Assembly (NCBI GenBank): GCA_015064635.1 | Contig: SVRV01000007.1 | Coordinates: forward strand, 20,602 to 84,601 | Source: Oscillospiraceae bacterium | Lineage (GTDB): Bacteria; Bacillota; Clostridia; Oscillospirales; SIG627 | Length of the DNA stretch: 64,000 nucleotides | Direction of reading: 5' to 3' | Shown: one piece after another, positions 1 through 64,000 of the stretch | Numbering within the stretch: position 1 is the stretch's first letter | How the letters are laid out: every line of letters begins with the position of its first letter | The notes under the pieces: model-generated | Databases searched by the model: none | Seen by the model: only the letters and a program-made list of their open reading frames with translations | What the model was told of the DNA's origin: nothing | Translations under genes and position numbers: made by a program

Positions 1-2582
1 GTCTTATATTCACGAGACGCCTTGCTGTAATACTTGATCTGAACACCTTCAAGTGCGGGGATTGCTATTGACCAGTCGCCGTCATAACTCTTAGCAACAA
101 CAAGCGCTGTACCGCCAACCTCTGCAACCTTTTCGGGAGGCATAATACTTGTCTTTGTAGCAACAACTGTAAAGAGAAGCTTTACGTATTCGGGAGCACT
201 GTCTGTAAGAACACCGTCTGTGCCATACTTCTTATTATCACTTACTGTAATAATATAATCATATACACCCGAATCATCGAAAACGATGCCCTGAGTCTTA
301 TCAACAGCCGTACCGTCTGCCTTTGAAACGGTATATTCAAATTCATTACCGTCTCTTATAGCAACAAGGTCGGCAAAATCAAAGGTGTAATCGCCGGTTG
401 TATCAAGGTCAATGGTAAGAGTTTGCACTTTTCCATCAATAATGTCAAATGCTGTGGCAAGTCCTATACCTTCTGCCAATTGGGTGTAGCTGAGCTCGGG
501 ACGAACGTTGCTGTAGGATGTAACTGCAAATTCGGGAACTGCAAGTGAATCTGCGTGAGTTCCGTTAGAATTGTCATAGGTATAAATTCTTGTTGTTGTG
601 CCCATTGTGGTAAGAGATGCAACGCTGTAAGGAATCTCTGTCTTGTTTGTTCTGTTGTCATTGATTGTGGGAACACTTACAGTATTACCCTGCTCCTGAG
701 GCATATATGCTATACCGAGACAGAACCAATCCTTATTTGAGCCTCCGTCAAGGGACATATTGTGCTTGTAATCAGCCTTTGCAAGTACGGCTGTTACAAC
801 AGAACTTGCATCGCTGGGAACGTACTGCTTGTAATCAGAGCATACCCATGCATACTGATTAAATTCTCCGTCAATGGTAATGGGAGTTGATTCTCCGGTT
901 TCCTCAGCCATTACAAGAACGCTGAATCCCATGAGAGTCTTGGAGGTGTCGTGAACTGTTGCCTGAGTAGGCTTTGTAATGATGTTGGTGTCTCTGAAGG
1001 TTACTTCCTTTGCCGAACCTATCTGTACGGTTGCTACAGCTCCGCCCACAAAGGTGGAATTGTCAAAAAGGAACTTACCGGTTCTTGCATACATTGCAAT
1101 ACGTCCGCCCGATATCTTGGAATTGAGTATCTGACAGTCACCGTCGGCAAGCACTGCACAGCAGATATTGTAGTACCAGTCCTTTGAGCCTGACACGTCG
1201 GCCTGCACGTTACCGTATGCCGTTGAAAGAAGCTGATACTGGTACATACCTGCAAAGGAGAAGTTGGGACAAACTATTTGCACGTTGTCAAGAGTTCCGT
1301 TGTTCATTTCAATGAATCCCGCAACCCAATTTGATTTGCAAATATCATTAGGCCATGTAACAGTAAAGCCGTTACCGTAGATAGCATATCCGTTTGATAC
1401 GCTGATAGCAGAGCCTGCTGTTGTATCGTTAAGAAGTACAACGTTGTTTGAGGTTGCGTTTATAATGCCTGTGGTGTTGACGGCATTTACTACCTCAAGA
1501 TAAAGCTCTGTGGGGATATTCTCGCCCTCGTTTACGGTCACCTTTACTGTACCCGTACCGGAGAACTTAAGGCTGCCGTTTGTCCAATCGGAGGTGTTTG
1601 CCGTAAACGTACCTGTTGCACTTCCTTCAATGCCTTCAACCGTTACATTTACCTTTGCACTGTCGATAACACCCTCGCCGGATGCCGCAAAGAGTGAGCT
1701 CATTGCAACATTGTTGGAGTTACCTATGCGGTAGAGGAACTTATCTGTTTCGGTGAACTTGTTGTTGAACTTATCAGCGGCTTTAACTTCAACTTCCGCT
1801 GTTGTTGCAAGGTTGTTGCCTTCCTTGATTGTAACAGCAGCACTTCCGACATTTTCGAAGGTTACTGTGCTCTGTGTCCAGTCCTCGGTATTTGCCGCAT
1901 ATGTAACATTCTCGCTTACGGTTACTGTTACAAGAGAGCTGTCAATTTCAACGCCCTCTGCAGCATTGAAAAGCTGACCGAGTGCTACAGTATCTCCCGA
2001 ATAAGCCTCAGTAAGGGTACCGAGCTCAAACTTTTCAATCTGTCTGAAAAGTCCCGAGGAGGGGTCTCTTTCTTTTATTGCTTCGTCTGTAATCTCAATT
2101 GTCTTACCGTGGATGGTATCGCCCGCTTTATTAATTGCGTAAGGTGTTACAGTAATTTTAACGTCTGTACCTACCCAATTTGTTGCGGTAAACAACATTT
2201 CATCTCCGAAAAGATATGCACCGCCAAGCTGGTCGGGAGTATATGTTGTAGCGGTACCGTTTGAATTGGTTACCTTCATTGAAGAATAAACTGTTGTTTT
2301 ACTGCGAACCTGTGTAGCCGGCTCTTTTGAACCGCTTATAGATGAAACCGTTATTGACAAACCTACTTCCTCGTACTTCAGGCTGTCAATTGCAGCGTAA
2401 ACATGAACAGGGAAATAGGATACTCCATCCTGAACCTTCTCATCCAAGTTGTACACTACAAGCATTTTCTGCATTATTTCTGTGGAATTTATTTCCTCTG
2501 CCATAGCAGAAAAAGACATTCCAAGCAATACCATAAGTACAGAAAGAGCAATAGTCAAAAATCTTGTAATTCTTTTAGTCAT
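1..2582 (-). CDS. Large secreted surface protein, 3' end cut by the window edge (signal peptide, ~135-aa shared N-terminal module, Ig-like segments, parallel beta-helix-like region)
   Basis: Absent from the supplied ORF track because it has no stop inside the window. Manual minus-strand translation from ATG 2582..2580 (GGAG RBS upstream) gives MTKRITRFLTIALSVLMVLLGMSFSAMAEE... and stays open for ~860 codons to position 1. It has a hydrophobic signal peptide. Later segments such as NNVVLLNDTTAGSAISVSNGYAIYGNGFTV and ILNSKISGGRIAMYARTGKFLFDNSTFVGG look like beta-helix turns. Confidence 0.8.
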   Translation of the reverse strand, partial: MTKRITRFLTIALSVLMVLLGMSFSAMAEEINSTEIMQKMLVVYNLDEKVQDGVSYFPVHVYAAIDSLKYEEVGLSITVSSISGSKEPATQVRSKTTVYSSMKVTNSNGTATTYTPDQLGGAYLFGDEMLFTATNWVGTDVKITVTPYAINKAGDTIHGKTIEITDEAIKERDPSSGLFRQIEKFELGTLTEAYSGDTVALGQLFNAAEGVEIDSSLVTVTVSENVTYAANTEDWTQSTVTFENVGSAAVTIKEGNNLATTAEVEVKAADKFNNKFTETDKFLYRIGNSNNVAMSSLFAASGEGVIDSAKVNVTVEGIEGSATGTFTANTSDWTNGSLKFSGTGTVKVTVNEGENIPTELYLEVVNAVNTTGIINATSNNVVLLNDTTAGSAISVSNGYAIYGNGFTVTWPNDICKSNWVAGFIEMNNGTLDNVQIVCPNFSFAGMYQYQLLSTAYGNVQADVSGSKDWYYNICCAVLADGDCQILNSKISGGRIAMYARTGKFLFDNSTFVGGAVATVQIGSAKEVTFRDTNIITKPTQATVHDTSKTLMGFSVLVMAEETGESTPITIDGEFNQYAWVCSDYKQYVPSDASSVVTAVLAKADYKHNMSLDGGSNKDWFCLGIAYMPQEQGNTVSVPTINDNRTNKTEIPYSVASLTTMGTTTRIYTYDNSNGTHADSLAVPEFAVTSYSNVRPELSYTQLAEGIGLATAFDIIDGKVQTLTIDLDTTGDYTFDFADLVAIRDGNEFEYTVSKADGTAVDKTQGIVFDDSGVYDYIITVSDNKKYGTDGVLTDSAPEYVKLLFTVVATKTSIMPPEKVAEVGGTALVVAKSYDGDWSIAIPALEGVQIKYYSKASREYK

Positions 2583-3288
2583 GCTTTTTATCTCCTGTTT
2601 TCTTTATTATTTTCTCATATGCAACCTCAGCCGATTCAACGTCCTTGTTGCATCTTATAACGTAAAACCTTGTTGTTGCCATAATCTTGCCTATCAGCTC
2701 AACGCTTTTTATCAAAGCCGCAGGGGCTGACGGCTTATAGGTTTGTGACAAAAGTTTTCTGAATGTGTCGCCCTTGAATTCTTCGCACTCGTTGGTTTCC
2801 GAGCGTTCAATAAAGCAGATTGCAGACAGCCGTGTTTTGGAATTGGTCTGCAAATTTTCCTTACCTGCCCAAGGGGTACCGTATGCAAAAATTCCCTCCT
2901 CGGTCACTCTAACAAGAGGCTTATCACCGTTTACAACGGTCATTTTATCTCCGAGGTGCTTTTTCCAATTCATCATATGGGTGGTCTTTCCCACACCGCT
3001 TTTTGCAAGAAAAGCAATCCCCTCGCCTTCAACGTCGATAACTACGCCGTGCATAAGTATTCCGTCACGGTAAGGGAGCCACTCGGCTATTTTACGATAA
3101 ACAGCCAGGCTTTCAAGATACCCTTTATTGGTTATCTTTTCACTTTCCTCTTTTTGAATTTCCTCATCGGTTACGCTCACCGTTATGTCCGCAGTCCTCG
3201 TGCTTACATAATCGGCACACATTCTTTCCAGGTATTCATATTTGTTGTCAATTTGAATACCAAATTCGGCAAGCTCTACATTTATCAT
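2575..3288 (-). CDS. HPr-kinase-like P-loop protein (cytoplasmic, function unknown)
   Basis: I place the start at MINVELAEFG (ATG 3288..3286), 1 nt after the SLH gene stop. The longer 266-aa track version overlaps that gene. It has a Walker-A-like AKSGVGKTTH followed by VVNGDKPLV and YGTPWAGK, the pattern of the HprK C-terminal / HprK-related kinase fold. There is no signal peptide. Its stop overlaps the start of the downstream gene by 8 nt. Confidence 0.6.
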   Translation of the reverse strand: MINVELAEFGIQIDNKYEYLERMCADYVSTRTADITVSVTDEEIQKEESEKITNKGYLESLAVYRKIAEWLPYRDGILMHGVVIDVEGEGIAFLAKSGVGKTTHMMNWKKHLGDKMTVVNGDKPLVRVTEEGIFAYGTPWAGKENLQTNSKTRLSAICFIERSETNECEEFKGDTFRKLLSQTYKPSAPAALIKSVELIGKIMATTRFYVIRCNKDVESAEVAYEKIIKKTGDKKHD

Positions 3289-3289
3289 G

Positions 3290-4186
3290 TTACTTTGCCT
3301 TGTATTCAATAAAACGCTTGAGAATTGTCGCCATTTCGGCTCTTGTAAGTGTATCCTGGGGTGCAAGTGTGTCAACGGTCTTGCCGTTTATAAGCTTATT
3401 TGCAACCGCCCATTTCATTGCACTCAATGCCCAGGATGATACCTTATCCGCATCCTCATAGCTTGTTATTTCAAAGGAAACGTCATTCAGGCTGATTTCG
3501 TTATTGTAATTATAGAGCATAACAGCCATTTGCTCTCTTGTTATTTCTCTGTCGGGAGCAAACTTGTTGTCACCAACACCGCCGACAACCTTATTCTCAA
3601 AGCCCCATGCCGCCGCCTTGGCGTACCAAGCATCTGCCGCCACGTCAACAAAAGGAGTTCCGACAGCTTCTGGCTCTTTTTCAAGTCTGTAAATTATTGT
3701 TATTGCCATTCCTCTTGTAACCGAAGCATCGGGAGCAAATTCGGTGTCCGAGGTGCCCATCATTATCTTGTTGTTGTAAGCATAAACAACATTGTCATAA
3801 AACCAATCACCCGGCTTTACGTCAGCAAACTCGGGAGCCTTTGTTTCCTCAGGCTGAGTTGTAGGTTCTGACGGTTTGGGAGTGGGTTTAGGGTTGGGTT
3901 TGGGATTCGGCTTGGGTGTAGGTGTTTCCGTATCAGTATCCGCATCGGGAGTTGTATCCGTATCGGGGATTGTGTCCATGTCGGGATTTGTGTCCGTGTC
4001 GGGATTTGTGTCCGTGTCGGGATTTGTGTCCGTGTCGGGATTTGTGTCTGGTTTTGGATTTGCGGGAACACCGTCAAATATGATACTTGAATCTATCTCT
4101 CCCGAATCCTCCGCTGTTAAATCTGCAAAAGCAACAGTGTTTAAGAGTAGCGAAATAATAGAAACAATTATAAGTGCTTTTTTCAT
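3290..4186 (-). CDS. S-layer homology (SLH) domain cell-wall anchor protein with acidic/proline-rich repeat stalk
   Basis: The real start is MKKALIIVSIISLLLNTVAFA (ATG 4186..4184, GGAGG RBS). The 349-aa track ORF reads through the upstream hairpin. Order of parts: signal peptide, ~25-aa N-terminal segment, (DTNPDT)n and (PKPN)n linkers, then three SLH-like repeats (FADVKPGDWFYDNVVYAY.., FVDVAADAWYAKAAAWG.., YEDADKVSSWALSAMKWA..). Confidence 0.85.
   Translation of the reverse strand: MKKALIIVSIISLLLNTVAFADLTAEDSGEIDSSIIFDGVPANPKPDTNPDTDTNPDTDTNPDTDTNPDMDTIPDTDTTPDADTDTETPTPKPNPKPNPKPTPKPSEPTTQPEETKAPEFADVKPGDWFYDNVVYAYNNKIMMGTSDTEFAPDASVTRGMAITIIYRLEKEPEAVGTPFVDVAADAWYAKAAAWGFENKVVGGVGDNKFAPDREITREQMAVMLYNYNNEISLNDVSFEITSYEDADKVSSWALSAMKWAVANKLINGKTVDTLAPQDTLTRAEMATILKRFIEYKAK
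3945..4052. repeat. 18-bp in-frame tandem repeat (~6 copies, TCGGGATTTGTGTCCGTG on + strand) encoding (PDTDTN)n
   Basis: Three perfect adjacent copies at 3981..4034 are flanked by degenerate copies. The repeat lies inside the SLH gene linker. Confidence 0.9.
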
Positions 4187-4204
4187 TTTTCCTCCAAAGT
4201 ATAA

Positions 4205-4233
4205 ACGGCAGGCAGTTGTAAACCGCCTGCCGT
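4205..4233 (-). terminator. Hairpin (9-bp GC-rich stem) between the 45-aa ORF and the SLH gene; possible attenuator or partial terminator
   Basis: ACGGCAGGC..11 nt..GCCTGCCGT. In the minus sense it is followed by TTTATACTTT, which is only moderately T-rich. Confidence 0.45.
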
Positions 4234-4271
4234 CAACTAACAAATTGTTATTTACGCAAGGAAAACTGTAA

Positions 4272-4409
4272 TTATCTGAGGCTCCAGATTGAGGAATCGC
4301 CGTTTCCGCCAACGGTACCTTCTTCGCCACCGTCTTCAAGACTGGTCTTGATTATGTCTTCCTCTGAAAACTCAATTATTTCAAGTTCGGGTGAAATGTA
4401 CTCTTTCAT
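4272..4409 (-). CDS. Small acidic peptide, 45 aa (MKEYISPELEIIEFSEEDIIKTSLEDGGEEGTVGGNGDSSIWSLR)
   Basis: Below the 60-aa cutoff of the ORF track. ATG 4409..4407 has a GGAGG (extended AAGGAGG) Shine-Dalgarno core 8 nt upstream, and the start lies 13 nt after the stop of the 862-aa gene. TAA stop at 4274..4272 is followed by a hairpin. No signal peptide; strongly acidic. Confidence 0.6.
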   Translation of the reverse strand: MKEYISPELEIIEFSEEDIIKTSLEDGGEEGTVGGNGDSSIWSLR

Positions 4410-4422
4410 TATTTTTTCCTCC

Positions 4423-7011
4423 TTAGTCTCTGAAAAGGGCTGAGCCCGACATCTTATTTTTGATTATTTTATCGGTCATGGTTGTTTCCTTACCGAGAAT
4501 TTCATTGCCTTCAAGGTCAACCGCATAAGGTGTTATAATAATCTTTGCATTAGCGTTTGTATACACATCGGCATTAAGAAGGATTTCACATCCGAATACA
4601 TACTCACCGCCAAGCTGTTCGGCTGTATAAACCGTTTCAGCTGTTTCTGCCGCATTTGTAACCTTCATGCTGCTATATACTGTGGTTGTGCTGAGCTTCT
4701 GTGTCTGCTCAAGGTAATTGCCGTCCATATCAATAACAGTTACCTTGAAGCCTACCTCGCTGTACTTGAGAGTATCAACAGCCGCACAAACAGTAAGTCT
4801 GTTATAGCCTTCCTTAGCTGCCATGTTGTTGACAACAAGGAGCTTCTGCATAATTTCTACCTTTTCGGCAGGAGTATAATCAAAATCATTTTCCTCGCTG
4901 ACAGACCAATCGGTTCCGTTCTCAACATACTCACCGTTTACAAGCTCTGTTTCAAAAAGCTTAAGGTTAAGTCCGAGAGTTGCACCCTCCTCAGCGATTT
5001 CAAAGGATTCCGCACCGAAGGGATTGAAGGATTCATCGGCAGCAAGTGCTTCAAGAACTGCCTGCTTTGCTTCTTCGTTGAATGAAGGATTGTTCAAAAG
5101 GAACTCTTCATCGTTATCGCACATTACTCTGTAAATTGCACGGAGAACATCCTCGGAAAGAACTACAGCAACGCCGTCGAAGGACTGAACCATGAGAACC
5201 GCGTCAAGATAGTTGCAGGTCCATAAGGGGTTAATCTGTTCAAGCAAATCCATAACTCTTACGGATTCACCCGCCTTGATGTTCACGATACCCATGGGGA
5301 TAGTACCGTATGAACCGTAGTTACCGAGAAGAATCGCCGATACATCCTTATCGGATGAAACAAGGAAGTCGGGGTTGTAGTATGCATAAGGAGCATTGAG
5401 AGCTGACTCATAATCCTCAACAGTCTTGAAATTCATACCGTATACAGATGCTTCGGGGTTGTTGAGGTTGTTGTAGATAGCTTCTATAAGGTCGCCCTTA
5501 TACTCAGGGTTTGAATCGGCAAAGAAGGCATCAAGTGCCGCCTTGTCCAGTGAAGAAGATTCATAGAGAGGAACTGTGGGATAGGATATGAAGTTTGTCT
5601 CCTCACCGATGTCAAACTTCTCGCCTGTCTTTACAGGCTTACCGTCTCCGTCAAGAGTTGTCTCATAAAGGTCAACGCCCAATGTAAGACCGGTTGCTTC
5701 CTCTACCTTTTCAAAGGATTCTGCACCAAGGGGATTTGCAGATGAAAGAAGGAGATTGAATACTGCTTCCTCATCATATTCGCCCTCGCCCGCAACCTTA
5801 TGGTATGCACGGAGAACATCCTCTGTAACGGGGATTGCAACACACTTAAATTCTTTAACAAGAAGAACTATGTCGGCGTATGTGAAATTAGCCCATGCCT
5901 TGTATGCGGGAATGGTTGCCGCTGTCTCCATTACGTTTACGGGAACTCCCGCCTTCATGCTGACTATACCTGCGGGGATAGTACCGTATGAACCGTAGTT
6001 GCCTACAAGAAGTACGCAAACATCTGTTTCGGATACTATTTCAAAATCTACTATGTAGTTTGCATAGGGAGCGTTGATTGCGGTCTCGTAATCCTCTGTT
6101 GCAGTATATACCATGCCGAATGCCGCATTCTCGGGATTTTCAAGTGCATCGTAAACAGCATCCACTACATCTCCGCCGTACTGCGCGTTGCCTGCATCAA
6201 AGAAAGCTTCAAGCTCTTCCTTTGTCATTTCGCGTGAATCGTACACGGGAACTTCGGGATAGTAAACGAACTCTTCCTTTTCAACTACCTCATACTTTAC
6301 TTCTGTTCTTTCGAACTTGCCCTCCGAAACCTCAACGGATTCGTAAACATCAAGTCCTACGCTGAGGGGAGCTGAACCCTCTACCTTTTCAAATGACTCC
6401 GCACCGAGAGGATTAGCCATGTCAAGAAGCTCAGCAAGAACTGCCTCTTCATTGTACTCACCCTCGCCCGCAACCGCGTGATATGCACGGAGAACATCCT
6501 CTGTAACGGGGATTGCAACACATCTGAATTCGCCTACAAGGAGAACTATATCCGCATATGTGAATCTTGCCCAAGCCGCACAGCCGGGAAGCTTTGAAGC
6601 GGTCTCCATTACATTTACAGGCTCATTCGCCTTAAGGTTTACAATTCCCACGGGGATAGTACCGTATGAACCGTAGTTGCCTACAAGGAGAACTGCCGCA
6701 TCCGACTTTGAAACAATTTCAAAATCTACTATGTAGTTTGCATAAGGCTTGGTTATTGCTGTCTCATAATCTTCAACAGCTGTATAAACCATACCAAAGG
6801 CTTCGTCCTTGGTTTCAAGTGCATCGTAAAGGTCGCCTATGAGGTCGCCCTTATACTCAACATTACCATCGTCAAAAAATGCTTCAAGCTCTGCCGCTGT
6901 CATTTCGCGTGCTTCATAGGGAGGTGTCAATTCTTCAGCAAACGCCGAAAGAGAGAACACAACAACCGCCATCATAACAGCAAGCAATGTGAATTTGATC
7001 TTTCTGCTCAT
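4423..7011 (-). CDS. Secreted 862-aa protein: signal peptide, three ~225-aa tandem repeats of an unrecognised domain, and a C-terminal ~135-aa module
   Basis: Signal peptide MSRKIKFTLLAVMMAVVVFSLSAFA. Repeats cover about aa 29-251, 252-477 and 478-715, each carrying ELEAFFD.GN, DYETAI..PYANYIVDFEIVS, GNYGSYGTIP.GIV and EDVLRAYH motifs. The C-terminal module resembles the N-terminus of the 1..2582 protein. Confidence 0.85.
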   Translation of the reverse strand: MSRKIKFTLLAVMMAVVVFSLSAFAEELTPPYEAREMTAAELEAFFDDGNVEYKGDLIGDLYDALETKDEAFGMVYTAVEDYETAITKPYANYIVDFEIVSKSDAAVLLVGNYGSYGTIPVGIVNLKANEPVNVMETASKLPGCAAWARFTYADIVLLVGEFRCVAIPVTEDVLRAYHAVAGEGEYNEEAVLAELLDMANPLGAESFEKVEGSAPLSVGLDVYESVEVSEGKFERTEVKYEVVEKEEFVYYPEVPVYDSREMTKEELEAFFDAGNAQYGGDVVDAVYDALENPENAAFGMVYTATEDYETAINAPYANYIVDFEIVSETDVCVLLVGNYGSYGTIPAGIVSMKAGVPVNVMETAATIPAYKAWANFTYADIVLLVKEFKCVAIPVTEDVLRAYHKVAGEGEYDEEAVFNLLLSSANPLGAESFEKVEEATGLTLGVDLYETTLDGDGKPVKTGEKFDIGEETNFISYPTVPLYESSSLDKAALDAFFADSNPEYKGDLIEAIYNNLNNPEASVYGMNFKTVEDYESALNAPYAYYNPDFLVSSDKDVSAILLGNYGSYGTIPMGIVNIKAGESVRVMDLLEQINPLWTCNYLDAVLMVQSFDGVAVVLSEDVLRAIYRVMCDNDEEFLLNNPSFNEEAKQAVLEALAADESFNPFGAESFEIAEEGATLGLNLKLFETELVNGEYVENGTDWSVSEENDFDYTPAEKVEIMQKLLVVNNMAAKEGYNRLTVCAAVDTLKYSEVGFKVTVIDMDGNYLEQTQKLSTTTVYSSMKVTNAAETAETVYTAEQLGGEYVFGCEILLNADVYTNANAKIIITPYAVDLEGNEILGKETTMTDKIIKNKMSGSALFRD

Positions 7012-7108
7012 CTTTTTCCTCTTTTCTTATAAAGTTATAAATTTTATTGGTTACGTTTTGAATAGTGTGCACGGGCACACTGCAAGCGACCATACACTCG
7101 CATGATAT

Positions 7109-7137
7109 GTTATATCACAATTTAAATAAAAAGTCAA
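7109..7137 (-). promoter_or_regulatory. Sigma-A type promoter for the surface-protein operon (TTGACT-17-TATAAC, with TGn extended -10)
   Basis: Minus-strand reading: TTGACTttttatttaaattgTGaTATAAC. It lies about 100 nt upstream of the 7011 start. The 5' UTR holds a 7-bp hairpin at 7064..7081. Confidence 0.5.
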
Positions 7138-7186
7138 CAAAAATGATATAAATATGTAATATATTTTGCTTTTTTTGTCAAAACCA

Positions 7187-7241
7187 CAAAAACGCAAAAA
7201 GCAAAGTTACCCTTTTTGTGAATTCTCACAAAAAGGGTAAC
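7187..7241 (-). terminator. Rho-independent terminator after the TIM-barrel gene
   Basis: Perfect stem GTTACCCTTTTTGTGA / TCACAAAAAGGGTAAC, followed in the minus sense by a T-rich tract. Confidence 0.8.
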
Positions 7242-7247
7242 GAGGGT

Positions 7248-8081
7248 TTACTGACCGAGAGTTTTAAGGTATTCGCGGCTCATTTTTACAGCTTCGAGAG
7301 CGGGGCGGTCAAGCGACTGGTCCTGCTCAACGATTATGTATTCTGTCGATGCCTTATCACATGCCTCGAGTATTGCGGGCATATTCTGTCTGCCCTGACC
7401 GAGGGGAAGGAACTTGAACTCATTTTCTTCTCTGGACTTCGGCTTTATCTCGTTGCCGTTTTCGTCAATAAGAGCATAGTTAGGTCCTGCACCAAGCTCC
7501 TTGCAGTCAAAGTCCTTGAGATGAACAATTGTGTTTCTGTCTGCATACTTATTTATATACTCTACGGGGTCATAGCCTGCGTAGTGTACCCAGCAGGTAT
7601 CAAGCTCGGGATTGATAAGTGTGCTGTCAAGCTCTGAATAGAGCTTGTCGAGAATTATTTCGCCGTCAATCTTCTGAAATTCAAAATCGTGGTTGTGGTA
7701 GAGAAGCTTGATTCCCGCATCCGCAAGAAGCTTTCCTACAACCTTAATATCGGCTACAAGCTTTTCAAAGCCGTCCTTTGTTGTTATCTTTTCGGGTGCC
7801 ATCCAGGGAATAGCGCAATATTCGGCACCTATTGTCTTGAGAAACTTTATATTTTCCTCGGGAGCGGTGAGGAACACATCATGTGTCTGGTGAACAGAGC
7901 GACACTTGAGTCCGTGCTTGTCAAGGAGTGCCTTTATCTCCTCTGCACTCTTTCCGAAATAGCCTGCAAACTCAACGTAGTCATAGCCCATTGCCTTAAC
8001 TGCGCCGAGTGTTGAGTCCATATCACGCTCCATATCCTGGCGTACTGAATAAAGCTGTAATCCTACCTTGAAATTCTTCAT
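7248..8081 (-). CDS. Sugar phosphate isomerase/epimerase (xylose isomerase-like TIM barrel)
   Basis: 277 aa. The N-terminus KVGLQLYSVRQDM...GYDYVEFAGYFG is typical of this family. AGGAG RBS. Confidence 0.7.
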   Translation of the reverse strand: MKNFKVGLQLYSVRQDMERDMDSTLGAVKAMGYDYVEFAGYFGKSAEEIKALLDKHGLKCRSVHQTHDVFLTAPEENIKFLKTIGAEYCAIPWMAPEKITTKDGFEKLVADIKVVGKLLADAGIKLLYHNHDFEFQKIDGEIILDKLYSELDSTLINPELDTCWVHYAGYDPVEYINKYADRNTIVHLKDFDCKELGAGPNYALIDENGNEIKPKSREENEFKFLPLGQGRQNMPAILEACDKASTEYIIVEQDQSLDRPALEAVKMSREYLKTLGQ

Positions 8082-8099
8082 AATAATACTCCTTTCAGT

Positions 8100-9086
8100 T
8101 TATAACGTTGCGGCTACAACCGCCTTAATTGTATGCATTCTGTTTTCTGCCTCGTCAAATACGATGCTCTGCTCACTTTCGAACACAGCGTTTGTTACCT
8201 CAAGCTCGGTGAGTCCGAACTTTTCATGAACCGCTCTTGCCACTGCGGTGTTCAGGTCATGATAAGCGGGAAGACAATGCATGAACACTGTTTCGGGCTT
8301 TGCCATGGACATGAGCTTTTCGTTTACCTGGTAAGGAAGAAGTGCTGTTATTCTCTCCTTCCACACCTCATCGGGCTCGCCCATTGATACCCAAACATCG
8401 GTATAGATAGCATCGGCATCGGCAACCGCCTCGGCGGGATTTTCGGTGTATTTTATAATCGCACCGCTCTTTGCTGCAAGCTTTTCGGCGGCATCCTGAA
8501 GCTCTTTTGATGGGAAATATTCTTTTGGTGCACACACTGTGAAGTTAACGCCCATAATGGCCGAGCCGATAAGCAGTGAGTTACCCATATTGAATCTGGC
8601 ATCTCCCATATAGACGAGATTTATTCCCTTGAGCTTTCCGAAATGCTCACGGATTGTGAGGAAATCGGCGAGAATCTGTGTGGGGTGGAATTCGTTTGTA
8701 AGTCCGTTCCACACGGGGACACCTGCGTATTTTGCCAGGTCCTCAACTATCTCCTGACCGAATCCTCTGTACTCGATACCGTCAAACATTCTGCCAAGCA
8801 CTCTTGCGGTATCGGCAATGCTCTCCTTTTTGCCAATCTGTGAGCCTGTGGGGTCAAGATATGTAACGCCCGCACCAAGGTCACGGCAAGCAACCTCGAA
8901 GGCACATCTTGTTCTTGTACTTGTCTTTTCAAATATAAGGGCAATGTTCTTGCCCTCGCAAAGTCTGTGAGGGATACCCTTCTTCTTTTCGTCCTTAAGC
9001 TTTGATGCAAGGTCAAGAAGGTATTCCATCTCCTCCGCTGTATAATCAAGAAGCTTCAGAAAGCTTCTTCCCTTAAGTGAAATCAT
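8100..9086 (-). CDS. argF: Ornithine carbamoyltransferase
   Basis: 328 aa with [17 protein letters not shown] and HCLP motifs. Confidence 0.92.
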
Positions 9087-9272
9087 TGTATATCTCCTTT
9101 AAGTTATTATAACAGGGCTTTGCCCTGTACCCACTTAAAACCTTTTTATAAAAAGGTTTTAAGAATTCCAAAAATTTTAATGATGTTTATTCTTTAGCTT
9201 TGTTACCTTATTCTATGGAAGAAAACCGAAGGTTTTCAACCACAATTATTCATTATTCATTATTCATTATTC
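9087..9272. repeat. Intergenic mosaic hairpin element, locus A (argD/argF spacer)
   Basis: Hairpins at 9113..9127 (CAGGGCtttGCCCTG), 9135..9162 (28-nt palindrome) and 9221..9237 (GAAAACCgaaGGTTTTC), plus (ATTATTC)x4 at 9245..9272. The units recur at loci B, C, D and E. Confidence 0.85.
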
Positions 9273-10426
9273 ATTGCTTCAAGCAATACCTCTACCGCAG
9301 CCTTCAGCTCGTCCCATGTGATATTGAGGGGAGGAAGAAGTCTTACCTTATTTTTAGCCTTTATTGCAATAACGCCCTTTTCACGGCAAGCGGAAAGTAC
9401 CTCGGCAACGTCCTTTTCGCACTCGATGCCTATCATAAGACCCGCACCGCTGACACTCTTGACACCGTCGGCTCCGTTGAAGGAATCGAAGATGTATTTG
9501 CTCTTTTCTCTGACCTCGGCAAGAAGTGTGTCGTCAATTCTCGAAACAATGGAAAGTGCGCCTGCACAAGCCACGGGATTACCTCCGAAGGTTGAACCGT
9601 GGTCCCCGGGCTTCAGTGTATCCTTCACCTTTTCGCCAAGCATTGCAAGTCCAAGGGGAAGTCCTCCGCCAATGCCCTTTGCGGTGGTAACAATATCGGG
9701 TGTAATTCCGTAATTCATATAGTTATAAAGCGCTCCGCAACGTCCGTTACCCGTCTGCACCTCGTCAACAATAAGAAGGATATCTTCCTTTTTGCCTATC
9801 TCTGCAATGGCTTCAACAAAATCCTTTTCAAGAGGAAGAACTCCGCCCTCACCTTGGACGGTTTCAAACATAATAGCGGCAACCTTATTTTCCGAAACAA
9901 GACGCTTTACGTCATCAATATTATTCGCCTCGGCATAAACAAAGCCTTCTGTCAAGGGGAGGAAATCCTTATGGAAGGTATCCTGACCCGTTGCGGCAAG
10001 CATTGAAATGGTTCTGCCGTGGAAGCTGTTTTTGAGTGTTATTACCGTATTGTATTCCGCACCTTTTTTTTCTGCGGCATACTTTCTTGCCACCTTTACG
10101 GCGGTCTCGTTTGCCTCGGCACCCGAATTGGAGAAGAACACCTTCTTCATGCCCGTTCTCTTACAAAGTGTCTCCGCAAGCTTTGCGCAAGGCTCTGAAT
10201 AGAAGAGATTGGAGGTATGATGAATCTTACCGAGCTGTTCTGTTACAGCCTTTATCCACTCGTCATCGGCAACTCCGAAAACATTAACTGCAATACCTGT
10301 GCCAAGGTCTGTATATTCTTTTCCGTTTTCGTCAACTACCTTTGCGCCCTTTCCCGAAACAAGTGTTACGGGGAATCGTCCGTAGGTATTTGCGACATAT
10401 TCTTTATCAAGCTCTTGTATACTCAT
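9260..10426 (-). CDS. argD: Acetylornithine aminotransferase
   Basis: 388 aa class-III aminotransferase (DIVTTAKGIGGGLP lysine context). ATGA overlap with the argB stop. Confidence 0.9.
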   Translation of the reverse strand: MSIQELDKEYVANTYGRFPVTLVSGKGAKVVDENGKEYTDLGTGIAVNVFGVADDEWIKAVTEQLGKIHHTSNLFYSEPCAKLAETLCKRTGMKKVFFSNSGAEANETAVKVARKYAAEKKGAEYNTVITLKNSFHGRTISMLAATGQDTFHKDFLPLTEGFVYAEANNIDDVKRLVSENKVAAIMFETVQGEGGVLPLEKDFVEAIAEIGKKEDILLIVDEVQTGNGRCGALYNYMNYGITPDIVTTAKGIGGGLPLGLAMLGEKVKDTLKPGDHGSTFGGNPVACAGALSIVSRIDDTLLAEVREKSKYIFDSFNGADGVKSVSGAGLMIGIECEKDVAEVLSACREKGVIAIKAKNKVRLLPPLNITWDELKAAVEVLLEAMNNE

Positions 10427-11298
10427 TTGTTCGCCCTCTTTTCAACCACCATTGTACCTGCGCCCTCATCGGTCAGCGTTTCGATAAGTATTGAGTGAGG
10501 AATTCTTCCGTCCATTATGAATACCTTCTTAACGCCACGCTTTATCGCTTCGATACAGCATTCAACCTTGGGTATCATACCGCCCGATATAATACCGTCG
10601 TCAAAGAGCTTCTTTGCATCCTCAAGGTCAATTTCGGAAATAAGTGAGGATGGGTCATCCTTGTCCCGAAGTATTCCTGCGATATCGGTCATTGCAATAA
10701 GGCTCTCCGCCTCCATTGCACCTGCGATATATGATGCGGCGGTATCCGCATTGATGTTGTACACATTGCCATCCTTATCACATCCCACAGTTGAAACAAC
10801 GGGGATATATCCCTTTTCGAGAAGGTCAATGATGGGCTGTACATTTACATTTGTGATTCTGCCAACATATCCGAGTCTTTCATCCTTCATTTCGGCTTCA
10901 ATCATGCGTCCGTCAAGTCCGGATATACCCATTGCCTTACCGCCCTTGGATTCAAGGAGGTTTACAAGTCCTTTATTTATTTTGCCCGCAAGCACCATAA
11001 GTGCTATTTCGGCGGTTTCCTTATCCGTGACTCTGAGTCCGTCAACAAATTTGGTTTCCTTGCCGACACGGTTGAGCATATCTGTAATTTCGGGTCCTCC
11101 GCCGTGCACAAGCACGACCTTGACACCGATAAGGTGCATGAGCACAATGTCCTCCATGACATTCTGCTTGAGCTCCTCGTTTATCATGGCGTTTCCGCCG
11201 TATTTCACAACGAGTATCTTTCCGTTGTAATTCTGTATGTAAGGAAGCGCTTGGGTAAGTATTTCCGCACGCTGTGCATTTGTAACATTTAATGACAT
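10423..11298 (-). CDS. argB: Acetylglutamate kinase
   Basis: Start at MSLNVTNAQR (ATG 11298..11296, AAGGAGA RBS). AAK-family motifs VVKYGGNAM and LVHGGGPE. The longer track start falls inside the repeat element. Confidence 0.9.
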   Translation of the reverse strand: MSLNVTNAQRAEILTQALPYIQNYNGKILVVKYGGNAMINEELKQNVMEDIVLMHLIGVKVVLVHGGGPEITDMLNRVGKETKFVDGLRVTDKETAEIALMVLAGKINKGLVNLLESKGGKAMGISGLDGRMIEAEMKDERLGYVGRITNVNVQPIIDLLEKGYIPVVSTVGCDKDGNVYNINADTAASYIAGAMEAESLIAMTDIAGILRDKDDPSSLISEIDLEDAKKLFDDGIISGGMIPKVECCIEAIKRGVKKVFIMDGRIPHSILIETLTDEGAGTMVVEKRANK

Positions 11299-11516
11299 AA
11301 ATTCTCCTTTTAACCGGGGGGGCTTTGCCCTTGAACCCACTAAGAAACTATTTAATGTGTTTTTTATTATAATTCTTTGCTACCCTATCCTACGGAAGAT
11401 TTGCTGAAAGCAAATCAACCATAACGTTTGCGAAGCAAACATTTCACGTGACTTCAGTCACATTTCACCCATCCGAAGGATGGATTTCACTGACATAATG
11501 GCTCCGCCATTATGTC
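11299..11516. repeat. Intergenic mosaic hairpin element, locus B (argJ/argB spacer), including a hairpin/ATTTCAC array
   Basis: Hairpins at 11398..11416, 11426..11440, 11448..11461, 11469..11483 and 11492..11516. ATTTCAC linkers (GTGAAAT in gene sense) sit at 11441, 11462 and 11484. The last hairpin overlaps the argJ stop codon. Confidence 0.9.
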
Positions 11517-12727
11517 CTGTAATCTCCGTTAATCTTTACGTAGTCATAAGTCAGGTCACAGCCCCATGCAACAGCATTTCCGTCACCCGAGTTGAGAGAT
11601 ATAAGTATTTCGATTTCCTTTTCTGTAAGCACCTTCTTGGCAATTTCCTCCGAAAAGTCGATTCCTGCACCGTTCTCGCATACCGCAACCTCGCCTGCCG
11701 CAGAGCGGAACTTTACATCCACCTTTGTAACGTCAACATCTGCACCGCTGTAACCGATAGCGCAAAGCACTCTGCCCCAGTTTGCATCGGCACCGAACAT
11801 TGCCGCCTTGGTAAGAGATGAACAGATAACGCTCTTTGCCACGACCTTGGCTGTCGCCTCGTCCTTTGCTCCGTCAACCTTGCATTCAAGAAGCTTTGTT
11901 GCGCCCTCTCCGTCTCCCGCTATCATTCGGCAAAGGTAAACTGTTACCGAGTTGAGTGCCTTCATAAAGGCATCAAAATCCTCGCCCTCGGCATCAATGA
12001 GCTTGTTGCCCGCCATACCGTTAGCCATTACGGTTACCATGTCATTTGTGGAGGTATCTCCGTCAACACTTACCATATTGAAGGTGTTTGCGATATCGCT
12101 CTTCAATGCCTTTGACAGCATTTCGGGTGATATATTACAGTCGGTAGTAATGAACACAAGCATTGTTGCCATGTTGGGATGAATCATACCCGAGCCCTTT
12201 GCTATACCGCCTATTTTACATTCAACGCCGCCGATGTCAAAGGAAAGTGCTATTTCCTTTTTAACTGTGTCTGTTGTCATTATTGCTTCAGCCGCAAGTG
12301 CACTGTTGTCGCCAAGTCCCGCAACAAGCTCTGCCATGCCGTTTTTAACGGGTGTTACGTCAAGTCTCTGACCGATAACACCGGTGGATGCAACAACCAC
12401 ATCGGTTGCGTCAATTCCAAGCTCTGCCGCTGTTATTTCACACATTTTTGTTGCAATTTCAATGCCGTCAGCGTTGCAGGTGTTTGCGTTTCCGCTGTTA
12501 CAAACTGCCGCTCTTGCATATCCGTTTGCAATATTCTGCTTTGTGACGGTGATGGGGGCACCCTTTACAAGGTTTGTAGTATATACTGCCGCAGTGGCAG
12601 CAGGAGTCTCACTCACTATAAGGGCAAGGTCTCTCTTCGTCTTACCTGCTCTGATTCCGCAATGTATTCCGTTTGCTTTAAATCCCTTTGCGGCACAAAC
12701 GCCGCCCTGTACAGACTTAATATTCAT
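11510..12727 (-). CDS. argJ: Bifunctional glutamate N-acetyltransferase / amino-acid acetyltransferase
   Basis: 405 aa ArgJ family with the self-cleavage region HPNMATMLVFITTD. Confidence 0.92.
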   Translation of the reverse strand: MNIKSVQGGVCAAKGFKANGIHCGIRAGKTKRDLALIVSETPAATAAVYTTNLVKGAPITVTKQNIANGYARAAVCNSGNANTCNADGIEIATKMCEITAAELGIDATDVVVASTGVIGQRLDVTPVKNGMAELVAGLGDNSALAAEAIMTTDTVKKEIALSFDIGGVECKIGGIAKGSGMIHPNMATMLVFITTDCNISPEMLSKALKSDIANTFNMVSVDGDTSTNDMVTVMANGMAGNKLIDAEGEDFDAFMKALNSVTVYLCRMIAGDGEGATKLLECKVDGAKDEATAKVVAKSVICSSLTKAAMFGADANWGRVLCAIGYSGADVDVTKVDVKFRSAAGEVAVCENGAGIDFSEEIAKKVLTEKEIEILISLNSGDGNAVAWGCDLTYDYVKINGDYRT

Positions 12728-12916
12728 ATATATCTCCTTAAAGTTTAGTTATCTTACGGTGTTATTTTTGGGTGAAAACCGAAACAATGCACAGTGCTCA
12801 GTGCACAATGCACAATTAAGGAAGATTTTGCGAAAGCAAAATCAGCCAAAATTATTCGTGATTCATTATTCATTATTCACTATTCATTATTCATTGCATA
12901 ACGCACAGCGTTATGC
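12728..12916. repeat. Intergenic mosaic hairpin element, locus C (argC/argJ spacer)
   Basis: A 5' UTR cassette at 12728..12783 is shared with the GH43 gene. Hairpin at 12824..12843. (ATTATTC)-type heptamers x6 at 12851..12892. Hairpin GCATAACGCacaGCGTTATGC at 12896..12916 abuts the argC stop. Confidence 0.9.
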
Positions 12917-13843
12917 CTATATCTCAAGTCCTGTTTCGGCGGGGAGTCCCATTGCAAGATTGAGACATTCTATTGCCGCACCCGATGCACCCTTACCAAG
13001 GTTGTCATACTGTGCAATAAGGAGAATTCTCTCCTCGTTGCCTGCAACGGACACGGTCATGGAATCCTTGAATCCCATAGAAAGTCCCGACACAAATCCG
13101 TCGGCTGACGCTTCGTCAATATACTTTACAAGGGGTGTGTTGTATTTATCCTTATATATCTTCTTTATATCCTCGGCGCTTCCATTAATCTGTGAAGCAA
13201 AAAGAGGTACTGTCACCGTCATACCGCTGTAAAAGTCGCTTACAACAGGCGTGAATATTGGGAATTCATCAATCCCCGTAATAGCCTTCATTTCTTTGAG
13301 ATGCTTGTGAGTCTGGGTGAGGCCGTACTGACGGGGGGCTGAAAGAAGTGTGTCTCTCTCCTCTGCCTCATACTCTGCTATCATCTTCTTACCGCCTCCG
13401 CTGTAGCCTGTAATGGAATGACAGAAGAGATTTAAGTCGGATGGAATGATTCCCGCCTTGACAAGAGGATATACAAGAGCAATAAATCCGCCTGCGTGAC
13501 AGCCGGGCACCGCAATTCTCTTGGAATTCTTGATTCTTTCCTCAAAGCTTTCGTCAAGCTCGGGGAATCCGTATGCAAATTCGGGATTGGTTCTGTGTGC
13601 CGTTGATGTGTCTATAATAACGGTACTAGGGTTATTAACCATTGCAACCGCCTCAATTGCCGCCGCATCGGGCAAGCAGAGGAAGGTCACGTCACTTTTG
13701 TTTATTATTTCGGCACGTGCCTCGGGGTCCTTACGCTTTTCCTCGGTAAGAGTGATTATTTCAAACTCACGTCTCTTTCCAAGTCGCTCGTGAATACGAA
13801 GGCCTGTCGTTCCCGCACTGCCGTCAATGAATATTTTTTTCAT
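12917..13843 (-). CDS. argC: N-acetyl-gamma-glutamyl-phosphate reductase (short type)
   Basis: Start at MKKIFIDGSAGTTGLRI (ATG 13843..13841). The 372-aa track ORF runs on into AT-rich promoter DNA. Contains the AVPGCHAGG active-site Cys region. Confidence 0.88.
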   Translation of the reverse strand: MKKIFIDGSAGTTGLRIHERLGKRREFEIITLTEEKRKDPEARAEIINKSDVTFLCLPDAAAIEAVAMVNNPSTVIIDTSTAHRTNPEFAYGFPELDESFEERIKNSKRIAVPGCHAGGFIALVYPLVKAGIIPSDLNLFCHSITGYSGGGKKMIAEYEAEERDTLLSAPRQYGLTQTHKHLKEMKAITGIDEFPIFTPVVSDFYSGMTVTVPLFASQINGSAEDIKKIYKDKYNTPLVKYIDEASADGFVSGLSMGFKDSMTVSVAGNEERILLIAQYDNLGKGASGAAIECLNLAMGLPAETGLEI

Positions 13844-13888
13844 AAAATTCGCCTCTCGTTTGATAATTATACAGTATAATAACATACT

Positions 13889-13904
13889 TTGCATAAATAT
13901 GCAA
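13889..13904. promoter_or_regulatory. Candidate ArgR (ARG-box-like) operator
   Basis: TTGCATAAATATGCAA is palindromic at 14 of 16 positions. It lies ~45 nt upstream of argC among duplicated TATAAT-containing segments. Weaker related half-sites (TGTACAGAAATACAA, TTCAAAAATATTCAAA) lie just upstream. Confidence 0.4.
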
Positions 13905-14026
13905 TAGTTTTTGAATATTTTTGAAAAATTTGTATTTCTGTACAAAAGATATACAAACAAAATTCCTATTATAGTATAATAACACTCTTTTTGGCATTTT
14001 TCAAGGGGTAAAAGGCAAAAAAATCT

Positions 14027-14065
14027 CTCACACAACCTATAAATTGCGTGAGAGAAATTCTTTTA
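14027..14065 (-). terminator. Rho-independent terminator after the DUF4838 gene
   Basis: TCTCTCAC..16 nt..GTGAGAGA, followed in the minus sense by TTTTTTT. Confidence 0.6.
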
Positions 14066-14067
14066 TT

Positions 14068-15999
14068 CTATCCGAACAGATGCCAGAAGCATACATGCAT
14101 CATATATTGGTCGTACCAAAGCTCTATCTCGGGTTCATATTTGCCAAAGTCAGCTTTAAGGTCAAGGAACAATTGGTGTGCCTCATCGTTTCTGCCCTCT
14201 GCCTTTTCAATAGTTGCGTGAAGTATCATTATGCAATATTCGAGATAATATGCAAGAAGCTTATATGCAACCGACTGCGCTCTGTAAGGTACAGCTCGGT
14301 GCTCATTTACAAAGGGTTTGAATTCCTCAATCATGGCTATTGCCTTCTTGAAGCCTTCCGCAAGGGAGGGGGCATAATACGCTCCCTTTGTATTATCGTC
14401 CGACAGCTTTCCGTTGAAGTATCTGAAGTCGGCAAGCTTTCCGAGTTTTTCGAAGAAATCCAGTACAGTTTCAAAGTCTTTACCGTATGCGTGACTGAAG
14501 TAGTCCTTCTTCAAGGCTTCAAAATCAACCGAGGTATCAAAGAGAGTTGAAGCGTATACATAATACGAAAATCCGTTGGGGAAATAGCTTCTCTGTGAGC
14601 CGTCCTCCACAATGCCGTCACATCCGTTGGACTTATATCCCTTTACATCCTCATATATTATTCTCGCGGCATCAATGACACCCAAATCTCTGTACTGTGC
14701 CTTCCAGTAGTGGTACTCATATACAAAGCTCTTTACGTCACAATGCTTCATCCAGTTATTTCCGTGAACGATATACTCATTCACGTTTGTGGGAAGCTTG
14801 TTTTTGTTTCTCACATATTGGATAGGTGTAATACTGGTAAGGTCAAGGTTTGCTTTGACGGAATCGGTATAGCTTCTCGTTATGGCTGCAACAAGAAGTG
14901 AGAAGCGGTCAGGGTTGTTGAGCTTCACCTTTTCGGGCGCCCACATGGTATCAACGTAGCAGATAAATACGATTCTTGTTTTGAGTCCTCTTTTCGTGAG
15001 CTCCGAGTCAATATCGTTCATCAGCATCATATACCAATCGGAGGGTATCATTTTCCGACACTCCTCACACTCGCAATGATTGTTTGAGCCATCGGCAAGC
15101 CAGACGTGGAGATAATCCACGTTTGTCGCCTGTTCGGCATAGTCGGCAATATAACGTGCCACTATACCTCTTGCCTCCGCATTTGACATACAGAAATTGG
15201 TATTGATCGGAACTCCTCCGAAAAGCTCTCGCTTTCCGTTCATTTCCGCAACATATGGCTTTACTTCCGCGGGAATTTGCGCTTCTTCTCCGTCCTTCAT
15301 AATCCATCCTTCGGTTGTGTCAATATCAAAGGGCTGCATTGTCCAGCTGTGTCCCATATCGTGGAACTGAAGACCTCTCTTCGACATCTCCGCTTCACAC
15401 TGACGCTTCCACTGAAGTATGGTTTCGTTTGTTACAGGCTCGGGCTCACGGGCAGGGTTTTCCTTATGCGTGTAATAAACATTGTAATAGTGCTTTGGAA
15501 TGTCAAACTCTATCATAAAGATATTCATTCCAACCTTGGGAGTGAAATCGATGGCATCCATCATAAGATGCTGAGCCTCTGCTCCCTCGTTGCACTGCCC
15601 TCTGTAACGACAGTCCGCCATTTTGTGATAGCTTACAGCCTCTATATCCTTCATGGGGATAAATTCGCCGTCAATGCCGGGGAAAAGCCAACGGCAACCG
15701 TTTATTGTAAGATATCTGTAAACCGCAAGGAGTACACTTCTGGGGTTACTTCCCGCAATTATACCGCCCTTTTCATCGCAGTCTATGTGAATTATATCGT
15801 CAAGGTACAAGTCCTCTGCCTCGGAGGTGTCAAGACCGAAATCAGACATGATACCGAGTCTGAAGCCATCTGTTGCATCAGGGGCGTAATTTATATCAAT
15901 TTCGCCACAACGGGGCATCATCATACGGAGATACTTCTTCAGCTCCTCCGCCGCAAAATCCACTGTATGATTTGAAGTTATTTTATTTATGAAGTACAT
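14068..15999 (-). CDS. DUF4838-like protein (putative glycoside-hydrolase-related)
   Basis: 643 aa with no signal peptide. The N-terminus (DFAAEELKKYLRMM..., GSNPRSVLLAVYRYL..GCRW) resembles DUF4838 family members as I recall them. Has an HCECEECRK Cys cluster. Confidence 0.5.
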   Translation of the reverse strand: MYFINKITSNHTVDFAAEELKKYLRMMMPRCGEIDINYAPDATDGFRLGIMSDFGLDTSEAEDLYLDDIIHIDCDEKGGIIAGSNPRSVLLAVYRYLTINGCRWLFPGIDGEFIPMKDIEAVSYHKMADCRYRGQCNEGAEAQHLMMDAIDFTPKVGMNIFMIEFDIPKHYYNVYYTHKENPAREPEPVTNETILQWKRQCEAEMSKRGLQFHDMGHSWTMQPFDIDTTEGWIMKDGEEAQIPAEVKPYVAEMNGKRELFGGVPINTNFCMSNAEARGIVARYIADYAEQATNVDYLHVWLADGSNNHCECEECRKMIPSDWYMMLMNDIDSELTKRGLKTRIVFICYVDTMWAPEKVKLNNPDRFSLLVAAITRSYTDSVKANLDLTSITPIQYVRNKNKLPTNVNEYIVHGNNWMKHCDVKSFVYEYHYWKAQYRDLGVIDAARIIYEDVKGYKSNGCDGIVEDGSQRSYFPNGFSYYVYASTLFDTSVDFEALKKDYFSHAYGKDFETVLDFFEKLGKLADFRYFNGKLSDDNTKGAYYAPSLAEGFKKAIAMIEEFKPFVNEHRAVPYRAQSVAYKLLAYYLEYCIMILHATIEKAEGRNDEAHQLFLDLKADFGKYEPEIELWYDQYMMHVCFWHLFG

Positions 16000-16153
16000 G
16001 AATAACTATCCTCCCGAGTATAGCCAAAGGCTGAAAAACCTTTTTGCTTTTTATTAATTTTATATCAGATTCTCATTCAGTGTCAATGGAGAATGGATAA
16101 AATGTTGTTGGAATATAAATAAAGTATAAAAGCATTTTGCTCAAAAAACATCT

Positions 16154-16182
16154 TTACAAAATCAAGCTTGTATGTTAGAATA
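16154..16182 (+). promoter_or_regulatory. Sigma-A type promoter (TTTACA-17-TAGAAT with TGn)
   Basis: TTTACAaaatcaagcttgtaTGtTAGAAT, 27 nt upstream of the lipoprotein start. Confidence 0.5.
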
Positions 16183-16208
16183 CTAAAAAATGAAAGGAAT
16201 AAAAAGCA

Positions 16209-16604
16209 ATGAAAAAAATAGCTATATTACTTACACTTTTGCTCTCTCTTTCCCTTGCATCCTGCTCGGACGAAAAGGAAGAAGCAAAGAGCGAGCCCGA
16301 AACAAAGATTGAAACCCCTGCAGAATCCGAAGAAAAGACCGAAGAAGAAAAGCCTGCCGAAGAAGAGGCAACAGAGCTCCCCGAGCTCCCTTGGGCAGAC
16401 GGTCCCGTTGAAACACCTATGATTCCTCCCACATTCACAGAGGATGATACAGCGGAAGCCACACCCGAGGAAACCCCTGCCGAAGCTCCGGTTGAGACGC
16501 CCGAGGACACTCCCGTTGAAGGTCCCGAACTCGATGAAAAAGAGCTTCCCATTCTTGAAATCGTACCCGAAGAAAACGAAACACCAGCCATTCCCATCAA
16601 TTAA
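16209..16604 (+). CDS. Lipoprotein with an acidic Glu/Pro/Thr-rich low-complexity body
   Basis: Signal peptide plus lipobox (LSLASC). The rest is E/P/T-rich. Confidence 0.7.
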   Translation: MKKIAILLTLLLSLSLASCSDEKEEAKSEPETKIETPAESEEKTEEEKPAEEEATELPELPWADGPVETPMIPPTFTEDDTAEATPEETPAEAPVETPEDTPVEGPELDEKELPILEIVPEENETPAIPIN

Positions 16605-16615
16605 AGGAGCATATT

Positions 16616-17947
16616 ATGACAGACCTTATATTCAGCTTTGACACCGAGGATTACGTCAACCCAAAGGGTGCCGACGGAATACTGAGAGCCTCGAAAATGA
16701 TTCGTGAAGCCGGCTTTATGCCTTGTCACAACGTTGTTGCATGGCTTGCCGAGGCGCTTGTTAAATGGGGTAGACAGGACGTAATAGACGAACTGAAAAA
16801 ATGTGAGATAACAACACACTCTCTCAAGCACTCATACCATCCCACAATAAATGAATACACAGATATTGAGGACTTTGACGAGGCTATGAGGCTATTCCGC
16901 AAGGAGGAGGACGAGGCACTCAAAATAACACAGAGCATCATCGGGAACGAACGCTTCACAGCCGCTTGCCCTCCGGGGGATTCGGTATCCTACGTTGCAC
17001 AGTACGGATATGCGGATATGGGCTTTGAGATATACGACGGCGGACTCACCCGTGACGAGGTAAGAGGAAGACCCGTATCATTCTGCAATATTCAAAATCT
17101 GATGTACAAATATGCCATAGACCCATTTGTATACTTTACGAAGGAGCAGGTTGACGAGGTTATTGAAAACCTTGCCAAAGCAGATGTATCAATCATATAC
17201 CATCATCCCCAGAAGAACACCGTCACTACCTTCTGTGACCTTCAGAACTTCCATAAGGGAAAGAACAACGACGGTGAGTGGATACTCAGCGACCTTGTAC
17301 CCGAGGAAAATGTAAAGCGCTTTGAGGAAAACCTTGCCTATTTCCTTGAAAAGGTAAAGAATGACCGTCGCTTTAACCCCATGACATATTCGCAGATTGC
17401 GGACAAATATCGCTCATACAGAGTTATAAAGCCTCAGGACATTCCCGAAATAAAGAAGTGGATTGACGAGGAATTCTTCCCTCTCACACGTCCCGATTCC
17501 CTTTGTATTTCCGATATTCTCCTCGCTTGCCGTGACTTCCTTCTCGGCAAGAGTGAGCACGTTTGCGAAAAGGTGTACGGATTCCTTGACGTGCCATACG
17601 CCATTCCCCACCCTGTAAAGGTAACAGCCACAGAAATGAAGGAGTCAGCCGTACAAATTCCCGACGGCAAATTCTTGCCCACCGAGATAACAGTAGGCAG
17701 TAAAAAACTCGGACCTGCCGACTGGCTGAGAGCGGCACTTATTATCCTTTCGGGTAAAAATGAGGCAACTGTTGTGCCCGACAAGTGGCAGATAGACCTG
17801 AATGAATTCCCACAGCTCAGAGATCTGTGTTTCACCGGCTCATGGGTACACGCAGACGACTTCCCCGACAAATATGTTTCGGATAGGAGCAGACTTCAGA
17901 GCTGGACTATAAGACTCCCGAAGGGAACAGAGAGAAAAATATATTAA
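16616..17947 (+). CDS. Hypothetical protein, possibly polysaccharide-deacetylase-like fold
   Basis: 443 aa with an AAAGGAG RBS. The N-terminal LIFSFDTEDY motif is reminiscent of the deacetylase / GH57-type (beta/alpha) barrel superfamily. This is a weak assignment. Confidence 0.3.
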   Translation: MTDLIFSFDTEDYVNPKGADGILRASKMIREAGFMPCHNVVAWLAEALVKWGRQDVIDELKKCEITTHSLKHSYHPTINEYTDIEDFDEAMRLFRKEEDEALKITQSIIGNERFTAACPPGDSVSYVAQYGYADMGFEIYDGGLTRDEVRGRPVSFCNIQNLMYKYAIDPFVYFTKEQVDEVIENLAKADVSIIYHHPQKNTVTTFCDLQNFHKGKNNDGEWILSDLVPEENVKRFEENLAYFLEKVKNDRRFNPMTYSQIADKYRSYRVIKPQDIPEIKKWIDEEFFPLTRPDSLCISDILLACRDFLLGKSEHVCEKVYGFLDVPYAIPHPVKVTATEMKESAVQIPDGKFLPTEITVGSKKLGPADWLRAALIILSGKNEATVVPDKWQIDLNEFPQLRDLCFTGSWVHADDFPDKYVSDRSRLQSWTIRLPKGTERKIY

Positions 17948-17956
17948 TAAATAATT

Positions 17957-17994
17957 GGAGAAGGGTGCTTTTGAAGTCAAAAGCACCCTTCTCC
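17957..17994. terminator. Perfect 16-bp stem hairpin between convergent genes
   Basis: GGAGAAGGGTGCTTTTgaagtcAAAAGCACCCTTCTCC. Neither side has a strong T tract, so it may be a terminator or an RNA stabiliser. Confidence 0.5.
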
Positions 17995-18047
17995 AAACCT
18001 CATCCCGAAAAACAATGTTTGAAATTTTATTATTAATTAATATCCTT

Positions 18048-18126
18048 AATTTTAAAGTTTTTGGAATTCTTAAACCTTTTTTCAAAAAGGTTTAAGCGGT
18101 TCCAAGGCAGAGCCTTGGCAGGGGTT
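18048..18126. repeat. Intergenic mosaic hairpin element, locus D
   Basis: About 75 nt align to the reverse complement of locus A (9111..9180), with compensatory changes in both hairpins. Confidence 0.8.
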
Positions 18127-18146
18127 GAGACAGAGTCCCAATATAA

Positions 18147-18869
18147 TCACTCAAGTATATTGGATGTAATATAGTCAACGCCCATTTCCGCAAGTCTTTC
18201 GCCGAATGCGGGGTCGTCAACCGTCCACACGTTTACTTCGAGTCCCTCTGCGTGGAATTTATCCACCCATTCCTTTGTCATACAGCCTGCCGCATCGTCG
18301 ATATCAAAGCGGTACTCCTTGCACATTTCGAAAATGCTGTCGGTAAGCTCGGCGGCAAGGAACTGAATCTTGTTATCGGTAAGCTTACGTAGTATCTTAC
18401 AGTTATCCGCATAGAAGGAAATGAATATCATGCCGTCAAGATAATCCTGCTCCTTTATCTCCTCCACCATACGGGCAAGCTGCTCCTCGGTGAAGGGGGT
18501 TTTTATTTCAAGAACACATTTTTTGTCATACTTCTTGCAGACATGAACGTATTCCGCAAGTGAAGGAATACGGATATCCTGTCTTATTTCACTGCCGTCA
18601 CGGTCGGGCAAAACGGTTGCCTGAAGCTCTGAAAGTGTTGACTCTTCAATAACGAATTTATACTTTCCGTTTGATACTCTCTCGGGTGTGCCGTCGTGAT
18701 GGAGAGCAAATTTTCCGTCCTTTGTTACTCTCACGTCGGTTTCAACGCCGTAGTAGCTGCGCTGACCTGCTGCAAGAAATGCGGGTACAGTGTTTTCACG
18801 CTCAAGACCGCTGACACCTCTGTGTGCCACCATTTTTACGTTACCCTTGTTAAATTTTCTTGTGTCCAT
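18147..18869 (-). CDS. Glycerophosphodiester phosphodiesterase
   Basis: 240 aa with GDPD motifs HRG..ENT (MVAHRGVSGLERENTVPAF) and ETDVRVTKDG. GGAGG RBS. Confidence 0.85.
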   Translation of the reverse strand: MDTRKFNKGNVKMVAHRGVSGLERENTVPAFLAAGQRSYYGVETDVRVTKDGKFALHHDGTPERVSNGKYKFVIEESTLSELQATVLPDRDGSEIRQDIRIPSLAEYVHVCKKYDKKCVLEIKTPFTEEQLARMVEEIKEQDYLDGMIFISFYADNCKILRKLTDNKIQFLAAELTDSIFEMCKEYRFDIDDAAGCMTKEWVDKFHAEGLEVNVWTVDDPAFGERLAEMGVDYITSNILE

Positions 18870-18884
18870 GATTACCTCCGATTT

Positions 18885-19568
18885 TTATTCTTTTATTTGA
18901 TTTGTCTTAAGTCTTCGCCAGTTGTAAAAGCCGTAAAGGTCATTGAATAAAAACATTATAAAGCATACTATCATCGGAATATAGGAAATATTTTCAATGC
19001 TCGCCAGCACCCACAGTACAATGAGTACAATATCGTTCAGTGAATAACCGATAGCATACCACGGACTTCTCAAAAAGGTGAGATAGGATGCCGCAATACT
19101 TGTAGTAACAGAAAGAGTGCTGAAGCCGATGTTTTTGGTGTTAAGTGCCGAAAGTATGAAGTAAAAGGCAACTGTCGCTACCACAGTCAAAAATGCTCCA
19201 AATATCCATTGCTTTTTGGTAACAGAGCTGACCTCTACGGTTTTCGAGCCTTTATAAGGATGTCTAACCCAAGATATTACCGCCATCAATGCCGCAGGTG
19301 CCGACATGCCGAGATAGGTAATCATCTCACCGTAATAACCAAAGAAAAAAGAAACTATTCCGTAAAATACCGAAAATACAAGACAAAGCGCTTGACCTAT
19401 AACGTAACCCTTTGCCACAAATATCAAGGCTGTAACTCCCGTGATCGAGGACAATGCAGTCATAAAGTCCCCTGCACCCGAGAGGATATATGAAAGAGCA
19501 ACAACTGTTACCGAGGACAGCCACAGTCCGAATTCAAATTTTGTTAAGTCACGAAAGGGATTATGCAT
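18885..19568 (-). CDS. pnuC: Nicotinamide riboside (PnuC family) transporter
   Basis: 227-aa multi-TM protein with PnuC-like sequence (VAKGYVIGQ..., WVRHPYKG...). GGAGG RBS. Confidence 0.7.
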   Translation of the reverse strand: MHNPFRDLTKFEFGLWLSSVTVVALSYILSGAGDFMTALSSITGVTALIFVAKGYVIGQALCLVFSVFYGIVSFFFGYYGEMITYLGMSAPAALMAVISWVRHPYKGSKTVEVSSVTKKQWIFGAFLTVVATVAFYFILSALNTKNIGFSTLSVTTSIAASYLTFLRSPWYAIGYSLNDIVLIVLWVLASIENISYIPMIVCFIMFLFNDLYGFYNWRRLKTNQIKE

Positions 19569-19743
19569 TTATACCTCCAATAAAAAAACATCCGTTACAC
19601 ACATCTTCTAAGACCTAACGATGCGTAAACGAATGCTAAATTCGAAGTGAGTCGAAACCATGGCGGTTTTAAATAGGAATTTTCTCGGCGTCAAAGGTTA
19701 GATTCTCTTCGGCTTTCATTCACTACCCGGTGGCAGTGAAGTT
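19569..19743 (-). promoter_or_regulatory. ~170-nt structured leader upstream of pnuC with a terminator-like hairpin and T7 run (19582..19623)
   Basis: Leader hairpins include TTCACTGCCaccgGGTAGTGAA. CATCGTTA..TAACGGATG is followed by TTTTTTT just before the RBS. No known riboswitch core was recognised. Confidence 0.3.
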
Positions 19744-19772
19744 ATTTTATCACAGGCATTCGTTTTTGTCAA
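19744..19772 (-). promoter_or_regulatory. Sigma-A promoter TTGACA-17-TAAAAT
   Basis: Minus-strand reading TTGACAaaaacgaatgcctgtgaTAAAAT, immediately after the EamA gene stop. Confidence 0.6.
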
Positions 19773-19778
19773 TATGTT

Positions 19779-20192
19779 TTAAAGCACCATTACAAGCGTT
19801 CCCGCACCGATGAGAATACAGCCTATAAGGGATTTATACGTAAATGTCTCATGTAAGAATACAAAAGCAAGAACCAATGTGAAAACAACACTCAGCTTAT
19901 CGATGGGGACAACCTTTGATGCCTCACCCGTTTGCAAGGCTTTGTAGTAAAACAACCACGAAGCACCGGTTGCAAGTCCCGAAAGAATAAGAAACAGCCA
20001 GCTTTTACGGCTTATTTCAAATATTCCGCCTTGCTTGTTTGTCAAAAATACCATTCCCCACGCCATAAGTACCACAACAACGGTACGGATTGCTGTGGCA
20101 AGATTGGAGTTCACCCCATCAATACCGATTTTGGCAAGTATCGAAGTGAGTGCGGCAAATACAGCCGAAAGCAATGCAAATATAAACCACAT
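19779..20192 (-). CDS. EamA-like (DMT superfamily) small transporter
   Basis: 137 aa with 4 predicted TM segments and an EamA-domain style sequence. Confidence 0.7.
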   Translation of the reverse strand: MWFIFALLSAVFAALTSILAKIGIDGVNSNLATAIRTVVVVLMAWGMVFLTNKQGGIFEISRKSWLFLILSGLATGASWLFYYKALQTGEASKVVPIDKLSVVFTLVLAFVFLHETFTYKSLIGCILIGAGTLVMVL

Positions 20193-20214
20193 TTTAACGT
20201 CCTCTTTTTTGTCT

Positions 20215-21363
20215 TTATAGCTCGAGGCAGGAGTAAAGCACGTTTCTCATTTCATACTGCCATCTCAGCTCCCAGCCATGCATTTCCTGGAAATAGGTCA
20301 TTGACAGCTTGTTCTTTGTGTCAACGAGAGAGAAGCCTCCTGCCGCACCATCCCATCCGAATTCACCGATGGGAGAAATTGAGCCGCTTTTTATTTTGTC
20401 AATATGTGAGCGCACACCAAGTCCGTAGCCGTAGCCCGCACGGTTCAAGTCCATGACCTGACGCTCACTTGAATGGTTCATTCCCATAAGCTCCACGGTA
20501 GAGGGAGAAAGAAGTCGGTATCCGTTTGCCGCCACACCGCCGTTTGCAAGTGCATCAAGGAATATTTTATAATCGTCAACTCTCGACACGATTCCCGCAC
20601 CGCCGCATTCATACTCCTCGGTAAGCATGAAGCGGCATTCAAGAGGCTGCTTTTCAACCTTACCCTCGGGGCTGCGAAGATATCTGGAGGTAAGACGGGA
20701 GCGCTGTTCCTCATTCTTCGGAAGTCCGAAGAAGGTCTCTTTCATTCCGAGAGGCTCAAAAATATTCTTTTTCATATACTCCCCAAAGCTCTGTCCCGAC
20801 CACACCTCAATAAGTGCACCAAGCACATCGTGAGAAAGGCTGTAACGGAAGCGTGTGCCCGGCTCAAAGCCAAGGGGCATATCAGCCATTGCAGAAACCA
20901 GCTCACGGGTGGTCTTTTTGCCATCGCGAAGGGCATTTAGTATTGCGGGGTCTCCTAAATTATAGCTCATGCCCGAGGACATTGTGAAAAGGTGTCGTAT
21001 GAGGATTGGAGCTTTGGCATATCCGCTTTTCCCGCATTCAACATTATATTCGTCATTGTAGGGCGGAAGCACCTCGAGCTTCATTTTTTCAAATTCGGGA
21101 AGGTATCTTGAAAGGGGGTCATGCATCGCATATCTGCCCTTTTCAAGAAGCTGAAGAGCCGCTGTAACCGTCAGCATTTTCGACATTGAGAAAATGATAT
21201 AAAGGTCATCGGTCTTGAGAAGCCTTTTTTCCTCCTTGTCGGCGTAGCCTGTGCAATATCTGAATAATTCCTCGTGCTCACGAAAAACCGAGCAGTCAAC
21301 ACCAGGCACACCGTACTCGTTTACCATTCTGTCAAGATATTTTTCAAGTCTTGTGAAGTTCAT
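20215..21363 (-). CDS. Serine hydrolase (beta-lactamase / penicillin-binding family)
   Basis: 382 aa with an SxxK motif (FSMSKMLT). GGAGG RBS. Confidence 0.8.
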   Translation of the reverse strand: MNFTRLEKYLDRMVNEYGVPGVDCSVFREHEELFRYCTGYADKEEKRLLKTDDLYIIFSMSKMLTVTAALQLLEKGRYAMHDPLSRYLPEFEKMKLEVLPPYNDEYNVECGKSGYAKAPILIRHLFTMSSGMSYNLGDPAILNALRDGKKTTRELVSAMADMPLGFEPGTRFRYSLSHDVLGALIEVWSGQSFGEYMKKNIFEPLGMKETFFGLPKNEEQRSRLTSRYLRSPEGKVEKQPLECRFMLTEEYECGGAGIVSRVDDYKIFLDALANGGVAANGYRLLSPSTVELMGMNHSSERQVMDLNRAGYGYGLGVRSHIDKIKSGSISPIGEFGWDGAAGGFSLVDTKNKLSMTYFQEMHGWELRWQYEMRNVLYSCLEL

Positions 21364-21646
21364 TTTAAGCCTCCGAATATTTTATGCCACCATTGTAGCA
21401 CCGCTTTTTGAAAAAGTAAAGAGAAAATTCCAAAAAAGGACTTTCACTTTCTGATTTTCTTGCTAATTCTCCGGAACAAATGCCGCAAACAGCTTTTCTC
21501 TCTTTGCGATAACATACTCATCGGTACGGTGTCCGTTTTCAATACTCCCTCTCCCTTATGCGAGCTTTGCAATATGGATTCAAATAAAAAGTAATGTAAT
21601 ATTTTGTGTATTTATAACAAAAAGAAAGACTCTCTGAACTTTTTTC

Positions 21647-21675
21647 TTGACAAACAAAAATCGCCGTGATACTAT
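21647..21675 (+). promoter_or_regulatory. Sigma-A promoter TTGACA-17-TACTAT with TGn extended -10
   Basis: TTGACAaacaaaaatcgccgTGaTACTAT. The -10 overlaps the first palindromic operator. Confidence 0.55.
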
Positions 21676-21718
21676 AACGTTATAGGGGTTCTTTTCTCGT
21701 TTTACTATAACGTTATAG
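21671..21718. promoter_or_regulatory. Two identical 15-bp copies of ACTATAACGTTATAG (14-bp perfect palindrome CTATAACGTTATAG), 33 bp centre to centre
   Basis: Exact copies at 21671..21685 and 21704..21718, between the promoter and the 21763 start. Confidence 0.6.
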
Positions 21719-21762
21719 CGAAGTGGGAAATCAAATCCAAAAAATAATAAGGAGAAAAGATT

Positions 21763-24700
21763 ATGAAACGCAATTTCAAACTTTTCACAGCATTGGCGAT
21801 TCTGCTTCTCGTATTCTCATCAATGAGCGTACTTGCAAGTCTTGAAAAGCCATCCAAACCCGACGTAATTGTGGCGTCGGAGGAAGCCGACAGCGGGTTT
21901 TACACCTACTTTCCGGACATTGTAAATATTCCGGCTGAGGCTTGCGAAAATCAACCTAACGGAAAACTGCTGCTGGTTTATTACAGAGCACAGCAGCACG
22001 GTTCAAAAAACGATGCTCAATCCCTGGTCAGCTCGCTTGAAATGGTAGAGAGCACCGATGACGGCAAGACCTGGGAAAGCAAGGGCGCCATTGTTGACCA
22101 GGCAAAGCTTCAAGCATGGGGCATATCCTCCCCCGAAAAGCCTGTTGAGGCACATGACCCCAATCTTGACATTCTTCCCGATAATACAATAGTATTCACC
22201 TTCTGGACCTCCACTGCAAACAATGCGTCCGACATCAACACATACATAATGGACAGCCGAGACGGCGGAGAAACCTGGAGTGACCCCATAAAGATTCCTT
22301 GCTCACACCTTACCTATGGTGCATGCAAGCACGGAGACTCGGCAATTTTCCCCGACTCATCAAATCAGATACTCATCCCCCTTTACGGGCGTGCTGACGG
22401 CTCCGAAAGCGGTATGGATACCGATGTTGTGCTTGTACTTGCCACAAAAACCGCGAACGGTTGGAGCTTTGATAACGAATATGTATTTCTTGAATCGGAT
22501 GTATCCAACGGTATTACCTACAATGAAGTATCTCTTGTTGCGGTAAGCTCAAATACAATATATGCGCTTTCCCGAGAGCCCGGTCATCTTTTTAAGTCAA
22601 CCGACAAGGGTATTACCTGGACACAAATTGCCGACGATAACAGCAAAAACACCCAGCAACCCCGTACAGTTCTTCTCCCCGACGGCAGTATTTTCTTTGT
22701 TTGGTCGGTTCATGGCAATAACGGACGTCCCGTCTATGGAAAGCTCTTCCGCCCCGAATACGGATGGGACAACATCCCCCCAAGGATGATATATATTTCT
22801 CCAAGAAATAACAGTGATATTGCAGACCCTGCTCCCGTTTTTACAAATGACGGTAAGCTTTTCGTCGCATACTATGACTCGCAGGAGAGATATATCGGCG
22901 GCACCTTCACCGAGCTCTCCGATTGGGAAGTGCCCGAAATAGATATGAACTTTGAAAGCCGTACTATTCTTCATACCGAGGATACCGAAAGCGGTACTGT
23001 CGGCAAGGCATTCAACAGCTCATATTTCTATAAAGTGGGAACCGGTGCTACTGCAGGCATCAATGTTGCCGAAATTGACGGGAATAAAGTAATTGACTTC
23101 TACGACCTTTCCTCCGCAGGCTACCCCAGACTTATGTCAAACGCTACGATTACAGGCAACTACACGGTCACCTTTGATGCGTACTTTACGACATTTGAAT
23201 CCGCATATATGAACTTCACATCAGCCGAGGGCGGTCCAACCTTTCAGATAGACGGCTCTACCGTAAAGGTTGGCTACCAAGGAGTAATTAAGACAACCAA
23301 GGATTTGGCACTTCAGACAGAAACCTGGTATAAAATGAAGTTTTCAAGAATCGGAAACTCCGTTTTCGCAAAGGTATGGACGGGTGAAGAGCCTACAGAG
23401 TGGACTCTTAAGTATACTCTCCCTGCAGATGTTGTTGAAAACCAAATGAGATTCTCCTATTATTCCGGAGCATCCAACTCCCATTTTTACGTTGATAACA
23501 TAGCTATAACACGAGCTATGGAAATACAGGTCAAGGATACCCTTGAGGTAATGGACGGCACTACCGATACACTTACCTACGAGATTTTCCCTGCCCCCAT
23601 CGAGGATATAACCGTTACCTTTACAAGTAGTGACACATCTGTGGCAACGGTAACCTCCGCAGGCATAATCACTCCTCACAAAGCAGGAGAGACCACTATA
23701 ACCCTTTCGGGTGCAGGTATGACAGCCGAATGTAAGGTAACAGTCGTTGAACAAAAGCTTGAAGCCTCAAACAAGGGTGAGCAGATTGTTTTCTGGGAGG
23801 AAAACCTGGAGGACAACGAGCTTGGCACCTTTACCACAAATGACTTCTCACAGTATATCACCGCAGACAGAGCGGCGGCTACGGTAGTGGAAGAAAACGG
23901 CAACAAAATACTTCGTATAAACGCCGAGCTTGTGACGGGCGTATTCCACTACGTCAGCCTTTTCGGATATAAGAGCATTGCAGACGATTATACCCTCACA
24001 GCAGATTTCCGTTTCAATTCAAAGACCGTCAATGTGCCCGACGGCGGACAGACAATTATGTTCGGCGTTCAGCATGCGACAGGTAACTACCTTATGAACG
24101 TAAAAACCGATAAGGTTACCTTCTCCGACAATTCGGGTAAGGTTCAATGCGAGCTTGCCAAGGAGCATACACCGGGTATATGGTACACCGCACGAATTTC
24201 AAGAGCAGGAAACGTTATTTACGGACGCACCTGGGTAAAGGGTGACCCCGAGCCTAACACCTGGGATGTTTTGTATACAGGCATTGACATCGGTAAGGCA
24301 GGTACTATGAGAGTTACCTATCAGAGTGCAAGCACCGGATATTATGGAGGAAGCCAATCGGCAGATTTCGATAACATTTATGCTTCCCGCCGAGCAGAAG
24401 TATCAATCAACGATACATACATTTCCGGCAGAGCGGGTGAATCGGTACTTCTCAAGGGCGTTGTTACCCCCGACGTCCTTTCAAAGACTCCCGCAATTAC
24501 CGCAGGCTGGTACAGTGATAACGAAGACATTGCGACAGTCACAGCTACGGGCAGAGTTACATTCGTTGCCCCCGGCACAACCAAGGTAAATTATAAGGTA
24601 GGTCTTAAGACTGTTAAGTCCTGTACGGTAGAGGTTTCCAAGGGCTACAAGCCCTACATCAACAAAGCGGCAACAACCGGTAAGGTCGGTATGTCCGAAA

Positions 24701-26280
24701 CTATGTTCGTAGTCCACGTTCCCGCAATCGAAGGCAGCTCATCCGTAAACTGGAACAGCGGCGACTCTACCGTTGCAACCATTGACCAAAACGGTAAGTT
24801 GACATATATCAAGGAGGGCATCACCTACATTACAGCAACAACAGACTACGGAACGGCAATATGTGCTGTTCAGGTAATCGCAGACGAGGTGGGCACACGT
24901 GTTGTATCCGTGGAGCCTAAATCCGTAAGAGCAACAGTCGGCGGTAAGAGTGTGAAGCTTTCAGCTGCAATTACTCCCGCAGATGACACCGCCACAATAA
25001 GCTGGTCATCTGCCGACACATCAATCGTAGCAGTTGACCCCTACGGCAATCTTACCTTTAACGGCGAGGGTATTACCTACATCACAGCAACCACAATATA
25101 CGGATATGCAATCTGCCCCGTTGTTGTAGAAAGTCTCCCCGAGATATCAATCGAGGGAAATACACTTATCATTGAAAATTACATTTCGGGAGTAACCTAT
25201 GCTTACACCGATACGCCCAATGCCTTGGACAGCTGGACAACCTTCACAACACAAAGAGTTTCACTTCCCAAGGCTAACACGCTCTACTATGTAAAGGTTG
25301 CGGCAACCGAAGGAAATGCCGAAAGTGTCACGGTTGAAGCTCCCGAAAAGACCGACGGTATCACCTTCAAGGGTGCAAGTCTCGTGCTTGACGGTTCAAT
25401 CGGCATGAAGCTTTATTTTGATATTGACACAGAGGTCACCGACCTTGAAAACACCCGTCTTACCTATACCGCAATAGGTGAAGGCAGCTCGGGAGATACC
25501 ACCTTTGAAATCGGAGAGGACGGCAGAACAGCAACTGTTATGCTCTACACTCCCGCAAAGAATATGCCCACCACATATTGGGAAACCTCCCTTGTTTGGG
25601 CAGATAAAAACGGCAACACCACAGATATGGGCTCTCTTGCGGAAAACTTGGGCATTTACAGCTATATTACCTCTCTCAAAAATCTTGCAGCCACGGGAAA
25701 CAAGGATGCTTTGGCGGCACTTGATACAGTAGAAGCTATGGAAACCTACTGTCTCTACGCCGAAAGCTTCTTCCTCTCGGATACTGCTCTTGAGAATGTT
25801 ACGGCGGATGTTACGGAAGATGCTCCTGCTTCAAAGAGCGGTGCAATTGACGGAATAAACCACTATCAGACCTCACTCATTCTTGAAGAAAAGACATCTA
25901 TCCGCCATTATTTTAAAGTGACCGACGAGACGGTGCCGGGCACACTCGAGATAAGCACCGACGGAGGCACATTAGAGTATGACAAGGAGATAAAAAACAA
26001 CGGTGACGTGTCATACATCACGGTTGATATTGCGGATATTCCCGCACAAGACCTTGGCACACAGTACACTCTCACCCTCAAATCGGGTGACAGCACTGCC
26101 ACAGTTACCTATTCCGCAACAAATTACATGGCAAAGACCTCAAATGGCGAGAGCAAGCTTGCAAACCTTTCAAAAACACTGTTCAACTACTTTGAGGAAG
26201 CAAAGGCATATAAAGAATATCTTGACCACCGTGATGACATTGAATCGGACAGTGACGAAACAAATCCCGATCAGTGGTAA
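21763..26280 (+). CDS. Secreted 1505-aa BNR/Asp-box (sialidase-like beta-propeller) protein with lectin-like and multiple Big_2 Ig-like domains
   Basis: Signal peptide. Three SxDxGxTW Asp-boxes (STDDGKTW, SRDGGETW, STDKGITW). Two jelly-roll-like segments ending ..KVWTGEEPTEW / ..RTWVKGDPEPNTW. At least five Big_2-like units (e.g. FTSSDTSVATVTSAGIITPHKAGETTITL). Confidence 0.75.
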   Translation: MKRNFKLFTALAILLLVFSSMSVLASLEKPSKPDVIVASEEADSGFYTYFPDIVNIPAEACENQPNGKLLLVYYRAQQHGSKNDAQSLVSSLEMVESTDDGKTWESKGAIVDQAKLQAWGISSPEKPVEAHDPNLDILPDNTIVFTFWTSTANNASDINTYIMDSRDGGETWSDPIKIPCSHLTYGACKHGDSAIFPDSSNQILIPLYGRADGSESGMDTDVVLVLATKTANGWSFDNEYVFLESDVSNGITYNEVSLVAVSSNTIYALSREPGHLFKSTDKGITWTQIADDNSKNTQQPRTVLLPDGSIFFVWSVHGNNGRPVYGKLFRPEYGWDNIPPRMIYISPRNNSDIADPAPVFTNDGKLFVAYYDSQERYIGGTFTELSDWEVPEIDMNFESRTILHTEDTESGTVGKAFNSSYFYKVGTGATAGINVAEIDGNKVIDFYDLSSAGYPRLMSNATITGNYTVTFDAYFTTFESAYMNFTSAEGGPTFQIDGSTVKVGYQGVIKTTKDLALQTETWYKMKFSRIGNSVFAKVWTGEEPTEWTLKYTLPADVVENQMRFSYYSGASNSHFYVDNIAITRAMEIQVKDTLEVMDGTTDTLTYEIFPAPIEDITVTFTSSDTSVATVTSAGIITPHKAGETTITLSGAGMTAECKVTVVEQKLEASNKGEQIVFWEENLEDNELGTFTTNDFSQYITADRAAATVVEENGNKILRINAELVTGVFHYVSLFGYKSIADDYTLTADFRFNSKTVNVPDGGQTIMFGVQHATGNYLMNVKTDKVTFSDNSGKVQCELAKEHTPGIWYTARISRAGNVIYGRTWVKGDPEPNTWDVLYTGIDIGKAGTMRVTYQSASTGYYGGSQSADFDNIYASRRAEVSINDTYISGRAGESVLLKGVVTPDVLSKTPAITAGWYSDNEDIATVTATGRVTFVAPGTTKVNYKVGLKTVKSCTVEVSKGYKPYINKAATTGKVGMSETMFVVHVPAIEGSSSVNWNSGDSTVATIDQNGKLTYIKEGITYITATTDYGTAICAVQVIADEVGTRVVSVEPKSVRATVGGKSVKLSAAITPADDTATISWSSADTSIVAVDPYGNLTFNGEGITYITATTIYGYAICPVVVESLPEISIEGNTLIIENYISGVTYAYTDTPNALDSWTTFTTQRVSLPKANTLYYVKVAATEGNAESVTVEAPEKTDGITFKGASLVLDGSIGMKLYFDIDTEVTDLENTRLTYTAIGEGSSGDTTFEIGEDGRTATVMLYTPAKNMPTTYWETSLVWADKNGNTTDMGSLAENLGIYSYITSLKNLAATGNKDALAALDTVEAMETYCLYAESFFLSDTALENVTADVTEDAPASKSGAIDGINHYQTSLILEEKTSIRHYFKVTDETVPGTLEISTDGGTLEYDKEIKNNGDVSYITVDIADIPAQDLGTQYTLTLKSGDSTATVTYSATNYMAKTSNGESKLANLSKTLFNYFEEAKAYKEYLDHRDDIESDSDETNPDQW

Positions 26281-26339
26281 CCGATAAAAAATATGAAAAG
26301 TCCGAACCGTTTAAATACGGATATTCCTTAATGTGAATA

Positions 26340-26380
26340 AGGGCTGTTTAAAAACCCGAACAGAGTTTTTAAGCAGCCCT
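26340..26380. terminator. Bidirectional terminator hairpin between convergent genes
   Basis: 16-bp stem AGGGCTGTTTAAAAAC / GTTTTTAAGCAGCCCT with 1 mismatch. A T-rich tract follows on the + strand. Confidence 0.75.
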
Positions 26381-26386
26381 GAATTT

Positions 26387-27046
26387 TTATCTTTTTCTTT
26401 TTTTGTAGTCCTCGTCAATCGCATGGCTCCAGCTTCTGTCAATGCACTTTCCGGTACGCATACTTCCAACAGCATCCGAAACCGACTTGTACAACACTCT
26501 CGTGCCTTTGCTGTCGGCATTGTAATTCACCGCTCTGTCCTTTGAAATTCCGTATCTTGCCGCTGTTTCAACAGCATCAATGTTTGCACCGATAAATAGG
26601 AATTCCCAGCCGTGCTCCTCTTTTTGTCTTTCAATCATAGCCTTGACCTTGTTGCTTGTGTACTTGTGGCTTGAATTTTCCATACCGTCAGTGGTAATGA
26701 CGAAAACAGTGTGCTCCGGTACATCCTCACGCCTTATATACTTGTGAACGTTGCCAATGTGGTGAATCGCACCGCCGATTGCGTCAATGAGCGCCGTACA
26801 GCCTCTCACCGTATACTCCTTGTCGGTCATGGGACTAATCTCCGAAAGCTTTACTCTGTCGTGGAGCACCTCGGAAACATCGTCAAAGAGCACCGTGGAA
26901 ATATAACATTCACCGTCCTCCTTCTTTTGCTTTTCAATCATGGAATTGAAGCCTCCGATGGTGTCATCCTCAAGTCCGCTCATAGAACCGCTCCTGTCAA
27001 TAATGAATACAAGCTCTGTAATACCGTTTTTAACCTTTTCAACCAT
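26387..27046 (-). CDS. von Willebrand factor A (vWA) domain protein
   Basis: Start at MVEKVKNG (ATG 27046..27044, GGAGG RBS 8 nt upstream). MIDAS motif DRSGSMSG. Confidence 0.8.
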   Translation of the reverse strand: MVEKVKNGITELVFIIDRSGSMSGLEDDTIGGFNSMIEKQKKEDGECYISTVLFDDVSEVLHDRVKLSEISPMTDKEYTVRGCTALIDAIGGAIHHIGNVHKYIRREDVPEHTVFVITTDGMENSSHKYTSNKVKAMIERQKEEHGWEFLFIGANIDAVETAARYGISKDRAVNYNADSKGTRVLYKSVSDAVGSMRTGKCIDRSWSHAIDEDYKKRKR

Positions 27047-27149
27047 TTTTATTACCTCCAAAAAATTAATGTGACTGTTTGGTTTTCTTTACCTTACAGC
27101 CACATTATATTTCATTATCCCGTTTTAAAGGTCGCTCATCGGGAGACAT

Positions 27150-28193
27150 TTATACTCCCAAAAGGCTCTGGTCAAATTTATACAAAACCTCATTTACATC
27201 AAACACGCTCTCATACTCTCCCGAGGTGATAAAGTACTCGATTATCACATCAAAAAGAGAGCTGTGAGAAAGGGACATTCCCACCGTATTCAAAAGGTGA
27301 TTTGTTTCCTCTATATTCAGTCTGAGTCCGATTGCAAAGGATACCGCCGTTATTTTACTCGGTCTGTAATCCTTGTTGCACTTGATTTTTGAAAAGGTCT
27401 TTTTATCCACGTTTGATCTCTTGTAGCACTCTACATCGGTAACACCTTTTTTGTCAATGTAGTAGAAAAGAGTGTCGGCAAAACCCTTGTCCATGTTACG
27501 AATCATTTCATCAAGGGTAGTGCCTTCCTTTGCTGCGGAGGCAACGGCTCTCGGCTTTCGCCCCAAAGCCTTGAAAATGCTTTTCTTCCCTTTAGGCGCT
27601 TCAGGAGCGATAGATGCCATAAAAACAGGCTCTTCGGTGATTGGACAGCTGCGTTCGAAATTGCTTTCCTCTACATAGTGGTCGTCAATATAAGAGGATA
27701 CATCCGAATAGACCTTTTGACTTATCTCGTAGGCTTCCTTATCAAATACCACGAGAAGTACATCCATTTCATTATCAAAAAGGAAATCGCTTATTACCTT
27801 GGTTGCAATTTTCAGCACTCTGTCCTTGGGAAAGCCGTAAGTACCCGATGCAATTAGCGGAAATGCCACGCTTTCACACTTGTATTCAAGGGCAAGGTGT
27901 AAGGACGATTTATAGCAGGACACGAGCAATTCCTCGGGATTTACCTCTTTATGCCAATCGGGTCCCGCCGTATGAATCACATACTTGCAGGGTAAATCGA
28001 AGGCAGGTGTTATCCTGGCGCCTCCAACCTCGCATCCACCAAGCTTTTTGCAATGTTCCAAAAGTGCCTCACCCGCCGCCCGATGTATGGCAAGGTCAGC
28101 ACCTCCACCCGGCATCATTTTTTCGTTTGTGGGATTGACAATGGCGTCACATTCTATTTTCGTTATATCCTGTCTTATAATTTTAAGGGGCAT
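27150..28193 (-). CDS. Macro domain (ADP-ribose binding/hydrolase) protein fused to a C-terminal HTH-like domain
   Basis: The N-terminal 170 aa carry macro motifs (IVNPTNEKMMPGGGADLAIHRAAG, VIHTAGPDW). The C-terminal ~110 aa look like an XRE-type HTH (TFSKIKC..PSKITAVSFAIGLRLNIEETNHLL). Confidence 0.75.
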   Translation of the reverse strand: MPLKIIRQDITKIECDAIVNPTNEKMMPGGGADLAIHRAAGEALLEHCKKLGGCEVGGARITPAFDLPCKYVIHTAGPDWHKEVNPEELLVSCYKSSLHLALEYKCESVAFPLIASGTYGFPKDRVLKIATKVISDFLFDNEMDVLLVVFDKEAYEISQKVYSDVSSYIDDHYVEESNFERSCPITEEPVFMASIAPEAPKGKKSIFKALGRKPRAVASAAKEGTTLDEMIRNMDKGFADTLFYYIDKKGVTDVECYKRSNVDKKTFSKIKCNKDYRPSKITAVSFAIGLRLNIEETNHLLNTVGMSLSHSSLFDVIIEYFITSGEYESVFDVNEVLYKFDQSLLGV

Positions 28194-28202
28194 AATATCA
28201 CC

Positions 28203-29384
28203 TTACTTCAAATCGTTTTCGTGAAGGACAACTCCGTTTTCCACAAGCTTTTTCTGTAAAGCACTCACATCAAGAGATGCAAAATCGTCGGTCATTGCCG
28301 CCGCTACTCCCGCCGCCTCGCCTGTCACGGCACAGCAGGGAATCACTCGCATGATATCCCACATAACATCGCCCACCGAGGTGATGCGTCCCGCACATAT
28401 AAGATTTTTAACCTTTTTGCTATAAAGAGTCCTAAAGGGAACTTCGTAGACCGGCCCTCTCTTGCGCCAATTTGAAACCATGCCCACGGAATCCTCGAAA
28501 TACTTATGCTCCTCTTCAATCTCAAGGGTGTATTCACCCGCAATACGCCTTGTCATTCTCAGCTGGGGAATGGTGGCAATAGTGACGGGAACGGTGGTCT
28601 CATCCGTTTCACGCTTCTTTATAATATCTTTTAAAAGATGCTCGTGAGATTCACACATCATCCTTGATATTTCCTCACCGTCAAGACCGGTGTAACGGTT
28701 TGGTGAGATAAGCGGTATTTCTTCTGTTCCGAGCAAGTCGGCATAGCCGAGCATCTTCAGATCAAAGCCCGATTTATTAAGGAAATAGTACCACGCCGCA
28801 AGGACGTTCTTTGGCTTGAACGTTTCAGTGGGAGCATTTGCAAACTTCGCTATGTCCGCATCCCCCGTTGCATCAACCACAGATGTAACCTTATACGCCT
28901 GTCTGCCCGACTTGTTTTCGCAAATAATGTGGTCTATCTTATCCCCGTTCATGTTGACACCGACGGCGTAGGTACCGTAGAGAATGTCCACACCCTCGGA
29001 CAAAAGAAGCTTTTCGGCAAGTATGGCAAAAAGCTGTGCATTGTACTGCACCTCGAAACGTTTGTCATTTTCTGTCCTTGTACCAACGCCGTCAAGCCAG
29101 TTTTCGGGGTATCTCGCCTCAGCACCCATTGATATGGATAGGCGGAACAATTCCTCGGCAATGCCGAAGGATACCTGCTTACCGAATCCGTCACAAAGTG
29201 GCAGATAAATGGTTACAAGTCCCGCTGTACCAAGTCCGCCAAGCATAAAGGTCCTTTCAAAAAGCACAGTTTTCTTACCCCTGCGAGCAGAAGCCAGCGC
29301 CGCCGAAATGCCTGCAAAGCCGCCTCCGCAGACAGCAACATCATATTCACCCGCTACCCTTGTTTCGATGATCTCTTTTATCAT
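28203..29384 (-). CDS. FAD-dependent oxidoreductase
   Basis: 393 aa with an N-terminal dinucleotide-binding motif (DVAVCGGGFAGISAALASA). ATGA overlap with the HAD gene stop. Confidence 0.75.
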   Translation of the reverse strand: MIKEIIETRVAGEYDVAVCGGGFAGISAALASARRGKKTVLFERTFMLGGLGTAGLVTIYLPLCDGFGKQVSFGIAEELFRLSISMGAEARYPENWLDGVGTRTENDKRFEVQYNAQLFAILAEKLLLSEGVDILYGTYAVGVNMNGDKIDHIICENKSGRQAYKVTSVVDATGDADIAKFANAPTETFKPKNVLAAWYYFLNKSGFDLKMLGYADLLGTEEIPLISPNRYTGLDGEEISRMMCESHEHLLKDIIKKRETDETTVPVTIATIPQLRMTRRIAGEYTLEIEEEHKYFEDSVGMVSNWRKRGPVYEVPFRTLYSKKVKNLICAGRITSVGDVMWDIMRVIPCCAVTGEAAGVAAAMTDDFASLDVSALQKKLVENGVVLHENDLK

Positions 29385-30049
29385 AAAAGCACCTCCGCCG
29401 CTTTCTTCAGCGTTTCTCCATCATTTATGTATATATCCGAAGCACTCTTTGCCCTATCCTGCCCAAAATTGTATCTGTCATATATTCCAACAGTGCGAAA
29501 GCCCGCCCTTGAAGCTGTCTCAAGAGCCACAGCCGAGTCCTCGAAAACCCAGGTGGTATCAAGGTCTGTGCCAAGATACTCAAGAGCCTTCAAAAATACG
29601 TCGGGATGCTCCTTGCCACGACCAACGTCAGCGCAGGAAATAAGCTCCGGGAAATATCCGTCTATACCGCAATGCACCATTGCAAGCTTCACAAGGTCGG
29701 GTGCTGTCGCCGATGCAATGCACATTTTTACCCCATTTTTCCGAAGACCTTCAAGGAACTCCGAAACGCCGCTCTTCAGTTTTACATCCGTTTTATAAAA
29801 ATTCGCCATAAAATCCGTCACATAACGCCACAAAGCCTCGCCGCTTTCGTCAATGCCGTAGTTTTTGTGAATGAGAGCCATGGCATCAATGAGAGTCATC
29901 GTCCTCACAGCCCTGTCATCCTCCCGAGACGGACGGAAACCGCTCTTTCCGAGAAAATGCACACCCAGATTTTCCCACAGCACATCCCATATCATAAGTG
30001 AATCCACCAACGTGCCGTCCATATCAAATATCGCGCCCGTAATTTTCAT
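29381..30049 (-). CDS. HAD-IA family hydrolase (beta-phosphoglucomutase-like)
   Basis: Start at MKITGAIFDMDGTLVDS (ATG 30049..30047). DxDxT motif I. Confidence 0.8.
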   Translation of the reverse strand: MKITGAIFDMDGTLVDSLMIWDVLWENLGVHFLGKSGFRPSREDDRAVRTMTLIDAMALIHKNYGIDESGEALWRYVTDFMANFYKTDVKLKSGVSEFLEGLRKNGVKMCIASATAPDLVKLAMVHCGIDGYFPELISCADVGRGKEHPDVFLKALEYLGTDLDTTWVFEDSAVALETASRAGFRTVGIYDRYNFGQDRAKSASDIYINDGETLKKAAEVLL

Positions 30050-30104
30050 TATGTCCTCCGAAAAATCATACTGTAAACAATATAACACATAAAAGCGCAA
30101 AAAT

Positions 30105-30147
30105 CAAGAAAAAAGCTGCTTTGAATTGTTTATTCAAGGCAGCTTTT
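30105..30147 (-). terminator. Rho-independent terminator after the yitT-like gene
   Basis: 15-bp stem AAAAGCTGCTTTGAA / TTCAAGGCAGCTTTT (one G-T pair), with a T tract in the minus sense. Confidence 0.75.
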
Positions 30148-30152
30148 TGAAT

Positions 30153-31004
30153 TTATCTGTAAACAAAGAAACCGTTTCCGACTATCTGTTGAGATTCGGA
30201 ATATATTATAAAGACAGATGGGTCGAAGTTTTCAATTTTTCGCTGGAATTCGGGAATTTCCGAATTTTTCAAGGCACAGATGAGCACCTGTCTGTCCTCA
30301 CCGGTATATGCTCCCGTGGCGTTGATAAGAGTCACGCCTCTCGGAGAGGTGGAAACCAGCATTGAGGACAGCTCCTCCCCTTTGGACGTTATAACAAAGG
30401 CAAGCTTTGAAATGTTCATTTTGGATATGAGATAGTCCACTGCAAAGGTAGAAATTGCAAGTGCCAAAATTCCGTAGAGTGCAAGGTCGATTTGTCTGAA
30501 GGTGACAAGAGATATAACGATTATAACACCGTCAACTATCATAAGCAGCCTTCCCACAGCAATAGAAGGGTTGAAGCGCTGTATTATACGTGCAACTATA
30601 TCCGTACCGCCTGTTGAAGCACCTGCAAGGAAAGCAATTCCTATTCCCACGCCGTAAAGCACCGAGCCGAATACCGTGGCAAGTATGGGGTCGAAGGTTA
30701 ATGGAGGGAAATATGACAGAAGCTGTACAAACAGTGATATGCCTGCCGCCCCCACAATCGTCTTGAAAACAAACCCACGTCCGAGAATGATAAGAGCAAG
30801 CAAAAGCAACACTCCGTTCAAGAGACCGTAGGTAAGACCCGGTGCAACGCCTATGGCGTGAAATCCCACTGTGGCAAGACCCGAAACACCGCCGCTTACA
30901 ATTTTTGCAGGTATGTAAAAAAGAGATACTCCCATGGCTGTTATAAACGAGCCGAGCACCGTCAAAAACAGAGACTTTAATTTAAACATCTTTAGTTTTT
31001 TCAT
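30153..31004 (-). CDS. YitT family membrane protein (DUF2179)
   Basis: 283-aa multi-TM protein with the GGVSG motif and a C-terminal DUF2179-like domain. Confidence 0.8.
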   Translation of the reverse strand: MKKLKMFKLKSLFLTVLGSFITAMGVSLFYIPAKIVSGGVSGLATVGFHAIGVAPGLTYGLLNGVLLLLALIILGRGFVFKTIVGAAGISLFVQLLSYFPPLTFDPILATVFGSVLYGVGIGIAFLAGASTGGTDIVARIIQRFNPSIAVGRLLMIVDGVIIVISLVTFRQIDLALYGILALAISTFAVDYLISKMNISKLAFVITSKGEELSSMLVSTSPRGVTLINATGAYTGEDRQVLICALKNSEIPEFQRKIENFDPSVFIIYSESQQIVGNGFFVYR

Positions 31005-31284
31005 TTTCTTTTCCTTATTTTATTTTTTACTATTGTACAACTTTATCGCCGAATAATCAATGGCTGTTTTCGACTTTGTACCGAAAAATATTTCTATTTT
31101 CGGCGTTTTTCCAAAAATATTTCGTTTTATCGTTTTGGGTGCTTTTTTTACGCGTATTTGTGCTTTTTCACAAGTGTTTTTTTGATTTTTTTAAAATATT
31201 TCCATTTTTGAGAGTATATAATTATGTAAAATTTGTTAAATTTGCTAAAATTTGTTAAAAACTACACAAAATTCATATGAAAGT

Positions 31285-31313
31285 GTGTTAAAAATTGTAT
31301 TATGTGCTATAAT
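31285..31313 (+). promoter_or_regulatory. Extended -10 promoter (TGcTATAAT) for the glycogen operon
   Basis: TGCTATAAT at 31305..31313, 45 nt upstream of glgB. The -35 is weak. Confidence 0.5.
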
Positions 31314-31358
31314 ATTTACAATGGAGTAATTGTATTATTTTAAGAAAGGCAAACAGAC

Positions 31359-33251
31359 ATGAGTGAAAACCTTGCGACTTATTATTTTCATCAGGGAACA
31401 ACTACACACGCCTTTGATTATATGGGGGTACACCGTGAAAATGACGGCAAATACACCTTCCGAGTGTGGGCTCCCAATGCAGACTATGTTTCTGTTGTAG
31501 GTGATTTTAACTCATGGGACCCAGGTGCACTTCCCTTGGTACGCATAACAGATGCGGGAATATGGGAAGGCGTGAGCGAGAGCGCAAAGGAGGGCAATTG
31601 CTATAAATACTTCATCAGAAATGGCTCAAAGGAAGTATTCAAGGCTGACCCTTACGGAACTCTCTGTCAGCTTCCGCCCGAAACGGCAAGTGTCATTTTT
31701 GACATTTCCTCATTCACCTGGAGTGATGCCTCATTTTTAAAGTACAGAAAAAAGAAATATACAAGAGAGACGGCTCTTTCCTCTCCCTTGAACATTTACG
31801 AGGTGCATCCCGCCTCTTGGAAGAAGCACCCAGACGGCTCACATCTAACCTACCGTGAGCTTGCCGAGGATTTATCGGTGTATGTGAAGCAAATGGGGTA
31901 TACTCACGTTGAGCTGATGCCCGTTGCGGAGCATCCCTTTGACGGCTCTTGGGGATATCAGGTCTGCGGATACTACGCACCAACATCAAGATTCGGAACA
32001 CCTCTTGACTTTATGGCTTTTGTGGATAAAATGCACGAAGCGGGAATAGGTGTAATTTTAGACTGGGTACCCGCACATTTCCCAAAGGACGCCCACGGAC
32101 TCTATGAGTTCGACGGTCAGCCTCTTTACGAATATCAGGGCAAGGACAGAATCGAGCACGAGGGATGGGGCACGAGACGTTTTGACGTAGGACGTGAGGA
32201 AGTGCAAAGCTTTCTCGTTTCAAACGCTTACTACTGGATTGAAAAATATCACATTGACGGACTTCGTGTGGATGCGGTTGCATCAATGCTCTATCTCGAC
32301 TATGACAAACGTCCCGGTGAATGGGTGCCAAATGTCTACGGAACGAATAAATGTCTTGAGGCTGTGGCGTTCTTTCAAAAGCTCAACGGCTGTCTTGCAA
32401 AGGACCACCCCGACGTTATGACAATAGCCGAGGAATCCACAGCGTTTGCCAACGTTACGGGATTTGAAAATGACGGTCTGGGATTCACCTTCAAATGGAA
32501 TATGGGATGGATGAACGATACCCTCTCATATGCGGAGGAGGACCCTCTCTTCCGAAAGTATCATCACAACAAGATAAATTTTTCTCTCTCCTATGCATTT
32601 TCGGAGAAATACCTTCTGCCAATATCTCACGACGAGGTGGTGCACGGTAAGAAATCTCTTCTCGACCGAATGCCGGGAGAATACGAAAATAAATTTGCGG
32701 GAACACGTGCCTTTCTCGCCTACATGATGGCACATCCCGGAAAGAAGCTCCTGTTTATGGGATGCGAGATAGGACAGTTCACCGAATGGAACTACAAGGA
32801 CAGCGTGGAGTGGTTCTTGACCGATTATGAAAAGCATGCCTGCCTTCAGGAATATACTTCCGTGCTCAATTCCTTCTATCTTGAAAACCCCGCCCTTTGG
32901 GAAAACGATACCTCATGGGATGGCTTTCAGTGGATAGATGCGGACAATGCAGATCAAAGCATTGCCTCATGGCGAAGAATAGACAAAAAAGGACGTGAGC
33001 TTGCTGTTATAATAAACTTCACCCCTGTGGACTACCCCGATTTTCTCCTTGCCGTGCCCGACGGTACCTGGATTGAGGTGTTGAACAGTGACGAGGTACG
33101 CTTCGGAGGAGGCGGCAGAACGAATGAAGGCGTTTTGAAAACCGAGCCCTGTATGCTCAGCGGATATTCGAGAGCGATACGTATAAAGCTCCCCCCTCTT
33201 TCGGCTGTAATATTCAAATGTACAAGAAAAAAAGCAAACAAAAAACTGTAA
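31359..33251 (+). CDS. glgB: 1,4-alpha-glucan branching enzyme
   Basis: 630 aa GH13 branching enzyme (VILDWVPAHF, GLRVDAVASM). Confidence 0.92.
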   Translation: MSENLATYYFHQGTTTHAFDYMGVHRENDGKYTFRVWAPNADYVSVVGDFNSWDPGALPLVRITDAGIWEGVSESAKEGNCYKYFIRNGSKEVFKADPYGTLCQLPPETASVIFDISSFTWSDASFLKYRKKKYTRETALSSPLNIYEVHPASWKKHPDGSHLTYRELAEDLSVYVKQMGYTHVELMPVAEHPFDGSWGYQVCGYYAPTSRFGTPLDFMAFVDKMHEAGIGVILDWVPAHFPKDAHGLYEFDGQPLYEYQGKDRIEHEGWGTRRFDVGREEVQSFLVSNAYYWIEKYHIDGLRVDAVASMLYLDYDKRPGEWVPNVYGTNKCLEAVAFFQKLNGCLAKDHPDVMTIAEESTAFANVTGFENDGLGFTFKWNMGWMNDTLSYAEEDPLFRKYHHNKINFSLSYAFSEKYLLPISHDEVVHGKKSLLDRMPGEYENKFAGTRAFLAYMMAHPGKKLLFMGCEIGQFTEWNYKDSVEWFLTDYEKHACLQEYTSVLNSFYLENPALWENDTSWDGFQWIDADNADQSIASWRRIDKKGRELAVIINFTPVDYPDFLLAVPDGTWIEVLNSDEVRFGGGGRTNEGVLKTEPCMLSGYSRAIRIKLPPLSAVIFKCTRKKANKKL

Positions 33252-33285
33252 TTGCCAAAAATAACATACTACGGAGGAAAGCATC

Positions 33286-34479
33286 ATGTTCAAGAAAAAA
33301 GAGTGTGTGGTAATGCTCCTTGCGGGCGGTCAGGGAAGCCGTCTGTATGCATTGACCAAGAAAACGGCAAAACCCTCGGTTTCCTACGGAGGAAAATACA
33401 GAATTATAGATTTCCCCCTTTCAAACTGTACAAATTCGGGTCTTGACACAGTGGGCGTACTCACACAGTACCAACCACTTTATCTCAACGACTATGTGGG
33501 CAACGGACTTCCCTGGGACCTTGACCGAACCTTTGGAGGTGTGAAAATTCTTCCTCCCTATCAGGGACAGAACGGCTCCGACTGGTACAAGGGTACGGCA
33601 AATGCCATATGGCAGAATATGGAATTTATAAATCAGTATGACCCCGACCTTGTGCTCATTCTTTCGGGCGACCATATCTACAAGATGGATTACGCCAAGA
33701 TGATTGACTTCCACAAGAAGCATAACGCAGACTGTACCATTGCGGTAATAGACGTGCCCATTGAGGAGGCAAGCCGTTTCGGTATCATGTCTGTAAACGA
33801 AGACGGCTCAATATACAAGTTTTCCGAAAAGCCGAAGAATCCCGACAGCACAAAGGCGTCAATGGGAATCTACGTATTCAACAAGAAAAAGCTGGAGGAA
33901 TATCTGAGAGCCGACAGCATCGACCCCGACAGCTCAAATGACTTTGGAAAGAACATAATTCCCACAATGCTGGGTGCAAAGGAGAAGATGTTTGCGTATC
34001 CCTTTGAAGGATATTGGAAGGACGTGGGAACAATAAATTCTCTTTGGGAAGCAAATATGGACCTGCTTGGAGAAAAACCCGAGCTTGTGCTTGACGATGA
34101 GACCTGGAGAATATATTCCCGTCAGTATGCCTCGGCACCTCAATTTATCGGAAAGGGTGCAACTGTTGTCAACGCCACAATGACAGCGGGCTGTGAGATA
34201 TACGGCAAGGTTGAAAACAGTGTCCTGGGTCAAAACGTTAAGGTTGAAGCGGGAGCAAACGTCCAAAACAGCGTAATAATGGACAATGTTACAATAAAAG
34301 CAGGTGCAAACGTTATTTATTCCATTCTTGACGCAGGCGTAACGGTAGGTTGCGGCGCAAGTGTGGGTAAGGACGGCTCACCCGATAAAATAACTGTAAT
34401 AGGAGCAGATATCACTCTTCCCGACGGCGCAAGCGTTGAAGCGGGAAGCATGGTATCCGAAGAAGGAGGGGAAGACTAA
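33286..34479 (+). CDS. glgC: Glucose-1-phosphate adenylyltransferase
   Basis: 397 aa with LAGGQGSRL, followed by a left-handed beta-helix C-terminus. Confidence 0.92.
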
Positions 34480-35612
34480 TGACTGCTGCAGGACTTATAT
34501 TTTCTAATATTCACGACGGGTGCATCCCCGAAATGACACGGTTCCGTACCATGGCAAGTATTCCCTTCGGATGCCGCTACCGTTTGGTTGACTTTGCTCT
34601 TTCAAACATGGTAAACTCAAACATTACCAACATCGGAATTATAACTCACTACAATTATCAGTCCCTTCTTGACCATATAGGCACGGGAAAGGACTGGGAC
34701 CTGGCACGTCGCTCGGGCGGTATCAAAATACTTCCTCCCTATGTGACAGCTTATGAAAATCACGTGGCAAACCGCCTTTACGAAAGCAGACTTGAGGCAA
34801 TAATCAATGCAAAGAACTTTGTAAAGCGCTGTAATGCGGATTATGTGGTGCTCTCCGATTGCGATGTCATACTTAACATCGACTTGGGAGATGTAATTGA
34901 AGACCATATAAATTCGGGTGCCTATATCACAATAGTCACAAAGAAGGTAAACACTGCGGAAAGACATTTTGACTCCAATGTAAAGGTTGTAAGCGTGGGC
35001 GAAAACAATGCTCTTACCGATATCGTAAGCTACAAGCCGAAAAAGGGCACTGTTGAAATCAGCACAAACATTATGGTAATATCAAGAGATGACCTTGAAG
35101 CCATTATTGACGATTCCGTTTCCCACGGATATACCGACTTTACCAAGGATGTGCTCAAGCGTAATATGAAGAAAAAGCTTATCCGTGCATACAAATATGA
35201 CGGATGGTATGCATATATATCTTCTCTTGTAAGCTATTTCGATGTATCTATGAGACTCCTTAGTGAAGAGGCAAGAGACGGACTTTTCGGCGACCGCAAC
35301 CGCAGAATATACACAAAGCTCCGTAATTCCGCACCCACCAAGTATTCAAGCGATGCAAAGGTTACAAACTCCCTTATTGCAGACGGATGCATAATTGAAG
35401 GTACGGTTGAAAACTCCATTCTGTTCAGAGGAGTTCACGTCGGTAAGGGTACGGTGATACGCAACAGCGTACTTCTTCAGGACACATATGTGGGAAACAA
35501 CGCAAGTGTAAACTGTACAATAACAGATAAGAACGTAATGATAAGAGATGCCAGAAATCTCTCGGGACACGACACTATGCCCTTCTTTATCTCAAAGGGC
35601 ACAATGGTATAG
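34479..35612 (+). CDS. glgD: Glucose-1-phosphate adenylyltransferase, GlgD subunit
   Basis: 377-aa GlgC paralog lacking the GGxGxR motif. Its start overlaps the glgC stop. Confidence 0.85.
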   Translation: MTAAGLIFSNIHDGCIPEMTRFRTMASIPFGCRYRLVDFALSNMVNSNITNIGIITHYNYQSLLDHIGTGKDWDLARRSGGIKILPPYVTAYENHVANRLYESRLEAIINAKNFVKRCNADYVVLSDCDVILNIDLGDVIEDHINSGAYITIVTKKVNTAERHFDSNVKVVSVGENNALTDIVSYKPKKGTVEISTNIMVISRDDLEAIIDDSVSHGYTDFTKDVLKRNMKKKLIRAYKYDGWYAYISSLVSYFDVSMRLLSEEARDGLFGDRNRRIYTKLRNSAPTKYSSDAKVTNSLIADGCIIEGTVENSILFRGVHVGKGTVIRNSVLLQDTYVGNNASVNCTITDKNVMIRDARNLSGHDTMPFFISKGTMV

Positions 35613-35628
35613 TGAGAAAGGAAAATAA

Positions 35629-37062
35629 ATGAAAAAAATACTGTTTGTAGGTGCTGAAGCCATGCCCTTTGCGGCAACGGGAGGTCTCGGAGACGTACTT
35701 GGTTCACTTCCTTCGGCACTTGCCGCCCAGCCCGAAACGGATATACGTGTTGTAATGCCCCTGTATTCCGCCGTCAAGGAGGAATGGCGCCGTGAAATGT
35801 GTGAGGAGGCAATATTTACCGTACCGCTATCCTGGCGACGTCAGTATTGCGGAATATACAGCCTGAAAAAGGACAACGTAATTTACTACTTCATAGACAA
35901 CGAATATTACTTCAAGCGCGACTCTCTGTACGGATCATACGACGACGGAGAAAGATTTGCCTTTTTCTGTATGGCGGTTATGGAGACAATGGCGGCGGTA
36001 AACTTCTTCCCCGACATACTCCACGCCCATGACTGGCAGGCGGCGCTCAGCGTAATATATCTCAATCATATTTATAAGAAAAACCCGGAATATCAGGGTA
36101 TAAAGACGGTTTATACCATTCACAATATAGAGTATCAGGGAAAATACGATTTTTCGATTTTGGGAGATGTATTTGCCCTTACGGAAAACGAGCACGCCCT
36201 CATGGAGCATGACGGATGTATAAATCTCATGAAGGCTGCAATCGAGGATGCCGACGTTGTAACAACCGTCAGCCCGAAATATGCCGAGGAAATACAAACT
36301 CCCGAATACGCCCACGGCTTGCATGCAAGTCTCAAAAACAACGCTCACAAGCTCATGGGTATACTCAACGGTATTGACTATAATTACTATGACCCCAAGA
36401 GTGATTCCGCCATATGTGCAAACTTCTCATCGGCTAACACCGAGGGCAAGGCACTCTGCAAGTCGGCACTTCAGCGTGAGGTGGGACTTGACGAAAGAGC
36501 CGACGTGCCACTTGTTTCAATAATTTCAAGACTTGCATCTCACAAAGGACTTGACATAATCGAGGGTTGCATATATGATATAGTAATGCGCCACGATATA
36601 CAGCTTGTGATACTTGGTAAGGGTGAGGAAAGATACGAGCAGTTCTTCTGCTACCTTCAGGAAAGATTCCCTCACAAGGTAAAGGCTCTCATAACCTATG
36701 ACAGAGACCTTTCAAAGAGAATATATGCCGCAACGGATATATTCCTCATGCCGTCAAAAAGTGAGCCCTGCGGTCTGTCACAGATGATAGCCTCCCGCTA
36801 TGGTGCGATCCCCGTGGTAAGAGAAACCGGAGGACTTTATGACTCTATCAAGCCCTTCTGGATGAAGGGAAACAAGATGTACGGAAACGGCTTCACCTTT
36901 GCAGGCTACAATGCAGGCGAGCTGAAGGAGCGCACAGAGGCAGCACTGGAGCTTTATCATAGCGAAGAGCTTCGCCGTAAGCTCGTATACAAGATAATGA
37001 GAACCGATTTTTCATGGAAATCATCGGCAAAAAGCTATATGGAGATGTACAGTGCTCTCTGA
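35629..37062 (+). CDS. glgA: Glycogen synthase
   Basis: 477 aa with N-terminal EAMPFAATGGLGDV. Confidence 0.92.
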   Translation: MKKILFVGAEAMPFAATGGLGDVLGSLPSALAAQPETDIRVVMPLYSAVKEEWRREMCEEAIFTVPLSWRRQYCGIYSLKKDNVIYYFIDNEYYFKRDSLYGSYDDGERFAFFCMAVMETMAAVNFFPDILHAHDWQAALSVIYLNHIYKKNPEYQGIKTVYTIHNIEYQGKYDFSILGDVFALTENEHALMEHDGCINLMKAAIEDADVVTTVSPKYAEEIQTPEYAHGLHASLKNNAHKLMGILNGIDYNYYDPKSDSAICANFSSANTEGKALCKSALQREVGLDERADVPLVSIISRLASHKGLDIIEGCIYDIVMRHDIQLVILGKGEERYEQFFCYLQERFPHKVKALITYDRDLSKRIYAATDIFLMPSKSEPCGLSQMIASRYGAIPVVRETGGLYDSIKPFWMKGNKMYGNGFTFAGYNAGELKERTEAALELYHSEELRRKLVYKIMRTDFSWKSSAKSYMEMYSAL

Positions 37063-37089
37063 AGACAAAACAATCGAAAGGACCCGACA

Positions 37090-39519
37090 ATGAACTATTC
37101 ACCGGACAAAAATGAAGTAAAGGCATTACTGGAAACGGTTTTGCTCCGTCACTTTGGCTGTACTGCCGAGGAGGCATCACGTGACCAGATGTACAAAGCG
37201 GCGGCTATAACCGTTAAAAATATATTGAGCGACAAGCGTTCAAAATACAAGAAAAAAGTAAACGAAGCAGGAGCAAAGAGAGTGTACTATATGTGCATGG
37301 AGTTCCTTGTTGGCAGAAGCCTCAAGACGAATCTTTGCAACCTTGGACTTGATAAGGCATATTCCGAAGCTCTGGAGTCACTTGGCTTCAAGCTGGATGA
37401 GCTCTATGAATGTGAACCCGATGCAGGACTCGGAAACGGAGGTCTTGGAAGACTTGCCGCTTGCTTTATGGATTCTCTTTCAAGTCTCGACTATCCTGCT
37501 ACCGGCTTTTCAATCTGCTATGAATACGGACTTTTCCGCCAGATGATAGTTGACGGAATGCAGGTTGAGCTCCCCGACGTATGGTTACCCGGCGGTGAGG
37601 TATGGCTGGTACCCCGTACAGACCGTGTTTACAAGGTAAAATTCGGCGGTAAGATAACCGAAAACTGGAAGGACGGACACTGCGAAATACTTTACGAAAA
37701 CGCAGAGGAAATAGAGGCTGTTCCCTACGATATGATGATATCGGGTGCCGACTCCTCGGCTGTAAGCCAGCTCAGACTCTGGAAGGCAAGAGATATTCAG
37801 AACTTCAATATGGGACTCTTCACTCAGGGACAGTATACAAGAGCTCTTGAGGAAAGCACCAATGCGGAAATTATCTCAAAGGTACTCTACCCCTCCGACA
37901 ACCACACAGAAGGTAAGCTGCTCAGACTTTCCCAGCAGTACTTCCTTGTTTCCGCCTCGGTACAGAGCATCATCCGTGACCATATGGCGGTATATAAGAC
38001 CCTTGACAATCTCGCCGACAAGGTGGCAATTCACATCAACGACACCCACCCCGCACTTTGTATTCCCGAGCTCATGCGTATCCTGATAGATGACTATTTC
38101 TATTCATGGGACAGAGCGTGGGACATTGTTACAAAGACTGTTTCCTATACAAATCACACTGTTATGCCTGAGGCTCTTGAGACCTGGAACGAAGATTTGT
38201 TTGCTCTCAAGCTTCCTCGCATACACTCGATTCTCAAAGAAATAAACGAGCGCTTCTGCCGTGAGGCGTGGGAAGCCTTCCCCGGTAACTGGGACAGAAT
38301 CTCAAAGATGAGTATTATCGCAAATTCCCAGATAAGAATGGCAAACCTTTCTGTAATTGCATCTCACTCCATAAACGGCGTTTCAAAGCTTCATTCGTCA
38401 ATTCTGAAGGACTCTACCTTCAAGGACTTTTACAGAATGTATCCCGAGCGCTTTGACAATGTTACAAACGGAATCGCACACCGCAGATGGCTTTGCTACT
38501 CAAATCCCAAGCTTGCATCCCTCATTGAGGATTGCATCGGTACAGATTACCGTCACGAGCCGGAAAAACTCGCAGAGCTTAAAAACTTCGCCGATGACAA
38601 TGCAGTTCTTGACAAATTACGTGCCATAAAGCATGAAAACAAAATCGCCTTTGCGGATATCATCTACAAGAAGACCGGTAAAAAGCTCAATACCCACTCG
38701 GTGTTTGACGTTCAGATAAAGAGACTTCACGAATACAAGAGACAGCTTCTCAACGCCCTAAATATCATAGGACTTTATCTCGACCTTAAAGAGAATCCTG
38801 ACCTTGATATGCAGCCTCAGACATTTATCTTCGGTGCAAAGGCGGCTCCGGGCTATGATATGGCAAAGAGAATCATCAAGCTCCTTTGTTGTCTCGGACG
38901 TGACATTAACGAGAATCCCAATGCAAAAATAAGAGAAAAGCTTGCGGTTGTATTCCTTGAGGATTACAACGTAAGTATGGCGGAAGCACTTGTGCCCTCG
39001 GCTGAAATAAGTGAGCAGATTTCTCTTGCGGGTAAGGAAGCCAGCGGTACCGGCTGTATGAAGCTTATGATAAACGGTGCACTGACCATCGGAACACTTG
39101 ACGGTGCAAATGTAGAAATGCAGGCGGCGGCAGGTAAGGAGAATATGTTCATATTCGGTCTCACTGCCTCCGAGGTTGAAGACCTTTGGCTCAGAGGCTA
39201 CAATTCCGCAAACTACTACACCACAAATCCCAGACTTGCAAAGATTATAAATGCACTTTCACAAGGCTTTGCAGGTGAATCCTTTGCGGATATCGCATCC
39301 TACCTTCTCAATGCACACGGAATTGCTGACCCGTATATGTGTCTTGCAGACTTTGAATCATACTACACCACACACAAGACTATGATAGAAGCCTACCGTG
39401 ACAGAGAGAATTGGAGCCGTATGTCTCTTATCAACATTGGTGCGGCAGGATATTTTGCCTCCGACCGCAGTATAGAGGAATACGCAGAAAGATTCTGGAA
39501 TTTGAAAAAAGTTAAATAA
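37090..39519 (+). CDS. glgP: Glycogen / alpha-glucan phosphorylase
   Basis: 809 aa GT35 enzyme with the PLP-site region EASGTGCMK. Confidence 0.92.
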   Translation: MNYSPDKNEVKALLETVLLRHFGCTAEEASRDQMYKAAAITVKNILSDKRSKYKKKVNEAGAKRVYYMCMEFLVGRSLKTNLCNLGLDKAYSEALESLGFKLDELYECEPDAGLGNGGLGRLAACFMDSLSSLDYPATGFSICYEYGLFRQMIVDGMQVELPDVWLPGGEVWLVPRTDRVYKVKFGGKITENWKDGHCEILYENAEEIEAVPYDMMISGADSSAVSQLRLWKARDIQNFNMGLFTQGQYTRALEESTNAEIISKVLYPSDNHTEGKLLRLSQQYFLVSASVQSIIRDHMAVYKTLDNLADKVAIHINDTHPALCIPELMRILIDDYFYSWDRAWDIVTKTVSYTNHTVMPEALETWNEDLFALKLPRIHSILKEINERFCREAWEAFPGNWDRISKMSIIANSQIRMANLSVIASHSINGVSKLHSSILKDSTFKDFYRMYPERFDNVTNGIAHRRWLCYSNPKLASLIEDCIGTDYRHEPEKLAELKNFADDNAVLDKLRAIKHENKIAFADIIYKKTGKKLNTHSVFDVQIKRLHEYKRQLLNALNIIGLYLDLKENPDLDMQPQTFIFGAKAAPGYDMAKRIIKLLCCLGRDINENPNAKIREKLAVVFLEDYNVSMAEALVPSAEISEQISLAGKEASGTGCMKLMINGALTIGTLDGANVEMQAAAGKENMFIFGLTASEVEDLWLRGYNSANYYTTNPRLAKIINALSQGFAGESFADIASYLLNAHGIADPYMCLADFESYYTTHKTMIEAYRDRENWSRMSLINIGAAGYFASDRSIEEYAERFWNLKKVK

Positions 39520-39524
39520 CGGAG

Positions 39525-41381
39525 ATGAGGGGTTGTAAAAATATTTTTACAACCCCTGATTTGAATATGCTGATAAAAAATCATACAAACGTTGAAAATA
39601 TAAAAGACATAACCCTGACCCGCAAAGTTAAGGGGCAAAAAACACGTTTGGGCGCATTCCCCGAGGGCACCTGCGTCACCCTGTCACTCACTCTGCCCCG
39701 AAGCATCGGAGCATCGGGTGCGGTGCTTCGCATAAACCGTGACGGTGAGGAAAGCCGTGACATACCTTTTTCATACATATCCCTTGAAGGAAAGGCTGAT
39801 TTGTATGAAACCGAAATTCGTGGCGACGGCTTATATTTTTTTGAAATATTACTTTTGAGAGGATACGAAACTCTCTTTTTGTCAAGCGTGAATAACCTTG
39901 ATTTTGAGGTGACCGAGCATTCCGAAAGCTTATTTCATATTCTCTTTTACAAGAAGGACTTTGACACCCCCGACTGGTCGAAGGGCGGTGTTATGTATCA
40001 TATTTTCGTTGACCGTTTCTGCCGTGGCAAGGGAGACGTAACCCTTCACGGAAGGCTTAACGAGGACTGGGAAAACGGAATTCCGCAATTTGCCGATAAG
40101 GTGGGCGCCCCTCTTTCAAACGACATTTTCTTCGGCGGAAATTTGTGGGGAGTTATAGAAAAGCTTGATTATCTTCTCACGCTGGGCGTGACAATAATTT
40201 ATCTCTCCCCGATTTTCAAATCGGTTTCAAACCACCGTTATGACACGGGCGACTATGAGCAAATTGATTCCATGCTCGGCGGGGACACCGCATTTGGTGC
40301 CCTTATTGAAGAAGCGCACAAGCATGGGATAAAGGTTATTCTTGACGGTGTGTTCAACCACACGGGGGACGACAGCAAGTACTTCAACAAAAGAGGAAGC
40401 TACGATACCGTCGGTGCCTACAATTCTCTCCGGTCGGAATATGCGGAATGGTTTAACTTCGAGGACTTCCCCGACACCTACGAGGCGTGGTGGGGAATTG
40501 AAATAATGCCCCGTCTCAAGCACAAAAACGAAGCCTGCCGACACTATTTTACGGGCAAGGACGGAATTGTGGAGAGATGGCTTAAAAAGGGTGCCGACGG
40601 CTGGAGGCTGGATGTTGCGGACGAGTTGAGCGATGAGTTTCTGGATGAGCTGAACAACAGAGCAAAAGGCGTGAACCAAGCCTTCATAATAGGTGAGGTA
40701 TGGGAAAACGGAGTCACAAAGACAGCCTACGGAAAAAGAAGAAAATATTTTCACGGACACGAGCTTGACAGCGTAATGAATTATCCTTTAAAAAACGCAA
40801 TTCTGTCGTTTCTTACCAATGGTGACAGCGAGAGCTTTTACAACACGGTGACCGAGCTTTATTCCTCCTATCCGAAGCCCGTCCTTGATTCCCTTATGAA
40901 TATAATATCAACTCACGATACCGAAAGAATGTTGACACTGCTTGGTGACCCCACCGCAGGAGAAGGAAAAAGCAACAAGGAGCTGTCCACTCTCCGTCTC
41001 GCTCCCGAAAAACGCCGTGAGGCAAAGAAGCTTTTCAAGCTTGCATCGGTTATTCAATACACTGTTTTCGGCTTCCCCTCTCTTTATTACGGAGACGAGG
41101 CGGGACTTGAGGGTTATCACGACCCCTTCTGCCGTCTGCCCTACCCTTGGGGCAAGGAGGACCATGAGCTTCTGCGCCACTATAAAAAGCTGGGTGCCTT
41201 GAGAAAGAAATACACCTGTCTCAAGAACGGTGATTTTGAATTCATTTTATGCGAAAAAAGTGTTGTTGCATACCGCAGAAAAAACAAAAAAGACTCTCTC
41301 ACCGTTTATATAAATGCCGGAGATAAAAAAGTTAACCTTTCAGGCGTGGAAATTGATGCAAAATCCTATAAGATTATTTAA
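39525..41381 (+). CDS. GH13 alpha-amylase family enzyme (neopullulanase / cyclomaltodextrinase-like)
   Basis: GH13 regions DGVFNH, GWRLDVADE, EVWE and STHD. The start is uncertain: ATG 39525 lies inside a perfect hairpin, and the alternative is ATG 39567 (MLIKNHT...). Confidence 0.8.
   Translation: MRGCKNIFTTPDLNMLIKNHTNVENIKDITLTRKVKGQKTRLGAFPEGTCVTLSLTLPRSIGASGAVLRINRDGEESRDIPFSYISLEGKADLYETEIRGDGLYFFEILLLRGYETLFLSSVNNLDFEVTEHSESLFHILFYKKDFDTPDWSKGGVMYHIFVDRFCRGKGDVTLHGRLNEDWENGIPQFADKVGAPLSNDIFFGGNLWGVIEKLDYLLTLGVTIIYLSPIFKSVSNHRYDTGDYEQIDSMLGGDTAFGALIEEAHKHGIKVILDGVFNHTGDDSKYFNKRGSYDTVGAYNSLRSEYAEWFNFEDFPDTYEAWWGIEIMPRLKHKNEACRHYFTGKDGIVERWLKKGADGWRLDVADELSDEFLDELNNRAKGVNQAFIIGEVWENGVTKTAYGKRRKYFHGHELDSVMNYPLKNAILSFLTNGDSESFYNTVTELYSSYPKPVLDSLMNIISTHDTERMLTLLGDPTAGEGKSNKELSTLRLAPEKRREAKKLFKLASVIQYTVFGFPSLYYGDEAGLEGYHDPFCRLPYPWGKEDHELLRHYKKLGALRKKYTCLKNGDFEFILCEKSVVAYRRKNKKDSLTVYINAGDKKVNLSGVEIDAKSYKII
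39528..39557. other. Perfect 30-nt palindrome (14-bp arms) between glgP and the GH13 gene
   Basis: AGGGGTTGTAAAAAtaTTTTTACAACCCCT with no T tract after it. Confidence 0.85.
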
Positions 41382-41388
41382 AAAACAC

Positions 41389-41417
41389 TTTACAAATCAC
41401 GTTTTTTGGTTTACAAT
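41389..41417 (+). promoter_or_regulatory. Sigma-A promoter TTTACA-17-TACAAT upstream of pyrH
   Basis: TTTACAaatcacgttttttggtTACAAT, 40 nt before the pyrH start. Confidence 0.55.
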
Positions 41418-41456
41418 ATAGAGTAGAATTGCAAGAAGTGTGAGGTAAAGAAAAGG

Positions 41457-42206
41457 ATGGCAAAATATAAAAGAGTTTTGATTAAACTGTCGGGTGAAGC
41501 TGTATACGGAAGCGACATCGCAGAATACAACTCCGACGGTAAAGTAAAGAGTGTACCCGTCATAGACAGAGCAAAGCTTGACCGCATATGTTGTGAGCTC
41601 AAAAAGGTTCACGATATGGGTGTTGAGATAGGAATAGTATTCGGTGGCGGTAACATTTGGAGAGGCGGCAGACTCGGGGAAGGCTTTAACAGAACGAGAG
41701 CCGACCATATGGGAATGCTGGCAACTGTTATAAATTCAATAGCTCTTTCGGAAACCTTGGAAAATCTCGGTGTGGAAACAAGAGTAATGTCCTCTGTTGA
41801 GATGCCACAGTTTGCCGAGACCTACATACCCGTTAAGGCTGTCAGCCACTTGGAGAAGGGCAAGGTCGTAATATTTGCAGGCGGAACAGGTATTTCACAT
41901 ATGACGACGGATACCACCTCCGTTCTCAGAGGTGCCGAAATCGAAGCCGACGTTGTAATGCTGGCAAAGAACATCGACGCCATATACACGGCAGACCCCA
42001 GACTTGACCCCACAGCGGTGAGAATTCCAAGACTTGATTACAGCGAATTCCTCGCAAAGGGACTTAAAGCAATCGACGCCACTGCGGCGGCATATGCAAT
42101 GGAAAACAATCTTCCTCTGCTTCTCTTCGGACTTGACGATCCGGAAAATATCGTTACCGCAATTTGCGGCGGCGAAACAGGCACAATTGTAGAAAAAACA
42201 AACTGA
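41457..42206 (+). CDS. pyrH: UMP kinase
   Basis: 249 aa with KRVLIKLSGE. Confidence 0.92.
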   Translation: MAKYKRVLIKLSGEAVYGSDIAEYNSDGKVKSVPVIDRAKLDRICCELKKVHDMGVEIGIVFGGGNIWRGGRLGEGFNRTRADHMGMLATVINSIALSETLENLGVETRVMSSVEMPQFAETYIPVKAVSHLEKGKVVIFAGGTGISHMTTDTTSVLRGAEIEADVVMLAKNIDAIYTADPRLDPTAVRIPRLDYSEFLAKGLKAIDATAAAYAMENNLPLLLFGLDDPENIVTAICGGETGTIVEKTN

Positions 42207-42225
42207 TTTTGAAAGGAATAAAAAC

Positions 42226-42780
42226 ATGAAAGCAAATCTTAAAGACTTTGAAGCAAAGATGCAGAAATCCTGCGCAGCTTTGGAAACAGAACTCAAATCC
42301 ATCAGAGTAGGACGTGCAAGCGCCGCTGTTCTCGACAAGATAACAGTTGACTATTACGGCTCGGCTACTCCCATCAACCAGATAGCAGCTATCTCCACCA
42401 CTGATGCAAGAACACTTGTTATCACACCTTGGGATGCATCCACAGTTAAGGAAATAGAGAAGGCAATTCTCGCTTCCGACCTGGGTATCAATCCCCAGAA
42501 CGACGGTAAGGTTATCCGTCTCACCTTCCCCTCTCTCACAGAAGAGCGCAGAAAGGAAGTTTCAAAGCAGGTAGCAAAATGCGGAGAGGATTCAAAGGTT
42601 GCTGTTCGTAACATTCGCCGTGAAGCAAATGACTTCCTCAAGAACGAAAAGAAGGCAGGCACTCTTACAGAGGATGATGTAAAGTCAGGAGAAAAGGACG
42701 CTCAGGACCTTACCGACAAGTATATCAAGAATATAGATGCACTTGTTGCTGCCAAGACTAAGGAAGTAATGGAAATCTAA
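42226..42780 (+). CDS. frr: Ribosome recycling factor
   Basis: 184 aa typical RRF. Confidence 0.92.
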   Translation: MKANLKDFEAKMQKSCAALETELKSIRVGRASAAVLDKITVDYYGSATPINQIAAISTTDARTLVITPWDASTVKEIEKAILASDLGINPQNDGKVIRLTFPSLTEERRKEVSKQVAKCGEDSKVAVRNIRREANDFLKNEKKAGTLTEDDVKSGEKDAQDLTDKYIKNIDALVAAKTKEVMEI

Positions 42781-43508
42781 TGGGACTTTTCTCATTAAAA
42801 AAGAAAAAGACAGAAAGCGGCGGCACAAAACCGCCGCTTCGTCATATAGCTTTCATTATGGACGGTAACGGCAGATGGGCAAAAAAGCGAGGACTTCCCC
42901 GTGAAATGGGACACAAGGCAGGTGCCGAAGCATTTCGCCGTATAGTTGAATGCTGTATCGACCGTGATATTGAGCTTGTTACCGTATATGCCTTCTCCAC
43001 AGAAAACTGGAAGCGTCCCCAGAGTGAGGTTGACGGCATAATGAAGCTTTTTGTGGAATATCTCCACGACGGACTGGAAAATCCAAGGCAAAAGAATTCA
43101 AAAATCCGCTTTCTCGGAGATAACTCACGCTTTTCCCCCGAAATCCGTGAGCTTATGGAAAGAATAGTGGAAAAATCAAGTCACTACCCCCACGCTCTGA
43201 ATATCGCAATAAACTACGGAGGACGTGACGATATAGTATACGCCGTGAACTCTCTTATTGCCGAGGGCAAAACAGAAATAACCGAGGAGGACATTTCCTC
43301 ACATCTCTACACCTCCGGTCAGCCCGACCCCGACCTCATTGTCAGAACGGGCGGAGAATGGAGACTTTCAAATTTTCTCACATGGCAGTCAACCTATTCC
43401 GAGCTTTTCTTCACAAACACTCTTTGGCCCGATATGTCGGATAAGGACGTTGATGAAGCACTTGAATTTTTCACTTCGAGGCAGAGAAGATTCGGGCAGG
43501 TAAAATAA
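42780..43508 (+). CDS. uppS: Isoprenyl transferase (undecaprenyl diphosphate synthase)
   Basis: HIAFIMDGNGRWA motif. Confidence 0.9.
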   Translation: MGLFSLKKKKTESGGTKPPLRHIAFIMDGNGRWAKKRGLPREMGHKAGAEAFRRIVECCIDRDIELVTVYAFSTENWKRPQSEVDGIMKLFVEYLHDGLENPRQKNSKIRFLGDNSRFSPEIRELMERIVEKSSHYPHALNIAINYGGRDDIVYAVNSLIAEGKTEITEEDISSHLYTSGQPDPDLIVRTGGEWRLSNFLTWQSTYSELFFTNTLWPDMSDKDVDEALEFFTSRQRRFGQVK

Positions 43509-43527
43509 TGATTTTTAAGGTGAAAAA

Positions 43528-44343
43528 ATGAAAACACGTATTATCACAGCCATTGTGGCATTACTTATATTTATCCCCGTTGTGATTTTCGCAAACACAA
43601 CACTTTTTACCGTAGCAAGCTTTGATTTGAAAATCATAAATGTAGCCATGGCGATTTTGTCTCTTGTGGGCGTGTATGAGGCCATCAAGTGCATCGACTC
43701 ACACAAAAAGCCTTATATGTGGATTGCATTTGCCGTGGCGGCACTGCTTCCCCTTTTCACAGGCACAAATCTCAATTTTTATATGCCCGTTTTTGTGGGA
43801 CTTCTTTTCATCCTGCTTTTTGCGGGTGTAATCGGAAACAAAAACATTACATGCGACAAGGTTCTTCTTTCCTTCGCACTGACCTTTTATGTAACAGCGG
43901 CATTTGGCTCAATGATAGTCATATATAACACCGAAGACTTACTCTTCCCCCTGATTTTCGTAGGTGCTTGGGTAACCGATACCTTTGCATATTTCTCGGG
44001 ATATTTCCTTGGGAAGCACAAGCTCATTCCCTCCGTCAGCCCCAAGAAAACAGTTGAAGGAGCCATCGGCGGCTCACTTGCAACAACTGTAACCTTCGGC
44101 GTATACGGATGGTTCAGAACGGGAGACGTAAAACTCACTCTCATTCTCACAGCAGTAGGACTTGTGACAAGTGTTGTTTCCCAGTTCGGCGACCTTGCGG
44201 CATCTCTCATCAAGCGTCAGTGGGGTATCAAGGACTACGGAAACCTCTTCCCCGGACACGGCGGTGTTCTTGACCGATTTGACAGCATTTTGGCTGTTTC
44301 GGCGTTCCTTTATATAATAACACTGTTTGTAACCTTTAACTGA
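43528..44343 (+). CDS. cdsA: Phosphatidate cytidylyltransferase
   Basis: Multi-TM protein with C-terminal GHGGVLDRFDS. Confidence 0.9.
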   Translation: MKTRIITAIVALLIFIPVVIFANTTLFTVASFDLKIINVAMAILSLVGVYEAIKCIDSHKKPYMWIAFAVAALLPLFTGTNLNFYMPVFVGLLFILLFAGVIGNKNITCDKVLLSFALTFYVTAAFGSMIVIYNTEDLLFPLIFVGAWVTDTFAYFSGYFLGKHKLIPSVSPKKTVEGAIGGSLATTVTFGVYGWFRTGDVKLTLILTAVGLVTSVVSQFGDLAASLIKRQWGIKDYGNLFPGHGGVLDRFDSILAVSAFLYIITLFVTFN

Positions 44344-44356
44344 TCAGGGGAAAATT

Positions 44357-45517
44357 ATGAAAAAACTCGCCCTTCTCGGCTCTACGGGTTCCATAGGAAC
44401 ACAAACCGTAGAGGTAGCACGGGAAAAAAATATAAATATAACTGCTCTTGCGGCATATTCAAACATAAAGCTTCTGGAGGACCAGATTCGTGAGTTTTCA
44501 CCCCGCCTTGTTGCGGTTGTGAACGAAGAAGCGGGCAAGGAGCTTCGTATAAAAGTCTCGGACACCGACACGAAGGTGCTCATAGGCGAGGATGCGGTAA
44601 CAACCGTTGCCGAGGAATCGGATGCAGACATTCTCCTCAACTCCCTTATGGGGCGTTGCGGTATCAGACCGACAGTTGCAGCCATTCGCTCGGGCAAGAA
44701 TATTGCAATGGCAAACAAAGAGCCTCTTGTGGCGGCAGGTGACATCATTCTCGACGAGGTGAAGCGTGCGGGAGTACGCCTTTTACCCGTTGACAGTGAG
44801 CATTCGGCAATATTCCAATGCCTTGACAGCGAGCATAACTCAAAAAAATTTATAAAAAGACTCATCATCACAGCCTCGGGCGGCCCTTTCTTCGGAAGGA
44901 CAAGAGCAGAGCTTGAAAAGGTGACTCTTGCAGATGCCTTGAAGCATCCCACCTGGTCAATGGGGGCAAAAATAACCGTTGACTCGGCATCTCTTATGAA
45001 TAAGGGACTTGAGGTTATTGAGGCTGTACGCCTTTTCGGTGTACCTGCCGAAAAGATAGACGTCACCGTACACCGTCAGAGTATTGTGCATTCTATGGTG
45101 GAGTTTGTGGACTCCTCGATACTTGCTCAAATGGGCAACCCAAACATGAAGCATTGCATAGCATTTGCTCTCACCTATCCCGAAAGGCAGTCCTCTCTTT
45201 GTACTCCCCTTGACTTTACAAAAGCCTTTTCACTGACCTTTGACACTCCCGATGAGGACACCTTCACTCTTCTGCCCCTTGCAAGACGTGCTGTCACAAT
45301 GGGCGGAAATGCACCTGCTGTTATGAACAGTGCAAACGAAGAAGCCGTATCTCTTTTCTTAAAAGAAAAAATACGCTTCACCGATATATTCACTCTTGTG
45401 GAGGAAGCTGTAAACACCCTTCCTCATCAAAGTACCGTGACTCTTGACTCCCTCGAGGAGGATGACGTGCTCGCAAGAGAATTTGTGAATAGAACTGCGA
45501 AAAGCATCATACACTAA
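44357..45517 (+). CDS. dxr: 1-deoxy-D-xylulose 5-phosphate reductoisomerase
   Basis: LLGSTGSIGTQT N-terminus. Confidence 0.92.
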   Translation: MKKLALLGSTGSIGTQTVEVAREKNINITALAAYSNIKLLEDQIREFSPRLVAVVNEEAGKELRIKVSDTDTKVLIGEDAVTTVAEESDADILLNSLMGRCGIRPTVAAIRSGKNIAMANKEPLVAAGDIILDEVKRAGVRLLPVDSEHSAIFQCLDSEHNSKKFIKRLIITASGGPFFGRTRAELEKVTLADALKHPTWSMGAKITVDSASLMNKGLEVIEAVRLFGVPAEKIDVTVHRQSIVHSMVEFVDSSILAQMGNPNMKHCIAFALTYPERQSSLCTPLDFTKAFSLTFDTPDEDTFTLLPLARRAVTMGGNAPAVMNSANEEAVSLFLKEKIRFTDIFTLVEEAVNTLPHQSTVTLDSLEEDDVLAREFVNRTAKSIIH

Positions 45518-45544
45518 CTTGAAACACTGTCTCGGAGGAAATCA

Positions 45545-46570
45545 ATGATTGTAATTAAAATACTGGTCGCTTTACTGTTTTTTGGATTCATGATACTTTC
45601 TCACGAATTCGGTCACTATATCACCGCCCGCATTTTCAAGGTGGGTATAAATGAATTTGCCATAGGTATGGGACCGAAGCTTTTATCCAAAACAAGTAAA
45701 AAAACAGGCATCGTTTACTCACTGCGTGCCATTCCCATTGGAGGATTTGTAAGCCTTGTGGGAGAGGACGAGGAAAATGACAGAGAAGACTCCCTTAACA
45801 AAAAAGCATGGTGGAAAAGATTTATCATACTCGGTGCAGGCTCATTTATGAATATCCTCACTGCGGTAGTTGCAATGTTCATTCTTCTCTCACTGTCGCC
45901 CTATTATCCCAGCACCACCCTTGCCGAGGTGGAAAGCTCTGTCCTTGCGGAGTACGGTGCTGCGGAGTATGACAAGATAGTGGAAATTGACGGCGAAAAA
46001 ATGAGCGTTTTTCAGGATGTATCCTACAAAATAGCCTCCGACGGTGCCGAGCCTCTTGACATAACCGTTGAGCGTGACGGCAAGGAAATCGTCCTTGAGG
46101 ACGTGCAATTCAAAACCGAGGAGGTAGAGGGAATTCTGTGCGGCGTTATAGACTTTAAGGTCTACGCCAAGGAAAAAACCTTTGGCACTCTCGTAAAAGA
46201 AGCCTTTATGCAATCCTTTTCAACGATAAAGATAATATATTCCTCTATTGCCGACCTTTTTACGGGCAAATACGGACTTGAAGCTGTTTCGGGACCTGTC
46301 GGTACGGTCAATGTAATTGCCGAAAGTGTGAGTCTCGGATTTGAAAGCATACTTTACCTTTTCGTATTTATAAGCATGAACCTTGGAATCTTCAATCTTT
46401 TGCCCATCCCTGCCCTTGACGGCGGAAGACTTATATTTGTAATAATCGAGGCTATCCGAGGAAAGCCCATAAAGCCCGAGCACGAGGGAATCGTTCACGC
46501 AGTGGGAATGATAATACTCCTTGCCTTTATGGCTGTTGTAGTAGTAAGTGATATAATAAAACTCATATAG
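45545..46570 (+). CDS. rseP: RIP metalloprotease RseP (M50)
   Basis: HEFGH zinc motif, PDZ-like middle region, multi-TM. Confidence 0.88.
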   Translation: MIVIKILVALLFFGFMILSHEFGHYITARIFKVGINEFAIGMGPKLLSKTSKKTGIVYSLRAIPIGGFVSLVGEDEENDREDSLNKKAWWKRFIILGAGSFMNILTAVVAMFILLSLSPYYPSTTLAEVESSVLAEYGAAEYDKIVEIDGEKMSVFQDVSYKIASDGAEPLDITVERDGKEIVLEDVQFKTEEVEGILCGVIDFKVYAKEKTFGTLVKEAFMQSFSTIKIIYSSIADLFTGKYGLEAVSGPVGTVNVIAESVSLGFESILYLFVFISMNLGIFNLLPIPALDGGRLIFVIIEAIRGKPIKPEHEGIVHAVGMIILLAFMAVVVVSDIIKLI

Positions 46571-46579
46571 GAGCGTCCT

Positions 46580-47656
46580 ATGAGACAAATAAAGAGAAAA
46601 ATAGTTGCAGGACCCGTGGAAATAGGCGGAAATTCCCCCATTTCCGTACAGTCAATGATAACCGCCGACCCTCACGACAGAGAGGCGTGTGTCGGACAGA
46701 TAATGAGACTTGCCGAGGCAGGCTGTGATATCGTGCGCTTTACGCTGCCCGACCTTGAGTCGGCAGAGCATATCCCATATTACAAAGCATCTCTTAAAAA
46801 CAAAAAGACGGCTCTTGTAGCAGATATACATTTTGACTACCGCATAGCACTTTGTGCGGCAGAAAAAGGAATTGACAAAATACGCATCAACCCCGGAAAC
46901 ATCGGAGACGAAGAAAAGGTTGCCGCAGTTGTAAATGCCTGCAAAGAAAGACGTATTCCCATAAGAATAGGCGTAAACAGCGGCTCACTTGAAAAGGGGC
47001 TTCTGGAAAAATACGGTGCTCCCACCGCAGACGCTTTGGTTGAATCGGCTTTGAAGGAGATTGAAGTTTTTGAAAGACTTGACTTCCGAGATTTTGCAAT
47101 ATCCGTAAAATCCTCCGACGTTGCCACTATGATTGATGCTTACAGAAAGCTTTCGGAGAAGACAGAGTGCCCCCTGCACCTTGGTGTAACCGAGGCTGGA
47201 ACGCTCAAAAAGAGCCTTATAAAATCATCGGTTGGAATAGGAACACTTCTTTCCGAGGGAATAGGCGATACGATACGTGTGTCAATTACCGACGATGTAC
47301 TGGAAGAAGTTATAGCAGGACGTGAAATTTTATCATCTCTCGGACTTTGGGAGCGAGGCTCATTTGACCTTACCTCCTGTCCCACCTGCGGAAGAACGAA
47401 AATTAATCTTGTGGAAATCGCCAAAAAGGTGGAAGCCGCACTTGAAAAGATACCTCCCATAGAAAACCGTAAGATACGAGTTGCGGTTATGGGTTGCGTT
47501 GTAAACGGGCCCGGTGAGGCAAGAGAAGCGGACATCGGCATTGCAGGCGGTATCGGTGAAGCCTTACTCTTTAAAAAGGGCGAGCCGATTTGTAAGCTTC
47601 CCGAGGACAAAATTGTTGAAGTATTGATTGAAGAAATAGAAAAAATGAGGAATTGA
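46580..47656 (+). CDS. ispG: 4-hydroxy-3-methylbut-2-en-1-yl diphosphate synthase
   Basis: 358 aa GcpE family with the C-terminal Cys cluster CPTCGR. Confidence 0.92.
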   Translation: MRQIKRKIVAGPVEIGGNSPISVQSMITADPHDREACVGQIMRLAEAGCDIVRFTLPDLESAEHIPYYKASLKNKKTALVADIHFDYRIALCAAEKGIDKIRINPGNIGDEEKVAAVVNACKERRIPIRIGVNSGSLEKGLLEKYGAPTADALVESALKEIEVFERLDFRDFAISVKSSDVATMIDAYRKLSEKTECPLHLGVTEAGTLKKSLIKSSVGIGTLLSEGIGDTIRVSITDDVLEEVIAGREILSSLGLWERGSFDLTSCPTCGRTKINLVEIAKKVEAALEKIPPIENRKIRVAVMGCVVNGPGEAREADIGIAGGIGEALLFKKGEPICKLPEDKIVEVLIEEIEKMRN

Positions 47657-50600
47657 AATTGGAAATAGAAAAAAACAGTATATCCCTTGCCGAAAAGCTT
47701 TCCAAATATCAACCCGAGGGAATAAAAAAAGCCCTTCTTGAGGGAATATATTCCTATAAATGCGGTGTAAACAAGGAAAAGAGGACTATCGTAATACATA
47801 TTTCCTCGGACAAGCTTTTTCAAAAAAGCCTTCTCTATGAAATAGAAAACGAAATCAAGGCGGCGTATGATCTGACCGCCTGCTTTCTGTTGCCCCATTA
47901 CGAGAGTAAGCTTTTTTCGGAAGGATATTACTCCGAGCTCATCACCGAGCTGAAGCGAAATACCGCCTTTGCCAACGGCTTTTTTGACGGAGGCAAGATG
48001 GTGCTTGAGGGAAACACTCTCACCTTTATGCTTGACGGAGGGCTTGGAAAGTTACCCCAGGATGCGGAATGTGCGAGAATTATCTCGGACATTATCAAAA
48101 GTGAATTTGACCTTGCTCTGGATGTGTCGATAAATGATGCATCTCCTTTCGACATGGATGCATATATTGCCCAGTCCCAGCGTTCAATGCCCATGCCCAC
48201 TGCTCCCGAAAAGAAGGAGGAGGTAACACGTGAGGCTGTCTATTCACTCATGGAGGCATCCCCTGTGGAGGAATCCGAGGAGTCGGAGGAAAAATCGGAA
48301 GGCGGAGTCCAAAGCTTCCGCTCAGGCTTCATGGAGTTCGACCTCACCGAAAAAAGCGTTATCTATGGTAAGGACAGGAAGAAGGAAACTCCTCTTTGCG
48401 CAATAAAGAATGTATTCGGCGCAGAGCAAAAAAAGCTCATTGCCGTTTGCGGAAAGGTATTCTTTGCCGACAGCAGGGAAACACGCTCGGGAGATAAAAC
48501 TATTGCCACTGTACAGATAACCGACGAGGAATCATCGGTATCCATAAAATTCTTTTGCTCCACCGAGGCTTGGTCCGAGGCAAAAGGCTCTCTCAAGCCG
48601 GGAAATGTTTTGCAGGTAATCGGTCAGGCAGACTTTGATAAATTTGATAACGAAATAGTTTTAAAGCCTGTAACCGTCTATAAAATCTCAAGTAAAAAGA
48701 GAAAAGACGATGCACCCGAAAAGAGAGTTGAGCTTCACATTCACTCACAGCTTTCGGCAATGGATGCGGTAATCGCACCTGCTGATATTGTAAGCACCGC
48801 CCACGCCTGGGGACACCGTGCCGTAGCAATCACAGACCACGGAAACGTACAAGGCTTCCCCGATGCAATGCTTGCGGCGGAAAAGCTTGGTATGAAGGTC
48901 ATCTACGGACTTGAAGCGTATTTCGTTGACGATACCGCCCGTGCAGTATACGGCGAATCAAACGCAAGCTTCGAAAAAGATACGTTCATTATATTTGATA
49001 TAGAAACCACAGGTCTTTCGGCACTCACCTGCGGTATTACCGAAATTGGTGCCGTAAAATATCAAAGCGGAAAAATACTTGACCGCTTCAACACCTTTGT
49101 AAACCCCGATATGCCCATTCCTCAGAATATAGTTGAACTCACCGGCATAACCGACGATATGGTAAAGGATGCCCCCGACACCGAAACGGCAGTCAAGAGC
49201 TTCCTTGATTTCTGTGAGGGCAATATTCTGGTAGCACACAATGCAAACTTTGATATGAGCTTTATCAAGAAGGCTTCCGAGGATTATTCCCTTGATTGCC
49301 AAAATCCTTACCTTGATACTCTTGCTCTCTCTCGTCACATCAACACAGACCTGAAAAAGCACAAGCTTGATACCCTTCAGGAATACTACGGTCTTGAATC
49401 CTTCAATCATCACAGAGCATGTGACGATGCGGAAATGCTGGCAAAAATATTTGAGTGCATGTGTCAAAAGCTCAAAAAAGAGGGTATTGCAAACATTTCG
49501 GATATGATACTGTCAATGTCCGAAAAGACCGACCCCAAAAAGCTACGTCCCTATCATATGATAATACTCGTAAAGAATCAGATGGGTATGATGAATCTTT
49601 ACCGTCTTGTTTCCGAGTCTTATCTCACATATTTCAACCGTTTGCCCCGAATTCCCAAAACACTCCTCGAGCGCTTCCGTGACGGACTTATAATAGGCTC
49701 GGCGTGTGAGGCGGGTGAGCTTTATCAGGCAGTGCTTGCAGGTAAGGGAATGGGCGATTTGCTGAAGATTGCATCCTTCTACGATTACCTTGAAATTCAA
49801 CCTCTTTGCAACAATGCTTTCATGATTGAGAACGGGACAGTTCCCGACGAGAATAAGCTCATTGAAATAAACAAATCCATAATTGAGCTTGGCAAAAAGG
49901 CGAAAAAGCCAGTTGTTGCCACCTGTGATGCTCATTTCCTCAATAAGCAGGACGAAATCTTCCGCCGAATACTTGTATCGGCAAAGTTCTCGGATGCAGA
50001 CCGCCCCAATCCTCTTTATTTCAGAAACACAGAGGAAATGCTTGCCGAATTTTCCTATCTTGACGAAAAGACGGCGCATGAAGTTGTTATCACTAACACA
50101 AATCTCATCGCCGATATGGTGGATGACGAAATACGCCCAATTCCCAAGGGCACCTTTACACCCAATCTTGAAGGCGCTGAAGAAGACCTTCAAAATATGT
50201 GCTGGACAAAGGCAAAGAGCATCTACGGAGACCCTCTTCCCGACATAGTTTACAAGCGTCTTGACAAGGAGCTGACCTCCATTATCAAGAACGGCTACGC
50301 CGTGCTTTACATCATTGCTCAAAAGCTTGTTAATTACAGTGAAAGCCAGGGTTATCTTGTAGGCTCACGTGGCTCGGTTGGCTCATCCTTCGTTGCTTCA
50401 ATGGCGAGTATATCCGAGGTTAACCCTCTGCCTCCCCACTACTACTGTCCCGAATGTAAATACAGCGAATTCATAACCGACGGCTCGGTTGGCTCGGGCT
50501 TTGACCTTCCCGACAAGACCTGTCCAAAGTGCGGTGCTGCTCTCAAGGGTGACGGACACGACATCCCCTTTGAAACCTTCCTCGGCTTCTACGGAGATAA

Positions 50601-52029
50601 ATCCCCCGATATTGACCTTAACTTCTCGGGTGAGGTTCAAGGCAAGGTACATAAATACACAGAAGAGCTCTTCGGAAGTGAAAACGTATTCCGTGCGGGA
50701 ACCCTTGGCACACTTGCCGAGAAAACCGCATACGGATTTGTTTTAAAATATCTTGAGGGCAAGAATATTTCCATGCCAAAGGCGGAAATGAATCGCCTTG
50801 CCAACGGTTGCGTTGGTGTAAAGCGTACCACAGGACAGCATCCCGGCGGTATCATAGTTGTACCACGTGAAAACAGTGTATACGAATTCACTCCCGTACA
50901 GCATCCCGCCGATGACCCGAATTCCAGCACTATCACAACGCACTTTGCTTTCTCCTATCTTCACGATACAATTCTTAAGCTTGATGAGCTCGGACACGAT
51001 ATTCCAACCAAATACAAAATGATTGAAAAGTACTCGAACACCAACATTATGGAGGTCCCCATGAACGACCCCAAGGTTTACGAGCTTTTCAGATCAACCG
51101 AGCCCCTCGGAGTCACTCCGGAAGACATCGGCTGTCCCCTTGGAACGCTGGGACTTCCCGAGCTTTCCACAGACTTTGTTCAGCAGGTTCTTGTCGAAGC
51201 CAAGCCCAAAAACTTTGCAGACCTTTTGCAGGTTTCGGGACTCACCCACGGTACAGACGTGTGGCTGGGTAATGCGCAAGACCTTATCAACGAGGGAATA
51301 TGCGACATTTCAAAGGTTATCGGAACCCGTGACGGTATCATGCTTGACCTTATAAACTACGGACTTGAAAACAAGCTTTCCTTTGACATAATGGAAAAGG
51401 TTCGTAAGGGTAAGGGACTTACTCCCGAGCACGAGGCGGCAATGAGGGAAAAGAACGTACCCGACTGGTACATTGCATCCTGTAAGAAGATAAAATACAT
51501 GTTCCCGAAAGCTCACGCTGCCGCTTACGTAATGAGTGCCATTCGTATCGGCTGGTATAAGATTTATATGCCCGTATCCTTCTATGCAGGCTTCTTTACA
51601 GCGGCACCCGGCGGATTTGATGCGGGAATTGTCCTTGGAGGACGTGCAAATGTTGTGCGTTTCATTGCCGATGTAAAGGCGAATAAGCACGAGGCAAGCC
51701 AAAAGGACCTCTCGCTCATTCCAACTCTTCAGCTTGCAAACGAATGTATGTGCAGAGGTATACCCTTCCTGCCCATTGACCTTAAAAAATCCCATTCACA
51801 TCACTTCATACCCGAAGGAAACGCAATACGCCTTCCCTTCTCAACACTTGGCGGTGTGGGTGATGCCGCAGCCGACAGTATATACGAAGCAATGAACACC
51901 GGTGAACCGATTCTCTCCGTTGAGGACCTGCGCACACGCTCGGGAATATCCAAGGCGGTAATTGATACACTGCGTGAATTCGGTGTACTTGGAGACCTGC
52001 CCGAGACAAATCAGATAACAATGTTTTAG
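47653..52029 (+). CDS. polC: DNA polymerase III PolC-type
   Basis: 1458 aa with an exonuclease domain (FIIFDIETTGL) and PHP/polymerase domains. TTG start; TTG at 47659 is an alternative with better RBS spacing. Confidence 0.92.
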   Translation: MKLEIEKNSISLAEKLSKYQPEGIKKALLEGIYSYKCGVNKEKRTIVIHISSDKLFQKSLLYEIENEIKAAYDLTACFLLPHYESKLFSEGYYSELITELKRNTAFANGFFDGGKMVLEGNTLTFMLDGGLGKLPQDAECARIISDIIKSEFDLALDVSINDASPFDMDAYIAQSQRSMPMPTAPEKKEEVTREAVYSLMEASPVEESEESEEKSEGGVQSFRSGFMEFDLTEKSVIYGKDRKKETPLCAIKNVFGAEQKKLIAVCGKVFFADSRETRSGDKTIATVQITDEESSVSIKFFCSTEAWSEAKGSLKPGNVLQVIGQADFDKFDNEIVLKPVTVYKISSKKRKDDAPEKRVELHIHSQLSAMDAVIAPADIVSTAHAWGHRAVAITDHGNVQGFPDAMLAAEKLGMKVIYGLEAYFVDDTARAVYGESNASFEKDTFIIFDIETTGLSALTCGITEIGAVKYQSGKILDRFNTFVNPDMPIPQNIVELTGITDDMVKDAPDTETAVKSFLDFCEGNILVAHNANFDMSFIKKASEDYSLDCQNPYLDTLALSRHINTDLKKHKLDTLQEYYGLESFNHHRACDDAEMLAKIFECMCQKLKKEGIANISDMILSMSEKTDPKKLRPYHMIILVKNQMGMMNLYRLVSESYLTYFNRLPRIPKTLLERFRDGLIIGSACEAGELYQAVLAGKGMGDLLKIASFYDYLEIQPLCNNAFMIENGTVPDENKLIEINKSIIELGKKAKKPVVATCDAHFLNKQDEIFRRILVSAKFSDADRPNPLYFRNTEEMLAEFSYLDEKTAHEVVITNTNLIADMVDDEIRPIPKGTFTPNLEGAEEDLQNMCWTKAKSIYGDPLPDIVYKRLDKELTSIIKNGYAVLYIIAQKLVNYSESQGYLVGSRGSVGSSFVASMASISEVNPLPPHYYCPECKYSEFITDGSVGSGFDLPDKTCPKCGAALKGDGHDIPFETFLGFYGDKSPDIDLNFSGEVQGKVHKYTEELFGSENVFRAGTLGTLAEKTAYGFVLKYLEGKNISMPKAEMNRLANGCVGVKRTTGQHPGGIIVVPRENSVYEFTPVQHPADDPNSSTITTHFAFSYLHDTILKLDELGHDIPTKYKMIEKYSNTNIMEVPMNDPKVYELFRSTEPLGVTPEDIGCPLGTLGLPELSTDFVQQVLVEAKPKNFADLLQVSGLTHGTDVWLGNAQDLINEGICDISKVIGTRDGIMLDLINYGLENKLSFDIMEKVRKGKGLTPEHEAAMREKNVPDWYIASCKKIKYMFPKAHAAAYVMSAIRIGWYKIYMPVSFYAGFFTAAPGGFDAGIVLGGRANVVRFIADVKANKHEASQKDLSLIPTLQLANECMCRGIPFLPIDLKKSHSHHFIPEGNAIRLPFSTLGGVGDAAADSIYEAMNTGEPILSVEDLRTRSGISKAVIDTLREFGVLGDLPETNQITMF

Positions 52030-52563
52030 CATAACGCTGTGCGTTATGCAGTGAAATGTTTTGACGTTGTCAAAACGTGAAATTCACCTTCGGTGAGTGA
52101 AATGTGACTGAAGTCACATGAAATGTTTGCTTCGCAAACGTTAAGGTTGATTTTCTTCGAAAATCTTCGATTGATTATAGCGGACCGTCGAGGACGCCGG
52201 TCCCTACAAATGTATTTGTTGCAAAAGTGGGTAAAGAGACGAAAGTGAGTCGAGCAGAAAGCAAAGTATTGCGAAAAAAGACGAAAAAATTTCAAAAGGT
52301 GGGAGTTTTGGAGGGAAAATCGCGGAGTGCGAAGGCGTCGGCGTACTTATGTACGCCAGTCCGAGCAACACGCGAAGAAAATGAAATTTTCACTGATGGA
52401 GAAAACCTTTGGTTTTCAACAAAAGAAGAAATGCTTTGGGGAGCGATTTGTTCGCACTACAAAAGCGTGGGAGTGAACACAGCCGAAAATAAACAACTAT
52501 TTCATTTTCGGTTTTCACCCAAAAATCATCACCGTACGATAACTAAACTTAAAGGAGACATAC
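52029..52563. repeat. Intergenic mosaic hairpin element, locus E (largest; polC/GH43 spacer)
   Basis: A hairpin/GTGAAAT array at 52029..52165 starts on the last base of the polC stop codon. Further hairpins at 52183..52204 and 52348..52365 and around 52399..52421 and 52482..52511. The terminal 5' UTR/RBS cassette (52507..52563) is ~90% identical to the one in front of argJ. Confidence 0.9.
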
Positions 52564-53421
52564 ATGGAAATATTGCAGGGCGCTGACCCTTTCATCCTTC
52601 TTCATGACGGAAAATACTACTGTTACCCCACATCCGACTCACATAACGGATACATCGTTTACGAATCCGACGACCTGATAAACTGGACAGACCGAGGATA
52701 CTGTCTCGTAAAGGATGATGTTATGGGTAATGACAACTTTTGGGCGCCGGAGGTAACCTATTATAACGGAAGGTTCTATATGGTATATACCGCCAATCTT
52801 CACCTTGGGATAGCGGTCGCCGACAGTCCTTTAGGTCCCTTCAAGCAGACAGAGAAAAAATGGTTGAGTGAGGACAGAGCTATTGACGGAAGCTTTTTCA
52901 TCGACGATGACGGAAGCGTCTACCTTTACTATGTGGGATATAACAATCCGGGCGGTCCCATATGTGTAAACCGCCTGTCAAAGGATCTGCTTTCCTTTGA
53001 CAGTGAGCAAAAGGTGCTCATCCGTCCCACTCAAGAATGGGAGCTTGTGACCGCCTACGAATATGAGGGTCAAACCCTTTGCGTAACCGAAGGACCTTTT
53101 ATGCTGAAGCACAAAGGGAAGTATTATCTCTCCTACTCCGCAAATGACTATCAGAGTCCGTCCTATGCCATAGGATACGCTGTTTCCGACTCTCCCATGG
53201 GTGATTTTATGAAGTATGAAAATAATCCGATTCTTATAGGAAGCGGTGAGATTCAAGGCACAGGTCACCATTCCTTTACTACAACAAAGGATAAAAAAGA
53301 GCTGATATGTGTTTTTCATGCACATAACAGCAAAACCGAAATTCATCCGAGAATGACACACATCCTACCCGCAAGGTTTGTAACCGAAAACGGCGAGGAT
53401 GTGCTGAAGATATCAAATTAA
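52564..53421 (+). CDS. GH43 family glycoside hydrolase
   Basis: 285 aa with ADPFILLHDGKYY, FWAPEVTYYNGRFYMVY and EGPFMLKHKGKYYLSYS. Confidence 0.85.
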   Translation: MEILQGADPFILLHDGKYYCYPTSDSHNGYIVYESDDLINWTDRGYCLVKDDVMGNDNFWAPEVTYYNGRFYMVYTANLHLGIAVADSPLGPFKQTEKKWLSEDRAIDGSFFIDDDGSVYLYYVGYNNPGGPICVNRLSKDLLSFDSEQKVLIRPTQEWELVTAYEYEGQTLCVTEGPFMLKHKGKYYLSYSANDYQSPSYAIGYAVSDSPMGDFMKYENNPILIGSGEIQGTGHHSFTTTKDKKELICVFHAHNSKTEIHPRMTHILPARFVTENGEDVLKISN

Positions 53422-53455
53422 ATTAATGCCGAGGATAAATCTCCTCGGCATTAAT
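53422..53455. terminator. Bidirectional terminator between GH43 and ispE
   Basis: 13-bp perfect stem ATTAATGCCGAGG / CCTCGGCATTAAT. Confidence 0.75.
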
Positions 53456-53456
53456 T

Positions 53457-54284
53457 CTATGTTATAAGCTTATAAACTTTTCCGCATTGTTCAGCCTTCT
53501 CCTTATCGTCAAAGAAAGCCACAAGTGTAGGTCCCGCACCCGACATAACAACACCGAGAGCACCGCCCGAAATAAGTCTTTCTCTCTCCTCTTTAACCTC
53601 GGGAGAGGAAGCGAAAACAACACTTTCAAAATCATTGAAAACCGAGCCTGCCAGAGCCTTAATGTCGCCGGCTTTCAAGGCATTTATTACAGCTTCGTGG
53701 TTGTGGCTATCAAGTGTACTCCCGAAGGCATCAAAATCTGAATACACCTTTCCCGTGGACAGCTTTTCGCCCACCTTTGATATAACAAGCCACAAGCCGT
53801 CAAGGGAAGCACATTCGAGTTCTGTAATTTCATCACCTATGCCTCGGCACATACGAGACTTTTTGTTGAAGCAAAAGGCAACGTCCGCACCGAGAGAAAC
53901 CGCAAGCTTCTGTCTCACATCCGCATGAAGCTCACCGAAGAGCAGCTCGAGGCATTCAATGGTTGCGGCGGCATCCGCCGAGCCTCCACCCATGCCCGAT
54001 GCTGTCGGAATATTGTTTTCAAGGTGTATATCAACACCCTCACCGCTGATTCCTTTGGCATCAAAATACAGTTTCGCCGCCTTTGCACAAAGGCTGTCCT
54101 CCTGCGGAATAGTTTTATCGGTAGAGGAAAAACGGATACATCCAATGTCGTTTCTCGATAAGGTGACCTTATCTGCAAGAGTTGCTCTTGCCATGATGCT
54201 GGTGAGGTCATGGTAGCCGTCGGGACGCTTTTTGCCTATTTCCAAGGTGAGATTTATCTTGGCATACGCATATTTCTCTATCAT
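53457..54284 (-). CDS. ispE: 4-diphosphocytidyl-2-C-methyl-D-erythritol kinase
   Basis: 275 aa GHMP kinase (AKINLTLEI, PTASGMGGGSADAAA). Confidence 0.9.
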   Translation of the reverse strand: MIEKYAYAKINLTLEIGKKRPDGYHDLTSIMARATLADKVTLSRNDIGCIRFSSTDKTIPQEDSLCAKAAKLYFDAKGISGEGVDIHLENNIPTASGMGGGSADAAATIECLELLFGELHADVRQKLAVSLGADVAFCFNKKSRMCRGIGDEITELECASLDGLWLVISKVGEKLSTGKVYSDFDAFGSTLDSHNHEAVINALKAGDIKALAGSVFNDFESVVFASSPEVKEERERLISGGALGVVMSGAGPTLVAFFDDKEKAEQCGKVYKLIT

Positions 54285-55048
54285 TCTTTTTTAGCCTTCT
54301 GCCCTATCTTATTTTCTGTTCTGTCCTTGAGACGTCTGATGTTGGAGCGGTGCATAACAATTACTATTACCGCAATGAGCACCGATATAACTGTGGAAAT
54401 AAAGCCTTGCGACTGGTCGAAGGCGTGAAGCAGCATAGGATAAAAGAACGCCGCTATAATAGAGCCCAGAGATATGTATTTTGAAGCACAAACGATTGAA
54501 ACAAACACAATTACAAGTATTGCAAAAACAACGGGATTGAGGCAGAGAATAGATATTGCCGCAACAGCAACGCCCTTACCGCCCTTGAATTTGTAGTAAA
54601 TGGGGAAAATGTGTCCGAGAATAGCAAAGAGTGCAGCAATATATGCTCCGCCCTCGCCCATTATAAGCATCGAACCGATAACCGCCACAACAGCCTTAAG
54701 ACCGTCGCAAATAAAGGTTATGATACCCCATTTTTTGCCGTATGTACGTGCCATATTGGTGGCACCTGCGTTACCGCTTCCGTATTTTCTCACGTCATCA
54801 TGATGGAATACCTTGGAAAGAATAACTGCGGAGTTAAGGCTTCCGATAAGATATGCCGCCACAGCACAAAGAAGTAATGCAACACCTGCAATCCAACCGC
54901 TGTCGGTTTCAAGAAGCTTTAACAGACACTGGTCATAATTGTATTCGTAATTCAAGACCTTTCCGTCAATACTGCTCACAATTTTTTCACCATATGGTAA
55001 ATTGTACTTGTTATAGAGATGTAAAAACAGATAACCGAATTTCATCAT
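54281..55048 (-). CDS. plsY: Glycerol-3-phosphate acyltransferase PlsY, apparently with a ~45-aa N-terminal extension
   Basis: The core YLIGSLNSAVILSK...GSGNAGATN is typical PlsY. The only in-frame ATG is the one overlapping the der stop (ATGA), so the N-terminal boundary is uncertain. Confidence 0.8.
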   Translation of the reverse strand: MMKFGYLFLHLYNKYNLPYGEKIVSSIDGKVLNYEYNYDQCLLKLLETDSGWIAGVALLLCAVAAYLIGSLNSAVILSKVFHHDDVRKYGSGNAGATNMARTYGKKWGIITFICDGLKAVVAVIGSMLIMGEGGAYIAALFAILGHIFPIYYKFKGGKGVAVAAISILCLNPVVFAILVIVFVSIVCASKYISLGSIIAAFFYPMLLHAFDQSQGFISTVISVLIAVIVIVMHRSNIRRLKDRTENKIGQKAKKE

Positions 55049-56373
55049 TTGTCATCACCTTTTTCTCTTATAATCAATCTTATGGGAGTGCCTTTAAATC
55101 CGAATGTATTTCTCAGGCAGTTTTCGATATATCTTTGATAGGAAAAGTGGAAAAGCTCAGCCTTGTTACAGAAAATAACAAACGTGGGAGGCTTTACACC
55201 TATCTGTGTCATATAGTATATTTTCAAAAACTTGCCCTTATCCGAGGGTGGCTGTACACGTGAGGTTGCTTCAGCCAGAACATCGTTGAGCATACCCGTG
55301 GATATACGGAGATTTGACTGTAAATTTACATAGTTTATGTGCTCAAAAAGTGTGTCCACTCTTTGACCTGTCTTTGCGGAAATAAATACAAGAGGAGCGT
55401 AGGTCATGTAAGAAAGCGCCTTGTACACCTCTTCGGTAAATTTCTTTGTGGTGCTGTTATCTTTGTCTATGGTGTCCCACTTGTTGACACAGATAACACT
55501 TGCCTTTCCTGCCTCGTGTGCAAGACCTGCAATTCTTTCGTCCTGGGCGGTAACACCCTCGTTTGCATCGACCATAATAAGGCAAACGTCACTCCGCTCA
55601 AGGGCAAGATTTGCTCTCAAAACACTGTATTTTTCAATTGAATCCTCAATTTTGGAATTACGTCTGATGCCTGCGGTGTCGATAAGGTTGTACTTTCCGT
55701 GCTCATTTTCAACAAATGAGTCAATGGCATCTCTTGTGGTACCTGCCACATCCGAAACAATTACTCTCTCCTCACCCAGAATCTTGTTGACAAGCGAGCT
55801 CTTACCCGCATTGGGCTTACCTATAACCGCAACCTTTATTGTGTCACTGTCCTCTTCCTCGGCTTCCTCGTCGGGGAAATAAGACACAACCTCGTCAAGT
55901 ATATCACCCGTTCCCGTTCCGTGAATGGAGGAAACTGCAATTGGATCATTTTCAAAACCAAGCTCATAGAACTCATAAAATTCCATAGGCGGTGCGCCCA
56001 CGCTGTCACATTTGTTGACAGCAAGCACTACCGGCTTGTTTGAACGCATAAGCATCTTTGCAATATCACGGTCTGCAGCTGTAACACCGGTTGTAACGTC
56101 TACCAGCATTATTATTACGTCTGCCGAGTCAATGGCTATCTGTGCCTGAGTAACAATGTGCTTGAGTATGACGTCATCCGTTTTAGGCTCGATACCGCCG
56201 GTATCAATAAGCGTCATTTTTTTAGAGCACCATTCGGTCTCATAGTATATTCTGTCTCTTGTAACGCCGGGAGTGTCCTGAACAATGGAAATACGTTCAC
56301 CCACTATCTTATTGAAGAAGGTGCTTTTTCCAACGTTAGGTCTTCCCACAATGGCAACTACGGGTTTGGACAT
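55045..56373 (-). CDS. der: Ribosome biogenesis GTPase Der (EngA)
   Basis: Two GTPase domains (GRPNVGKST and GKPNAGKSS). Confidence 0.92.
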   Translation of the reverse strand: MSKPVVAIVGRPNVGKSTFFNKIVGERISIVQDTPGVTRDRIYYETEWCSKKMTLIDTGGIEPKTDDVILKHIVTQAQIAIDSADVIIMLVDVTTGVTAADRDIAKMLMRSNKPVVLAVNKCDSVGAPPMEFYEFYELGFENDPIAVSSIHGTGTGDILDEVVSYFPDEEAEEEDSDTIKVAVIGKPNAGKSSLVNKILGEERVIVSDVAGTTRDAIDSFVENEHGKYNLIDTAGIRRNSKIEDSIEKYSVLRANLALERSDVCLIMVDANEGVTAQDERIAGLAHEAGKASVICVNKWDTIDKDNSTTKKFTEEVYKALSYMTYAPLVFISAKTGQRVDTLFEHINYVNLQSNLRISTGMLNDVLAEATSRVQPPSDKGKFLKIYYMTQIGVKPPTFVIFCNKAELFHFSYQRYIENCLRNTFGFKGTPIRLIIREKGDDK

Positions 56374-56395
56374 TGTCTGCCCCCCTTTTCTTTTC

Positions 56396-57688
56396 TTAAT
56401 CTATTATACCGTGTAAAAGGTCTTCGGCACCGTCGGTGGGAATAACCTTGACACCCAAAGCATTTTCCATTTCCTCAAGCGTCACGTCATCAAGGAATCT
56501 GTCTCCCTCATGGCGCAGTGCATTTCTCGGAATGAGAAGAGTCTCTCCAAGTGTCTTTCCCTTTAGCTGTGCTATGATGTCACCTCCGGTAAGAAGTCCC
56601 GAAACTGTCACGTTTTCACCGTAAAAATCGTTTCTTACCGCATATACATCACATTTTATATTATACCATATTTTTTTGATTTTTTCAACCTGCTTTACGA
56701 TAGTTTCATATGCCGCCATACCCGTTGCAATGCTGACGTGACGTGGCGTGCCTCCGTCTATACAATCATCCTTGCAAAAATCAAGTTCAAAATCCAAGTC
56801 GTCTGTGAATGAAGCTATCATTCCGACCCCGTTTTCAAGCTGCGGGTAACCCTCATAAAACTCTGTGGAAGGTATGGGACGTCCCGCCTTCAGATAAAAT
56901 TCATCCGATGCAAAGACAAGTCTGGTTCCGTGCTTTTCGAGGAAAGCCTCTCCAAGGCGCTCTACCGTTTCCACAACCTTTATGCAGTCGTCCTTGGAAA
57001 AGGGCTCAAGAGGATAAAGTCCCCTGCGGTATTTTGTAAGTCCCACCGGCACAACCGACACACTTTTAAGGCTGGGAACAAGAGCTTCAAGGTCTCGAAG
57101 ACTGCGTTCAAGCTCGTCACCGTCATTCACGCCCTTGCAAAGTACTATCTGCGCATTCAAATCTATGCCGCCGTCGGCAAGAATGTGCATTTGCTCAAGT
57201 ATTCTGCCCGCAAAGCGATTACCCAGCATTTTCTGTCTCAACTCGGGATTTGTCGCCTGGACGGAAACGTTAACGGGTGAAATGTGCATCTTTATAAGTC
57301 TTTCAAGCTCGGAATCGGGCACGTTGGTAAGTGTGACATAATTTCCGAACAAAAAGGCAAGTCTCGTGTCATCGTCCTTAAAGTAAATACTCTCTCTCAT
57401 GCCGTGAGGATTCTGGTCAATGAAGCAGAAAATGCACTTATTGCGGCAGGACTCCTGCTTATCCATAAGGTAGGTTTCAAACTCAAGTCCTATATCGTCG
57501 TATTCGTCTTTTTTTATTGTTACGTCCCTTGTGTCAAGAGAAACTGTAACCGTCTTTTCGCAAATGTAAAAACGGTAATCCAATATATCACGAATGGTAT
57601 GACCGTTTACGGCAACAAGCTTTTCTCCTGCCTTGATACCCTTTTTATCGGCGTATGATCCGGGCACTACGTTCTTTATTTCTATCAT
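56396..57688 (-). CDS. DUF512 radical-SAM-like protein with N-terminal PDZ
   Basis: 430 aa with CRNKCIFC (Cx3Cx2C). This family commonly sits upstream of der in Clostridia. Confidence 0.75.
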   Translation of the reverse strand: MIEIKNVVPGSYADKKGIKAGEKLVAVNGHTIRDILDYRFYICEKTVTVSLDTRDVTIKKDEYDDIGLEFETYLMDKQESCRNKCIFCFIDQNPHGMRESIYFKDDDTRLAFLFGNYVTLTNVPDSELERLIKMHISPVNVSVQATNPELRQKMLGNRFAGRILEQMHILADGGIDLNAQIVLCKGVNDGDELERSLRDLEALVPSLKSVSVVPVGLTKYRRGLYPLEPFSKDDCIKVVETVERLGEAFLEKHGTRLVFASDEFYLKAGRPIPSTEFYEGYPQLENGVGMIASFTDDLDFELDFCKDDCIDGGTPRHVSIATGMAAYETIVKQVEKIKKIWYNIKCDVYAVRNDFYGENVTVSGLLTGGDIIAQLKGKTLGETLLIPRNALRHEGDRFLDDVTLEEMENALGVKVIPTDGAEDLLHGIID

Positions 57689-57717
57689 AAAACACCTATA
57701 TAATGAGAATAAACAGT

Positions 57718-57750
57718 AAAAAATATGCCATACCGCCTGCGGTATGGCAT
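57718..57750 (-). terminator. Rho-independent terminator after rpmF
   Basis: 10-bp stem ATGCCATACC / GGTATGGCAT with a T tract in the minus sense. Confidence 0.75.
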
Positions 57751-57764
57751 GATTTTCGTTCCTA

Positions 57765-57944
57765 TCAGTTCTGCTTTATGACTTCCTCGCCATTGTAAGA
57801 ACCGCACTTTGAACAAACTCTGTGAGGAAGGTTGTACTCTCCACACTTAGGGCACGCTGAAAGTCCGGGAACCTTAAGCTTCCAAACGCTTGAACGTCTC
57901 TTATTCTGTCTCTGACTTGATACTTTTCTCTTCGGTACTGCCAT
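57765..57944 (-). CDS. rpmF: 50S ribosomal protein L32
   Basis: [17 protein letters not shown] start (ATG 57944). CxxC..CxxC zinc ribbon. Confidence 0.92.
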
Positions 57945-57993
57945 CTTACTTGACACCTCCTCATTCTATATATTAGATATAGTTATTACTTTT

Positions 57994-58509
57994 TTATTCC
58001 TCGTCGAAGAAATGCTCAAGAATACTCCAACGGGGGTCCTTCTCTACCCTCACACAGCCGCAGTCACCGAGGTTCAGATCGGCACCGCACTTGTTACAGA
58101 GACCCTTACAGTCCTCATCGCATATGTGGGAAATCGGAAGATTTAAAATTATGTTCTCCCTAACAAGCTCGCCAAGATTCATGAGCCCGTTTTCGGGAAT
58201 GAGATACTCGTCATTGTCCATATTCTCAAGACTTTCCGCAATTGGATACTTGATATCAAGCTCCATTTTTTCGGACAGCGGCTTGAGACATCTTGCACAG
58301 ACTGTATCGTAATTTACGGTCAGCTTTGCCGAGAGTTCAATATATCCCGACATATTTACTGCTTTGCCTTCGATTCGGGGGGATTGAAGAAAGGTTACGT
58401 CCTGCTCGTCCTCAATTGAAACAGACGAGTCAATAACAATCTCTCTTACATCGCCTCGGAGCAAACCCGAAACATCCAGCATTAAGGAATTGTTAACTGA
58501 TTGTTCCAT
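57994..58509 (-). CDS. yceD: YceD / DUF177 family protein
   Basis: Acidic protein with paired Cys motifs, directly upstream of rpmF. ATG 58509 is preferred over TTG 58512. Confidence 0.8.
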   Translation of the reverse strand: MEQSVNNSLMLDVSGLLRGDVREIVIDSSVSIEDEQDVTFLQSPRIEGKAVNMSGYIELSAKLTVNYDTVCARCLKPLSEKMELDIKYPIAESLENMDNDEYLIPENGLMNLGELVRENIILNLPISHICDEDCKGLCNKCGADLNLGDCGCVRVEKDPRWSILEHFFDEE

Positions 58510-58552
58510 CAAAACCTCTTTCGCAGGTATTCAGCGAAAAACCGCAATGTAT

Positions 58553-58581
58553 ATTATACACACGGCTTTTCTTTTTGTCAA
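58553..58581 (-). promoter_or_regulatory. Consensus sigma-A promoter TTGACA-17-TATAAT for yceD-rpmF
   Basis: Minus-strand reading TTGACAaaaagaaaagccgtgtgTATAAT. Confidence 0.7.
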
Positions 58582-58617
58582 TATTTATTTTGATTTTTTA
58601 TTGATTTTTTACAAAAA

Positions 58618-60372
58618 TTATTGATTTTTCTTCTTGTTAGCTTCAATTTCAGCCTGCTTACGCTTGTTCTCTTCTTCGATAAGAATCTTGTTTGACTCTT
58701 CGTAATCGTCGAGATCTGCTTCTGTAAAGATTGTGTATCCGTAGCCTGACACCTCAAGGTCATCAAGTCTGTCGGATGCAAGGTAAGCATTTACGTTGAA
58801 GTGAAGAGGAGCAATGGGACAAAGGTCAACAAGCTTCTTTTCAGCATCGTGGAGAAGCTTAATTCTCTTCTCTACATCCATTGTCTTGAAGATATTGTCG
58901 ATAAGCTTGTTGTAATCCGCATCGTCAAGTCCTGTTACGTGTGTAGCTGTTCTTACATCGCTGTTGATGTCGATAGCCTCACCGCTGTACTCCTTAGCGA
59001 AGGGAGCAAGGAATGAGAATGCATCGGGAGTAAGTCCCTGATAGTCGATACCGATAACATCGAAGTTACCTGTATAAAGCTTGTTGGTATAGTTTCTTCC
59101 GCCGCCTGATGAAAGCTTAACCTTGAAGCCGAGAGATTCCCAAACTTCCTTGGTGTACTTTGCAATTTCAACGTCTGCTGTATCACGGAGTGTATAAATC
59201 TCAATGGTATAATCGGAAGCCTTGATTCCCGACTTTGCAATGAGGTCCTTTGCCTTCTTAACATCGGCACTTGTCTTGACAAGGTCGCCGCCCTCTTCTC
59301 TGAAGGAATCGTCTGTATCCTCATCATGTACGCCGTAGGTTACAATACCTGTTGCAGGCTTAACACCCTTACCGGAAATGCTTGCAATCTTGTTTCTGTC
59401 AAGAGAAATACTGAGTGCCTGTCTTACCTGCTTGTTATCAAAGGGAGCCTTTGTTGTGTTGAAGAAGTAGGAATATACAGACATAAGGTCTGTTACCTCC
59501 ATATCGTCCTCGTTCTTCGCATAGGTTTCCTTTGTAAAGTTACTGATATAGTAAATGTCACCCTTGTTGAACTTTTCCATCTGCTCTTCTGCAGAAATAG
59601 TAAAGTCCTGCTGAAGCTTCCAGGGGCTTACTATTTCGTATACAGCGGAATCGCTTTCCTTCTGACGTCTGTATACGGGGTTTCTCTGGAAGGTTACGCT
59701 TTCACCCATGATAAAGTTCTTGAGTGTAAAGGGACCGTTTGCTGCAAAGTGGTCAAGAGATGCCGACCATGTGTCCTCACGTCCGTAAACGTTATCCTCA
59801 CGCTGTGCAACAAGTGCGGGGCTGGATACGTTTTCAAGGAAAAGGTCAAGGTCAAAGGGACCTTCAAACTCAACCTTGAGAAGTGTGTCACTCTCGGCGT
59901 ATACACCAAGGTCATCGGCTGTAACGTCACCTGCTTTGTATGCCTTTGCATTCTTTATTCCGTAAAGGAGACAAGCAGCAGGGCTTGAGGTGGTGGGAGA
60001 GAGAATTCTTCTCCAAGCATATACAAAGTCATCTGCCTGTACATACTTTTCGTCATCCCATGATGTTTCGTCTTCGAGCTCGAAGTAAAGCCAGTACTCA
60101 CCTCTTGCTTCGTCGATGTCGGTATACCATTCCTTGGCAATACCTTCCTGAACATCTCCGTCCTCATCTAAAACGGTAAGACCTTCATAAAGAAGACCTG
60201 TGTTCATAACAAGTTCTGAATCGTAGATCATAGGAACAGGGTCATATGCTTTCATTTCCTTTGAAATGGCAACGGGCATAATGGCACCCTTGTCCTCGGG
60301 GTCGACAGCACATCCCGAAAGAGTAGCTGCCAGCATCAGACATACGAGAATGAGTGATACTAATTTCTTCAT
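58618..60372 (-). CDS. ABC transporter substrate-binding lipoprotein (family 5, peptide/nickel type)
   Basis: 584 aa with lipobox LSGCAV and SBP_bac_5-like length and motifs. Has a Lys/Glu-rich C-terminal tail. No permease or ATPase genes are adjacent. Confidence 0.75.
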   Translation of the reverse strand: MKKLVSLILVCLMLAATLSGCAVDPEDKGAIMPVAISKEMKAYDPVPMIYDSELVMNTGLLYEGLTVLDEDGDVQEGIAKEWYTDIDEARGEYWLYFELEDETSWDDEKYVQADDFVYAWRRILSPTTSSPAACLLYGIKNAKAYKAGDVTADDLGVYAESDTLLKVEFEGPFDLDLFLENVSSPALVAQREDNVYGREDTWSASLDHFAANGPFTLKNFIMGESVTFQRNPVYRRQKESDSAVYEIVSPWKLQQDFTISAEEQMEKFNKGDIYYISNFTKETYAKNEDDMEVTDLMSVYSYFFNTTKAPFDNKQVRQALSISLDRNKIASISGKGVKPATGIVTYGVHDEDTDDSFREEGGDLVKTSADVKKAKDLIAKSGIKASDYTIEIYTLRDTADVEIAKYTKEVWESLGFKVKLSSGGGRNYTNKLYTGNFDVIGIDYQGLTPDAFSFLAPFAKEYSGEAIDINSDVRTATHVTGLDDADYNKLIDNIFKTMDVEKRIKLLHDAEKKLVDLCPIAPLHFNVNAYLASDRLDDLEVSGYGYTIFTEADLDDYEESNKILIEEENKRKQAEIEANKKKNQ

Positions 60373-60450
60373 AATTTTCCTCCTGAAAAGATAGTGTTAC
60401 TCGGGAGTATAAACATATACGCCCACTTCTCACGCAATAATTCACAATGT

Positions 60451-60479
60451 ATTGTATCATAAACCCCTTTTTTTTGCAA
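60451..60479 (-). promoter_or_regulatory. Sigma-A promoter TTGCAA-17-TACAAT (TGn) for the SBP gene
   Basis: Minus-strand reading TTGCAAaaaaaaggggtttaTGaTACAAT. Confidence 0.5.
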
Positions 60480-60682
60480 GATAATTTTTAAGTTTTTCTT
60501 AATTGCACAATACTTTTTTTCATTTTTGCACACTTTCACCAAACATACTCGCCGCAAAAAAGGAAAAGTATTAATTTTCGGTTAACAAAAGAAGACTTTT
60601 TTCTGTCAAATGTGCACAATGCGGAATATTATGTAAAGAACCCAAAGCGGTGTTCAATACTTTTCCCGAAAGGAGTAAATCT

Positions 60683-61246
60683 ATGGATTCTGCAACTCTT
60701 TTGCCAATCCTTCTGGCTCTTGGCCTTATTATAATTCCCGAGCTCTCGGGCAAGAATTCCTCCTGTGCCTGCAACACGTCCGGCTCCTGCAACACCGTGC
60801 GTCCTCAAAACAGCGGATGCAACTGCAATACCTGCCCCGACAACACACCCTGCGGTTGTGAAAACGGAGGCTCCGCCATCGTAACACGCTGCAGTGACGG
60901 AAACGTGGACCTTTGCGGAGTACGCTTCAAAAACTCGCCCGAAGAATTCTGCCCTTGCAGACTTCAGGAGCTTCAGGACCTTGCCGACAACGGATATGAA
61001 GCATGGAGACTCGACCCCGTTGCGGTTGCGGCAAGATTTATGCAAAACTGCTTCATCGACGAATGCTTCAGAGGCTACCCCTCTTATCTTGCGGGCAAAT
61101 GCCGCACCTGCGACAAGACCTACGTGGTTCTCGGCGTAGGCTGTGCGGGTAAGATGATATTTGAGCTTTGTCAGCCCGTGAAGCAGGGTGAATGCGGTAT
61201 ATGGATAGTTACAAGGTACGGAAGATACAACAATTGCAACTGCTGA
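60683..61246 (+). CDS. Membrane-anchored cysteine-rich protein of unknown function
   Basis: Start at MDSATLLPILLALGLII (ATG 60683, AAAGGAG RBS). One N-terminal TM segment. 22 Cys in 187 aa, including the CACNTSGSCNT...CNCNTCPDNTPCGC cluster and a C-terminal NNCNC. Confidence 0.65.
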   Translation: MDSATLLPILLALGLIIIPELSGKNSSCACNTSGSCNTVRPQNSGCNCNTCPDNTPCGCENGGSAIVTRCSDGNVDLCGVRFKNSPEEFCPCRLQELQDLADNGYEAWRLDPVAVAARFMQNCFIDECFRGYPSYLAGKCRTCDKTYVVLGVGCAGKMIFELCQPVKQGECGIWIVTRYGRYNNCNC

Positions 61247-61302
61247 CAGTATTCCGCTGACTCATACTTTTGCCTGTATTAAAAGCCGCCGAGCCTTATA
61301 CT

Positions 61303-61341
61303 CCGCCAAGAGTGTAATGCCTTGGCGGCTTTCGTTTTTTT
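61303..61341 (+). terminator. Rho-independent terminator
   Basis: CCGCCAAGagtgtaatgCTTGGCGG followed by CTTTCGTTTTTTT. Confidence 0.8.
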
Positions 61342-61458
61342 GCCTAAAAAAACAGCCTGTTATCACCATTTTATGTTGACTTTTCAAGGTTAATATGTTA
61401 TTATATAATGTAATGTTTTACAAATTTCGGAATATTTTTGGAATACGGTTTTAAAAAA

Positions 61459-61983
61459 ATGATAATATTAGGAATAGACCCGGGTATTGCCACCGTCGGA
61501 TGGGGCGTGGTCAGTCTTGAAAAGGGCTGCTTCAGGTACATAGACTGCGGCACCGTCAATACATCTGCCGGCACAAGAGTCGAGAGACGTCTTTTTCTCG
61601 TTCACAGTGCTATCAAGGATATTATAACACGCTATACTCCCGATGAGATATCCATAGAGGAGCTGTTTTTCAATAGCAACCAGAAGACAGCAATTAACGT
61701 GGCTCAATCTCGAGGCGTTATACTTCTTGCGGCAGAGGAAAGCCGTGTACCTGTTTTTGAGTACACTCCCTTACAGGTAAAGCTTGCAATGGTAGGCTAC
61801 GGCAGAGCGGAAAAGAAGCAGGTAATGGAAATGACCCGCATGTTTTTAAGACTGGACAAAATGCCAAAGCCCGACGATGCGGCGGACGCACTTGCTCTCG
61901 CCATCTGTCACGGGCACTCCAGAAGCAGTAAAATGCGTGACCTTAACACCATAAAATATTCCAAGAAGACAGGCGGAAACTGA
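61459..61983 (+). CDS. ruvC: Crossover junction endodeoxyribonuclease RuvC
   Basis: MIILGIDPGIATVGWG start at ATG 61459. Confidence 0.9.
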   Translation: MIILGIDPGIATVGWGVVSLEKGCFRYIDCGTVNTSAGTRVERRLFLVHSAIKDIITRYTPDEISIEELFFNSNQKTAINVAQSRGVILLAAEESRVPVFEYTPLQVKLAMVGYGRAEKKQVMEMTRMFLRLDKMPKPDDAADALALAICHGHSRSSKMRDLNTIKYSKKTGGN

Positions 61984-61984
61984 T

Positions 61985-62587
61985 ATGTACTACTATATTT
62001 CCGGCAAGCTCGTCCATGTTGGACGCGGAACTTGTGTTGTGGACAATAACGGAATAGGCTATGAGCTGAGTGTCAGCGACAAAACCGCAGGCAAGCTCCA
62101 GGGCTCTGACGGAGATGTCCGTCTTTATACTTACTTTCACGTCAAGGAAGATGCTCATGAGCTTTACGGCTTTTCGAGCATTGATGAAAAAAGGATATTC
62201 GAAATGCTTATTGCCATATCGGGCGTAGGACCGAAGGCGGCAATGGCTATACTGTCGGCTCTCACGCCAAATGACTTTACTCTTGCAGTAATGTCGGAGG
62301 ATGCAAAGGCTATATCTGCGGCGCAGGGAATCGGCACAAGGACAGCACAGAAGATAATTCTGGAGCTTCGTGACAAGCTTTCAAGGGAGGATTTCACTTC
62401 GGCTCCCTCTTCAAAGGCACCGTCCGTTCCTCAAAAGACAAGTGCTGTGCAGGATGCGCTTATGTCTCTTGAGGCACTTGGCTACACCAGAAGCGAGGCA
62501 ATGCGTGCCATGAGCGTTGAAGGAAGCGAAAATATGTCTGTTGAGGAGCTTATCAGAGCGGCACTCAAGAGACTTACCAAACAGTAA
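61985..62587 (+). CDS. ruvA: Holliday junction DNA helicase RuvA
   Basis: 200 aa with HhH motifs (ISGVGPKAA, GIGTRTAQKI). Confidence 0.9.
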   Translation: MYYYISGKLVHVGRGTCVVDNNGIGYELSVSDKTAGKLQGSDGDVRLYTYFHVKEDAHELYGFSSIDEKRIFEMLIAISGVGPKAAMAILSALTPNDFTLAVMSEDAKAISAAQGIGTRTAQKIILELRDKLSREDFTSAPSSKAPSVPQKTSAVQDALMSLEALGYTRSEAMRAMSVEGSENMSVEELIRAALKRLTKQ

Positions 62588-62599
62588 CGGGGGCAGAAA

Positions 62600-63679
62600 A
62601 TGAGAAACGATTACAACTTTGATGCTGAGGATAACAGTCTTGACGATTACAGACTCATATCCACAGCGGAAATCGAAGAAGACAGCACACTGGGCGAAAA
62701 CTCTCTGCGTCCCGAAACACTTGAAGAATACATAGGGCAGGAAAAAGCCAAGGAAAGTCTCAGAATCTCCATCGAAGCGGCAAAGCTTCGTGAGGAAGCT
62801 CTTGACCACATATTGCTCTATGGCCCTCCCGGACTCGGAAAAACAACACTTTCGGCGATAATTGCCAACGAAATGGGTGTTAATCTCAGAATCACCTCAG
62901 GTCCTGCCATTGAAAAGCAGGGGGACCTTGCCGCACTCCTTTCAAACCTCGGACGCGGTGACGTTCTCTTTATCGACGAAATACACAGACTGAGCCGTAA
63001 TATTGAGGAAATACTTTACCCCGCAATGGAGGACTATGCCCTTGACATAATTATCGGCACAGGTCCTGCCGCAAGAAGCATACGAATACCCCTTGAACAC
63101 TTTACACTCATAGGTGCCACCACAAGAGCGGGACAGCTCTCGGCACCGCTCAGAGACCGTTTCGGCGTAATACACCGTCTTGAACTCTATACAGACGAGG
63201 AGCTTTGCAAAATAGTTGAGCGAAGCGCAGGAATACTCGGAATAGAAACTACCCATGACGGTGCTTTGGAAATTGCAAGAAGAAGCAGAGGCACTCCGAG
63301 AATCGCAAACCGTCTTTTAAAACGTGTGCGTGACTGGGCACAGGTTAAAGGAGAAGGAATAATCGATAGGGCAACTGCCGACGCCTCCTTGAATATGCTT
63401 GAAATAGATGCTCTGGGGCTTGACAACACAGACAGAAGAATGCTTCTGTCCATAATCAAAAACTTTAGCGGTGGCCCTGTGGGACTTGAGACACTTGCGG
63501 CGGTCATCGGCGAAGAATCCGTTACTATCGAAGACGTGTATGAGCCCTATCTTATGCAAATAGGCTTCCTTGCCCGCACACCGAGAGGAAGGTGCGTGAC
63601 AAAGGCGGCATATGACCATCTTGGTTGCTCTTACACGGATAATGGAGCAAGCTCGCAGGTGTCAATTGATGATGCCTGA
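62600..63679 (+). CDS. ruvB: Holliday junction DNA helicase RuvB
   Basis: 359 aa with GPPGLGKTT Walker A. Confidence 0.92.
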
Positions 63680-63699
63680 GCCTTCAGGAAAGGACAAGA

Positions 63700-64000
63700 A
63701 TGGCAAAAACAAAAAAACAAAAGCTTAAGATCACGCCGCTGGGCGGCATCGGCGAGGTTGGAAAGAATCTTACCGTGGTGGAATACGGTGATGACATTAT
63801 CATCATCGACTGCGGTCTCGGATTCCCCGACGATGATATGCTGGGTATCGACCTGGTTATCCCCGACGTAACATACCTTGAAAAAAACGTTGAAAAAATA
63901 CGTGCAATCTTTTTAACACACGGTCACGAGGACCATATAGGTGCTATCCCATATCTCCTCAAAAGCATAAACGTACCCATATACGCAACACAGCTCACTT
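63700..64000 (+). CDS. rnj: Ribonuclease J (5' part, truncated by window end)
   Basis: [23 protein letters not shown]...[13 protein letters not shown], a metallo-beta-lactamase motif. Not in the ORF track because it has no stop in the window. Confidence 0.85.

Follow-up and report, generated by a model that had tools for sequence, protein, structure and literature searches.

The gene at positions 2575..3288 on the minus strand of the window, the 64-kb stretch of DNA analysed as a whole, encodes, in an uncultured gut or rumen Clostridia bacterium, a stand-alone kinase of the ScmC-like family (PF27840), distantly homologous to the kinase LppK of the linear polyphosphorylated peptide (LPP) pathway. 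The locus as a whole is probably best explained by an LPP-like pathway in which this kinase acts on a 45-aa peptide encoded two genes upstream. LPPs are a RiPP family of Bacilli; LppK polyphosphorylates Ser3 of the LppA core, and the leader is cut by the SipW-like LppS with the aid of the PqqD-type LppB (Popov et al., Nat Commun 2026, PMC13381572). The published description comes mostly from Bacilli, with 126 peptidase homologues in the main cluster (Popov et al., 2026, PMC13381572).

Organization of the kinase operon

The following features of the locus are arranged by coordinate:

1..2582, minus strand: 5' part (860 codons) of the gene for a 1222-aa secreted protein, which extends beyond the window
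2575..3288, minus strand: LppK-like P-loop kinase with an HprK/PEPCK fold, PF27840 "ScmC" family, 237 aa, recognised from the ORF and its motifs
3290..4186, minus strand: SLH-domain surface protein, 298 aa, with a signal peptide, (P/T)DTDTN repeats, a Pro/Lys linker and three SLH repeats
4204..4234, minus strand: 14-bp G+C-rich hairpin followed by UUUAUACUUU, terminator/attenuator-like, between the peptide and SLH genes, which are 85 nt apart
4272..4409, minus strand: LPP-like precursor peptide of 45 aa, MKEYISPELEIIEFSEEDIIKTSLEDGGEEGTVGGNGDSSIWSLR, with AGGAGG 8 nt 5' of its ATG
4423..7011, minus strand: secreted repeat protein of 862 aa, signal peptide present, with its stop codon 13 nt ahead of the precursor start
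7206..7241, minus strand: terminator-like hairpin, 16 bp plus a T-tract, 3' of a TIM-barrel gene

The kinase ORF runs from ATG (3288-3286) to TAA (2577-2575), and its translation includes LMHGVVIDVEGEGIAFLAKSGVGKTTHMMNWKKHLGDKMTVVNGDKPLVRVTEEGIFAYGTPWAGKE. This 237-aa minus-strand ORF carries AKSGVGKTTH, VVNGDKPLV and YGTPWAGK in the order described in the sequence-only reading and, as described there, is placed 1 nt after the SLH stop and overlaps the next start by 8 nt. The SLH gene ends with TAA at 3292-3290, leaving a single base (3289) before the kinase ATG, and the gene 3' of the kinase starts with ATG at 2582-2580, the 8 nt ATGACTAA being common to both reading frames. The syntenic locus L006 has an overlap of identical length at the 3' end of its kinase gene. 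A mechanical ORF call could also start the kinase at a TTG at 3375, a start that is disfavoured because M1 is invariant across 98 aligned homologues, all of which start at the same Met.

The SLH protein matches Pfam SLH in three stretches (1.1e-31), and its start at 4186, set from the sequence, agrees with the 298-aa gene call in an identical locus (L086). The gene for the 1222-aa protein is complete in L086 (6623-10291), and the C-terminus of the protein weakly matches the Hint module (E 9e-4), under the cut-off. Searches of Pfam and NCBIfam gave no match for the 862-aa protein, the C-terminal domain of which is common to its equivalents in L006, L018, L021, and L009.

The operon appears to run in the order 862-aa secreted protein, precursor, hairpin, SLH protein, kinase, and 1222-aa secreted protein, and the hairpin at 7206..7241 is probably its upstream boundary. 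Across 1..8200, the hairpin at 4204..4234 ranks first among terminator-like sites (fold -31.5 kcal/mol, z -4.8), and it resembles a terminator or attenuator. Similar hairpins lie 3' of 21 of the 23 precursor genes in other loci, compared with 1.5% of random windows. The gene coupling had earlier been read as implying stoichiometric co-expression of the kinase with exported proteins. The coupling in the window is indeed tight. However, the wider claim is weakened by the strong hairpin between the peptide gene and the SLH-kinase part and by the variation of the exported neighbours across genomes, which include SLH, Cu_amine_oxidN1, giant beta-helix, and small lipoprotein-like proteins. The partners that recur with the kinase are the precursor peptide, the SipW-like S24/S26 peptidase, and PqqD.

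Fold and family of the kinase

The AF2 model of the kinase had a pLDDT of 94.2, and its 50 best Foldseek matches in the PDB were all HprK/P or ATP-dependent PEPCK (E ~1e-6, probability 1.0). The model, Foldseek, and the alignment agree on an HprK/PEPCK-like P-loop fold, with the MHG strand before the P-loop and the catalytic Asp after the following strand. Fold prediction gave this fold and nothing else, as had been proposed from the motifs, and assigned the protein to no unrelated P-loop family. In 98 kinase homologues, H80, the P-loop (G98-x-G-K101-T), and D122 are invariant, as are M1, S97-G98-x-G100-K101, N120-G-D-K-P124, G137, W140, and G142-K143-E144.

The exact window kinase carries the precomputed annotation PF27840 "ScmC (weak)", and PF27840.1 is precomputed on a 99%-identical protein (P0001) and on most kinase homologues; membership is taken from this precomputed annotation. 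The LppK orthologue in a Paenibacillus lpp cluster (L085) is also annotated PF27840 (ScmC). BLASTP aligned the window kinase with LppK over 184 aa at E 2e-5, the identity between the two being only 18%, and hhalign aligned the kinase family profile with the LppK orthologue over 126 columns (probability 96.6%, E 6.6e-10). With LppK as the query, phmmer found matches in 34 Clostridia loci. The sequence-only reading had likened the protein to stand-alone HprK relatives of peptide-modification clusters, and this likeness is supported, PF27840 also containing LppK of the LPP RiPP pathway.

The window protein is not a true HprK. It shares with HprK/P the P-loop kinase fold, the MHGV...GxSGxGK(S/T) core, and the Asp after the following strand, and in a PDB sequence search its segment LMHGVVIDVEGEGIAFLAKSGVGKTT lines up with a 26-residue HprK segment. 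Such a protein might be a truncated but genuine HprK/P of carbon catabolite control, and its P-loop region does match Hpr_kinase_C (E 0.0026) and TIGR00679, with PDB sequence matches to HprK at E ~0.5. However, these scores are far under the family cut-offs (PF07475, 17.7 bits vs 33.3, with residues 78-103 alone aligned; TIGR00679, 18.2 bits vs 240), and only ~26 residues align. The N-terminal 75 aa form a domain different from the HprK N-domain in the AF2 model, the C-terminal half differs as well, and a phmmer search for an HPr homologue across the 64-kb window found none (best E 3.7). The earlier statement that the HprK N-terminal domain and a ptsH context are lacking holds, and the neighbours are peptide-maturation and surface genes with no HPr/PTS context. 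A classical HprK/P function is effectively refuted, the truncated-enzyme reading having a negligible probability.

ScmC (TIGR04249) and the HprK-related kinases A and B (TIGR04352/TIGR04355) are weak sequence relatives, with E down to 7.7e-7 among members of the kinase family. From the TIGRFAM descriptions, we take these to be HprK-like proteins encoded, together with PqqD-type proteins, in peptide-maturation cassettes. Like ScmC of the SynChlorMet cassette, the window protein could be an accessory or scaffold of a radical-SAM peptide-modification pathway and not an LPP-type kinase. It has a weak TIGR04249 match (E 1e-3), PF27840 takes its name from ScmC, and the relative L094 combines a kinase-like gene with a radical-SAM gene and a 36-aa peptide of the window precursor family. 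We consider this very improbable: the TIGR04249 score is 18.5 bits, far under the 125-bit cut-off, and the scores are likewise far under the equivalog cut-offs of the related models. The operon contains no radical-SAM gene, and neither radical-SAM/SPASM nor GRASP partners occur in the window. L094 is the only kinase relative with a radical-SAM neighbour, and most relatives are paired with S24 and PqqD instead.

The precursor family and kinase partners across genomes

Kinase assays with the 45-aa peptide had been suggested earlier, and the choice was apt, as the ORF is a conserved LPP-like precursor. A strict leader regular expression had recovered too few peptides, and the family was built with an iterated HMM, which found a member upstream of the kinase in 23 loci as well as in the window. 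The alignment of 23 precursors has a conserved head and a variable tail; a YxxPxL leader of the lasso/LPP type is followed by a D-I-I-x-T-S motif (family consensus D-[IV]-I-x-T-S) and a hypervariable Gly/Asp/Ser-rich tail. D18 and S23 are invariant, and I20 and T22 nearly so. The family has 174 members of 30-88 aa in a set of 5.8 billion proteins, and the exact window peptide was gene-called on 16 contigs. Identity between the precursors of the window, L006, and other contigs is 74-89%. A search starting from the peptide found a PF27840-type kinase within 2.5 kb in three of four sampled contexts.

The resemblance to LPP systems extends beyond the shared family and HprK-like fold of the two kinases. 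The window leader reads Y4-I-S-P7-E-L9, in keeping with the [Y/W]xxPx[L/V/I] leader of LPP precursors, and the peptide has the conserved junction Ser and a hypervariable Gly-rich C-terminus encoded beside a kinase. Relatives of the window kinase adjoin or are fused to a SipW-like S24/S26 peptidase, PqqD, an MsbA-like ABC pump, and NTP_transf_5; as in LPP clusters, there is no lasso cyclase and the genes are set in cell-envelope loci. However, the LPP-specific signature Px9Fx[T/A] (…FET|xxS) is absent, the window peptide having P7-x6-F14 and E-D-I-I-K-T-S, and the kinase has 237 aa compared with 261 aa for LppK. The window locus also lacks a PqqD-type RRE, a SipW-like (S24/S26) leader peptidase, an MsbA-like exporter, and NTP_transf_5. 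Its precursor gene lies directly 3' of a large secreted-protein gene, and the setting in Clostridia is one of SLH and giant surface proteins, whereas that in Bacilli is capsule loci. Some relatives of the window kinase differ further in an added 4-TM protein, YxxP-less leaders, or kinase-peptidase fusions.

Lasso-peptide kinases (PadeK/ThcoK of paeninodin-type clusters; BsfK) are also stand-alone HprK-fold proteins that act on leader-bearing ribosomal precursors, and recognition of the YxxPxL leader by a PqqD-type B1 protein speeds their phosphorylation reaction (PMC10368454). The Asn-synthetase-like macrolactam cyclase and transglutaminase-like B2 peptidase of L085, used as phmmer queries, had no match in the window or in ~90 loci, and a lasso cluster is rejected on this ground. 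The L085 lasso kinase aligns with the window-kinase family profile over 43 P-loop columns only, and the cores of the window family lack the Gly1...Asp/Glu7-9 ring pattern.

The kinase has 1874 homologues at 90% clustering, 1439 cluster representatives (50% identity) match it at E<=1e-30, and relatives occur in at least 580 species genomes, well beyond what chance would produce. Among 52 GTDB loci with full flanks, an S24/SpI-like peptidase was found in 27, PqqD in 20, and a precursor in 16, while 15 had no partner gene at all. Searches with LppS, LppB, and LppD by phmmer matched neighbour genes of kinase relatives. In addition, kinase and S24 peptidase are fused in ~360-aa homologues of the tight kinase family, other fusions join the kinase to PqqD (P0454), NTP_transf_5 (P0370), or a glycosyltransferase (P0397), and an ABC exporter adjoins the kinase in several relatives. 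Kinase-PqqD-S24 loci without a recognised precursor were searched for other [YWF]xxP small ORFs, and no recurrent family was found. The homologues are recurrently linked to both surface-protein and peptide genes, the association on which the sequence-only reading had depended.

PqqD, S24/SpI-like peptidase, ABC exporter, NTP-transferase, and 4-TM partner are absent from the 64-kb window and from the complete L086 operon; neighbour-locus HMMs and Paenibacillus Lpp proteins found no S24/SpI-like, PqqD, 4-TM, or Cu_amine_oxidN1 partner across the whole window. In the closest relatives, L005 and L007 (58-64% identity), the kinase gene stands alone, flanked by argF and a sigma-like gene and lacking a nearby precursor, which indicates that the kinase can persist without a substrate in cis. 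The missing leader peptidase, RRE, exporter, and TM partner, together with these lone kinases, raise the question of whether the kinase is the orphan remnant of a decayed LPP-like cluster, still expressed through coupling but with no dedicated pathway left to serve, and perhaps inactive or merely ATP-binding. Decay is nevertheless quite unlikely, given that the catalytic-core residues are invariant in 98 sequences down to 48% identity, kinase-alone loci included. The exact kinase protein is also encoded on at least 20 independent metagenome contigs, and the precursor itself is conserved.

Probable substrate and possible role at the cell surface

By analogy with LppK, the kinase most likely phosphorylates Ser23 of the peptide. 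In the cytoplasm, it would use ATP to place one or more phosphates on this invariant residue (or on Thr22) at the leader-core junction, and the hairpin at 4204..4234 would allow more peptide than enzyme to be produced. In relatives, the phosphopeptide would be cut by the SipW-like S24/S26 leader peptidase, often when presented by PqqD, and would sometimes be exported by the MsbA-like ABC pump. The window locus seems to have lost the peptidase, PqqD, and exporter genes in cis; therefore, processing may occur in trans, or the end product may be the phosphorylated full-length peptide.

The kinase gene is tightly coupled to its neighbours, with a 1-nt gap after the SLH gene and an 8-nt overlap with the 1222-aa gene, and the true substrates of the kinase could instead be the exported proteins encoded with it, or other proteins or peptides from elsewhere. 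The giant secreted proteins would be candidates, as would the SLH protein through its Thr/Asp-rich N-terminal region; in kinase-PqqD-S24 loci, lipoprotein-like small proteins rich in TDTD/SSES lie just 5'. The kinases of L005 and L007, which have no precursor, would fit such substrates, as would the resemblance, in several loci, of the peptide tail to the post-signal-peptide segment of the next secreted protein. This similarity is significant in L048 (z 8.1), L019 (z 3.1), and L006 (z 2.9) and borderline in the window (z 1.9, p 0.056), but it is absent in most loci. Sec substrates are exported unfolded, and we know of no established route for their phosphorylation in the cytoplasm, a general objection to exported substrates. 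Moreover, the exported neighbours are unrelated between loci, whereas the peptide, S24, and PqqD recur, and the characterised family members modify leader-bearing precursor peptides (PMC13381572; PMC10368454). Substrates other than the 45-aa peptide are thus unlikely.

The steady embedding of the peptide genes among surface-protein genes suggests that the peptide product acts at the cell envelope. A large secreted protein is paired with the peptide gene for 24 of 28 precursors, and the precursor gene almost always lies -4 to +36 nt from the end of the gene for a giant Sec-exported protein. The C-terminal domains of the giant secreted proteins beside precursors are conserved, and several loci encode a peptide whose tail mimics the opening residues of the SLH, stalk, or lipoprotein anchor encoded next. 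On the strength of the precursor position, the conserved C-terminal domains, and the tail mimicry, we put forward as a long shot that the kinase-modified peptide is a dedicated partner of the large secreted proteins and not a free antimicrobial or signalling peptide. The phosphopeptide might then serve as a linker, a placeholder strand, or an attachment handle joining giant adhesin-like proteins to wall-anchored proteins.

The locus points to a much larger, divergent LPP-like branch in uncultured gut and rumen Clostridia, with new architectures such as kinase-peptidase, kinase-PqqD, and kinase-nucleotidyltransferase fusions, in addition to RRE-less loci, YxxP-less leaders, and a radical-SAM variant. 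The window represents its minimal two-component case, precursor and kinase, for biochemistry. The systematic coupling of precursors to giant secreted proteins and wall anchors provides a testable lead on what phosphorylated linear peptides do, one that points to the cell envelope or surface display. If the proposed partnership with the secreted proteins were true, gut Clostridia would have a surface-display system of a new, kinase-dependent kind, and the LPP family would gain its missing function.

Gene order and the kinase gene

The complete operon was read from L086, a locus identical to that of the window that continues beyond the window edge. From argF, the order runs through a xylose-isomerase-like TIM-barrel gene and a terminator (7241-7206) to genes for an 862-aa secreted repeat protein, a 45-aa ORF, a 298-aa SLH protein, the kinase and a 1222-aa secreted protein. 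A sigma-like gene and then an FGGY kinase gene lie past the last of these on the opposite strand.

Features of the operon and its surroundings (window coordinates unless stated)
1-2582, minus strand: 1222-aa secreted protein; full gene at L086 6623-10291
2575-3288, minus strand: kinase gene, 237 aa, ATG at 3288 and TAA at 2577-2575, from ORF and sequence reading
4204-4234, minus strand: 14-bp hairpin with U-tract, 3' of the 45-aa ORF in the 85-nt gap ahead of the SLH gene
4272-4409, minus strand: 45-aa ORF, AGGAGG 8 nt ahead of its ATG
4423-7011, minus strand: 862-aa secreted repeat protein (L086 2194-4782)
8100-14035, minus strand: ordinary arginine biosynthesis operon (argC-like, argJ, argB, argD, argF), upstream of the kinase operon
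14068-15999: DUF4838 protein

The sequence-only reading had placed an HprK-like P-loop protein in tight coupling between its neighbours, and what it observed of the kinase gene as a whole was confirmed. The motifs AKSGVGKTTH, VVNGDKPLV and YGTPWAGK are all present in the translation in the claimed order, the SLH stop codon (TAA, 3292-3290) lies 1 base ahead of the kinase ATG, and the downstream ATG at 2582 shares 8 nt with the kinase stop (ATGACTAA). The start Met is invariant among 98 aligned homologues, each beginning at that residue, and Met 3288 is the true start. The kinase has 1874 homologues at 90% clustering, and clustering at 50% identity gave 1439 representatives that match at E<=1e-30. 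Relatives occur in at least 580 species-level genomes, and the identical sequence is found on at least 20 metagenome contigs. The ORF is therefore no chance reading frame.

The giant protein 3' of the kinase (L086 6623-10291; L006 7750-11940) has a Hint/intein-like C-terminal module (CLAEGTLITLADG... in L006), and the Pfam Hint match of the L086 protein (E 9e-4) is under the cut-off. Near its N-terminus, the 1396-aa L006 orthologue of the 1222-aa protein has a stretch that resembles, as judged by eye, the C-terminal domain of the large secreted proteins encoded before the precursor genes. The SLH proteins of the window (3290-4186, residues ~45-90) and of L006 contain (P/T)DTDTN repeats, which resemble the body of the 81-97-aa protein encoded 5' of the kinase in loci without a recognisable precursor.

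Kinase fold and relation to the LPP system

Searches of the kinase against Pfam and NCBIfam gave sub-threshold matches only, namely Hpr_kinase_C (17.7 bits, cut-off 33.3, residues 78-103 only), TIGR00679 (18.2, cut-off 240) and ScmC TIGR04249 (18.5, cut-off 125). The HprK/PEPCK-like fold proposed from sequence was matched by an AlphaFold2 model built from 98 homologues (mean pLDDT 94.2), for which the best 50 Foldseek matches in the PDB were all HprK/P or ATP-dependent PEP carboxykinase (E ~1e-6, probability 1.0). The segment LMHGVVIDVEGEGIAFLAKSGVGKTT aligns to a 26-residue HprK segment, and the family-invariant residues are H80, S97-G98-x-G100-K101, N120-G-D-K-P124, G137, W140 and G142-K143-E144. 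A true HprK is ruled out, since the protein is without the HprK N-domain, scores under the cut-offs and has no HPr homologue in the 64-kb window, where one was sought; the missing N-domain and ptsH context reported earlier are thereby upheld.

The precomputed Pfam label of the kinase family is PF27840, named 'ScmC', which is also borne by the LppK orthologue of a Paenibacillus lpp cluster (L085). This orthologue and the window protein are related by BLASTP (E 2e-5; 184 aa aligned at 18% identity, D122 falling on the SDE Asp) and by hhalign (probability 96.6%, E 6.6e-10). Linear polyphosphorylated peptides (LPPs) were described in Bacilli (Popov et al., Nat Commun 2026; PMC13381572). Their precursor, LppA, has the motif YxxPxVLxHQxIxFETxxS, and Ser3 of its core is polyphosphorylated by LppK, an HprK-like kinase; the PqqD-type LppB presents the leader to LppS, a SipW-like serine peptidase. 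The core set also includes an MsbA-like pump and an NTP-transferase, and the lpp clusters are located in capsule loci (PMC13381572). As phmmer queries, LppS, LppB and LppD matched genes of the Clostridia loci for the peptidase, PqqD and the ABC protein, and a lasso cyclase and B2 gave no matches in these loci. From these sequence comparisons, the window protein is predicted to be an LppK-like peptide kinase.

Precursor peptides and partner genes in Clostridia

Neighbouring ORFs were clustered for 80 loci taken from MAGs of gut and rumen Clostridia, among them Oscillospiraceae, Acutalibacteraceae, Faecousia and Congzhengia. One recurrent same-strand partner is an S24/S26-like peptidase of ~150 aa (GDSMxPML...HR...GDNR) encoded directly 3' of the kinase, to which it is fused in homologues of ~360 aa. 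The recurrent partners also include a PqqD protein of ~90 aa (PF05402, 56-65 bits), and some loci also have an ABC exporter, a 4-TM protein, or Cu_amine_oxidN1 or SLH surface proteins. Among the 52 full-flank loci, the peptidase was found in 27, PqqD in 20, the precursor in 16, the Cu_amine_oxidN1 protein in 12 and the 4-TM protein in 9, and 15 had none of the five. Some members of the tight kinase family are fused to S24, PqqD (P0454), NTP_transf_5 (P0370) or a glycosyltransferase (P0397), and these fusions strengthen the link to the LPP system. Two further small proteins were observed:

L017 1431-1697, L019 1660-1935, L021 3026-3298: Cys-rich, zinc-ribbon-like protein of 64-77 aa (CxxCKTGK...C..C); one sub-group of loci has it between a 4-TM protein and the kinase
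L053 7754-7999, L072 7676-7999, L081 1434-1733, L061 7671-7955, L078 7597-7929: protein of 81-97 aa with a signal of the lipoprotein type and a body rich in TDTD or SSES, just 5' of the kinase in kinase-PqqD-S24 loci without a recognisable precursor

The small peptide encoded by the gene that recurs 5' of the kinase has a conserved head (MKxYxxPxLxxIxFxxEDIIxTS), whereas its tail is hypervariable. An alignment of 23 peptides showed D18 and S23 to be invariant, with I20 and T22 almost as well conserved. The family has 174 members in a 5.8-billion-protein collection, all of 30-88 aa and unannotated, and a reverse search starting from the peptide found a kinase within 2.5 kb in three of four sampled contexts. 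The distance from the leader Tyr is 19 residues for the putative acceptor Ser23 and 18 for the phosphorylated Ser3 of LppA, and the junction reads D-I-I-x-T-S in the window and FET|xxS in LPPs. The 45-aa ORF is the probable substrate of the kinase.

A hairpin 3' of the precursor gene is a feature of the family: one of -21 kcal/mol or stronger follows 21 of 23 precursor genes, compared with 1.5% of random windows, and that of the window folds at -31.5 kcal/mol (z -4.8). This fits the production of more precursor than enzyme. Precursor output above enzyme output is common in ribosomal-peptide operons.

The precursors of L013, L015, L023, L031 and L096 are without the YxxP part of the leader and begin MKAxLEIxxI.L.DIITTS, and a 4-TM protein follows the peptide; no PqqD was seen near those of L013, L015, L023 and L031. 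The YxxP-less precursors suggest a branch that recognises its peptide without an RRE (the PqqD-type leader-recognition protein). L090 (1905-2102, 2745-2927, 5001-5186) has two precursor genes, for peptides of 65 and 61 aa, and a 60-aa ORF, all 5' of a single kinase-S24 fusion gene; each precursor gene comes immediately after one for a large secreted protein. A variant cassette at L094 (2128-5111), beside an integrase gene, encodes TetR, a PF27840 kinase-like protein of 255 aa, a 451-aa radical-SAM enzyme and a 36-aa peptide of the precursor family (MEKYAKAQMEVIEFEAEDVITTSGNNGFDVDGGEEE), which ties these peptides to the radical-SAM chemistry known from SynChlorMet cassettes.

Secreted proteins and the reduced locus

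The proposed coupling of the kinase to exported proteins has substance, but its form differs from that first described, as it is the precursor gene that follows a large secreted-protein gene. In 24 of 28 non-redundant cases, a large same-strand protein with a Sec signal is encoded just 5' of it, at a distance of -4 to +36 nt from the precursor start. These secreted proteins differ in their N-terminal parts and have C-terminal domains of ~110-160 aa in common within 3-4 groups, that of the window's group (window, L006, L018, L021, L009) reading '...TVYTAEQLGGxYxFG...ITPYAxDLxGNxIxG...'. In some loci, the peptide tail is also similar to the mature N-terminus of the secreted protein encoded next. 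The likeness is significant in three, L048 (7329-7463 and the next gene; ELPPVVI, GLDEDELPPVVI vs GLEEGELPPVVI, z 8.1), L019 (122-364; 434-1276; TGVIVP[IL]P, TGVIVPIP vs TGVIVPLP, p 0.008) and L006 (5698-5832; 5869-7041; GEVGGTGDSTI vs GGTGSVADSTI, p 0.014), borderline in the window (4272-4409; 3290-4186; G..DSSI, GNGDSSI vs GEIDSSI, p 0.056), and absent in most other loci. The pairing and the tail likeness suggest that the system may have an envelope-related role. The main rival explanation, that the kinase has another substrate, exported proteins included, seems to us improbable; phosphorylation of the adjacent 45-aa peptide is the reading to which we lean.

Compared with the published LPP clusters, the window locus lacks in cis an RRE, a peptidase, an exporter and a nucleotidyltransferase. 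Also unlike those clusters, its closest relatives, L005 and L007 (8001-8693 in both, 58-64% identity), have only the kinase at this chromosomal position, between the end of the arginine operon (argF) and a sigma-like gene. In L007 the kinase comes directly after argF, and in L005 a few genes separate the two. It thus looks as if the kinase gene has stayed in place and the whole block of surface-protein and peptide genes around it has been inserted or deleted. The more distant relatives L009, L010 and L011 (53-55% identity) have a fuller partner set, from which we infer that the reduced state of the window locus is derived.

Taken together, the fold match and the neighbouring peptide and surface-protein genes support the overall interpretation of the sequence-only reading. 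That this kinase family has a part in phosphorylating ribosomal peptides is a recent finding, and the kinase is a new, divergent member of the PF27840-type family. The window locus is a minimal precursor and kinase pair inside a surface-protein operon, a new variant of the LPP-type locus.

Follow-up and report, generated by a model that had tools for sequence, protein, structure and literature searches.

The window analyzed here is a 64,000-nucleotide stretch of DNA from an Oscillospiraceae bacterium. On its minus strand, arginine biosynthesis genes lie in the order argC-argJ-argB-argD-argF, and an intergenic element, copy A, is located between argD and argF. A second element, copy D, is flanked by convergent genes, a 443-amino-acid gene of unknown function and a gene of the GDPD family. 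An earlier note, made from the sequence alone, had described the two as homologous over about 75 nt, with compensatory base changes in two hairpins. The features of the two copies are as follows.

9164 to 9182, minus strand: 5′ polarity tract of copy A (CATTAAAATTTTTGGAATT), holding the AAAGTTTTTGG-type U-tract conserved in the family (positions 1 to 21 of covariance model R1).
9134 to 9163, minus strand: hairpin 1 of copy A, with an AT apex, CTTAAAACCTTTTT-AT-AAAAAGGTTTTAAG, 14 bp (fold, R1, and family covariation).
9112 to 9128, minus strand: hairpin 2 (GC hairpin) of copy A, ACAGGGC-AAA-GCCCTGT, a triloop closed by C-G (fold, alignment, and family test).
18050 to 18068, plus strand: 5′ polarity tract of copy D (TTTTAAAGTTTTTGGAATT) (alignment and R1).
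18069 to 18096, plus strand: hairpin 1 of copy D, CTTAAACCTTTTTT-C-AAAAAGGTTTAAG, 13 bp (fold and R1).
18102 to 18118, plus strand: hairpin 2 of copy D, CCAAGGC-AGA-GCCTTGG (fold and alignment).

Local alignment of locus A (9112 to 9182, minus strand) with locus D (18050 to 18118, plus strand) gave 57 identical bases in 66 ungapped columns and two single-base gaps, which bears out the homology but shortens it to about 66 to 70 nt. The 17-mer TTTTTGGAATTCTTAAA is exact at A and D and does not occur again in the 64 kb; with up to 3 mismatches allowed, 0.6 matches are expected by chance in the window. In stem 1, both gaps fall as one A.T pair lost symmetrically across the two arms. In hairpin 2, a G-C pair in A is replaced by A-T in D through a double change, and D gains one extra pair. 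Alignment and folding thus agree with the earlier note that both hairpins are fully paired at A and D through compensated changes, and the sequences it quoted lie where it had placed them. At both loci, both hairpins are minimum-free-energy folds, with z-scores between −5.4 and −2.8. Equally good folds are obtained for the opposite strands, so folding leaves the strand of importance undecidable. Copy D has an alternative pairing of TTGGAA (18061 to 18066) with TTCCAA, which lengthens hairpin 1 and competes with hairpin 2. Model R1 matches copy A at full length (9131 to 9184, 66.2 bits) and copy D at 18048 to 18099 (61.4 bits), with no other convincing match in the window.

The surroundings of copy A contain the following additional features.

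9087 to 9259, minus strand: the entire argD-argF spacer, 173 nt, an insertion relative to relatives with a spacer of 3 to 4 nt or an overlap.
9106 to 9114, minus strand: TGTTATAAT, resembling an extended −10 element, at the outer end of copy A and 20 nt 5′ of the argF ATG (sequence).
9217 to 9241, minus strand: hairpin GGTTGAAAACC-TTC-GGTTTTCTTCC, directly 3′ of the argD stop, at the site of a reverse-oriented partner known in other species.
11320 to 11346, minus strand: probable relic of the 3′ part of the family, 5′ of argB, TTCTTAG-TGGGTTCAAGGGCAAAGCCC compared with TTTTAAG-TGGGTACAGGGCAAAGCCC in copy A (by eye).

Copy A ends 20 nt from the argF start, with TGTTATAAT and the ribosome-binding site AAAGGAGA 5′ of that start. 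Judged from its sequence, TGTTATAAT may be a promoter element; a TTATAAT tail 3′ of the GC hairpin is also present in several relatives (loci L038, L041, L068, and L078). The hairpin at 9217 to 9241 has diverged too far to score with R1 and overlaps a promoter-like site upstream of copy A, TTGAAA-18-TAGAAT, that is no better than chance expectation. The relic 5′ of argB lacks hairpin 1, retains 4 bp of hairpin 2, and has no R1 score. ATGAATA heptamers are further repeated motifs in the arg operon.

The orthologous argD-argF junction was read in six relatives picked along a gradient of ArgF identity; the closest species representative by ArgF is the Oscillospiraceae metagenome-assembled genome (MAG) CAZYTA01, with 94% identity. 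Three relatives have spacers of 193, 320, and 146 nt, and the other three have spacers of 4, 3, and −4 nt. The relatives without an insert (90%, 89%, and 76% identity) have a tight GAAAGGA-TAA-n-ATG coupling of the two genes. The content of each filled junction differs, and comparison of filled with empty argD-argF junctions revealed neither a target-site duplication nor a sharp insertion boundary.

Both copies place stable hairpins directly 3′ of genes and in sense orientation to the upstream gene, where unusual transcription terminators would be found. In A, in D, and in the family, however, no T-run comes after either hairpin on either strand, and the U-tract precedes the hairpins. A terminator scan found no terminator-like site at locus A, where the copy lies within the arg operon and directly 5′ of the argF ribosome-binding site, and ordinary terminators with a GC stem and a T-run are used elsewhere in the window. 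We therefore regard a terminator role as extremely improbable. Locus D holds one terminator-like hairpin outside the copy.

17955 to 17996, no strand assigned: 19-bp hairpin beside copy D, with a T-rich tail on the minus strand.

This hairpin is the sole terminator-like one at D and works on the minus strand only. A transcript of the GDPD gene would therefore run antisense through copy D. In three relatives, the copy is absent from locus D, and the spacer is 33 to 60 nt long with only a plain bidirectional terminator. Because the junctions of the relatives hold a plain terminator only, the hairpin at 17955 to 17996 is read as native; it is most likely the ordinary terminator of this convergent junction and the counterpart of theirs. 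The segment 17957 to 18022 was also considered as a reverse partner of copy D and rejected: it is a weak R1 match (16.8 bits, E about 0.1), and the junctions of the relatives point to a native terminator. The earlier statement that the aligned strand is sense for the adjacent upstream gene is literally true at both loci but does not discriminate at D, where the genes converge.

A pattern scan using the core and the stem 1 foot against one genome per species returned 108 matches, about 100 of which are true members, from 44 MAGs. One MAG contains 27 canonical copies, many of them at contig ends. The hosts are nearly all MAGs labeled Oscillospiraceae, “Clostridia,” or “Eubacteriales” from the guts of goat, sheep, deer, and yak. 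The element, flanks included, is also present in three Maridesulfovibrio chromosomes and one Desulfovibrio MAG (Desulfovibrionaceae). Covariance model R1 was built from 49 diverse members; run on 751 kb of related DNA, it recovered about 180 full-length members. A search of the pattern-matched loci that took structure into account returned 201 hairpins with a T-run/A-run apex, compared with about 1 per shuffled set. The near-identity of the head across 44 species is owed partly to the exact-pattern search. REP-type repeats are usually species specific, and a head nearly identical across species is unusual for them.

In alignment orientation, each arm consists of the U-tract rAAAGTTTT(T)GG, a few bases, hairpin 1, and one or more GC hairpins. 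The hairpin 1 apex, CTTTTT-loop-AAAAAG, is conserved; the outer stem varies yet remains a perfect palindrome. Many outer stems are wholly different but complementary, such as CCAGAACC/GGTTCTGG, CATAGAAAC/GTTTCTATG, CAAGCC/GGCTTG, and CTTAGGTGC/GCACCTAAG. On its 3′ side, the head is followed by GC-hairpin modules with C-(G/A)NA-G triloops, which number from one to at least three. A GCRAAGC mini-hairpin recurs 5′ of the U-tract in several lineages, the Desulfovibrionaceae copies included. The unit contains no open reading frame, and coding potential was rejected because the changes in loop length are not multiples of three and break every frame. Sigma-70 and sigma-54 promoters, the ARG box, the CodY box, attC, and the CsrA site, considered as readings of the element and compared by eye with consensus sequences, were discarded on spacing or key bases.

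Rfam searches of both loci and 18 related loci found nothing relevant, either at the gathering score or at E values up to 10; the best match was freshwater-2, whose 30.5 bits fall short of the threshold of 49.9. A search of a plasmid collection in distant mode gave no match. Six matches in viral contigs were all due to chance, lying in coding sequence and without a hairpin.

Because a set selected by its hairpins makes the percentage of paired positions circular, members were re-ascertained by the U-tract and the T-run/A-run apex only. Among 82 distinct copies, eight stem 1 positions outside the apex have Watson-Crick fractions of 0.59 to 0.77, compared with 0.27 to 0.59 for permuted partners; slid registers pair less, and several pair types occur per position. 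In a MAFFT alignment, 11 of the 14 stem 1 pairs show double-sided changes (90 cells versus 28 ± 4). In a model-fitted alignment of 134 distinct copies, the count rises to 12 of 14 (163 cells versus 19 ± 4; 0 of 500 shuffles). Of 102 copies, 98 have hairpin 2, which was unused in finding them, and its stem comes in 44 different versions. Five or more perfect pairs are found in 52 copies, compared with about 4 expected. The closing pair is C-G in 88 of the 98, and the loops include GGA (36 copies), AGA (24), AAA (12), and GAA (7).

If unpaired substitutions were as frequent as paired ones, the hairpins would show no selection for structure, as the earlier note had recognized. The family does not show that pattern. 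Two-sided changes number 163, compared with 13 one-sided changes, the latter being wobble changes. G.U pairs make up less than 1% of cells, and mismatches in the stem show no wobble bias (34 G.T versus 38 A.C). Triloops of the d(C-GNA-G) type are unusually stable as DNA and far less so as RNA (PMC3201870, PMC13037366). The hairpins are under real constraint, but this constraint does not look like that of an RNA functioning on a single strand.

The two arms of hairpin 1 form a perfect inverted repeat, and copy A lies upstream of argF in an operon with other repeated motifs, the heptamers mentioned above. The palindrome might then be a duplex-DNA operator of a dimeric regulator, for example, of the arginine genes at A. 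This is very unlikely. The spacing of the half-sites differs by up to 6 nt, and in other copies their sequence is exchanged completely with complementarity kept, which a sequence-reading dimer would not tolerate. The neighboring genes of the family are unrelated (pflA, def, coaX, guaA, argH, and others), and copy D has a gene end on either side.

The placement of the copies was determined relative to genes called with a codon-scored caller. Of the 150 copies defined by R1, 149 are extragenic, in DNA with a coding share of 82%. The median distance to a gene is 41 nt from the GC-hairpin end and 144 nt from the U-tract end. A gene start adjoins the GC end in 67 cases and a gene stop in 72. Where the neighboring genes are co-directional, 42 copies are sense and 30 are antisense. 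Among forward copies found by the exact pattern, 49 of 66 are sense to the upstream gene; this bias vanishes once reverse partners are included, as they are in the model-based set. The earlier note implied a structured RNA on the sense strand 3′ of genes. The absence of a wobble excess, the occurrence of both orientations, the lack of a T-run, and the status of both loci as insertions speak against this.

The usual arrangement is an inverted doublet with a variable center. Counted by arm orientation, 22 pairs are arranged as < >, with a spacing of 60 to 216 nt and the GC ends outward, 0 as > <, 3 as >>, and 2 as <<. Locus L074 contains three units of about 180 nt each in tandem within 2.7 kb. 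At L074, the left hairpin of a unit is unlike the right one, but the units resemble one another, so copying acts on the asymmetric doublet as a whole. The arms of a doublet often have different stems, such as CGCAATTTTTT and GGGGCGGCTTTTT at L074 or GGAACC and CTTAAAACC at locus L073. Mutual complementarity of the arms is confined to a 10- to 12-nt A-tract/U-tract, which could form a long-range helix in many doublets but shows no covariation.

At the pflB-pflA, ilvC-coaX, priA-def, and argG-argH junctions, both arms are kept in two to five species while the center changes. The reverse hairpin at orthologous sites differs by multi-base compensated changes. This persistence of arms at orthologous junctions fits both very slow turnover and retained function. 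Identity in unselected parts is 0.54 to 0.56 within a genome and 0.29 to 0.35 between genomes, and private variants occur, such as the CTTCAG loop shared by all 12 copies that two MAGs carry. Strain-level contigs covering argF and the 443-amino-acid gene have identical spacers, so no ongoing movement was seen. A motif search of open reading frames of at least 90 amino acids in about 800 kb around the copies found no RAYT gene and one IS200-type TnpA, beside one L074 unit.

An alternative is that the element acts in cis in mRNA, between cistrons or in 5′ or 3′ untranslated regions, protecting against exonucleases or tuning translation, and was duplicated because it was useful. Forward copies very often end 14 to 70 nt 5′ of a ribosome-binding site and start codon. 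In three species, the mini-hairpin GCC-GGA-GGC would serve as the Shine-Dalgarno sequence of argH-like genes, providing GGAGG 4 to 5 nt before the ATG. Retention of both arms at pflB-pflA, ilvC-coaX, and priA-def with a varying center would also be expected, both window copies lie where transcription would cover them, and the TTGAAA-18-TAGAAT site lies upstream of copy A. The stems, however, show neither wobble enrichment nor strand bias. The GC end is found at stops as often as at starts, and copies antisense to both neighbors number 30, compared with 42 in the sense orientation. The d(GNA) triloops are preferred to the tetraloops that stable RNA hairpins typically have (PMC13037366). Close relatives lack the element at both window loci, and the neighboring genes share no function. 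On balance, we consider a cis-acting mRNA element unlikely as the primary explanation.

The Rfam motif Gut-1 is found in the same genome, at the following positions.

11416 to 11492 and 52049 to 52127: copies of the Gut-1 RNA motif (Rfam RF01706; PMC2864571).

Its presence, together with two conserved, covarying hairpins in intergenic DNA that has no coding potential, raises the question of a family of trans-acting small RNA genes like the nearby Gut-1 candidate. We give this little credence, since no promoter is conserved at a fixed distance, no terminator follows the hairpins, and copies run straight into the ribosome-binding site of the next gene. The copies also occur in both orientations and as inverted doublets, with tens of copies per genome, freely varying stems, and the U-tract as the only conserved single-stranded seed. 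Like Gut-1, the element is an array of small hairpin modules in a spacer absent from close relatives, in the same genome and operon. In the argD-argF spacer of one relative (L134), a sub-threshold Gut-1-like module adjoins a variant of the head. The two differ in that Gut-1 consists of GTGAAAT and hairpins with UUCG or UGAA tetraloops, and neither A nor D scores as Gut-1. No Gut-1 was found near the element at 18 other loci.

Among the known interspersed repeats with which we compared the family, REP/BIME/REPIN elements and the pneumococcal BOX mosaics behave most like it. REP, BIME, and REPIN sequences with RAYT (TnpA-REP) are described from Pseudomonas and enterobacteria (PMC3116915, PMC6006769, PMC2817692). 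Features shared with REP/REPIN are short extragenic palindromes in tens to hundreds of copies, tandem clusters, genome-specific families, inverted doublets with a less conserved spacer, frequent compensatory changes in hairpins, and long persistence at a site. Hairpins thought to be active in single-stranded DNA or mRNA are counted as a further shared feature. Unlike REP/REPIN, the family has no RAYT gene near any copy in about 800 kb around the copies, and class 2 TnpA-REP is not reported as common in Clostridia (PMC6006769), to which the hosts here belong. The GT[AG]G guide that REP has 5′ of the hairpin foot recurs here inconsistently; the corresponding site, 5′ of the GC hairpin, has the consensus AAG[C/T][G/A]G, which gives GTGG in A and many other copies but GCGG or GCAG in D and numerous further copies. 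The arms are 60 to 70 nt long, with two or more different hairpins and an asymmetric U-tract. Their stems often differ within a doublet, which precludes the mutual pairing into one long hairpin that the two REPs of a REPIN show, and the spacing of 60 to 216 nt is not fixed. The same head is common to many species in two phyla.

The pneumococcal elements BOX, RUP, and SPRITE (PMC3049150) are similar in being intergenic mosaics of Firmicutes with a variable number of internal modules. Further features in common with BOX are extensive secondary structure, cotranscription, the lack of a transposase of its own, slow turnover, and a character judged parasitic with side effects on expression. BOX has the structure boxA-(boxB)n-boxC, in which A and C pair together (PMC3049150). 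In the family described here, every module folds into a hairpin by itself, it is the GC triloop hairpin that varies in number, and the phylogenetic spread is far broader. Judged from the published description of BOX, no sequence similarity is apparent, and hosts and consensus visibly differ. MITEs (PMC3184786, PMC10969869) are likewise noncoding units of 150 to 350 nt that lie between genes, have inverted repeats at their ends, and are polymorphic among relatives. Unlike MITEs, the family shows no target-site duplication at the argD-argF junctions, and no matching parent insertion sequence was seen. In place of the terminal repeats of MITEs, the doublet ends are hairpin modules that are often nonidentical, and single arms such as D are common. 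Given that features of REP/REPIN and MITEs are lacking and that BOX matches in modular build, the family is filed under bacterial interspersed intergenic repeats but outside every named family; it is new and undescribed.

We conclude that copies A and D are probably two members of a modular intergenic repeat family of the REPIN/BIME/BOX kind. The family is extragenic, is gained and lost at orthologous junctions, forms genome-specific subfamilies and tandem clusters, and keeps its hairpin symmetry without RNA-type wobble. On this best reading, the original observation was correct, and the element belongs to a repeat family and is not a dedicated terminator, riboswitch, or small RNA. We think it likely that the family was spread or homogenized at the DNA level, with its hairpins read or copied in single-stranded DNA, by analogy with REP/REPIN and RAYT. 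Candidate agents would be an HUH-type enzyme, as in REP/REPIN, or hairpin-templated repair or recombination. A resident copy would be cotranscribed with its neighbors, and any effects on these genes would be secondary. At A, the insert would split argD and argF, which are otherwise translationally coupled, and may bring TGnTATAAT and strong hairpins 5′ of the argF ribosome-binding site. In some species, the GCC-GGA-GGC mini-hairpin of the element would double as the Shine-Dalgarno sequence of the following gene.

A broader proposal, which we offer as speculation and think unlikely, is that the element is more than a parasite: a portable gene-boundary module, common to Clostridia and Desulfovibrionaceae, that would be recognized by a conserved protein, either of the host or of a mobile element, acting on hairpins in single-stranded DNA. 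Such a module would insert at gene junctions with its GC end toward the gene through a mobility system other than RAYT/IS200, and it would be co-opted again and again for ribosome-binding sites, −10 elements, and mRNA-end hairpins, with the orphan Gut-1 belonging to the same system.

Interpreted as a repeat family of the REPIN/BIME/BOX kind, the element adds an undescribed and widespread repeat to lineages known only from MAGs, the ruminant-gut Oscillospiraceae, and accounts for assembly breaks at the sites of its copies. It also shows that covariation in two hairpins is insufficient to call a structured RNA; wobble-free covariation of perfect palindromes, symmetric orientation, and insertion polymorphism are pointers to a DNA-level repeat. 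The Gut-1 motif in the arg operon likewise behaves as an inserted module, which may alter its reading. Operon junctions would be remodeled, with the argD-argF coupling broken and the Shine-Dalgarno sequence of the next gene sometimes supplied by the element. A family that crosses phyla with a 45-nt head almost unchanged and with no visible RAYT may aid the search for hairpin-dependent mechanisms of mobilization.

Two matches to the Rfam Gut-1 RNA (RF01706) were found in the window, the first in the spacer between argJ and argB:

11416-11492, minus strand, Gut-1 match, 52 bits
52049-52127, plus strand, Gut-1 match, 60 bits

The minus-strand copy is a tandem array of "GTGAAAT + hairpin" units, whose loops are UUCG/UGAA, and fills the argJ-argB spacer, which is 169 nt long by ORF coordinates (10423-11340). 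It too is an insertion, like the copies of the intergenic hairpin repeat family, because the same junction in relatives L136 and L137 has just 10-11 nt. A sub-threshold Gut-1-like module adjoins a variant of the repeat family's head (U-tract and hairpin 1) in the argD-argF spacer of relative L134. Gut-1 is known in print solely as an orphan noncoding RNA candidate from gut metagenomes (PMC2864571). The 534-nt spacer at 52030-52563 is dense in hairpin modules, among them an ~70-nt module, cgcggagtgcgaaggcgtcggcgtac...gtacgccagtccgagcaacacgcgaagaaaatgaaatttt, that recurs between argD and argF in relative L135.

Other short elements lie between or near the arg genes:

9245-9274, minus-strand sense, four ATGAATA heptamers overlapping the argD stop codon
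12851-12905, minus-strand sense, heptamers resembling ATGAATA, 3′ of argC
11320-11346, minus strand, TTCTTAG-TGGGTTCAAGGGCAAAGCCC, probable relic of the repeat family's 3′ part, 5′ of argB

The heptamers may serve as a site for an arginine regulator, or may be a further repeat module. Relative L138 carries three TGAAGAT units at the position of the argD-stop heptamers and inverted heptamers immediately 5′ of argF. The 11320-11346 element lacks hairpin 1 and has a broken hairpin 2; its sequence is close to TTTTAAG-TGGGTACAGGGCAAAGCCC of the repeat copy in the argD-argF spacer.

A recurring leader, TTTTCGGTTTTCACCCAAAAAT.ACACCGTAAGATAACTAAAC..AAGGAGA, is a candidate arg-specific 5′ leader and was found immediately upstream of the following genes:

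12728-12790, minus strand, 5′ of argJ
52480-52563, plus strand, 5′ of the gene starting at 52564
L134:2440-2500, 5′ of argF in this relative

Beside a repeat unit in L074, a related stretch, lies the sole Y1 transposase that a motif search picked up in ~800 kb around the repeat-family copies:

L074:328-807, minus strand, IS200/IS605-type TnpA, 159 aa (HIHML...YIRNQ), directly adjoining the unit

Two further window features look like repetitive, surface-protein-like coding sequence:

4423-7011, 862-aa gene with three tandem repeats of ~678 nt each (71-76% identity)
3927-4052, 18-nt tandem repeats in the adjoining gene

The nearest syntenic relative of locus D, the repeat copy between the 443-aa and GDPD genes, contains an additional gene:

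L140:3132-3455, barstar-family gene between the 442-aa and GDPD genes

The window has no such gene. This hints that the 443-aa product encoded there, a protein of unknown function, may act as a secreted toxin or as an RNase-like partner.

Follow-up and report, generated by a model that had tools for sequence, protein, structure and literature searches.

Three of the four spacers of the arg operon in the window, by which we mean the whole 64,000-nucleotide stretch of DNA analysed here, are 189, 211 and 173 nt long, and each is set between a stop codon and a retained AAGGAG Shine-Dalgarno sequence. The 211-nt spacer between argJ and argB holds a row of hairpins parted by GTGAAAT linkers, and the question that it raises is whether this row is a conserved structure of the arg mRNA or a repeat that has come to lie there. 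Here we show that the array is a modular row of short GC-clamped hairpins joined by GUGAAAU, belonging to the Gut-1 RNA motif family (RF01706). It probably arrived with an inserted mosaic, about 200 nt long, that separates the stop codon of argJ from the Shine-Dalgarno sequence of argB, and it would be co-transcribed with its neighbours and act as a stability or processing element or be close to neutral.

Pfam verifies argJ (ArgJ), argB (AA_kinase), argD (Aminotran_3), argF (OTCace) and PolC, the ArgJ match having been obtained on identical contigs. Upstream of the spacer lies argJ (11510..12727, minus strand) and downstream argB (10423..11298, minus strand), the real start of which, by N-terminal comparison with orthologs, is the ATG at 11298, giving a protein of 291 aa that matches the MSLNxTNAQRA of those orthologs. 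ORF callers, public contigs included, begin argB at a GTG at 11340 (305 aa), the extra N-terminus being translated repeat sequence. Since ATG 11298 is the true start, the spacer is 211 nt long and not the 169 nt implied by the GTG. Beyond the array, the rest of the roughly 200-nt insert (11299..11393, minus strand, from the sequence and its comparison with orthologs) is A/T-rich, includes a repeated hairpin module, AGTGGGTTCAAGGGCAAAGCCC (11316-11341, minus strand), similar to one at 9113-9136, and is closed by the AAGGAG just before the argB ATG. On metagenome contigs with an identical ArgJ the argJ-argB spacer is 100% identical, with no strain variation at this locus.

Read along the minus strand from 11516 to 11394, the array agrees base for base with the letters given for it in a preliminary description. 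It begins with a hairpin, GACATAATGGC-gga-GCCATTATGTC (11492..11516), that lies over the argJ stop codon (TAA, 11510-11512), as had been claimed, and that folds with a stem of 11 bp, one pair longer than had been written. The left arm of this hairpin (GACATAA) is the native 3' end of the argJ coding sequence, stop codon included, because orthologs end in ...AGAACATAA or ...AGAACCTAA. Three GTGAAAT linkers follow (11484-11490, 11462-11468 and 11441-11447), together with three perfectly paired hairpin units, of which CCATCCttcGGATGG (11469-11483) and GTGACtgaaGTCAC (11448-11461) stand between linkers and GTTTGCttcGCAAAC (11426-11440) stands after the third. Behind GTTTGCttcGCAAAC come a degenerate linker, GTTATGG (11419-11425), and a terminal module (11394..11418) that consists of TT, the hairpin GATTTGCtttcaGCAAATC (GATTTGC-tttca-GCAAATC, 11398-11416) and TTCC (11394..11397). 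This module is also present in a relative (L128) and, with other stems, at 9215-9245 (GAAAACC), 12830-12860 (GATTTTGC) and 52147-52169 (GATTTTC, 52149-52165), these stems all being as previously described. Three linkers spaced 11-19 nt apart occur in the window only at argJ-argB and after polC, and 100 dinucleotide-preserving shuffles gave 0 matches.

The predicted fold of the array has five hairpins in the sense direction (z = -6.2), and the antisense strand folds just as well (z = -7.0). A scan for intrinsic terminators found nothing within 11394-11516, where the hairpins precede GTGAAAT or TTCC, and the terminal hairpin is not an intrinsic terminator because no T-run follows its stem. An internal promoter was considered and rejected: the sole promoter-like match at 10 of 12 positions, TTGAAA-18-TAGAAT, is the terminal module of the argD-argF spacer, and the idea was not adopted for the present array because its equivalent of that match has a 20-nt spacer. 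With neither a terminator nor a convincing promoter inside it, the array would be transcribed within the arg polycistronic mRNA and would fold there into five consecutive hairpins.

An Rfam scan of the window returned only two matches above threshold, both to RF01706 and both exactly at the GTGAAAT arrays. Under the full covariance model, for which the curated gathering score is 50 bits, the argJ-argB array (core 11416-11492, minus strand) scores 52.2 bits and the polC array (52049-52127/9, plus strand) 59.6/66.5 bits, each covering model positions 1-77 of 77. The Gut-1 consensus, CAaUGAAAU-hairpin-GUGAAAU-hairpin-GUGAAAU-hairpin-UGAAAU, has the three variable hairpins parted by GUGAAAU that are found here, and the AU and GU of its linkers extend every stem by an extra A-U and U.G pair. 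Since both arrays match it, what had been described as a GTGAAAT-hairpin array is a known motif family. That family was defined from 43 examples, all from human-gut metagenomes, and was rated as certainly an RNA and not cis-regulatory, neither a host nor a context nor a function being given (Weinberg et al., 2010; PMC2864571). The window copies resemble it in consensus, in full-model alignment and in their gut or rumen metagenome source. They differ in score, copies behind tRNA or RNase P RNA genes reaching 69-80 bits and those of the window 52 and 60-66 bits; in site, as they lie within protein-coding operons, begin at a stop codon and are closed by a module of GTTATGG, a hairpin and TTCC; and in having neither an inverted partner array nor a PF05635 gene. 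Anatomy and the Rfam scan together rule out riboswitch and CRISPR readings. The likeness to CRISPR, a constant repeat alternating with variable segments, is superficial: CRISPR arrays have repeats of 23-50 nt, spacers about as long that are not palindromes, and cas genes close by, whereas here the repeat is 7 nt, the segments are self-complementary 9-19-mers in only 3-4 units, cas genes are lacking and the neighbours are arg genes and polC.

A comparison of this spacer across relatives bears on the age of the array. In L125, L126 and L127 (ArgJ 87%, 87% and 83% identical) argC-argJ-argB-argD-argF is compact, with spacers of 0-15 nt and no array, and in the orthologs 10-13 nt separate the argJ stop codon from the argB ATG; in L133 (ArgJ 95%) the argJ-argB spacer is 38 nt long, again without an array. 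The argJ-argB spacers of these four relatives, at 10-38 nt, contrast with the 211 nt of the window. In L128 and L132 (ArgJ 93%) a different array follows argJ, made up of a hairpin, (ATGCAGA)n, ATTTAGG and a terminal hairpin, and downstream of it lie a small PF05635 gene and then a second, inverted array; the argC-argJ junction of L132 is compact. Because it is absent at 83-95% ArgJ identity and a different array is present at 93%, we regard the argJ-argB array as a young insertion of a dispersed, recombining repeat. The arrays of the window's arg operon are, to judge from these sequence comparisons, young and fast-turning insertions and not conserved operon structures.

At least four related arrays lie in the 64 kb, three of the four in the arg operon, and their units, 5' hairpins and terminal modules are held in common piecemeal, in differing combinations. 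The sister array after polC (52029..52169, plus strand) has a 5' hairpin, GCATAACGC-tgt-GCGTTATGC, that begins at the G of the TAG stop codon, and continues with four linker-plus-hairpin units, GTTAAGG and the terminal hairpin GATTTTC-ttc-GAAAATC (52149-52165). It shares with the argJ-argB array the last two units, the linkers and the beginning of the terminal module, so the identity of units and linkers previously claimed for the two loci stands over 64 nt (11408-11471) at 94%, except that one polC linker reads ATGAAAT and not GTGAAAT. The argC-argJ spacer holds a hairpin-less relative (12830..12916, minus strand): its 5' hairpin, again GCATAACGC-tgt-GCGTTATGC, is 96% identical to 52029-52055 of the polC array, and is followed by six (A/G)TGAATA-type heptamers of one repeat family, TTTTGGC, the terminal hairpin GATTTTGC-tttc-GCAAAATC and TTCC. 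A second hairpin-less relative, recognised from the sequence and from orthologs, fills the argD-argF spacer (9215..9285, minus strand) with the native argD palindrome TTGCTTgaAGCAA, four ATGAATA heptamers, ATTGTGG, the terminal hairpin GAAAACC-ttc-GGTTTTC and TTCC. There the element is joined at the native 'palindrome + ATGAA', and the ArgD C-terminus changes from ..AMKG* to ..AMNNE*.

The tandem heptamers without interleaved hairpins, (ATGAATA)n or RTGAATA (9245-9285 and 12851-12905, minus strand), are framed by a 5' hairpin of the Gut-1-array type and a GG-hairpin-TTCC terminal module. Since L128 has (ATGCAGA)n at 1385-1450 in place of (ATGAATA)n, heptamer identity varies within one architecture. 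The TGAAT heptamers were also considered as ARG boxes (ArgR operators), a reading set aside since they are direct repeats without palindromic symmetry and since polC is followed by the same architecture. The cassette-like swapping of hairpin units noted in the preliminary description is borne out in that units are common to the two GTGAAAT loci, but it is what one would expect of a dispersed repeat that recombines at its constant linkers: the shuffling of units probably arose by recombination or template switching at the constant 7 nt among dispersed copies.

Other repeated elements were seen in the window. A leader of about 60 nt, TTTCGGTTTTCACCCAAAAAT..ACCGTA.GATAACTAAACTT.AAGGAGA.ATA.ATG, occurs at 12728-12784 and 52506-52565 with 81-100% identity, preceding argJ and the GH43 gene after polC; it contains a ribosome-binding site and belongs to the same mosaic as a 'portable' 5' UTR module. 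The approximately 340 nt between the polC array and this leader (52170-52505) have no convincing ORF or Rfam match, a 119-aa ORF at 52227-52586 had no match in a Pfam search, and a portion starting at 52381 (AAATGAAATTTTCAC..hairpin..) is found again before argJ in L128 (1-170), the relative with 93% ArgJ identity. Two small intergenic modules, an A/T-rich palindrome AAAACCTTTTT.TAAAAAGGTTTT with TTTTGGAATTCTTAA before it and a hairpin AGTGGGT.CA.GGGCAAAGCCC, were found at 9139-9180 with 18052-18093 and at 9113-9136 with 11316-11341, and also in the 95% relative (L133, 1-60). A perfect 19-bp palindrome, GGAGAAGGGTGCTTTTGA..TCAAAAGCACCCTTCTCC (17955-17996), between convergent genes gave spurious sub-threshold microRNA matches on both strands and is probably a bidirectional terminator. 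An 18-nt tandem repeat in five copies (3927-4052) and 678-nt repeats of 71-76% identity (5249-6712) fall inside the large minus-strand ORFs 3290-4339 and 4423-7011, which look like proteins with repeated domains.

Beyond the window, a pattern scan of one genome per species gave 120 loci, from which filtering for palindromic units yielded 112 arrays, mostly in MAGs of gut or rumen Clostridia, with a few in Akkermansia and Bacteroidaceae bins and some on viral contigs; several lie at contig ends, and one MAG supplies several loci. The arrays in Akkermansia or Akkermansiaceae bins (L003, L007 and L056) and in a Bacteroidaceae bin (L002) are true GTGAAAT-hairpin arrays, with a PF05635 homolog 2.9 kb from the array in L003, and those in bins of other phyla reflect either horizontal spread or mis-binning. 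One contig of 5.3 kb (L109) ends in 99% identical direct repeats (1-103 and 5172-5274) with a Gut-1-type array, perhaps because it is a circle of about 5.17 kb or because the assembly broke off at a repeat. BLAST of the argJ-argB array against plasmids and phages gave no match, and a metagenome scan with the species-specific pattern GTGAAAT-N-RTGAAAT-N-GTTAWGGTTGA was set aside, its 3 matches being chance only and without palindromes. The survey and the relatives of the window's operon together place Gut-1 in gut and rumen genomes of Clostridia, of the Oscillospirales type, as an insertion-polymorphic repeat.

The canonical context of the family is a different one from that in the arg operon. 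The matches that score highest for Gut-1 (69-80 bits) come immediately after tRNA genes or, in one case, after RNase P RNA; all 22 arrays with a tRNA within 150 nt on the 5' side are on the strand of that tRNA (22/22). When the 332 ORFs within 2.5 kb of arrays were clustered without bias, one recurrent small family emerged, PF05635/TIGR02436 (the four-helix-bundle or '23S rRNA IVS' protein), which adjoins the array in 12 of 14 loci; no HUH, RAYT or other recurrent transposase-like family was found among these ORFs. A gene-first search with PF05635 returned the same layout in 8 of 8 distinct contexts: tRNA-CCA, terminator, Gut-1 array, inverted array, a TTATAGACA-17-TATAAT promoter and the PF05635 gene. 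The canonical array forms part of this layout in L006, L036, L051, L063, L116, L256-L273, L254 and L255 (for example L258, 629-1473). L258 and L262 have 843 of 845 nt in common, and because this identity starts exactly at the CCA of two different tRNAs, the layout represents a discrete cassette, of which the Gut-1 array is the hypervariable part. In 33 of 45 canonical arrays a covarying perfect complement of 8-12 nt encloses the array (e.g. L028, 205-300), pairing the 5' flank (GAAAT and the 5' arm of hairpin 1) with the segment right after the last unit; this complement makes a long-range helix, or an inverted repeat, in competition with hairpin 1, and the 77-position Rfam consensus stops short of it. 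Canonical Gut-1 is physically linked with the 3' ends of tRNAs and with the PF05635 protein (23S IVS protein, a relative of DGR Avd); our literature search found no earlier paper connecting this protein with Gut-1.

The argJ-argB copy departs from this layout. Its array is unidirectional, the window has no detectable tRNA and no PF05635 homolog by tblastn, and the PF05635 cassette contigs gave no similarity to it. Since the window has neither a tRNA nor the PF05635 gene, its arrays are gene-less solo copies, and because the argJ-argB copy has only the linker-and-hairpin grammar in common with the cassette, it is at most a solo derivative. The family would then spread as intergenic DNA, with the canonical form part of a PF05635 cassette behind tRNA genes and the arg copy a gene-less 'solo' offspring of it.

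Whether the hairpins are selected for pairing, and in which molecule, can be approached through the units themselves. They are 9-19 nt long, with 221-285 distinct stem sequences, and only the linker and the loop-closing C-G are conserved. Among 32 distinct 15-nt units, 98.8% of cells are paired, compared with 66.2% in shuffles, and slid registers reduce pairing to 23-50%. Double-sided changes number 88 cells against 24.8 expected, a value reached in 0 of 500 shuffles; they occur in five of the six inner pairs, and the A-U and U.G pairs are invariant in 32/32 units. The rows of this comparison are shuffled units and not orthologous positions. Hairpin pairing is hence maintained across hundreds of unit sequences, and the statement that stems stay paired while their sequences differ passes the covariation check that had been proposed for it. 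The inference drawn from it, a classic signature of selection on RNA structure, is not supported as specific to the RNA of the arg operon: G.U wobble, which alone tells an RNA palindrome from a DNA one, is not enriched on the GUGAAAU strand (12 G.U vs 21 A.C in 1371 stem cells, p=0.16), and the array is missing from the orthologous spacers of relatives. The preliminary description had named loss of covariation support, or absence from such spacers with no effect on expression, as grounds for giving up the claim, and the outcome is divided, since the array is absent in relatives yet covariation is supported. Template-switch 'correction' of quasi-palindromes is an established DNA-level alternative, and the data fit selection for pairing in RNA or in single-stranded DNA alike, RNA-specificity not being demonstrable from them.

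A rather unlikely but serious alternative is that the arrays are primarily DNA-level elements, either substrates or ends for single-strand recombinases or transposases (REP/RAYT-like or IS200/IS605-like) or sites for the PF05635 protein, with RNA folding incidental. The loops are consistent with this, being limited to TNC or TNNC, closed by 5'C-G3' in 165 of 221 units, such that the complementary strand carries C-GNA-G and C-GNNA-G, which we take to be the DNA mini-hairpin loops of exceptional stability described by Hirao and Yoshizawa. The lack of wobble enrichment points the same way, as do the sharp cassette boundaries exactly at the tRNA CCA end, the inverted repeats that enclose canonical arrays, and the position of arrays beside pre-existing hairpins (terminators, and the native argD palindrome). 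However, neither an HUH enzyme nor any other transposase is found among the 332 flanking ORFs, the unit sequences are too variable for sequence-specific hairpin recognition of the REP type, and a DNA-level element does not predict a bias towards gene sense unless this is tied to replication. Such a bias exists: among arrays without a paired opposite-strand array and with an ORF no more than 150 nt upstream, 24 are in the same sense as the ORF and 6 opposite. GC skew in the window follows the coding strand and shows no origin, with a weak hint that the two arrays are opposite relative to replication.

That the array is a cis-acting structure of the arg mRNA, kept by selection on RNA folding and controlling the processing or expression of the downstream arg genes, we consider improbable. 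It would explain the pairing kept through many double changes, the sense orientation of an array that overlaps the argJ stop codon, the recurrence of related arrays in three arg spacers and the 24-to-6 bias, and the invariant U.G, with the A-U, can lengthen every stem on the GUGAAAU strand only. Against this stand the absence of the array from the spacers of relatives with 83-95% ArgJ identity and the different array at 93%, the presence of the same units after polC, the missing G.U enrichment, and a canonical context behind tRNA terminators and not in mRNAs. The sense orientation emphasised in the preliminary description is true of both window arrays, but in the wider family one element can contain arrays that face both ways. 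That the array is a small non-coding RNA gene in its own right, as the Rfam type of RF01706 ('Gene; sRNA') might suggest, is very improbable, for the window copy fills an intercistronic gap whose start falls within the stop codon of argJ, it lacks a promoter-like site before it and a terminator after it, and elsewhere the array comes directly after tRNA gene terminators.

Returning to a Gut-1 copy inserted in the arg operon and transcribed with it, known repeat systems suggest what it may do. The REP/BIME elements of enterobacteria are extragenic palindromes known to stabilise upstream mRNA segments. Like the window arrays, they are mosaics of short modules in intercistronic or 3' regions that are co-transcribed (for the window array, a prediction) and differ in their copies between strains. 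REPs, in contrast, are one conserved imperfect palindrome, repeated genome-wide, with a 5' GTAG-type tetranucleotide and a cognate RAYT (Y1/HUH) transposase gene that the repeats flank, whereas here the stems vary (221-285 distinct sequences) and the 7-nt linker is conserved; BIME units alternate in orientation, and the window arrays are unidirectional. The BOX elements of Streptococcus pneumoniae, with the structure A-(B)n-C, can affect the expression of neighbouring genes. They too are intergenic, with constant 5' and 3' modules around internal units that vary in number and with a predicted stable fold, but BOX modules are 45-59 nt long and conserved in sequence, the present hairpins are 9-19 nt and free in sequence, and there is no sequence similarity. 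The STRRs, heptanucleotide tandem repeats in the intergenic and intra-operon spacers of heterocystous cyanobacteria, are, as tandem heptamers, a possible parallel to the (ATGAATA)n and (ATGCAGA)n relatives, but they have no interleaved hairpins or common flanking modules and belong to an unrelated phylum. A fourth comparison concerns the cassette: the S23p/PF05635 ORF is carried on selfish intervening sequences (IVSs) of 23S rRNA, for example in Coxiella (PMC4990558). Cassette and IVS share the PF05635/TIGR02436 protein, and both are small elements bordered by complementary sequences at stable-RNA genes. The IVSs, however, interrupt helices of 23S rRNA, and RNase III removes them by cutting at a long terminal stem, whereas the cassettes follow the tRNA CCA end with their own promoter and heptamer or hairpin arrays, and the window arrays have no ORF.

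By analogy with REP/BIME or BOX, the five hairpins would most likely act as a barrier to 3'-to-5' exonucleases that protects the upstream segment, and the array would serve as a spacer uncoupling the translation of argJ from that of argB. The outcome would be segmental mRNA stability or processing rather than arginine-specific regulation, an effect with which the 24-to-6 sense bias behind ORFs is compatible, and the array may also be nearly neutral. Several findings pull against this account. No transposase or other mobilising enzyme was found among the flanking ORFs, and the link to the cassette as a solo derivative rests on common grammar and on L128/L132. Three of four window arrays lie in one operon, which could mean selection for arg expression, and the orientation bias and the conserved U.G at the stem bases fit a role at the RNA level. 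The right arm of the 5' hairpin complements native argJ coding sequence, a feature for which simple cut-and-paste insertion fails.

We tentatively go one step further and propose, as an idea somewhat more apt to fail than to hold in all its parts, that Gut-1 supplies the cis part of a small and hitherto undescribed mobile cassette of roughly 0.65-0.85 kb, this proposal covering layout, behaviour and an array-binding or array-propagating protein jointly. Such a cassette would comprise its own terminator, a hypervariable Gut-1 array inside a covarying inverted repeat or long-range helix, an inverted second array, a sigma-70 promoter and a four-helix-bundle gene (PF05635, Avd/S23p-like), and it would lodge exactly after the tRNA CCA end and beside other hairpins. 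The role of binding or propagating the arrays would fall to the four-helix-bundle protein, and gene-less heptamer or hairpin arrays such as those of the arg operon would be non-autonomous offshoots.

For the organism, the long spacers of the arg operon are explained as recent repeat insertions and not as conserved regulators. More generally, palindrome 'covariation' among the copies of a dispersed repeat is a warning against taking such a pattern as proof of selection at the RNA level. Gut-1 has been without a host, context or function since 2010, and its insertion polymorphism and its linkage to tRNA genes and PF05635 are now seen. Two questions become testable, namely whether the PF05635 protein binds GUGAAAU-hairpin arrays and whether an array affects the fate of the mRNA that carries it. 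If true, the cassette proposal would for the first time set two long-standing orphans, Gut-1 and the PF05635 protein, in a functional context.

Follow-up and report, generated by a model that had tools for sequence, protein, structure and literature searches.

How two unrelated genes come to be preceded by nearly the same 58 nucleotides, right up to the start codon, is the question raised by a 64,000-nt stretch of DNA (hereafter the window; 45% GC) from an uncultured Oscillospiraceae bacterium. The genes are argJ and a GH43 gene, an assignment proposed in an earlier note on this DNA and borne out by Pfam matches of the two products (PF01960, 2.6e-147, and PF04616, 6.4e-53, respectively); the ArgJ protein of the window is NCBI entry MBE6650414.1. 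When the sequence upstream of argJ (12784..12725, minus strand) was aligned with that upstream of the GH43 gene (52506..52566, plus strand), 55 of the 61 aligned positions were identical, ATG included, with one 1-nt gap, in agreement with the ~90% identity that the note had claimed. A 20-mer (TTCGGTTTTCACCCAAAAAT) and a 29-mer (CACCGTAMGATAACTAAACTTWAAGGAGA) are each present at exactly two places in the window, the expectation from 100 shuffles being zero for both, and the similarity reaches ~45 nt 5' of the SD. The shared feature is thus real and not a product of chance. In the argJ copy (12728..12784, minus strand), TTTCGGTTTT is followed by a block that we call X (CACCCAAAAATAACACCGT) and by a tail (AAGATAACTAAACTTTAAGGAGATATAT), with GGAG at 12737..12734 and the argJ ATG at 12727..12725. 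In the GH43 copy (52507..52563, plus strand), the X block (CACCCAAAAATCATCACCGT) occupies 52516-52535, GGAG 52554-52557 and the GH43 ATG 52564-52566. Together with a tail-only copy (AACTTAAAGGAGATATACA, 9105..9087, minus strand) that ends at the argF ATG, these two cassettes make up the tally for the 64-kb window.

The start codons, on whose position the earlier note had made its proposal depend, are genuine by three concordant observations: each ATG is the earliest possible start 3' of an in-frame stop, GGAG lies 6 nt 5' of the ATG in both argJ and GH43, and the alignment of both proteins to PDB homologues of solved structure begins at residue 4-7. An assembly artefact is excluded as well for the region upstream of argJ, since the 190 nt 5' of this gene are identical in four independent metagenome contigs (JGI or ENA).

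The cassettes had been described as 5' UTRs, a label that does not hold. The genes argC-argJ-argB-argD-argF all lie on the minus strand and polC and GH43 both on the plus strand, and the promoter-like sites of the arg operon are found 5' of argC; the cassettes therefore belong to intercistronic spacers within operons. For argC itself, the longest-ORF start at 14035 is misleading, the start probably lying near 13843 (308 aa, as called in the related contig L001), preceded by a terminator (14055-14024) and a promoter-like TTGAAA-17-TATTAT (14004-13976). A consensus scan revealed nothing promoter-like, either between 52000 and 52600 or within the cassette, and a promoter that might be picked out by eye within the cassette (-35 TTTTCA, 16 nt, -10 TAAGAT) was accordingly rejected, the scan being one for canonical promoters.

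An all-versus-all comparison of the intergenic regions of the window showed that shared modules concentrate in four spacers, argC-argJ, argJ-argB, argD-argF and polC-GH43. The polC-GH43 spacer (52030..52563, plus strand; 534 nt, or 535 nt if counted from 52029, whose G is shared with the polC stop codon) is a mosaic in which a stop-proximal hairpin, a Gut-1 module, a GGTTGA-hairpin-TCTTCG unit, a GGACCG..CGGTCC hairpin, a ~95-nt segment, a folded domain and the RBS tail follow one another. Its stop-proximal hairpin (GCATAACGC-TGT-GCGTTATGC, 52029..52049) overlaps the final base of the polC TAG, and the same arms (GCATAACGC-NNN-GCGTTATGC, 12896..12916, minus strand) stand directly 3' of the argC TAG. 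As it is not followed by a T-run, we do not take this hairpin for an intrinsic terminator. The interior of the argC-argJ spacer (12785..12895, minus strand) consists of (TGAATAA)n (12852-12893), a GGCTGA-hairpin-TCTTCC unit (12820-12847) and (GTGCAYT)4 (12786-12813); the folded domain is missing and the argJ cassette is a solo 3' fragment. The argJ-argB spacer (11299..11509, minus strand) holds a stop hairpin, a Gut-1 module, a GGTTGA-hairpin-TCTTCC unit (11394-11420) and AGTGGGT-hairpin-AAAAGGAGA (11303-11341), and the argD-argF spacer (9087..9259, minus strand) a GGTTGA-hairpin-TCTTCC unit (9217-9241), an AGTGGGT-hairpin (9103-9135) and the tail-only copy (9087-9105). GGYTGA-hairpin-TCTTCC units thus occur four times in the spacers of the window, and, as the earlier note had it, AGTGGGT, a hairpin and AAAGGAGA stand in front of both argB and argF. 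The true start of argB is the ATG at 11298..11296, the GTG 'start' of its longest ORF (11340) sitting in the AGTGGGT repeat motif.

Several further repeats were observed in the window. A second TGAATAA array (9246-9273, minus strand) encodes the last three argD codons and the stop, the protein ending EAM-NNE, where that of the relative L007 ends EAM-KI. A 42-nt segment with the palindrome AAACCTTTTT(A/C)(T/A)AAAAAGGTTT is common to 9134-9180 (minus strand, argD-argF) and 18052-18096; as the latter lies in a convergent intergenic region (17948-18146), the repeat modules are not limited to the four main spacers. An 862-aa ORF (4423-7011, minus strand) that lacks a Pfam match is built of three tandem 678-nt (226-aa) repeats, and its neighbour, an SLH-domain protein (3290-4339, minus strand), carries an 18-nt tandem repeat (3927-4052); both are probably cell-surface proteins.

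The first half of the cassette became intelligible as part of a larger structure. A predicted folded RNA domain of ~235 nt (52298..52533, plus strand) lies between polC and GH43 and is composed of P1 (52298-52301 and 52306-52311 with 52519-52524 and 52530-52533; GGTG:CACC and TTTTGG:CCAAAA), P2, a long hairpin with many compensatory pairs (52320-52375), and P3 (52377-52386 with 52500-52509), in which GAAAATGAAA pairs with TTTCATTTTC. The 3' strands of P3 and P1 make up the first ~27-35 nt of the cassette (TTTCATTTTC...CCAAAA...CACC). The 58-nt unit of the earlier note is therefore a real shared stretch, yet one of two halves, these helix strands and a ~30-nt SD-bearing tail.

Support for the fold came from an alignment of nine full units, some of them close relatives and all of them used to derive the structure, in which RNAalifold proposed 50 pairs with compensatory changes in 16 of them. 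The proposed partners could pair in 96.2% of pairing cells, as opposed to 40-57% with slid partners, and double-change pairs numbered 16 as opposed to 1-6 in the slid controls; none of 500 shuffles attained the observed pairing values. An independent inverted-repeat search also returned P3, in the window and in contig L015, where its sequence is different (GAAAAGGCA with TGCCTTTTC). G.U cells (~29) outnumbered A.C cells (~6), which favours the sense strand as the RNA, although folding energy separates the strands weakly (-86.9 kcal/mol, z = -3.3, for the window unit in sense; -80.2 kcal/mol, z = -2.9, in antisense). P1 comprises no more than 4 + 6 bp, interrupted by an internal loop, and covaries at one pair alone. 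Among the units of L015, a single genome, one tandem pair is 98% identical, and mutual identity is otherwise 55-67% with the helices kept. Within these spacers Gut-1 (RF01706) is the sole Rfam family matched at E ≤ 5, and the cassettes (12728-12784 and 52507-52563) and the folded domain lie outside the Gut-1 model and match no family at that cutoff. On the strength of the covariation, the domain may be regarded as a new structured-RNA candidate from uncultured gut Oscillospiraceae. A 119-aa ORF (52227-52586) runs through the polC-GH43 spacer and has six translated relatives in the protein collection. We rejected it as a gene: it has no Pfam match and no SD, its frame breaks among the relatives, and the substitutions are compensatory for RNA helices.

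The second half of the cassette is an A/U-rich tail of ~30 nt (52534..52563, plus strand; GTRAGATAAC..AAAGGAGATATAT), which in the GH43 copy contains TAA triplets, carries the SD AAAGGAGA at 52551-52558 and ends at the ATG. It is unpaired in the consensus and the centroid fold, and in the centroid structure of the window unit tail, SD and AUG are all free. The tails bear AAGGAGA and an ATATAT-like spacer abutting the ATG, and their TAA triplets close two to three reading frames before the SD. AAGGAG is a generic SD, and ordinary genes of the window have varied RBS contexts; the longer string AAGGAGA(T/C)ATA(T/C) was found at 8 of 11 element-associated starts and at none of 10 native starts of empty sites (see below). 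Ungapped identity at -21..-1 (0.42 versus 0.35) discriminates poorly because of 1-nt register shifts and tells us less than this motif count. In three L015 copies (argJ, argF and uxuA) the tail has diverged, which implies that the junction of the element is not always flush with the ATG and that some of the resemblance in SD and spacer could stem from the native sites or from convergence. Since the genes preceded by the element have no SD besides the element's own, we infer that the tail serves as the working translation initiation region of the downstream gene.

Orthologous genes in relatives, a comparison that the earlier note had called for, provided junctions that lack the element. Contigs L007 (ArgJ 87% identical) and L008 (83%) carry a compact argCJBDF cluster with gaps of 0-15 nt, the argC-argJ gap being 15 nt in the former and 0 nt in the latter, compared to 189 nt in the window. 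Likewise, the polC-GH43 gap measures 14 nt in L016 (GH43 82% identical) and 80 nt in L017 (81%), compared to 535 nt in the window. L017 shares the dxr-rseP-ispG-polC-GH43 synteny of the window, and its 80-nt gap holds a terminator. Shared synteny and short gaps indicate an ancestral adjacency of polC and GH43 and a 535-nt spacer gained in this lineage. A comparison of filled with empty sites, across relatives that are 13-19% diverged at the protein level, showed no duplicated flank, because the native spacer seems to have been replaced. A search of four spacers for inverted repeats recovered internal helices, P3 among them, but no pair linking the two ends, and no transposase or recombinase was found in the 64-kb window. 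With terminal inverted repeats, target-site duplications and a transposase all unseen, mobility is deduced from distribution alone.

That distribution was established by two routes, ArgJ orthologues and translated relatives of the 119-aa ORF, followed by an nhmmer profile of the cassette. Two contig collections were of no help, as they evidently do not contain this organism: the exact 20-mer scan gave two chance matches, both in Proteobacteria, in the genome contigs and none in the metagenome contigs, where a translated-element scan gave 209 pattern matches, none of them confirmed. The nhmmer profile recovered copies ending at the ATG of argJ and GH43 in the window, of thiI in L012 and of a gene for an AP_endonuc_2 TIM barrel in L011, and further copies at the gene after purD in L010, at argB, uxuA, argJ and argF in L015 and at the end of L013. 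In related contigs, other genes are preceded by no fewer than nine further copies, and the module stands before argJ, GH43, argB, argF, uxuA, thiI, the TIM-barrel gene and two unidentified genes; every copy found is on the sense strand. Most of the extra copies come from short metagenome contigs that are possibly chimeric across repeats. The spacers of L010, L011 and L012 have an architecture like that of polC-GH43. Truncated copies occur in spacer interiors, where CACCCAAAAGACACACCGTRA runs on into CAAAAGGTGGGAGTTTTGGAGGG without an RBS and the block CACCCAAAAGACACACCGT is likewise found without any RBS. The claim that the repeat family ends in a portable RBS module thus survives insofar as RBS-bearing ends do abut the ATGs of unrelated genes; its anatomy is what needed refining.

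In contig L015, whose ArgJ falls in the same 90% protein cluster as that of the window, the arg spacers measure 351, 852 and 193 nt, and 21 kb contain four full folded domains. The 852-nt spacer, between argJ and argB (11213-12064), contains two tandem ~250-nt folded-domain units that are 98% identical and three tandem copies of ACGGACCGTCGAGGACGCCG; the gene caller had placed a 174-aa antisense ORF there, which has no Pfam match. In L009 (ArgJ 93% identical) a longer version of the element precedes argJ, and a 23S_rRNA_IVP (PF05635) gene lies directly 3' of argJ (1493-1849), flanked by (GCAGAAT)n upstream (~1400-1430) and by ATTCTGC with a GGYTGA-type hairpin in inverted orientation downstream, an arrangement that resembles an inserted unit with inverted ends. 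L012 (polC-spacer-thiI) is identical to the window over 436 nt (51958-52393) and differs frequently from 52480 on, before running into thiI; either copies have recombined or the assembly is chimeric across the repeat, and under either reading the last ~85 nt of the spacer travel with the downstream gene. Contigs with the element or with close GH43 orthologues (L009-L014, L016 and those in the match tables) are nearly all shorter than 2.5 kb, and short-read assemblies seem to break at these repeats, which can yield chimeric contigs and mis-called ORFs or starts such as the 119-aa ORF and the argB GTG.

Taken together, these data are best explained by a multi-copy mosaic intercistronic element that has the 58-nt stretch as its 3'-terminal module and supplies the translation initiation region of the gene downstream, a reading to which we assign a probability of about 0.7. 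A single lineage of uncultured Oscillospiraceae (Ruminococcaceae) from gut or rumen carries this element. It spans the whole gap from the upstream stop to the downstream start between co-oriented genes and, lying in sense orientation, would be part of the operon mRNA. Its 5' end is usually a hairpin at the stop codon and its interior a variable set of heptamer arrays, Gut-1 array, GGYTGA-hairpin-TCTTCC units and, often, the ~235-nt folded domain, and its 3' module comprises the 3' strands of P3 and P1 followed by the unpaired A/U-rich tail that carries the SD and abuts the ATG. The short native junction would have been replaced along with its RBS, so that translation of the downstream cistron would now be initiated from the tail. 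The folded domain, as modelled, probably holds upstream RNA off the RBS or marks a processing site. Nesting, tandem duplication, truncation and exchange between copies were all observed, and the first three of these point to active turnover.

An account that would refine the preferred reading rather than compete with it takes the spacers for RNA-processing or insulator elements, in which P1, the stop hairpin and the Gut-1 array direct cleavage by an endonuclease such as RNase III. The outcome would be an upstream mRNA with protective 3' hairpins and a downstream mRNA with a standardised, open RBS. The spacer leads from hairpins at the stop through a closed folded domain to an unstructured RBS tail, which is consistent with this, as is the finding that the L009 spacer of similar kind holds a gene for a 23S-rRNA-intervening-sequence protein, 23S rRNA intervening sequences being excised by RNase III. 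Given how short P1 is, with its one covarying pair, and that the proposal derives from anatomy alone, we consider it rather doubtful.

We think it improbable that the element is a cis-regulatory leader, riboswitch-like or protein-binding, with the cassette as its expression platform, in which case a regulon would share it by selection and not by spread. A covariation-supported domain does stand directly 5' of an RBS, and selection on the fold is implied by its being kept at 55-67% identity within one genome; moreover, the 5' strand of P1 (AAAGGTGGGAG) is SD-like and has the X block as its partner, and the internal X copies could allow alternative pairings. However, a regulon would have to unite arginine synthesis, GH43, thiI, uxuA and a sugar-phosphate TIM barrel, genes that are unrelated, and orthologous sites lack the element in relatives whose proteins are 81-87% identical. 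Copies are truncated, nested and tandemly duplicated, that of argJ has no domain, the predicted fold leaves the SD unpaired and suggests no alternative that would sequester it, and Rfam offered no match at E ≤ 5.

That a one-off duplication or gene conversion joined these two spacers, with no family behind it, is very unlikely: the window does contain two full copies, and exchange between copies seems to occur, as the 436 nt common to the window and L012 and their subsequent divergence suggest, but at least nine more copies precede other genes in related contigs, and three other segments are common to these spacers. We dismiss chance, convergent optimisation of the RBS or an encoded small protein (ORF 52227-52586), for which the generic nature of AAGGAG with an A/U-rich spacer and the six translated relatives of the ORF might speak, in view of the zero matches expected, a similarity that extends ~45 nt beyond the SD, the different native RBS regions and an ORF that lacks Pfam match and SD, changes frame in relatives and bears substitutions compensatory for helices.

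If the tail of the preferred mosaic element works as an RBS, a natural repeat would carry its own signals for starting translation and could for that reason spread inside operons. We tentatively entertain the further idea, possible but not one we would lean on, that these spacers represent an undescribed class of operon-compatible selfish or domesticated element, of which the Gut-1 'sRNA', an orphan for 15 years, is one module. Its parts would be a stop hairpin that sometimes supplies the stop, the ~235-nt RNA, stops in multiple frames and an SD of its own at the ATG, and the ~235-nt RNA may direct processing or serve the element's own propagation.

How the element relates to known systems depends on the module considered. 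Gut-1 was published as a candidate free-standing sRNA found only in the gut, with no function assigned (Weinberg et al., 2010, PMC2864571). In the window it is matched at 52049..52129 (plus strand, 66.5 bits), where (G/A)TGAAAT heptamers alternate with hairpins, and at 11416..11492 in the argJ-argB spacer (minus strand, 52.2 bits), both above the gathering threshold of 50 bits; additional matches were observed in L012 (92-172 and 1877-1957), L011 (125-205) and L007 (14551-14625, minus strand). The published three hairpins separated by GUGAAAU correspond to one module of these mosaic spacers. As opposed to the free-standing sRNA that was proposed (PMC2864571), all matches here lie within a mosaic spacer, shortly 3' of a stop codon and on the sense strand of the upstream gene, and in L011 and L012 the Gut-1 unit is nested inside the other element. 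From these positions Gut-1 looks like an intercistronic or 3'-proximal module, which would give this Rfam orphan a genomic context.

The 7-nt direct-repeat arrays (TGAATAA, GTGCAYT and, in L009, GCAGAAT) recall the TAACTGA heptamer repeats that occur intergenically, near start codons, in Beggiatoaceae and cyanobacteria (PMC4679880). Both form forward arrays of 7 nt near starts, change in 7-nt indel steps and are missing from the shorter spacers of close relatives; however, the heptamers here are TGAATAA, GTGAAAT, GTGCAYT and GCAGAAT and constitute one module among several, and the Beggiatoa repeats mostly lack the SD that is present here.

In architecture, the closest counterparts are BOX of S. 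pneumoniae (boxA-boxB(n)-boxC) and the REP/BIME repeats of enterobacteria, which are modular, hairpin-rich intergenic repeats (PMC2817692, PMC3049150) that occupy transcribed regions and are present or absent between relatives. As with BOX, the ends of the element (stop hairpin, X block plus tail) recur while the interiors differ, as at argC-argJ in the window, L015 and L009, a likeness of architecture. Akin to BIMEs, the spacers are mosaics of short palindromic units in intergenic regions. REPs, on the other hand, alternate in orientation and are tied to RAYT transposases, whereas the modules here are all co-oriented with the genes and the window encodes no RAYT (Y1) transposase; the terminal inverted repeats of MITEs are missing from the four spacers searched. 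To our knowledge, neither BOX nor BIME units have been described as donating an SD to a downstream gene. Synthetic 5'-UTR insulators (RiboJ, bicistronic designs) combine a folded RNA with a standard open RBS and make initiation independent of the upstream sequence. The window element shows the same succession of folded RNA and open RBS and, by analogy, might insulate in the same way, although it is a natural repeat and no self-cleavage motif was detected in it by Rfam.

In logic, MIRUs come closest. They are intercistronic, co-transcribed and missing in M. leprae, and their insertion sites are start codons, the downstream gene being coupled to an ORF of the repeat; as their ends touch the flanking stop and start signals, insertion affects downstream expression little (PMC3184786, PMC12548453). 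The element described here is likewise intercistronic and co-oriented with the flanking genes: every copy is in sense, with the hairpin beginning 0-6 nt past the stop codon and the tail reaching the ATG, and orthologous junctions in related genomes lack it. MIRUs, however, measure 40-100 bp, carry a coupled ORF with a -4 overlap and belong to Mycobacterium, whereas the elements here are mosaics of 170-850 nt from Clostridia with a ~235-nt folded domain and a free SD, and have no internal ORF coupled to the downstream start: TAA triplets close frames in the tails, the heptamer arrays contain stops, and the one long ORF is not conserved in frame. The best reading is that of a lineage-specific, MIRU/BOX-like intercistronic repeat. 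Judged by their sequence, the cassette-bearing spacers would belong among the intercistronic mosaic repeats, and the idea of an RBS module appears sound in substance. If the tail is a working RBS, the problem of residing inside an operon, which MIRUs meet by a coupled ORF, would be met here by a free SD.
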